DNA of 20,000 nucleotides from an uncultured virus (IMG/VR IMGVR_UViG_3300037400_006954) (lineage: Duplodnaviria > Heunggongvirae > Uroviricota > Caudoviricetes). The notes beneath the pieces are model-generated. The model saw only the letters and a program-made list of their open reading frames with translations. It did no database searches and was not told the origin of the DNA. The stretch is from the IMG/VR virus record IMGVR_UViG_3300037400_006954; one strand, written 5' to 3'. Shown here piece after piece: positions 1 to 20,000 of this stretch. Numbering within the stretch: position 1 is the first letter of the stretch; every line of letters begins with the position of its first letter. Position numbers and translations under genes: made by a program.

Positions 1-682
1 GGATCTTGGACAGCCTCTCCATGTCAGCCTTCATGTCGTCCCTGGATGGCAGCAGGTCCAGTGCCTTCCTGGCAGCTTCCAGCGTCCTGTCGGTGGCCGA
101 AAGCTCCTCCTCCAGCCTGGATATCGTCTGCCGCATCGAGGCTATCGACGCGTCGAAGTTCTCGGGCTTGGAGTAGCTCTGGATTATGGGCCCCAGCTCG
201 GACCATATCTTGCTTGCGTCGCCTATGCCTATCAGCTTCTGGAACGCCTTCTCGCGCTTGGCGGGCTCGTCGAACAGTATCGTCTGTATCTCGCACTGCT
301 GTATGAACCCAACCTGCTTGAGGACCTCCTTGTCGACCCCCACTCTCTCGTACAGGGCCCTCTCTATGTTCTTCACGCCTGTTACCGTCTCGTTCCCCAG
401 CTTGAGGACCGCCTCGGTGCTGTGGAGCTTGCGCATCACGGAGCATTCCATCCCGTTGTGCGTGAAGTAGAGCTTTGCGCTCCCCTCGGTCTCCCCCCAG
501 CTTACCAGGTCCTCCCTCCTCCACGGGGGATGCTCTCCGGTAAGGCAGAACTGTATGGCCCCCACGAACGTGCTCTTTCCGTGCCCCATCTCGCCGGTCA
601 GGGCTATGAGGTTTCCGTTGAAGTCGGCCGCGAAGTCCCTGTGCACCATGTAGTTGTGCAGCTCTAGTCTGTTAAGCGTCAT
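1..682 (-). CDS. sbcC: SbcC/Rad50/gp46-like SMC-family ATPase, N-terminal part (runs off window)
   Basis: Not in the ORF track because it has no stop in the window. Manual translation from ATG 682: MTLNRLELHNYMVHRDFAADFNGNLIALTGEMGHGKSTFVGAIQFCLTG..., the typical SMC N-terminus with Walker A GEMGHGKST; it lies just downstream of an SbcD-like gene. Confidence 0.9.
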   Translation of the reverse strand, partial: MTLNRLELHNYMVHRDFAADFNGNLIALTGEMGHGKSTFVGAIQFCLTGEHPPWRREDLVSWGETEGSAKLYFTHNGMECSVMRKLHSTEAVLKLGNETVTGVKNIERALYERVGVDKEVLKQVGFIQQCEIQTILFDEPAKREKAFQKLIGIGDASKIWSELGPIIQSYSKPENFDASIASMRQTISRLEEELSATDRTLEAARKALDLLPSRDDMKADMERLSKI

Positions 683-683
683 T

Positions 684-902
684 TCATGCCTCCCTCTCGC
701 CGTGATAGTCGATGAAGTCAACCCCGACCCTGCCTATGGGGAGGTGCTCGTCGAAGCGCCTCTTCTGTTCGGCAAGGTCGTATAGCCTGCTCGCCCTCCA
801 CTTGACGTGCTCCATGCTTATCCGCCTGTGCTGTTTCCTGCATTTCCTGATGTAGTCCCGCAGGAACTCTATTTCGGTCTCTATCATCGTGATCTCAGGC
901 AT
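684..902 (-). CDS. hypothetical protein (72 aa) between sbcD and sbcC
   Basis: Start overlaps the sbcD end, GGAGAGGAGG lies upstream, and the stop is 1 nt before the sbcC start. Confidence 0.75.
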   Translation of the reverse strand: MPEITMIETEIEFLRDYIRKCRKQHRRISMEHVKWRASRLYDLAEQKRRFDEHLPIGRVGVDFIDYHGEREA

Positions 903-1974
903 GAGGGGCCTCCTCTCCGTCCATGAACTTACCGACAGTGACTTTCAGCGCTTCAGGGGCGCGAAGTATCGCGCGTATCAGTTCGGCCTCCACCGAGTCC
1001 GGCTTGAAGCTTAGCTCGAGCGCCTGCTCCAGCCCTATGACTCCAGCCGTCCGGTCTATCCTGTCCGTGTCGTCCTCGGCCACCTCCACCTGGTGCACCG
1101 TCTGCACCCTCATGAGGAGGTTCTTCGAGGCCGCCAGCGCCCTGAGGCGCGTGACTCCGTCCTTTATGTCGGACGATACGAACATGGAGTACAGCGTCTT
1201 GGAATTCTTCCTTGCAGACGACTCGAACTTGGCGAACTCCTCTTCCGAGCCTATTACCACCGGCTCTATCTTCCTTGTCTTGATCGGCGTCCTGCCTATC
1301 GCGAACGTCTTGGGGTCCACCGTGACGAAGCTCTTGTCCTTCTGCTCGTTCATCGAGCACATCTCCGTCGATCCGCTGTACACGAACCTTATGCCGTCTA
1401 TCTCCACGTCCTGGCTCATGTGTATGTGCCCCATGAGCACGAGCTTCACCCCCATCTCCTTAATGGAAGGCATTATCTCCGCCGCGGACACGTCGCTTGC
1501 CGAGCCCATCCTGTTGAGCTCGCCCAGGGCGATGTGAAGCACGAGGATGTCGCACTTGACGTCCCTTCCCGCCATGGAGTTGAGGCTCTCGACGAGATCG
1601 GCATGCCGCTGGTACCCCAGGCCGCATGCGGTGACTCCGTCGCACACCTCGACCGGCTCCTCGGTCAGCGGCGTGATGCCGCACACCCTCAGCCACCTGC
1701 CTCCGGATATGTCGTGGTTCCCGTCTATGCCGAACACGTGGTACTTCCCTCCTCTGGAAAGCCTGCGTATCTCCGACTGGACGAACTCAACCGCGAACGA
1801 CGGGGGATACACCATGTCGAACAGGTCTCCGCCTATTATCAGCGCTCCCCCCTCCTTTACCGCGTGCAGGCTGTCCACCATGTCGCCAAAAGACGCCATG
1901 AAGTCCTCGCCGCGCGACTTTATCGACCACTGGGTGGTAACCCCTATGTGGTTGTCAGCCGTGAAAGCTATCAT
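895..1974 (-). CDS. sbcD: SbcD/Mre11/gp47-like metallophosphoesterase nuclease
   Basis: Calcineurin-like motifs ADNHIG, GGDLFD, GNHD, LH, MGHIH and YSGS, next to a Rad50-like ATPase. Confidence 0.92.
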   Translation of the reverse strand: MIAFTADNHIGVTTQWSIKSRGEDFMASFGDMVDSLHAVKEGGALIIGGDLFDMVYPPSFAVEFVQSEIRRLSRGGKYHVFGIDGNHDISGGRWLRVCGITPLTEEPVEVCDGVTACGLGYQRHADLVESLNSMAGRDVKCDILVLHIALGELNRMGSASDVSAAEIMPSIKEMGVKLVLMGHIHMSQDVEIDGIRFVYSGSTEMCSMNEQKDKSFVTVDPKTFAIGRTPIKTRKIEPVVIGSEEEFAKFESSARKNSKTLYSMFVSSDIKDGVTRLRALAASKNLLMRVQTVHQVEVAEDDTDRIDRTAGVIGLEQALELSFKPDSVEAELIRAILRAPEALKVTVGKFMDGEEAPHA

Positions 1975-1986
1975 CTTTCATTCCTT

Positions 1987-2127
1987 TCATCTGCGAATAT
2001 GCACTTTAACCCAGTTCCACGCCGACAGCACTGGAAGCGAAACCGCCAGCAGTGCCGCCAGCATGGCGAGCAGTACCCCCAGGGACATCTCCCTGAGGAA
2101 CTTGTTCAGTAGTGACAAAGCATCCAT
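1987..2127 (-). CDS. small single-pass membrane protein (46 aa)
   Basis: MDALSLLNKFLREMSLGVLLAMLAALLAVSLPVLSAWNWVKVHIRR*; GGAGG RBS 4 nt upstream; fills the gap between neighbours; below the ORF-track cutoff. Confidence 0.7.
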   Translation of the reverse strand: MDALSLLNKFLREMSLGVLLAMLAALLAVSLPVLSAWNWVKVHIRR

Positions 2128-2154
2128 GATGCCTCCTTTTTCAAGTCACTCAGG

Positions 2155-2415
2155 TCAGAATAACAGATTCCAGAGGTCGCAAAGCGCATCCGCCGCGTTC
2201 CTGGCGTGGTATGCGCTCTTGTCAAACAGATAACCTATCTCTTCCTTCACCTGCCTGTTGAACTCCCCGTCGGAAAGCCTCTTGGTCTTGTTGGACTTTC
2301 CCCATGACGTGAACGCCTCGTGGACTTCGGACGGCTCGGCCTTGCTTGCCGGCACAGTGAAGCTCACGTTTCTCGTGGGAGGGCCTGGTTCTCTTCTCCG
2401 TCTGTTACTTGACAT
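2155..2415 (-). CDS. hypothetical protein (86 aa)
   Basis: GGAGA RBS; first gene after a promoter-like site. Confidence 0.7.
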   Translation of the reverse strand: MSSNRRRREPGPPTRNVSFTVPASKAEPSEVHEAFTSWGKSNKTKRLSDGEFNRQVKEEIGYLFDKSAYHARNAADALCDLWNLLF

Positions 2416-2483
2416 GGCATCTCCGGTTTGTCGGTTGAAGATACAGCCGTCAGGTATGCGTGGAGAATCCTAGTCATCCACCT

Positions 2484-2512
2484 AGTCTACTATTTCCGTC
2501 TTTTCAATACAA
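2484..2512 (-). promoter_or_regulatory. sigma70-like promoter for the sbcDC-containing operon
   Basis: Minus strand TTGTAT-N17-TAGACT in an AT-rich gap just downstream of a terminator. Confidence 0.55.
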
Positions 2513-2528
2513 CAGATAAAAGTCTGTG

Positions 2529-2569
2529 AAAAATGGCCCCTGCGCCTCGGCTTGCGGAGGGCAGGGGCC
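2529..2569 (-). terminator. intrinsic terminator ending the amidoligase operon
   Basis: GGCCCCTGC (2535-2543)/GCAGGGGCC (2561-2569) stem followed on the minus strand by ATTTTT; 10 nt after the stop at 2580. Confidence 0.8.
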
Positions 2570-2579
2570 TTTTGAGCTG

Positions 2580-5252
2580 TCAGTTGAACACGTTCCGGCA
2601 TCCAATGACCGTGGACCTGTTGAGATACCAGTTCCTGTCAGGCGACCTGAACGGCATCCCGCACATGGCCACGGTCTGCTTGAACAACGGACCCGAATCG
2701 CCGCTTACGCTGCTTATGGTCCTGATGTCCTCCATGCCGTGGTAGTCGGACGAACCGTTCGTCAGGTACCTGTTTATGATCTTGTCCGCGATATTCACGC
2801 TAGGCCATTCCTTGGCCGTGACGCACAGCTCGTTGTCGCGGAACCCGGAGAACGTCTTCTCCTTCACGAACGCAGTCATGAGCGGGAATCCGCAGCGCAT
2901 CCTGAACACGAGTCTCGAGTACAGGGCGAGGTCTCCCGACATGTCTATGATGAACACAAGGCGCCCGAAGCTGTCCTGTCTCGTCGTCACGGACAGGCCT
3001 TCGTATCCGGCCTCGTACACTCCGCTAGGGAGCTTGTAGAAAGCCCGGTCGCCGAACAGATACTTCTTGTACTTCTTCGTGCACTCCACCAGGCTGTCGT
3101 GGTGGGCGTAGATCCTGCGGTCCTCGCACTCGGAGACGGAGCCGTCGTCCAGTATGCACGCCGGCGTGCCGTTGCCGAGCACGATGGTCTGCAGGAACAC
3201 CGTTCCAACGTCCCTTTCGAGCGTGGACGCCGCGTTCAGCGCCTTCTCCGCGTCGATGTTGGTCTCGATCAGGAGGAGGTGTCTCCTGCCCGTACCGGGC
3301 TTCCTGTGCGCGAAGTTCAGCTGCTCCATGGTTTTGCCGCCGCTCAGGCGGTTGAGGAACGCCGTGAACTTGGCCTTGTCCTCCTCCGTGTCGCCAAGGG
3401 CGCACATGATTCCGCGCGACTCCCCGAGCGGGTCCGGGAACACCTCTCCGGTGTCCTCCGGCGAGCCGAGCGCGGGCGACAGCTGCGTCACGAGTCCCGA
3501 ATACACGTTGGTTATCAGGCGGTCGGTCGGCCTCGACCCGTCGTCCCTTGTCTTGAGGAACTTCGTTATCTCGCTCCTCACGCCGCTTGGGCTGCACGTC
3601 TTCCTTATCGCGACGCACATTCCCTCCATGAACGCCGACAGAGGCGTGTACCTGTCGTACATCGACCTGTCGAACTTCTGCTTCGTGAGGAAGGGGCTCG
3701 TCGTGAGCGAGCTTACCTCCGCCAGGCTCGCCGGGGTGGCCGTGGCGAACATGGTCTTCAGCTTCTTTATGTTCTTGACGAGGTTGTCGTCCTCGTCTTC
3801 GTCCGACGTGTTGCGCGAGTACACGTGGTAGTTGTTCGGATCGTCGCTGGCATCCTCGTCGAGGTGGGTCATCGCGAACCACTCGAAGCCCATCTCGTTC
3901 CTCACGAGATGCTTTTCCGAGAAGTCCGGAATGTTCTTGTCGTTGACCTGGATCAGCTTTATGGGCTTGCGGCAGGGGCTGATGAACGACTGCGTGTTCG
4001 AGAACGAGCAGTCGATGTCCGGCCCCAGGAAGCAGCCGTACATAGCCATGATCGGCGCATTCTCCGGAGGGCTGCCGTGCTCGGCAAGCCACGTCGTCTC
4101 GTATTCGTCCGTGGCCTGCGTGCATTCGGGCGTAGCGCCCCATACGGAGAGCTTCGAGGACACGCCTATCTTGCACTGGCACGACAGGCCCGCGTCCATG
4201 GCGTAGGCGGCGCGGTACACCTGCAGCACGTAGTCCCAGAACGGCTGGTGGTTGCTGATGCACAGAGCCGGGCTGAGGTTGTCGTCCACGCCGTCGTTGT
4301 CGTGGATGAGTTCCGCGTTTCCGCCTATGAACAGGCCGATCTTGTCGTCCAGCCTGCCCTTGAGAGCCGTGTCCATGTCCCTGAAGTAGTATCCGTGAAG
4401 CGGGTTCCCCGATCCGGATACGCCCTTGGCGTCCCACAGGAACTTCAGCGGCGCGCTCAGGCATGCGTTCCACACCACGGCGTCGTCCTCGCGCACCAGC
4501 CGGAACAGGTCTATGGCCCGCTCCGTGGTCTTGAACAGCAGCGTGCCTCCACGTGCCGTGTTCATTGGATTCGCCTCAACCGTGCTCACGCCGGGCGCTG
4601 TCTTTACGAACAGCTCCAGCACGGACAGCGGAAGCGCGTACGGGGCGCCCTCCAGCGGAGTTCCGTCCGGCTTGAAGCGCTTCGAGAGGTACTCCATCGC
4701 GGACTTGTACGCCACGTCGATGTTCTTCAGCGTCGCGACCCTCTCGTCCGTGAACTTGAGGTTCATGACCTCCTTTGCGATGTGCTGCGTGCGGAGGGCG
4801 AGCTTTACGGCCAGCAGGTTCTTGTTGAGTCCGCCGTCCTTGCCCGGCTTCGCATGCGTCTCGCCCTTGTCGTGCAGGGCCTCTACCAGTTTCTCCGGAT
4901 ACTCGCCATGCGTCAGGGACACGTATGCCATGTCCAGGAGCCGTGCGATCTTCGGAACCGCTGACAGCTCCGCCACGACCGTGCCTATGGCGGCGGACTT
5001 CGGGGTCCACCTTATCTGGTTGAACTTCTCGTCGAACGACGAAGCGGCCACGGAGAAGTCCGGGCCTTCCGCCATTCCCATGTCGGCCAGAAGCCTCTTT
5101 ATGGCGTCTGTCGACTTGCCGATGCACGAGTAGTGCGTGACGGGCCGCGTGGGGAGCGAGTACCGCCTTAGGAACGACACCACTTCCACCTTAGACCCGA
5201 GGCTGGTCCCCTTGTCGGAGAGCAGCGTCTTTACAGCTGTTTTCAGTTTCAT
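2580..5252 (-). CDS. large hypothetical protein (890 aa)
   Basis: Long ORF with G/C-ending codons and ATGA overlap with the upstream gene; no family motif recognised. Confidence 0.9.
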   Translation of the reverse strand: MKLKTAVKTLLSDKGTSLGSKVEVVSFLRRYSLPTRPVTHYSCIGKSTDAIKRLLADMGMAEGPDFSVAASSFDEKFNQIRWTPKSAAIGTVVAELSAVPKIARLLDMAYVSLTHGEYPEKLVEALHDKGETHAKPGKDGGLNKNLLAVKLALRTQHIAKEVMNLKFTDERVATLKNIDVAYKSAMEYLSKRFKPDGTPLEGAPYALPLSVLELFVKTAPGVSTVEANPMNTARGGTLLFKTTERAIDLFRLVREDDAVVWNACLSAPLKFLWDAKGVSGSGNPLHGYYFRDMDTALKGRLDDKIGLFIGGNAELIHDNDGVDDNLSPALCISNHQPFWDYVLQVYRAAYAMDAGLSCQCKIGVSSKLSVWGATPECTQATDEYETTWLAEHGSPPENAPIMAMYGCFLGPDIDCSFSNTQSFISPCRKPIKLIQVNDKNIPDFSEKHLVRNEMGFEWFAMTHLDEDASDDPNNYHVYSRNTSDEDEDDNLVKNIKKLKTMFATATPASLAEVSSLTTSPFLTKQKFDRSMYDRYTPLSAFMEGMCVAIRKTCSPSGVRSEITKFLKTRDDGSRPTDRLITNVYSGLVTQLSPALGSPEDTGEVFPDPLGESRGIMCALGDTEEDKAKFTAFLNRLSGGKTMEQLNFAHRKPGTGRRHLLLIETNIDAEKALNAASTLERDVGTVFLQTIVLGNGTPACILDDGSVSECEDRRIYAHHDSLVECTKKYKKYLFGDRAFYKLPSGVYEAGYEGLSVTTRQDSFGRLVFIIDMSGDLALYSRLVFRMRCGFPLMTAFVKEKTFSGFRDNELCVTAKEWPSVNIADKIINRYLTNGSSDYHGMEDIRTISSVSGDSGPLFKQTVAMCGMPFRSPDRNWYLNRSTVIGCRNVFN

Positions 5253-5557
5253 TTTACTATCCCCAGTTTCCTCAGGAGTCCGGTTCTCTTTTTCCTGAAT
5301 ATCAGGTCGCTTGAATACGGGCGACTGTTCCGTGCGTCCTTGTTCCTGGAGGACTCCACGAACTCCAGGTCAGGACGCTCCGCCAGAATGCGCTTTCGCA
5401 CCCTGGTCTCGCACTCGCCGAGGTCGTACCCCGGCTTTATCTCGAACATGTGCTCGGGCGTCGCGTACGGGGCTTTCATCCCGTGCGTGGCGGTGGTCTC
5501 GCACATGAGGTAGGTCTTGTGCTTTTCCTCTCTTGTGAACAGGTGAGCTATTATCAT
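5249..5557 (-). CDS. hypothetical protein (102 aa)
   Basis: ATGA overlaps at both ends; AGGAGG RBS. Confidence 0.8.
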   Translation of the reverse strand: MIIAHLFTREEKHKTYLMCETTATHGMKAPYATPEHMFEIKPGYDLGECETRVRKRILAERPDLEFVESSRNKDARNSRPYSSDLIFRKKRTGLLRKLGIVK

Positions 5558-7257
5558 ACAGCCTCCTTGTCTCCGCCGTCCTTGTTGTCGTTGTTGTCCT
5601 TGTCGTCCTTGCCGCCCTGGATGTCGATGGTGGTCGAGTCGTCGTCGATGACGACCATGCCGTCATCGTCGGTCTCGAAACCGTCCAGCGGGTTTACGTC
5701 GTCGCACGTCGCGACGTTGTCCAGCGCTCCGGCCGCATCCGTGTCGCCGATCGTCCCGGCTCCGGTGTCCGTGGCGCCATCAGCATCCGTGCTGGCGCCT
5801 CCGTCGTCTCCGGTGTCCTTTGCGGCGGCATACGAGTAGTACTCGCCTACGCAGTCGTTGATGTAGCACAGCAGCATCTGCAGTGCGTCTGCGGAGTCGT
5901 CGGGCGAGAGCGTGTCGAACCCGACCAGGTCCTCGACCATGAACTCGACCATCTCGTCCTCGTCTCTGCTTAGCACGAAGCACTTGGAGACCTTGTCCGT
6001 TTCGGTGGTCTTGAAGTCCATCTTCAGGTTGAGCAGCCTGGCCAGCGCGTTGACGCGCTTGCACGTCTCCTTTATGCCGAGGTTGACGGCCCATTCCGTG
6101 GGCACTACCGCCCTCGGAGCCTGTTCGTGGCACATGGTGTACTCGTACAGCACGGCCACGTTGCTTGCGAACTTTTCGACGTAATTCGTGACGGCCTTCT
6201 CGTCGAATCCCTCGTCCTTGGACTTGGCCAGTTCCTCAAACGCCTCGCACAGGCCTGCGGTCGCGACCTCGTCGAAGCACTTCGGAAGGATGCCGCGAAT
6301 TATCTTCTCGACTTCCTTCTCCGTCTCCGTTTCCGAGTATATGTATCTCCCCGTGATCGCGTTCTCGAGGACCATATGCGCAAGAGCGAGCTGGCACACG
6401 CCTTTAGCACCCGCCAGCTTGAGTAGCATTTTCCCGTCAAAGTCCGAGAATTTTTGCATTTTTCCATCCTGCTTTGATTTTCTTGATTTTTTGCTTCCGG
6501 CTTGCTTTTTCCAGCCTTGTCCGCTGTAGTATCCTTCGTATCCGGCTCCGTAGAGCTCGCCGTCGTATCCGTCGTAGCCGCCGTACGATCCGCAGTACCC
6601 TCCGTATGAGCCGCCACGAAACCCGGCGGCACCGGCCGCCCCACCTCCCTTCCAGGAAGTGACAGAGGTGACCTTGTATCCGGAGTTGGATGCGTAGAAC
6701 GCGACCTCGCCGTTTTCCTTTCTGTCATATTCGCTCACCCATGTGCCGTACCGTATCACTCGGTTGTCGGGCATGATGAAGCAGAACTTGTTCGAATAAC
6801 CGCAGAAGTGTTCGACCAGGTTGTCGAGATCCTCGTGGAACTTCCCGTCCTTGTACGCCTCTTTGCCGAGGCCCCTGTAGTACGGGATGAATATCTTCCT
6901 GAAGAAGAACTCGGAATCGGTCCCTTCCCACTTTACCCTCTTCATCATCGAGTCCAGGTCGGTCAGCGTCATGTTGTGCATGAACAGGATGTTGTCCGAT
7001 TCCCAGCCGTGGACGTTTTCAAGGCTCTTGGGCCCCCTCGACGGAATCCTGGCGTGCATGACGAATGCGTCTTCGTCCTTCACCTTTTCGTCGAAGAATC
7101 CGATGGCCTCGTTGCTGTCCAGCGTCCTTATGGTGTCCCGCGTGCCATCAGGCCTCAGGGCCGCCATGAAGAATCCGGCAGAGTTTACCCGCATGGACTC
7201 AAGCACCTCTTCGCGCTTGATGTGCCGCTTCTTCGCGGCCGTGCAGATTATACACAT
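5554..7257 (-). CDS. class II (Ntn) glutamine amidotransferase domain protein with long C-terminal extension (567 aa)
   Basis: True start is inside the 803-aa track ORF at MCIIC (catalytic Cys2, AAAGGA RBS). Motifs NSAGF, MHARIPS, ENVHGW, FMHNM and TDSE follow the GATase-II pattern. Confidence 0.85.
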   Translation of the reverse strand: MCIICTAAKKRHIKREEVLESMRVNSAGFFMAALRPDGTRDTIRTLDSNEAIGFFDEKVKDEDAFVMHARIPSRGPKSLENVHGWESDNILFMHNMTLTDLDSMMKRVKWEGTDSEFFFRKIFIPYYRGLGKEAYKDGKFHEDLDNLVEHFCGYSNKFCFIMPDNRVIRYGTWVSEYDRKENGEVAFYASNSGYKVTSVTSWKGGGAAGAAGFRGGSYGGYCGSYGGYDGYDGELYGAGYEGYYSGQGWKKQAGSKKSRKSKQDGKMQKFSDFDGKMLLKLAGAKGVCQLALAHMVLENAITGRYIYSETETEKEVEKIIRGILPKCFDEVATAGLCEAFEELAKSKDEGFDEKAVTNYVEKFASNVAVLYEYTMCHEQAPRAVVPTEWAVNLGIKETCKRVNALARLLNLKMDFKTTETDKVSKCFVLSRDEDEMVEFMVEDLVGFDTLSPDDSADALQMLLCYINDCVGEYYSYAAAKDTGDDGGASTDADGATDTGAGTIGDTDAAGALDNVATCDDVNPLDGFETDDDGMVVIDDDSTTIDIQGGKDDKDNNDNKDGGDKEAV

Positions 7258-7271
7258 TGTCAGGTCCTTTC

Positions 7272-8450
7272 TTACTTTGTCGCTATTGCCATTTCGACGA
7301 GCTTCTTGAGCGGCATGCTCGTCGTGTTGTCGTGGACGAACTCGTAGAACGCCTTCTTGGACACGGCGTCCTCCGGGTTCCGGCAGCACTTTCCGGCGTA
7401 CCTGACGATCAGGGTCATGAGCTCGACGATCCTGTGGATCGACAGGGCGTGAAGCGTTCCCTTGGCCCGCCTGAACTCGATCGTGTACCTGTGCTCCGTG
7501 TTTATCTCGGTTCCGTGCGACGTGGTGCCGCACATCGTCAGCTTGCAGTGCGGGGCCGGCTGCGTCGCGTCGCAGACGTGGTCCGTGGCCCACTGCGTGG
7601 CGCTGTTCCACGTGTTTACGTCCTGCCTGATCAGCTTGTCGATGGCCAGGTCGATGAACTCGTACCCGGACATCCCGCCGTCCGCCAGCCTTGCGGTTCC
7701 GTCGAACAGGGAGCTCCCGTTCGGGGTGCTGCAGTACCTGGTCTGCTTCCTGAGGCACACGCGGTCGATGAACGACGCGTCCGCTATCGAGAAGTACACC
7801 ATCATGATCATCACCTTCGCGATGTACATCCTGGCCTGGGTGTTCTTCACCGGGATGTTGTCGCATTCCATGAACTGGTTCAGCCCGACGTGGACATGCA
7901 GGCCGGTGCACGGATGGTCGAACGACGTGAGCCACGGAGACAGGATGTTCTCCAGCCCCAGCCACGTCTTCGGATCCCTGTACACGCGCGGAGGCAGCGG
8001 ATCGGTTATCAGCTCGAATCCGAACTCCCCTCCGTGGTCGCCGTCCAGCGAACCGTCCCTTTCGAAGTGGAACCAGTTCGAGACCAGGTCCTTAGTCATG
8101 TTGCTGACGTGCAGGCGTTCGTACGCGGACGTTATGGTCTCGAGCTCCACGCCTGCGGACGGCCACTGGCCTGCCACGAGGAACCTGTTGTGGGGGACGG
8201 TGGAATGGTATCCGGTCTTGCCCTGGTGGATTGCCTCGTTCATGCTCATCAGCGCCCCGGTGGCAGAGCTGCCGGGGGCCGTTACCTCGGCCAGCCTGGG
8301 GTTCCGCCTTATGATCGCCTCGGTGTCCTCCGTGCTGTGTCCCTTGCCCCTGAGAAGCAGGGGATCTCGTTCGTAGCCGTCTCGTGCGGCCGGGTCTCCC
8401 CCCTCTCCTCCCGCGAGGAACCTGGGGTCTCCGTATAGGAAAAGTTCCAT
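7272..8450 (-). CDS. putative amidoligase (COOH-NH2 ligase, glutamine-synthetase/GCS-like fold, Amidoligase_2-type)
   Basis: Motifs GYHS, GVELE, ERDGSL, GFELITDP, TGLHVHVG and TIEFR..GTL; AAAGGA RBS; adjacent to GATase-II. Confidence 0.85.
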   Translation of the reverse strand: MELFLYGDPRFLAGGEGGDPAARDGYERDPLLLRGKGHSTEDTEAIIRRNPRLAEVTAPGSSATGALMSMNEAIHQGKTGYHSTVPHNRFLVAGQWPSAGVELETITSAYERLHVSNMTKDLVSNWFHFERDGSLDGDHGGEFGFELITDPLPPRVYRDPKTWLGLENILSPWLTSFDHPCTGLHVHVGLNQFMECDNIPVKNTQARMYIAKVMIMMVYFSIADASFIDRVCLRKQTRYCSTPNGSSLFDGTARLADGGMSGYEFIDLAIDKLIRQDVNTWNSATQWATDHVCDATQPAPHCKLTMCGTTSHGTEINTEHRYTIEFRRAKGTLHALSIHRIVELMTLIVRYAGKCCRNPEDAVSKKAFYEFVHDNTTSMPLKKLVEMAIATK

Positions 8451-8464
8451 TTGCGTATTCCTTT

Positions 8465-8920
8465 CTAGAATGCGTTTCGTATACCGTTTTCGTCAGTGAA
8501 GCTCGCGCTGCCAGAAGTGGCGCCCGGCCTTCCGTTGTCGGACATGTTGTCTATCTCGTCGGACGTCATCTTGGACGTCTCCACCGACAGTTCCCACCTG
8601 GACCTCGACGCCCCGTAGCACACTACCTTGCAGTCGTGCGTCATCGCCGAGTTGATGAACGACAGAAGCATCCCCAGCGAGTCGGTGATGCAGCTGCCGC
8701 GCCACCCGCTGAGGGGCACGGTCTGCCTTACGCTGCCGTCCTTGACGGCGTCGAAGTACACGACGTCTCCGTCGAGCATTCCGGCGATGGCCTGGACTAT
8801 CCTCTGCTTGTAGTCACCGTATTCCCTGAATACGGTGGACATCCTGTGCCCGCGGCCGAGCGGTTTGCCCACCGGGGTGAGGTGGAGCTTCACCACCTCG
8901 GAATCCCATTTCACAGTCAT
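8465..8920 (-). CDS. hypothetical protein (151 aa, MTVKWDSEVV...)
   Basis: Start re-assigned to the ATG overlapping the upstream TGA (ATGA) with an AAGGAG RBS; the longer track ORF overlaps the upstream gene out of frame. Confidence 0.75.
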   Translation of the reverse strand: MTVKWDSEVVKLHLTPVGKPLGRGHRMSTVFREYGDYKQRIVQAIAGMLDGDVVYFDAVKDGSVRQTVPLSGWRGSCITDSLGMLLSFINSAMTHDCKVVCYGASRSRWELSVETSKMTSDEIDNMSDNGRPGATSGSASFTDENGIRNAF

Positions 8921-9957
8921 ATGCCTAACTCCTTGAGTTGTTTCTCTATTTCCTTGTTGCTTCCCCGCCTTGCGAGGTATGTCGAAAGCGCAGACGCCTG
9001 CTTGATCTTCGACTTGACTTCGGCGACACCCGCCTTGAGCCCGCCCTCGACGTACTTGACGGCCTCCAGGACCCTGCCGCAGTTCTCTATGTAGTCCTTG
9101 AACACCACGGCGAGCACGTTCGCCGCGACGGTGTCCAGGAACGCCTTCGAGGGCCTGTAGAACTTGGCGCCTCTCCTTGCGTACGCCACCAGGAACTTGC
9201 ACTGTACCTTCACGTCGTGGTCGTAGCGCTCGCCGGAGCCGTCGAAGTGCTCCTTCCTGTACGGCTTCATGCTCAGGAACTCCTCGATGGAGACCGCCGG
9301 CATGTCCGCATCCAGGTCCACGCCGGACACCGTGCACGGCAGGAACCCCGCCAGGTTCCTTGGGCGGCCCGCGTCGCTGGAATGCTCGCTGTTGTAGGCG
9401 CTTACGATGCATGCGTTTGCCGCGAGCCTAGCCGCCATGGGGCTGGACCTGTCGCCGCACCGTACGACCGGCCTGTTGCCGCGTATCACGGGGCCGTTCT
9501 CGCCGACGAAGAACATCGAGTTCTTGATGTTTCCGAACAGCACGTCCACTGCGTTCTTGTGCATGTGCTCCAGGAAGAACATCTGCCCGTACTTGCTCAT
9601 GTCGTCACCGACCGGAAGCGGGTAGAACCTGCAGTACCGGACCTTGGGCAGGAGCGGTTCCTCGTCTATCCTGTTCCCCGTAAACTGGAGCAGGCCGGAC
9701 GACGCGTCGAAGTCGCTCGACATGACGTCGTTCACGAACAGTATCCTGGTGTGCCCCGTGTCCTTAGTCAGCATGTCGCGCACCGTCTCGGGCCTGTTGT
9801 CGGCCCTACCCGTGTATCCGCACGATATGCCGAGCTTGGACAGGGTGTTCACCGCCAGGTGAAGCCTGTTCGCCCCGCTCGAGACCTCCGAAGGAACGAC
9901 TATCAGGTCGCCTACCTGAAGCCTCGTAACGTCGCTTATCTCGCTGAAATTGTGCAT
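8917..9957 (-). CDS. hypothetical protein (346 aa)
   Basis: AAGGAG RBS, strong third-position G/C bias, helical or coiled-coil-like C-terminus. Confidence 0.85.
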   Translation of the reverse strand: MHNFSEISDVTRLQVGDLIVVPSEVSSGANRLHLAVNTLSKLGISCGYTGRADNRPETVRDMLTKDTGHTRILFVNDVMSSDFDASSGLLQFTGNRIDEEPLLPKVRYCRFYPLPVGDDMSKYGQMFFLEHMHKNAVDVLFGNIKNSMFFVGENGPVIRGNRPVVRCGDRSSPMAARLAANACIVSAYNSEHSSDAGRPRNLAGFLPCTVSGVDLDADMPAVSIEEFLSMKPYRKEHFDGSGERYDHDVKVQCKFLVAYARRGAKFYRPSKAFLDTVAANVLAVVFKDYIENCGRVLEAVKYVEGGLKAGVAEVKSKIKQASALSTYLARRGSNKEIEKQLKELGI

Positions 9958-9986
9958 AAGCTACTCCTTCTAACTTTGTAACATGT

Positions 9987-10019
9987 AAAAAGAAGGGCCC
10001 CGTTTTTCGGGCGGGGCCC
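9987..10019 (-). terminator. intrinsic terminator after the 171-aa gene
   Basis: GGGCCCCG (9995-10002)/CGGGGCCC (10012-10019) stem followed by TTCTTTTT on the minus strand. Confidence 0.8.
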
Positions 10020-10040
10020 CCCTTGCACAGCCGACAGGGC

Positions 10041-10556
10041 TTAGTCCTCGTCGCCCTCGGCGACAACCTTGCCGTTCTCCTTGAGGTTCTTCGCGATGAC
10101 GCGGAGGAACACGCGGGTGCCCTCGTCGTCCTTGCGGACGATCTGGTACTGGCCGTCGTTGCCGGGAGCGGCCTCGCACATGCGGTCGGCGCATGCCTCG
10201 ACGCGGTCGCACTTCTCGACGTCGGTCGTGAAGATGTCGACGATGTCGGGGTTCTCCGCGTTCTTCGCCGTCCAGCAGTCGAAGAACTTGAAGGACGCGG
10301 CCGACTTGGTGTTGTCGACCAGCTTGACGATCACCTCGATCTCGCCGACCTTCTTGACGGTCTGGAGAGTGGCGCCCGTCTCGTCTCCGAGCACGATCTT
10401 GCCCTTCTTGTCGCCGTCAGGGCCGAAACCCTCGTCCTCGGTGAGGAAGAGGCGCCCGAACTTGCGGCGGTCGATCGTACCCGTGTACGATGCTGTGGTC
10501 TTGCCCAGGACCTCGACCTCGGGGTACTGGGGCTTCTCGGTGTACTTCATCTTCAT
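10041..10556 (-). CDS. hypothetical protein (171 aa, MKMKYTEKPQ...), probably highly expressed
   Basis: A/C-rich enhancer plus AAGGAA RBS, almost exclusively C/G-ending codons, own terminator. Confidence 0.85.
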   Translation of the reverse strand: MKMKYTEKPQYPEVEVLGKTTASYTGTIDRRKFGRLFLTEDEGFGPDGDKKGKIVLGDETGATLQTVKKVGEIEVIVKLVDNTKSAASFKFFDCWTAKNAENPDIVDIFTTDVEKCDRVEACADRMCEAAPGNDGQYQIVRKDDEGTRVFLRVIAKNLKENGKVVAEGDED

Positions 10557-10569
10557 GATGATGTTTTCC

Positions 10570-10890
10570 TTTTTTGTTGTTCTTGTTTGTGTTGCGCAAC
10601 ACACCCCATGTGGAATGTGCTTCTACGACTGCCCACGCGGACAGCCGTAAATGGCAGCCGGAGTCTTTTACGAACGGATAGCTCCTCCGACAGACGCACC
10701 GACACCAGTCCCCTCGCGGGCGCCGTTCGACCTGTGCGTCACTTTCGTGCATTCGGGCACTACAGCCTTCGGGGAGCACGCATCCCCCTGCATACAGCTC
10801 ATTCCGCGCCCAGCCCCGACATCATCTGTCCGAGGGGGAATCAAACCCCGGGCCTCTGGCGTGTTGCCCTCCGTACGCAGTGTAAATCCC
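10570..10890 (-). ncRNA. candidate structured RNA or long 5' leader (~320 nt)
   Basis: T-loop-like hairpin GGGG-TTTGATT-CCCC (10835-10849); helices GACGCAC/GTGCGTC (10693-10699/10734-10740) and CGGCTGCC/GGCAGTCG (10653-10660/10626-10633); palindrome at 10588-10603. Confidence 0.5.
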
Positions 10891-10891
10891 G

Positions 10892-11053
10892 TTACGAGCC
10901 CCAGAACAGGATCCTGTCCCGCTCCAGCCTCCTTATCTCCTTTACCCTGTCCTGGTCCGTCGTGACCGCGATGGACTTCGAGGTGGTCACCTCGACTACG
11001 CCTATCATGGCCGGGCACTTTGCCGGCCTGTCGTCTGCTGCCGTGTTCTTCAT
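10892..11053 (-). CDS. small hypothetical protein (53 aa, MKNTAADDRPAK...)
   Basis: AAAGGAAGGA RBS; C/G-ending codons unlike the flanking non-coding DNA. Confidence 0.6.
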   Translation of the reverse strand: MKNTAADDRPAKCPAMIGVVEVTTSKSIAVTTDQDRVKEIRRLERDRILFWGS

Positions 11054-11084
11054 GTCTGTCCTTCCTTTCGTATGTAAAGAAAAC

Positions 11085-11820
11085 ATCTACAGCTCCCGGC
11101 GTGTTCAAATACGCTCTTACTTCCAAGCCAATCCCCCTTTCGATTCCGCCCACGAACCCGCGAAGGCGCGTGGACATAACGCGGACCGCTCCCGCCGGCT
11201 TAGTCAGCCCCCGCAGGGTCAGACGCTCACCGACGGCGTTGGTCTCGCTCTGGATACTCGAAGAGACATCACTCCAGCGTGAAGGAAGCTTGAATGGCAA
11301 GGAGCCTCATGGGCAGGGCTGTAGACGTAAAATCAGAGACAGGAACTCGACCTTTGTTATCCACTGTATCCCGCGGACTCCGGAGCGTCCCGCCTCAAGG
11401 CCATGGCGTAGGGCGTCTGCTCGACGGAGTGGGTTCCTGCATGAGCGCGGTTTTCCGGACCCGCGTGCGCGAGTCCTGTTCCGAGGCGGAGGTGTCCCGA
11501 CGTCGTGAACCTCCTGTTCAGTTATACAGGCGCTGAGCGAGGAGGTCCTCACCTCCAGGCCGTCCCACGGGTTCCTGAACATGGATTGCCTAGGCGGAGA
11601 TTTTGGCTGAGGCGCGCATGGGCGCCGTATAGGTGGTAATCTCCAATAAACACCGGTGTCTCCACGTCTTCCCCGTTTTCGCATGTGCACTATGCTATTC
11701 GGATCGTACGTTTCTCCACCGCCATTTTGTTTTACCGGCCGCAATTGGACGCTGCGCGAATAACCGCGAGGTCCGCCGGCTTGCGGCACGTCGGCCGGCG
11801 CGAAAGAGGCGCGGCCTGAA
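11085..11820 (-). ncRNA. candidate large structured ncRNA, unit 2 (~735 nt)
   Basis: No credible ORF. Nested helices such as GTCTACAGC/GCTGTAGAT (11318-11326/11085-11093), GGAGATT/AATCTCC (11638-11644/11596-11602) and GGAGGT-GAGG-ACCTCC (11541-11556). Confidence 0.55.
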
Positions 11821-12733
11821 ATTGAAACAGGGCGCGCCACGGTATTACCCGGACGCGCCCATACCCGACTCCCACGGGTCCGTGTCTCGTTTCCACTGTC
11901 ATGCCCTGACGTTGGGCTTCACGGTAGGTCCTGCCTACTGTCATACAGCATGCCAGAAGTATCCATATCCTGTGATCCTGGCGGAAGACGTGCAGGCCGT
12001 GGGCGGGTCAGTTACTCCCGAGCCAGACATGCATAGGACTTCCGGTTGTTGATCCATTTTCAGTATGGGCCACGGCATTCGCGGCTGTCCGCGGTACGTT
12101 AACACTTTTCGTCTTGAAACGAACGCACAACAAAAGTCATCCGCTGAGGGAACGCGTTGGTTTTTCTTCAGCCAGACGGTTTCCCGGCTGGTAGGCCTGG
12201 TCCTTGGCATCGGACATCGGCACTGCGGCACAACGTGGCTGCACTCCGCACCTAGGGGCGGCGCAATGGTCTATACTGGATCGCACTCGTCGTTCGGCCT
12301 TACTGACGGACTGGATAACCGTGTACCGTTCTCAAGGTGTACTGGGACTTTCTAGATCGCCGAGACCAGCTCTGATTGTTTACAAGTTTTCGAGCGTTCC
12401 GAATAAGTTATATCCGGGCCTGGCCAGGTCCCACCCGTGGCCTCTTCGCTCGGGACCGCAGCAAGCTGCGGTTTCGCATCGTAGACTTCAAAATTTCTGC
12501 AGGAGGCGTACTTGCATATACGTAATAGCTTTCCCGATCCTGATCTGCGTACTGATTGACATCTGCCCGTGCTACTTCGGACCTTTGGTCCCCGCGTCAT
12601 CTGCTCAAGGAAGGGTTGACCCCAGACCGCCATGCGGATTCAAACCGCTGCAGATCAGACTCTGGCAGTTCGCTCCAAGAGCTAAATATCAAAATCAGCA
12701 AGACGCTAAATTGAAACAGGAACTTTTTCCTGT
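11821..12733 (-). ncRNA. candidate large structured ncRNA, unit 1 (~900 nt)
   Basis: Begins just after a TATAAT promoter; no credible ORF; 9-bp helix CTGATCTGC/GCAGATCAG (12650-12658/12540-12548); T-loop-like GCGG-TTTGAAT-CCGC (12634-12648); G(CUUG)C tetraloop hairpin (12455-12472); GAAA tetraloop (12177-12186). Confidence 0.6.
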
Positions 12734-12738
12734 ACTAC

Positions 12739-12767
12739 ATTATAGCCTAAATAAGCCCAAAATTAAC
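12739..12767 (-). promoter_or_regulatory. promoter driving the non-coding region
   Basis: GTTAAT-N17-TATAAT on the minus strand in an AT-rich patch; same layout as 13332-13360. Confidence 0.65.
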
Positions 12768-12783
12768 ACGTTTAAGGGCGTTT

Positions 12784-13113
12784 TCAGCCGTTTTTACGCT
12801 GAAGCCAGTCTGTCAGACGGCTGTCTGCGGCGGCATATTCCTGAATGGCCCGAGCCGTGGAGGACTCGCTTGGGACGTATCCGGGCTTGTGAACGATGTC
12901 GTTCCGGATGTTCTTGCCGTCCCTCAGCACGCTCATGAGCTCCATGATGCGGAGCTTTATGGCCGCCTTCCTGTAGGAGTCTCCGTCCCTCCCAAAGCCA
13001 AGTCCGGCAAGCCTGTTCGTAAGACGCGCGTCCGCCTGGACGACGTCATACATGCGGCGCAGGTCTGCGTCGCTGGGTCTTGTCTCCTGCGCTAGCTTTA
13101 GAAATCCATTCAT
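12784..13113 (-). CDS. hypothetical protein (109 aa), probably leaderless
   Basis: ATG lies 6 nt after a -10 box, with no SD sequence. Confidence 0.75.
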   Translation of the reverse strand: MNGFLKLAQETRPSDADLRRMYDVVQADARLTNRLAGLGFGRDGDSYRKAAIKLRIMELMSVLRDGKNIRNDIVHKPGYVPSESSTARAIQEYAAADSRLTDWLQRKNG

Positions 13114-13119
13114 GCCAAT

Positions 13120-13148
13120 ATGTTAGCATATAATGGCTAAAAACGCAA
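13120..13148 (-). promoter_or_regulatory. sigma70-like promoter (extended -10)
   Basis: TTGCGT-N17-TAACAT with TG just upstream of the -10. Confidence 0.6.
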
Positions 13149-13157
13149 GTACAGCGT

Positions 13158-13298
13158 TAGGGGCACTTGCGGGACTTGAACCCGCATCTCCCGAGGCCAA
13201 GCCATTAGATCTTCGCCCTCGGATTTCCTACCGACGACTCTGACCCTGGTGGAATCGAACCACCACGCCCCAGGCACATTGCGTTATGCTATTGTGCC
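13158..13298 (-). ncRNA. tRNA-like RNA with two T-arms (non-canonical or pseudo-tRNA)
   Basis: TGGTGG-TTCGATT-CCACCA (13247-13265) and GCGGG-TTCAAGT-CCCGC (13169-13185); closing helix GGGGCGT/GTGCCCC; no standard cloverleaf and no CCA. Confidence 0.6.
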
Positions 13299-13331
13299 AT
13301 TGAAAAAAAAAGGACCTTGTGTCCTCAATAT

Positions 13332-13360
13332 ATTATAGCGGCAATATGCCTGTTTTTAAC
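13332..13360 (-). promoter_or_regulatory. promoter driving the tRNA-like element
   Basis: GTTAAA-N17-TATAAT immediately after the GT gene stop. Confidence 0.65.
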
Positions 13361-14950
13361 TTACTTTATGTAATCCCGCCACCGTATGTTGTCCTTTACG
13401 GCATGGTACAGCTTGTCCTTTACTATAAACGAAAAGTCCCTTATCTTGAATACATCGTACGCCGGTACGCATTCGTCCCTGTAGATGTCCCTGCACGACA
13501 GCTTGTTGACGGCCATGGTCACCCACAAGGTCTCGAAAAACGTAGGCTGCAGGGCTTCTGACTCCGAATAGAACTTCTCCAGCATGTCGAGCATCTTCCT
13601 GGACAGCCTGGACATGCAGTTTACGGACTTGAAAGACTCGTTCCACATGCTGACCCGCCTTGAGCAGTTCCACCAGCACCACTCCACGTCGCAGCTTCTC
13701 GGCGTGACTCTTGTGCAGATTAAGTCGTGTCCCAGATCGTTCATTCTCGAGAAGAACGACTTCCAGTCGCCGGAGTAGCAGACGTCGTATTCCACGTACC
13801 ACACGTAGTCGTATTCCGGGTGCTCCTTTGCGAGTGCCATGGTGACGTAGTTTGGCGCCTGGTACTGCAGGGTCATTCCGAAGTCGGCCGGGGCTATGTA
13901 CTTTCTGGAATGAAGCACTTCCTCGTCGGTGAGAAGCCTGTAGTTTATGTCCTTGGGTATCTCTACGTCTCCAGGGCTCTTCTTGTTGTATACCCATATG
14001 ACGTCTATCCCCATGCCCTCCACGTCCTTGATAAGCTTCCTGCAGCGCCAGATCGTCTCGTCGTTTACGATGTGGCTTATGTACAGGGCCAGCTGACGGC
14101 TTCCATGCGCATTGCCGACAGGTTCCATGGTGCGACAGGCGGCGATATTGTCCCTATAGCCCAGCGAGATCGCGTCTCCGCGCTGATAGCCCTTCCCGTC
14201 ACCGGCGTAGTGCCGGATCAGCGGATTGTCATCCTTCGCTCGCGCTATAACGTTCAGCCGGGGATCTGCGCCGGCGTATACGTCCATGAACGCGTTTATC
14301 ACGTCCTGGTCTAGGAGTCCGAACATGCCATGGAGCTCGATGTCCCAGAACAGCTTCATGCGTTCCACGTAGAACTCGTCCCCGTTGCGCCGTATTGCCT
14401 CCATGTTGAAGAGAACCACGCCGGCATTTATGTATCTCTTGCGTTCCGTACCCCATTTTGACCAGTATGGGCCCATGGCCAGTACAGTGTCCGGGAATAC
14501 GTCGTTCTTCACTATTACCGGCGTCCTGTCTCCAAATGACCCTATGTCCGGTACGCCGGCCACCTCATGGTCTCCGATGTCGATGTCGTCTATGGCCTTC
14601 CTGGCGTCTTCTGACATGACGAGCGTATCGGTATCCAGGTACAGTACGCGATCGTATTCCTTTAACTCGTCGGCAACGGGTATGGCTAGTCTGTACAGAC
14701 TCGCAAAAGGCGTATGGCGGCACCAGTTTGCCGCGAAGAACCCGAATCTCCACAGGTATTTAGTCGGGCATACCGTGGTTACGCCGTATATTGCCGGAGG
14801 GAAGTGGTTTTCCGTAAATACAAATATGGGCACGTCTTCCCCTATGAACTTCCTGACGGACCACACGGACATCGCGAGCCTGTCGTAGTCTCCGCCGTTG
14901 GATGCATAGCATACCGCTAGGCCCTTACGTGTCTTCTGCTGTCTCTGCAT
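13361..14950 (-). CDS. glycosyltransferase family 8 domain fused to DUF3405-like domain (529 aa)
   Basis: Start re-assigned to MQRQQK (GGAGG RBS). GT8 motifs LYRLAIP, RVLYLDTD, YINAGVVLFN, DQDVIN and HYAG; C-terminal YDYVWYVEYDVCYSGDW resembles DUF3405. Confidence 0.85.
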   Translation of the reverse strand: MQRQQKTRKGLAVCYASNGGDYDRLAMSVWSVRKFIGEDVPIFVFTENHFPPAIYGVTTVCPTKYLWRFGFFAANWCRHTPFASLYRLAIPVADELKEYDRVLYLDTDTLVMSEDARKAIDDIDIGDHEVAGVPDIGSFGDRTPVIVKNDVFPDTVLAMGPYWSKWGTERKRYINAGVVLFNMEAIRRNGDEFYVERMKLFWDIELHGMFGLLDQDVINAFMDVYAGADPRLNVIARAKDDNPLIRHYAGDGKGYQRGDAISLGYRDNIAACRTMEPVGNAHGSRQLALYISHIVNDETIWRCRKLIKDVEGMGIDVIWVYNKKSPGDVEIPKDINYRLLTDEEVLHSRKYIAPADFGMTLQYQAPNYVTMALAKEHPEYDYVWYVEYDVCYSGDWKSFFSRMNDLGHDLICTRVTPRSCDVEWCWWNCSRRVSMWNESFKSVNCMSRLSRKMLDMLEKFYSESEALQPTFFETLWVTMAVNKLSCRDIYRDECVPAYDVFKIRDFSFIVKDKLYHAVKDNIRWRDYIK

Positions 14951-14961
14951 GCCTTGCCCTC

Positions 14962-16554
14962 CTATATGGATATACCCATCTTGGACGCCGTGCCTTTCAT
15001 GTTCGCCTTTGTATTGCCCACGAAATGCTGTACGATGCAGTTTGTACCGAAATCGCCTGCAAACCTGTTGAACCTGACCGACAGTACCGGCGCCACGTCC
15101 ATCATGACGTTTATGAAGTCCTGGTCCGGGAACGAGAACTTGCCGCGCGTAATCGCCTCCCAGAACCACTTCATCCTCTGCTTGTACCAGTCAATGCCGT
15201 TGTTCCGTATCTCGTCCAGGAACTCCACGAGCACGCCCGAGTTTATGTAGCCGTTTGCGGCCTTGGCCCTCCTGTCCCAGAGCGCCTTCTTCATCTTGCT
15301 GCGCGCCTCGGGGCTGAGACTGAACTTGATGTGCTTTTCTATGTCCATCTGCCGGCATTCTATGTCCTGCGCTCCCGCGGCTTCGAATCCGCCGGACTGC
15401 ATGGTAAAGAGCTGGTCCACCGCCCTGGACCTGACAAGCGTGTCCGTGTCCAGGTACAGCAGCCTGTCGTATCCGGCGAATTCGTCCAGCAGCGGTATTG
15501 CAAGCCGGAACAGGCAGGCAAACGGCCACCTCCTGTTCCACCCGTCCTTGAAGAACCCTATCGACTTCAGCGCACCCATTGGGTTGACAAGGGTCGCCCC
15601 CTGGAATCCGGGGTACTTGTCGAGCTCGGTCAGTATAAAGAACTTGACGTTGTCGCCAAGTGCCAGTCTTGCCGACGCCGCCGACATTATGAGCCTGTCC
15701 GAATCACGCCCGTCCGACGCGTATACTATGGCCCGCGGCCTGTCGGAGGCCGCCGGCAGCACCGGATTGAACCCAAGCGCCCTGGCGTCCCTTAGCATGT
15801 CCTTCTTGGTGCTGAGTATGTAGTGCTTGAGGACGGCCTTGTCTATGTTGTCCGGCATGTCCGCAAAATGGTTGAACCGCCTCTCGAACGCCGCAGACGT
15901 GACCATCATGGAATTTATGAAGTCCTGGTCCAGGTAGTCGAACTTGCACCGGCACTCGGCTTCCCAGAACCACTCCAGCCTCTGCCTGTACCAGTCGATA
16001 CCGTTCCTTCTGATGTTGTCCAGGCACCAGACGGCGACTCCGGCGTTTACGTACACGTGGTCTTCCACTTTCCTGGCAGACCACAGCTTCGAGGCTACGG
16101 CAACCATGGCCTTGAGCATCAGGTCCGACCTGATGCACTTGTCCACCCTTGCACTCGTCCCGTTGCTGTCCTTGACCGCCAGTATCTCGTTGGCGCCTGC
16201 ATCGGCCTCGAACAGGTACCGCATGTCCGGGGACCTCGCAAGGACGTCGGTGTCCAGGTACAGCACCCTGTCCAGGCCCTTGAAGTCGTCTATGAACGGA
16301 ATCGCCATCCTGTACAGGGTGGCGTACGGCCACCTCCTGTTCCACCCGTCGCTGAAGAATCCGATGTCGCTCAGTATCGGCAGGGGGTCTATTATCTTCT
16401 TTGCGAGCGGGACGTCCTCGTTTCCGAGAAAGTCTGACAGCACGTAAAAGTCCACGTCTCCGTTCATGGCCTTGTTCACGGAGAACATGGAGGCGTTCAT
16501 GAAGTCTACGTCGTTTCCGTCCGAGCAGTATACAACTACGGGCTTCTGGTTCAT
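14962..16554 (-). CDS. tandem double glycosyltransferase family 8 protein (530 aa)
   Basis: Two full motif sets: LYRMAIP/LFRLAIP, LYLDTD x2, YVNAGV/YINSGV, DQDFIN x2, KHY/QHF; AAGGAG RBS. Confidence 0.9.
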   Translation of the reverse strand: MNQKPVVVYCSDGNDVDFMNASMFSVNKAMNGDVDFYVLSDFLGNEDVPLAKKIIDPLPILSDIGFFSDGWNRRWPYATLYRMAIPFIDDFKGLDRVLYLDTDVLARSPDMRYLFEADAGANEILAVKDSNGTSARVDKCIRSDLMLKAMVAVASKLWSARKVEDHVYVNAGVAVWCLDNIRRNGIDWYRQRLEWFWEAECRCKFDYLDQDFINSMMVTSAAFERRFNHFADMPDNIDKAVLKHYILSTKKDMLRDARALGFNPVLPAASDRPRAIVYASDGRDSDRLIMSAASARLALGDNVKFFILTELDKYPGFQGATLVNPMGALKSIGFFKDGWNRRWPFACLFRLAIPLLDEFAGYDRLLYLDTDTLVRSRAVDQLFTMQSGGFEAAGAQDIECRQMDIEKHIKFSLSPEARSKMKKALWDRRAKAANGYINSGVLVEFLDEIRNNGIDWYKQRMKWFWEAITRGKFSFPDQDFINVMMDVAPVLSVRFNRFAGDFGTNCIVQHFVGNTKANMKGTASKMGISI

Positions 16555-16555
16555 A

Positions 16556-17944
16556 TTATCTCCTTGTGTATCCTCGTTCCTTTACGAGAATCTTGTTGTA
16601 CAGCCACTTGTGCACGTATCTCAGGCGCCTGGTGGCCAGCTTGTCGTCCCACAGGCTCTCGAACAGCCTCCTGAGGTCCAGCATGCATTTCCTGCTCAGC
16701 ATATACCCTTTCGAGGAGTCGGCATAGAACGACCCGTTCTCGAAAAACCCGCCTTTGCCGGTAGAGCATATTGCAATATCAAAGCCCGCGGGAAGCGTGT
16801 CAAGCTGGTTCTCCAGGCCTTCCGGACGGAACGTGTCTTCGAAAATGGCTATCTTGTCATACCCCTTGTCTATTGCATCGACTATCGCCTTGTAGTGCCC
16901 TATCCAGTTGTCTAGGTGCTCGGGTTTCACGTTGTCGTGAGGTACGATGTCGAGCAGCCCGTCGTACTTGCCCGAGGGACTCGTGTCGATCTTCGTGTAT
17001 TTCGCCACTCCGATGCTCGACAGCCACAGTGACAGGACCTCTTCGTATCCCTTGTCTGCGGAGTTTGCCAGCACGTATATGTTGTCCACGACGCCCGAAA
17101 AAGCCCCGAGGTCGTCGTTTTTCCCCACGGAGTCGAGCTCTGCAGACGGCCTGTGTGGATCGGCCAGGGGGTATTTCGCGGACTTCCTCCGCTCGTTGCC
17201 GACGTAGTGGCGCAGATACGCGTCCGTGACTTTCCTGCCCCATCCGTCGAACCTGCGGTCGTCTACGACATAGACGCTGTAGTAGACGTTGATTGCGTCC
17301 TGGTCGCTGTAGTACGGCTTGAGGGTGACGACCTTGTCCAGTACGTACTTGACCCTGTCGGAGTATGCGTCCATGTCCCGGAACTTGTCCATGTTGAACA
17401 CCAGTACGCCGCTGTTGGCGTATTTTCCTCGTTTCTCGATGAGCTCGTCCCAGCGGTTGGTTATGCCCTCCCTGTCCTTCCAGTCAGGTCCCCCCTTCAT
17501 CCTGAGCGTGTGTATCCTGTGCGCCGCGCCAGACTTTCCGATGGAGTCCCTGACACCTATGATCTCGCAGTTCCTGTCGATGTCGAATATCTTGAAGAAC
17601 TCAGGATTCCATACCTCTGTGTCCGTGTCCAGGTACAACACCTGGTCGTACTGCTGCAGTTCGGGCACCAGGGGTATGAGGAGCCTGAAGAGCAGCATGG
17701 GAGGGACGTCGTTCTTGCGCCAGACCAGGTCCGTGCCGTACAGGCCGTACTCCTTTGCCAGTCCGCCTACGTCCAGTATCCTGGCCCCGTACAGCCCTTC
17801 CATCCATTTCCTGGGGCTGTCCGTGCATATGTATATGTCAATCGGATCAGGCGACATCCTCCGCACGGACTTTATCGACGTCGCAAGCTGAAGGAGGCAT
17901 TCGACGCTGCTGTCCACCGCGTATGCAATAGCTTTCTTGTTCAT
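16556..17944 (-). CDS. glycosyltransferase family 8 domain fused to GT25-like domain (462 aa)
   Basis: GT8 motifs LFRLLIP, VLYLDTD, YANSGVLVFN, DQDAIN and HYVG; C-terminal GHYKAI..IAIFEDT..GYMLSR resembles a degenerate GT25. Start at MNKK fits the promoter spacing and the paralogue start MNQK. Confidence 0.85.
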   Translation of the reverse strand: MNKKAIAYAVDSSVECLLQLATSIKSVRRMSPDPIDIYICTDSPRKWMEGLYGARILDVGGLAKEYGLYGTDLVWRKNDVPPMLLFRLLIPLVPELQQYDQVLYLDTDTEVWNPEFFKIFDIDRNCEIIGVRDSIGKSGAAHRIHTLRMKGGPDWKDREGITNRWDELIEKRGKYANSGVLVFNMDKFRDMDAYSDRVKYVLDKVVTLKPYYSDQDAINVYYSVYVVDDRRFDGWGRKVTDAYLRHYVGNERRKSAKYPLADPHRPSAELDSVGKNDDLGAFSGVVDNIYVLANSADKGYEEVLSLWLSSIGVAKYTKIDTSPSGKYDGLLDIVPHDNVKPEHLDNWIGHYKAIVDAIDKGYDKIAIFEDTFRPEGLENQLDTLPAGFDIAICSTGKGGFFENGSFYADSSKGYMLSRKCMLDLRRLFESLWDDKLATRRLRYVHKWLYNKILVKERGYTRR

Positions 17945-17950
17945 GCGCAT

Positions 17951-17979
17951 ATATTACCACAGCTATCTTGAAAAGTAAA
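17951..17979 (-). promoter_or_regulatory. sigma70-like promoter of the GT operon (leaderless)
   Basis: TTTACT-N17-TAATAT with extended TG; ATG 6 nt downstream. Confidence 0.65.
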
Positions 17980-18007
17980 GCCCGGCAGGCAAAAAACCTG
18001 CCGGGCT
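17971..18007 (-). terminator. intrinsic terminator after the lipoprotein gene
   Basis: 11-bp perfect stem AGCCCGGCAGG/CCTGCCGGGCT followed by TTACTTTT. Confidence 0.85.
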
Positions 18008-18026
18008 GCGGCCGTCTGGGACAGGC

Positions 18027-18419
18027 CTACTTGACCTTCTGGGGCTTTCCGAGTATTACGGTGGCCGGCATTCCGTTGGTCGCTGGCAGGATCCAGAGCA
18101 TCGGCATTATGGCGGCCGACATGTCGGAGAACCGCTGGGTCTTCACCAGTCCGAAGTACGAGTTCGTCTCGGCCACCCTGTTCGTGACGAGTATCAGCGT
18201 ACCTTCGTCGCCACAGACCTTCAGGCCTCCTGTATACGAAAGGGCGTTTATCGTGCAGTAGCCCTCGGTGCCGGGAACCGAGATCCCGATCTCGAGGTTA
18301 GTGCCGTCGACGATCCTTCCGCCCTTGTAGGCGCACCCCGCGGCCATGAGCAGCACCAGGATGAACAGGACGGCTATGGTAGCGCCAAGGAGCTTGGTCA
18401 GGACAGTTCTTTTGCACAT
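18027..18419 (-). CDS. predicted lipoprotein (130 aa), possible o-spanin-like
   Basis: Start re-assigned to MCKRTVLTKLLGATIAVLFILVLLMAAG-C (signal peptide plus lipobox); GAAGGAGG RBS; overlaps the 3' end of the upstream gene. Confidence 0.75.
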   Translation of the reverse strand: MCKRTVLTKLLGATIAVLFILVLLMAAGCAYKGGRIVDGTNLEIGISVPGTEGYCTINALSYTGGLKVCGDEGTLILVTNRVAETNSYFGLVKTQRFSDMSAAIMPMLWILPATNGMPATVILGKPQKVK

Positions 18420-18787
18420 TGAGGGGCCTCCTTCCAGAGCGAAATGCTCGCCTCGATGCAGTCGATGTCCTCGGTGATCTCGTCCTTGGTGTACTCGCTG
18501 TCGGAGACATGCTCCGCGAATGACTTGAGGCATCCGACTGTCGCAGTGCCCGCCTTCCTGTAGCATTCGTTGGTGACGAACAGCTCTACTCCGTACGAGA
18601 TGAACTTCGCGAGCTTGGCGGAGAACTCGGCGTAGTACTTGAGCTTTTCGGCGTCGGCCTTGCGGAGGAGCTCCGTGAACTTCTCGGCGATAAGCGCCAG
18701 GAAGCCAGACATGCCTCCGAAGAGAAGAGTAAACGCAGCCCTGAGCTTGGAGACTCCAAGAGTCTTCAGAATTGTTCCAATGTTCAT
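18398..18787 (-). CDS. membrane-anchored helical protein (129 aa), possible i-spanin/holin-like
   Basis: AAGGAA RBS before MNIGTIL; N-terminal hydrophobic segment followed by amphipathic helices. Confidence 0.75.
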   Translation of the reverse strand: MNIGTILKTLGVSKLRAAFTLLFGGMSGFLALIAEKFTELLRKADAEKLKYYAEFSAKLAKFISYGVELFVTNECYRKAGTATVGCLKSFAEHVSDSEYTKDEITEDIDCIEASISLWKEAPQCAKELS

Positions 18788-18813
18788 GTTTTTGTTCCTT
18801 TTTTCTTGTTTTG

Positions 18814-19104
18814 TCAAATTTTAACGTTTTGAATGAGGTAGACAAGCAAACCTCCGCCTCCGGCAGTGGCTATATACCTCAGGATCCGCCAGAGAATGGC
18901 CATTCCCTTGAACTTCTGAACGGTGGCTTCTCTTTCCGCGTCAAGCCGCTTTACCCTGTCCGCGGTCTTTCTCTGGCAGTCTGTAAGGGCGTACAGATAG
19001 TGCAGCGTGACAGTCTGCACGGCCTCCGCCCTGCGCACCGGGTCCGTAAGGGCGAGCGCGTCGTCCATTTCAAGTTTTAGCATCGCCTGTTGTTCTATTG
19101 TCAT
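18814..19104 (-). CDS. small protein with coiled coil and C-terminal transmembrane segment (96 aa), holin-like
   Basis: CAGGAGG RBS before MTIEQQ; C-terminus ILWRILRYIATAGGGGLLVYLI. Confidence 0.75.
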   Translation of the reverse strand: MTIEQQAMLKLEMDDALALTDPVRRAEAVQTVTLHYLYALTDCQRKTADRVKRLDAEREATVQKFKGMAILWRILRYIATAGGGGLLVYLIQNVKI

Positions 19105-19157
19105 GTATACCTCCTGTTCGTGCCGGCAGGCCGTGCAGTGCACCTGCGCTACCGATA

Positions 19158-19186
19158 ATTATACCATCAGTTCACGTTCTGCACAA
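19158..19186 (-). promoter_or_regulatory. sigma70-like promoter of the membrane cassette
   Basis: TTGTGC-N17-TATAAT with extended TG. Confidence 0.75.
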
Positions 19187-19199
19187 TACACCTCGTCGC

Positions 19200-20000
19200 T
19201 CAATCCATGTAGAACACGGAGAATAGCACATCACTAATCCCGTTGGTCAATATTGACAGACTCACCTCGTCGTTCGCGTTAAGGAACAGCGGCACGACCT
19301 GATTGGCATTCCCCTTGAATTCAGAGAGTGTGGTTATGCAGTGCGCGTCATCAACGTCTTCTGCCCCCGCTGCAACGTTTACGCCGATGCGGATTCTTGA
19401 GCCGGAGGTGGAATGGTTTGTGAGACGTATGTAAACGATCCCCTTTCGTGGCATGGTCCAGCGGTGCATCCCGGTCGACGCGAAGTTCTCGCCATCCACT
19501 ATATGCTCCGCGTCAAGAAATTCGTGGTTCTGCCCGTCATACACGGGGGGCTTGACATAGTCTCCGGCGGGCTGTAGGGACTTGGCCTCCTGGCTGCCGA
19601 GCTGGTATGCGACTGAGCGCGTGGCCACCAGGGTACCCGTCTTCACCTCCTCCTCGCCGTCGGACTCGTAGATGTCCCAGGTGAATTTCGCCGCGGCGTC
19701 GCGTTCCTCCTCTGTGTTGAACCACGTCTGCGAATCGTAGCGAATATCCGGGGTGCCTGTGACATAGTAGCTGTACTCCAAGACGCCGAACCCATTGTCC
19801 CTGCTCACAGGTCCGATGGCGTGCGGTGAACCGTCTGAGAACGACCAAGCTCCGACTACCGGAGTCAGCGTCACGTCCTCATCTTTGTCCGCCTTCTGCG
19901 ACAGCACGGGAATCTCGACCCAGCGCGTCATGTCCAAGGACGGCGCGACGGGAGTTGCATCGGAAGTATATTCCTGTATGCACCTATAGGCCTTACCGTC
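19200..20000 (-). CDS. C-terminal part of probable tail-fibre/virion protein (start outside window)
   Basis: Frame is open to the window edge: DGKAYRCIQEYTSDATPVAPSLDMTRW resembles a CBM5/12-like aromatic module; beta-rich C-terminal domain. Confidence 0.65.
   Translation of the reverse strand, partial: DGKAYRCIQEYTSDATPVAPSLDMTRWVEIPVLSQKADKDEDVTLTPVVGAWSFSDGSPHAIGPVSRDNGFGVLEYSYYVTGTPDIRYDSQTWFNTEEERDAAAKFTWDIYESDGEEEVKTGTLVATRSVAYQLGSQEAKSLQPAGDYVKPPVYDGQNHEFLDAEHIVDGENFASTGMHRWTMPRKGIVYIRLTNHSTSGSRIRIGVNVAAGAEDVDDAHCITTLSEFKGNANQVVPLFLNANDEVSLSILTNGISDVLFSVFYMD

Follow-up and report, generated by a model that had tools for sequence, protein, structure and literature searches.

A largely non-coding phage locus, represented in rumen RNA libraries, with a candidate leader-type RNA fold conserved in metagenomic relatives

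To our knowledge, the large non-coding RNAs known to be encoded by phages are few (GOLLD and ROOL); they are at times very abundant, and no function is known for them. A homo-oligomeric cage made of RNA alone is characteristic of both. In the cited portion of PMC12286853, ROOL is described as first found in the cow rumen and as able to equal 16S rRNA in abundance, and GOLLD and ROOL as often lying near tRNA islands. Another described system of relevance is that of the PeSLs of T4-type phages, outlined in parts of PMC2839356 and PMC4122927 as composite promoter/terminator cassettes, intergenic units that occur repeatedly in a genome and border variable cargo, whose gain or loss they mediate by recombination; a sigma-70-like promoter with a stem-loop just downstream of the -10 box is one of five PeSL subclasses. 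The present analysis concerns a 2.2-kb stretch (10570-12767) of a 20-kb window, by which is meant the whole stretch of DNA that was analysed. The phage context is plausible, with an uncultivated tailed phage of the cattle gut or rumen as the source, and one ORF of the window matches an SbcD-like PHROG family. The features are collected in Table 1.

The candidate RNAs of this locus, RNA-A and RNA-B, resemble GOLLD and ROOL, as far as the cited portion of the source goes, in being phage-encoded non-coding RNAs of 0.6-0.8 kb. Set beside them, the locus shows conservation in its 3' part but none in its 5' part, with a tRNA-like element 450 nt upstream. The locus differs in that it matches no Rfam model, that the window holds no bona fide tRNA, that RNA-A is without covariation or folding support, and that the conserved part is coupled to a small gene that codes for protein. 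The GOLLD/ROOL-like giant RNA proposed in the initial annotation was not demonstrated, the 5' 1.3 kb being without support from structure or conservation. Its statement that the locus matched no known class was upheld: with cmscan, Rfam 15 yielded 0 matches reaching the gathering score in the window, and at E<=10 the stretches 10300-13500, 11850-12700 and 11050-11850 returned only chance rows (E 0.37-7.6, far below the gathering score). None of these was a GOLLD or ROOL row, profiles for which are contained in Rfam together with that of OLE. There were likewise no Rfam rows in the locus for group I/II introns, RNase P, OLE, HEARO or riboswitches, and the relatives L001-L003 (see below) gave nothing at E<=1, with no ROOL row. 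The literature search, limited to partial texts, found no description of this RNA.

Table 1. Coordinates of features in and around the locus.
Feature	Position	Strand	Basis or remark
Promoter 2, same type (13360-13332); hairpin with T run (13326-13302); tRNA-like fold	13160..13360	(-)	
Four-arm tRNA-like fold, two T-arm-like hairpins	13272-13160	(-)	folding z -2.84; no tRNA/Rfam match
Promoter-like GTTAAT-N17-TATAAT	12739..12767	(-)	-10 box perfect match, -35 box weak
Hairpin, 7 pairs and U-rich tail	12708..12733	(-)	directly after -10 box; listed as terminator-like
RNA-A, non-coding, ~0.78 kb	11885..12666	(-)	RNA-library assemblies: single contigs, 735-782 nt
Long-range helix	12658-12650/12548-12540	(-)	read in sequence; also in the repeat search
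T-loop-like hairpins	12648-12634 and 10849-10835	(-)	read in sequence
CUUG-loop hairpin	12472-12455	(-)	read in sequence
GAAA-loop hairpin	12186-12177	(-)	read in sequence
GC-rich hairpin GGGCGCG...CGCGCCC, then copy 2 of the 13-nt repeat (11831-11819)	11819..11860	(-)	
5' half of RNA-B, non-coding	11456..11810	(-)	in RNA-library contigs; not alignable to L002
Three-way junction, 27 pairs	11333..11444	(-)	invariant 3' tail CTCTGATTT
Second conserved domain, closed by helix 11326-11318/11093-11085	11085..11326	(-)	compensatory changes
Long-range helix	11326-11318/11093-11085	(-)	read in sequence; covaries in relatives
Small gene, 53 aa	10892..11053	(-)	GC3 0.87; codon-type conservation
Non-coding stretch from small ORF to 171-aa gene, including T-loop-like hairpin 10849-10835	10605..10891	(-)	
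171-aa gene, downstream	10041..10556	(-)	GC3 up to 0.96; anchor for finding relatives

The search for tRNA-related elements was similarly spare. ARAGORN with default settings found 0 tRNA or tmRNA genes in the window, and the Rfam tRNA, tmRNA and tRNA-Sec models gave no row; a tRNA-Ser call from the intron search was rejected as poor (2-pair D stem, acceptor-stem mismatches), and relaxed settings yielded implausible calls only. As to the nearness to tRNA genes that had been cited as context for large phage RNAs, the window holds no bona fide tRNA gene, only the non-canonical tRNA-like fold at 13272-13160, which belongs to the same RNA-gene neighbourhood and lies outside the locus. The T-arm-like word GGTTYRANTCC, a pattern designed after the sites had been seen, occurs 4 times where 0.20 are expected (0/200 shuffles), all 4 copies being on the minus strand in non-coding DNA. 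The T-arm-type hairpins share with tRNA T-arms their stems of 4-5 pairs, their 7-nt loops and their position on the transcribed strand. The usual T-loop has C at the third loop position, where the hairpins here have U, and they differ from tRNA genes in having no cloverleaf, with nothing found by ARAGORN or the Rfam models.

The locus stands out by its coding signal. On the minus strand, 12783-10557 is the one long part of the window where codon periodicity is missing, GC3 periodicity (max minus min) being 0.35-0.6 in the flanking genes and only 0.01-0.15 in 12750-11100 and 10900-10600, which bears out the earlier description of a gap without coding in the gene array. The other compositional claims also stood: the single plausible ORF, of 53 aa, was confirmed by GC3, by codon-type conservation and by a 150-nt scan of 12800-10557, in which 11090-10806 was the sole coding patch, and the GC content said to remain high is steady across the locus at 0.52-0.61, equal to the genome level. 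Mechanical ORFs of 210, 177, 96 and 93 aa are present on the minus strand, without periodicity, family matches or conservation, and Pfam gave nothing for the four longest minus-strand ORFs. A pseudogene or hidden protein was rejected, as none of the 52 segments of a six-frame Pfam scan reached the cut-off; the only two weak rows (E 0.046 and 0.084) were both on the plus strand. In the conserved part, 5 of the 23 pairwise indels between relatives are multiples of 3. No iterons or tandem repeats were found in 10300-13500. The initial observation largely holds, and the 2.2-kb stretch is, its 53-aa ORF excepted, taken as a genuine non-coding RNA locus.

Within this locus, two metagenomic relatives, L001 and L002, keep the 3' third, which comprises a fold of ~360 nt in two domains. 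Using nhmmer, window 11458-10640 aligned with L002 (E 1.4e-29) and 11445-10501 with L001 (E 1.1e-23), homology to L002 beginning only at ~11458. In a consensus fold of 69 pairs, derived by RNAalifold from the same alignment of 3 sequences that supplies the covariation, 92.2% of cells are paired compared with 79.9% in shuffles, and 30 of the 69 pairs are changed on both sides, compared with 12.6 in shuffles (0/500 with as many as 30) and 3-5 after sliding of the partners. For the junction, 98.8% of cells are paired, and 8/27 pairs are changed on both sides against 3.3 in shuffles (0/500 reach 8) and 0-1 with partners slid; each of the 3 sequences folds into it by itself. In the second domain, compensatory changes are carried by helices 5, 6, 8 and 13 of the consensus fold, in which helices 9-12 fall in poorly aligned columns, and 23 G-U cells would be mismatches if read on the other strand. 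The helix closing the second domain, one of those picked out in the initial annotation, is recovered by single-sequence MFE and shows compensatory changes in the relatives. Covariation, which had been suggested as a check on the whole locus, was found for these ~360 nt; for RNA-A and the 5' half of RNA-B the collections searched contained no homologue to compare.

The second domain stops ~12 nt short of the small ORF's Shine-Dalgarno box. In 3/3 lineages carrying that ORF, the fold occurs once per genome, immediately in front of it. On this comparative basis the ~360-nt fold is a predicted, new and conserved leader-type structured RNA. It resembles structured cis-acting leaders in being a multi-helix fold that abuts a ribosome-binding site and is kept by compensatory changes before the same gene, and differs from them in size, ~360 nt being far larger than most. 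It also differs from riboswitch-type or protein-binding leaders, as there is no Rfam match; inspection by eye found no conserved expression platform (alternative terminator, anti-Shine-Dalgarno pairing) common to all 3 sequences.

The small ORF stands at a GC3 of 0.87 against 0.47-0.67 in 7 other listed Shine-Dalgarno-preceded ORFs outside the patch. Its conserved counterparts have 57 aa (L001) and 51 aa (L002); the shared C-terminus, which ends in DRILFW or DRILYW, shows synonymous third-position changes in its codons, and the ORF has one database homologue, P0016 (91% identity). Since it is a real conserved gene, the 3' third of the locus is better read as leader plus trailer than as part of a giant RNA. 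The trailing stretch, 10605-10891, is common to the window and L002 only, as a block of 78% identity; its fold of 43 pairs, 11 of them changed on both sides, comes from two sequences only, and includes a G-C to U-A change of L002 in the stem of the T-loop-like hairpin. A three-way fold of the post-ORF region that included L001 was rejected as misleading, because L001 is coding there.

The protein of the 171-aa gene belongs to a family of 15, including the window's own, with one of the 14 others (P0002-P0015) on a 128-kb contig. It was modelled with a pLDDT of 86; Foldseek against PDB and BFVD matched nothing (best E 0.12), and VIA nothing above Z 4.8. For the 890-aa protein, an atlas look-up gave no information on function. 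In two further relatives, L003 and L004, coding sequence precedes the 171-aa gene and there is no copy of the junction, so the RNA is not tied to this gene. A relative of the protein is found in the IMG/VR record G001, rated 100% complete, which carries terminase (PHROG), DNA polymerase and helicase matches and no match to PF03237 or PF05065; between G001 and the window there were only BLAST words of <=20 nt, and nothing by model R1. Homologues sought by DNA gave no match in phage GenBank records or among plasmids, and 0 in four exact or degenerate pattern searches of IMG/VR and in a pattern search of GTDB genomes. The 49 IMG/VR loci returned by one pattern search were all judged to be chance, the weak HMM rows for five of them being one AT-rich coding sequence. 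Single-protein scans of IMG/VR and GTDB with the neighbouring proteins found none, nor did tblastn against phages with the 890-aa and 171-aa proteins as queries.

Evidence for transcription comes from RNA libraries. Words of the 2.2-kb stretch are contained in 6 RNA runs, while some DNA runs contain only 34-59% of its words. Assemblies of 4/4 RNA runs (4 studies), selected for containing the stretch, gave contigs on 11060-12666 as separate pieces with coinciding ends; such contigs show neither strand, level nor true ends, and RNA libraries may carry over DNA. The pieces were 11930-12664 and 11361-11810 in run X11, 11885-12666 and 11533-11751 in X18, 11886-12073 and 12069-12658 in X19, and 12042-12451 and 11541-11770 in X16; those of 735-782 nt differ from the window at 2 to 24 places. 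Contigs of three studies stop, without a loose end, at 12664, 12666 and 12658, and those of two stop at 11885 and 11886; the DNA assembly continues through 12658-12666 and 11885/11886, where the RNA contigs stop. These coinciding stops are a weak hint at defined RNA ends. In X18, sequencing-adapter letters precede 11885 and 11233, which we take to be those of the read-1 adapter; their orientation fits, again as a slight hint, minus-strand RNA with 3' ends at 11885 and 11233. The true ends of RNA-A may reach about 12732 (5') and about 11819 (3').

Contig cover was lacking in 4/4 RNA runs for 11811-11884, which is not evidence of a break, and, without being evidence of silence, for 8900-9241 and 13175-14000 in 4/4 runs and for 9242-10096 and 12833-13174 in 3/4. 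Contig depths, a poor measure of level, were 49.9, 52.7, 19 and 3.8-6.1 for RNA-A and 8.9 and 8.46 for the 171-aa gene. The initial annotation had left a choice between one very long RNA and a tandem of ~900, ~735 and ~320 nt. The latter came close, with pieces 12666-11885 and 11810-11060 and a ~290-nt conserved 3' stretch, and the separate contig pieces look like a tandem instead of a single RNA.

The six motifs pointed out earlier could all be located (Table 1). Among them are the T-loop-like hairpin 12648-12634 and the CUUG-loop and GAAA-loop hairpins of RNA-A, the 5' domain of which is closed by helix 12665-12650/12548-12533. The description of the locus as hairpin-dense is nonetheless unsupported, because its folding energies equal those of shuffled controls, a comparison on which the initial annotation had itself staked its RNA call: the 200-nt sliding MFE z on the minus strand of 10570-12767 ranges from -1.95 to +1.2, the same as in the coding flanks, and the single outlier, -3.83, belongs to a segment overlapping the start of the 171-aa gene. 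For RNA-A as a whole (782 nt), folding z was +0.68 (25 shuffles) and +0.27 (15 shuffles), entropy z was +0.64, and the share of well-defined bases was below that of shuffles; 18 of the 27 listed strain variants fall in MFE pairs, 9 keeping and 9 breaking the pair. No homologue of RNA-A or of 11810-11456 was found in any collection searched, L002 1-377 does not align with window 11810-11456, and a search for paralogy between RNA-A and RNA-B found only the 13-nt repeat in common. The covariation-proven junction also fails the energy test in this GC-rich genome, which makes the test a weak one here.

The locus was said to start right after GTTAAT-N17-TATAAT, and the motif is indeed present at 12767-12739; it is absent from the consensus-scan list because its -35 box matches only 2/6 positions. 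GTTAA-N16-19-TATAAT occurs 2 times in the window compared with 0.01 expected (0/200 shuffles reach 2). Both GTTAA-N17-TATAAT copies are intergenic and on the minus strand, and within 5-8 nt downstream of each there is a hairpin whose tail is T-rich. The hairpin at 12733-12708 contains copy 1 (12720-12708) of an exact 13-nt repeat, CCTGTTTCAATTT, for which 2 matches were found against 0.23 expected (<=2 mismatches allowed), and RNA-A is bracketed by this repeat behind hairpins in a cassette-like manner. The hairpin at 11860-11819 reads as a putative terminator, processing mark or cassette boundary. At the place of RNA-A the sequence of L002 is unrelated, an empty site was not found in any genome, and the flanking motif is absent from L001-L004. 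The arrangement is reminiscent of PeSLs in that a sigma-70-like promoter and a stem-loop form one intergenic unit that recurs (2 in 20 kb), and in that identical 13-nt tails of such hairpins bracket RNA-A. It differs in that there are 2 promoter-plus-hairpin units and 1 hairpin-only unit in 20 of 136 kb, in that the hairpin sequences are unlike one another, and in that the cargo is a non-coding RNA instead of an orphan ORF; nor is the present phage known as T4-like.

Taken jointly, these observations are probably explained by a transcribed, essentially non-coding phage locus that gives at least two separate RNAs and combines a leader fold with an RNA-A cassette. Host RNA polymerase would start at GTTAAT-N17-TATAAT, near 12732, and read leftwards with the genes, and two hairpin-plus-CCUGUUUCAAUUU marks (12733-12708 and 11860-11819) would punctuate the transcript as partial terminators or processing sites. 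RNA-A (~12666-11885) and RNA-B (~11810-11060) would be separate pieces, as they are in the RNA libraries. The 3' 360 nt of RNA-B, with its two-domain fold ending ~12 nt before the ribosome-binding site of the small gene, would act in cis as a structured leader, either stabilising the mRNA of this gene and the strongly codon-biased 171-aa gene or gating translation. That the 13-nt flanks are identical and that L002 shows no homology suggests a lineage-specific origin for RNA-A and RNA-B's 5' half, which would have been inserted as a cassette between composite promoter/terminator marks. RNA-A would most likely act in trans, and it may be guessed, from its T-loop-type hairpin and from the tRNA-like element under the same promoter type, that it mimics tRNA or docks to tRNA-binding factors.

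A simpler arrangement, possible though rather unlikely, would make the whole 2.2 kb one long 5' untranslated leader of the operon of the small ORF and the 171-aa gene, with RNA-A and RNA-B as stable decay or processing fragments, none of them acting in trans. That there is a single convincing promoter, with no promoter-like site found by consensus scan between it and the two genes, that all parts are co-linear on one strand, that the conserved fold abuts the ribosome-binding site and that RNA-A has no sign of stable structure would all agree with this. However, a leader of 1.7 kb would be out of the ordinary in phages, RNA-A and RNA-B are separated by a strong hairpin whose tail is U-rich, and the contig ends coincide across studies, if weakly, at 12658-12666 and 11885/11886. 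Moreover, the sequence of L002 upstream of the conserved fold is unrelated, so only ~360 nt behave like a conserved leader.

Less likely still, the 5' 1.3 kb would be filler in decay, whether an old cassette or a degenerate tRNA island, functionless and transcribed only for its place behind a strong promoter, with the leader and the small gene alone mattering. Filler of this kind would suit the four T-arm-like words in non-coding DNA of the coding strand, the non-canonical tRNA-like fold at 13272-13160 and the tRNA-Met of the related record G001, ~7 kb upstream of the 171-aa gene copy in that record, as well as the want of homologues, of excess folding energy and of any bias of strain variants towards keeping pairs. 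Yet the T-arm-like hairpins 12648-12634 and 10849-10835 are without acceptor, D or anticodon arms, the latter is kept in L002 with a compensatory change, GC content is at the genome level, and contigs of 735-782 nt with so few differences from the window come from RNA libraries of 4 studies. Very improbable is a protein-coding stretch disguised by another genetic code, frameshifts or odd codon usage, or else a DNA element (origin or packaging site) seen through DNA carry-over. The 210- and 177-aa mechanical ORFs and the occurrence of DNA in RNA libraries could be cited for it, but periodicity is absent from every frame of the locus, the six-frame scan is without any family match, most indels that separate the relatives have lengths not divisible by 3, 10300-13500 is without iterons or tandem repeats, and RNA accounts for the compensatory pair changes, as neither coding nor a DNA site does.

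A bolder extension of the preferred reading, that RNA-A (~0.8 kb) and RNA-B (~0.6-0.75 kb) are founders of new classes of large, abundant phage non-coding RNAs, counterparts of GOLLD and ROOL that work by T-loop mimicry or self-assembly and travel as mobile cassettes, is regarded as doubtful. RNA-A, a 0.8-kb RNA present in rumen RNA libraries of several studies, looks unstructured in all the computational tests: either tests based on energy break down for GC-rich phage RNAs, as happens with the proven junction here, or a long unstructured RNA serves the phage in another way, e.g., as a sponge or decoy. Every independent large phage non-coding RNA narrows the possible functions of such RNAs. 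The covariation-supported ~360-nt fold, coupled to a conserved micro-gene, provides a handle for genetics and biochemistry, and the locus is a further instance of promoter/terminator marks enclosing non-coding cargo, relevant to the shuffling of accessory modules by phages.

The interval between a 109-aa ORF (13113-12784) and the gene for the 171-aa protein (10556-10041) is a real, non-coding locus. All genes of the window lie on the minus strand, with third-position GC of 0.75-0.96 and, over 300-nt windows, a periodicity (max minus min) of 0.35-0.6, and between these two genes the periodicity drops to 0.01-0.15, the sole periodic patch being at ~11090-10806. A finer scan singled out only a 53-aa ORF (11053-10892; GC3 0.87), which has an ATG start with AAAGGAAGG just before it. 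Mechanically called ORFs of 210, 177, 96 and 93 aa in the gap have neither periodicity nor a Pfam match, and none of 52 six-frame stop-to-stop segments matched Pfam at any cut-off, so the initial annotation was correct that the gene array is otherwise gap-free and that this stretch has a single plausible ORF, of 53 aa. The six motifs it had named are likewise all present in the sequence where it placed them.

Scans of Rfam 15 gave no match at the gathering score and, at E≤10 over three nested stretches, only rows at chance level; ARAGORN found no tRNA or tmRNA. The GOLLD, ROOL and OLE profiles are included in Rfam, according to a cryo-EM paper on those RNAs (PMC12286853), and membership of these classes has therefore been tested and finds no support. 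Literature searches found no description of the locus.

A collection of 5.8 billion proteins contains 14 relatives of the 171-aa protein, with identities of 46-72%; the protein's own contig is 136,079 bases long. A profile of these relatives recovered L001-L003, contigs from metagenomes (3 of 80 pattern matches), one IMG/VR locus, L004 (1 of 40), and nothing among 45 from GTDB genomes. With nhmmer, L002 aligned with 11458-10640 of the window (E 1.4e-29) and L001 with 11445-10501 (E 1.1e-23), both relatives being without coding periodicity in the aligned region. In L003 and L004 the upstream sequence is coding, and neither carries a copy of the three-way junction described below.

The RNAalifold consensus for window 11470-11087, L002 355-765 and L001 20-500 has 69 pairs, and 92.2% of its cells are paired (79.9% in shuffles). 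Its well-aligned core consists of the three-way junction and a second domain. Changes on both sides occur in 30 of the 69 pairs, compared with 12.6 in shuffles (0 of 500 reached 30) and 3-5 with slid partners, as counted from three sequences whose alignment also supplied the structure, helices 9-12 lying in poorly aligned columns. The junction was predicted independently from each sequence, and 8 of its pairs changed on both sides (3.3 in shuffles). The long-range helix that closes the second domain, already proposed in the initial annotation, covaries in the relatives (helix 5) and was recovered by single-sequence MFE. Only 5 of 23 indels in the conserved part are multiples of three, and 23 G-U cells point to the minus strand, a count biased by prediction of the fold on that strand. 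A covariance model of the junction found exactly these three copies in 49.5 kb, and no match in G001, the 98-kb IMG/VR record of L004. The 3′ third of the locus is a structured RNA not seen before, conserved and fused to a micro-gene.

Coordinates of promoters, folds and RNA-library contigs (runs X11, X16, X18 and X19) in the window
Feature	Position	Strand	Basis or remark
GTTAAT-N17-TATAAT	12767-12739	minus	sequence read
Second promoter, GTTAA-N17-TATAAT	13360-13332	minus	pattern search; precedes separate tRNA-like fold
Four-arm tRNA-like fold	13272-13160	minus	acceptor-like closing stem; T-arm-like hairpins in first and last arm; z -2.84
Three-way junction	11444-11333	minus	27 pairs, 98.8% of cells paired
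Second domain	closing helix 11326-11318/11093-11085	minus	RNAalifold
RNA-A contigs	X11 11930-12664; X18 11885-12666; X19 11886-12073 and 12069-12658; X16 12042-12451		
RNA-B contigs, X11 and X16	X11 11361-11810 and 11060-11362; X16 11541-11770 and 11093-11307		
RNA-B contigs, X18 and X19	X18 11233-11558 and 11533-11751; X19 11408-11596		

All three lineages retain the small ORF that follows the fold (53 aa in the window, 57 and 51 aa in the others), with a shared C-terminus ending DRILFW or DRILYW and codons that differ at synonymous third positions. Codon-type conservation, which the initial annotation had regarded as evidence against an RNA, is therefore seen for this ORF and is confined to it, not extending to the rest of the locus. 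L001 (672-974) and L002 (1232-1474) carry a homologous extra gene of 80-100 aa after the small ORF and before the 171-aa gene, and its absence from the window indicates a plastic module. The 287 nt occupying this position in the window are common to L002 only; 11 of 43 pairs are changed on both sides, and a T-loop-like hairpin is kept through a G-C to U-A change, which, in two sequences, is suggestive of conserved structure.

Folding energy did not bear out the description of the locus as hairpin-dense: MFE z-scores in sliding 200-nt windows are ordinary, RNA-A (782 nt) scored +0.68 and +0.27 against shuffles, and the definition of its ensemble does not exceed theirs. This test is weak here, since the window copy of the covariation-supported junction also scores +0.39 (the lower-GC homologues -2.69 and -1.53).

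Parts of 10557-13360 are present in 20 listed runs from 13 studies, six of the runs being RNA libraries; where an organism is recorded, it is a cattle-gut, gut or unspecified metagenome, several rows having no label. Four RNA runs from four studies were compared with 8900-14000, all as assemblies, which tell of presence and give neither strand nor level; stretches without contig cover were given no weight. Three studies share contig ends at 12658-12666, and two share them at 11885/11886. A DNA assembly continues through these places, a weak hint that they are real RNA ends. In X18, adapter letters, presumably of the read-1 adapter, immediately precede 11885 and 11233, and their orientation, assuming the usual stranded chemistry, hints at minus-strand RNA with 3′ ends at these positions.

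The window has two copies of GTTAA-N16-19-TATAAT (0.01 expected), both intergenic and on the minus strand, with a short hairpin and T-rich tail within a few bases 3′ of each. GGTTYRANTCC, a pattern designed after its sites had been seen, has four copies (0.20 expected), all minus-strand and non-coding. Within 13160-13360 (minus strand) the second promoter is followed by a hairpin with nine consecutive T and then by the four-arm fold, unrecognised by Rfam or by ARAGORN at default settings; a tRNA-Ser at 13298-13160 was only a poor call with intron search, and was rejected.

The window is likely that of a phage. Its one phage-type match is an SbcD-like nuclease, and G001, rated 100% complete, has PHROG matches for 15 of 39 scanned ORFs (of 47 candidates, the eight left out being overlapping shadows or >5000 aa), including terminase large subunit, DNA polymerase, helicase, exonuclease and reverse transcriptase. 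The last adjoins a protein whose match is Hoc-like or minor-tail, an arrangement like that of a diversity-generating retroelement; G001 also has an open frame of >6000 aa (both observations are on L064 11566-15984 and L065 1661-19999, minus strand). The 171-aa protein (GC3 up to 0.96) was modelled with confidence by AlphaFold2 (pLDDT 86.2, pTM 0.81), yet Foldseek matched it to nothing (best E 0.12) and VIA gave no match beyond Z 4.8; it may be a highly expressed phage protein with a novel fold. Elsewhere on the minus strand, three consecutive GT8 glycosyltransferase genes occupy 13361-17950, the first two ORFs overlapping by ~200 nt, and ORFs 8465-9412 and 8917-9957, which are in different frames, have ~500 nt in common; one frame is favoured by the periodicity over 9001-9800, and gene boundaries at 8465-9957 need checking. 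Several short in-frame tandem repeats (periods 9, 12 and 21) at 5578-6613 suggest that the 803-aa ORF containing them may specify a repetitive structural or fibre-like protein.

Homology with L002 ends at ~11458, and L002 1-377 does not align with window 11810-11456. No homologues of RNA-A were found in phage GenBank records, plasmids or G001, nor in IMG/VR, where one pattern search gave chance matches only; a GTDB search with the junction pattern also found none. Of 27 listed strain variants in RNA-A, 18 fall in MFE pairs, nine keeping and nine breaking the pair. A GOLLD- or ROOL-like role for RNA-A is possible, and is supported by none of the tests run. An exact 13-nt direct repeat flanks RNA-A (12720-12708 and 11831-11819), each copy forming the tail of a hairpin, and the junction's invariant tail resembles it. 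For T4-type phages, Arbiol et al. and Comeau et al. (PMC2839356; PMC4122927) describe as PeSLs promoter-plus-stem-loop units flanking variable cargo, in one subclass of which the stem-loop follows the -10 box; the likeness to the marks around RNA-A is architectural. The 5′ two-thirds of the locus are best seen as lineage-specific RNAs, a non-coding cargo between composite promoter/terminator marks, and the structured 3′ RNA would most likely act as a cis leader.
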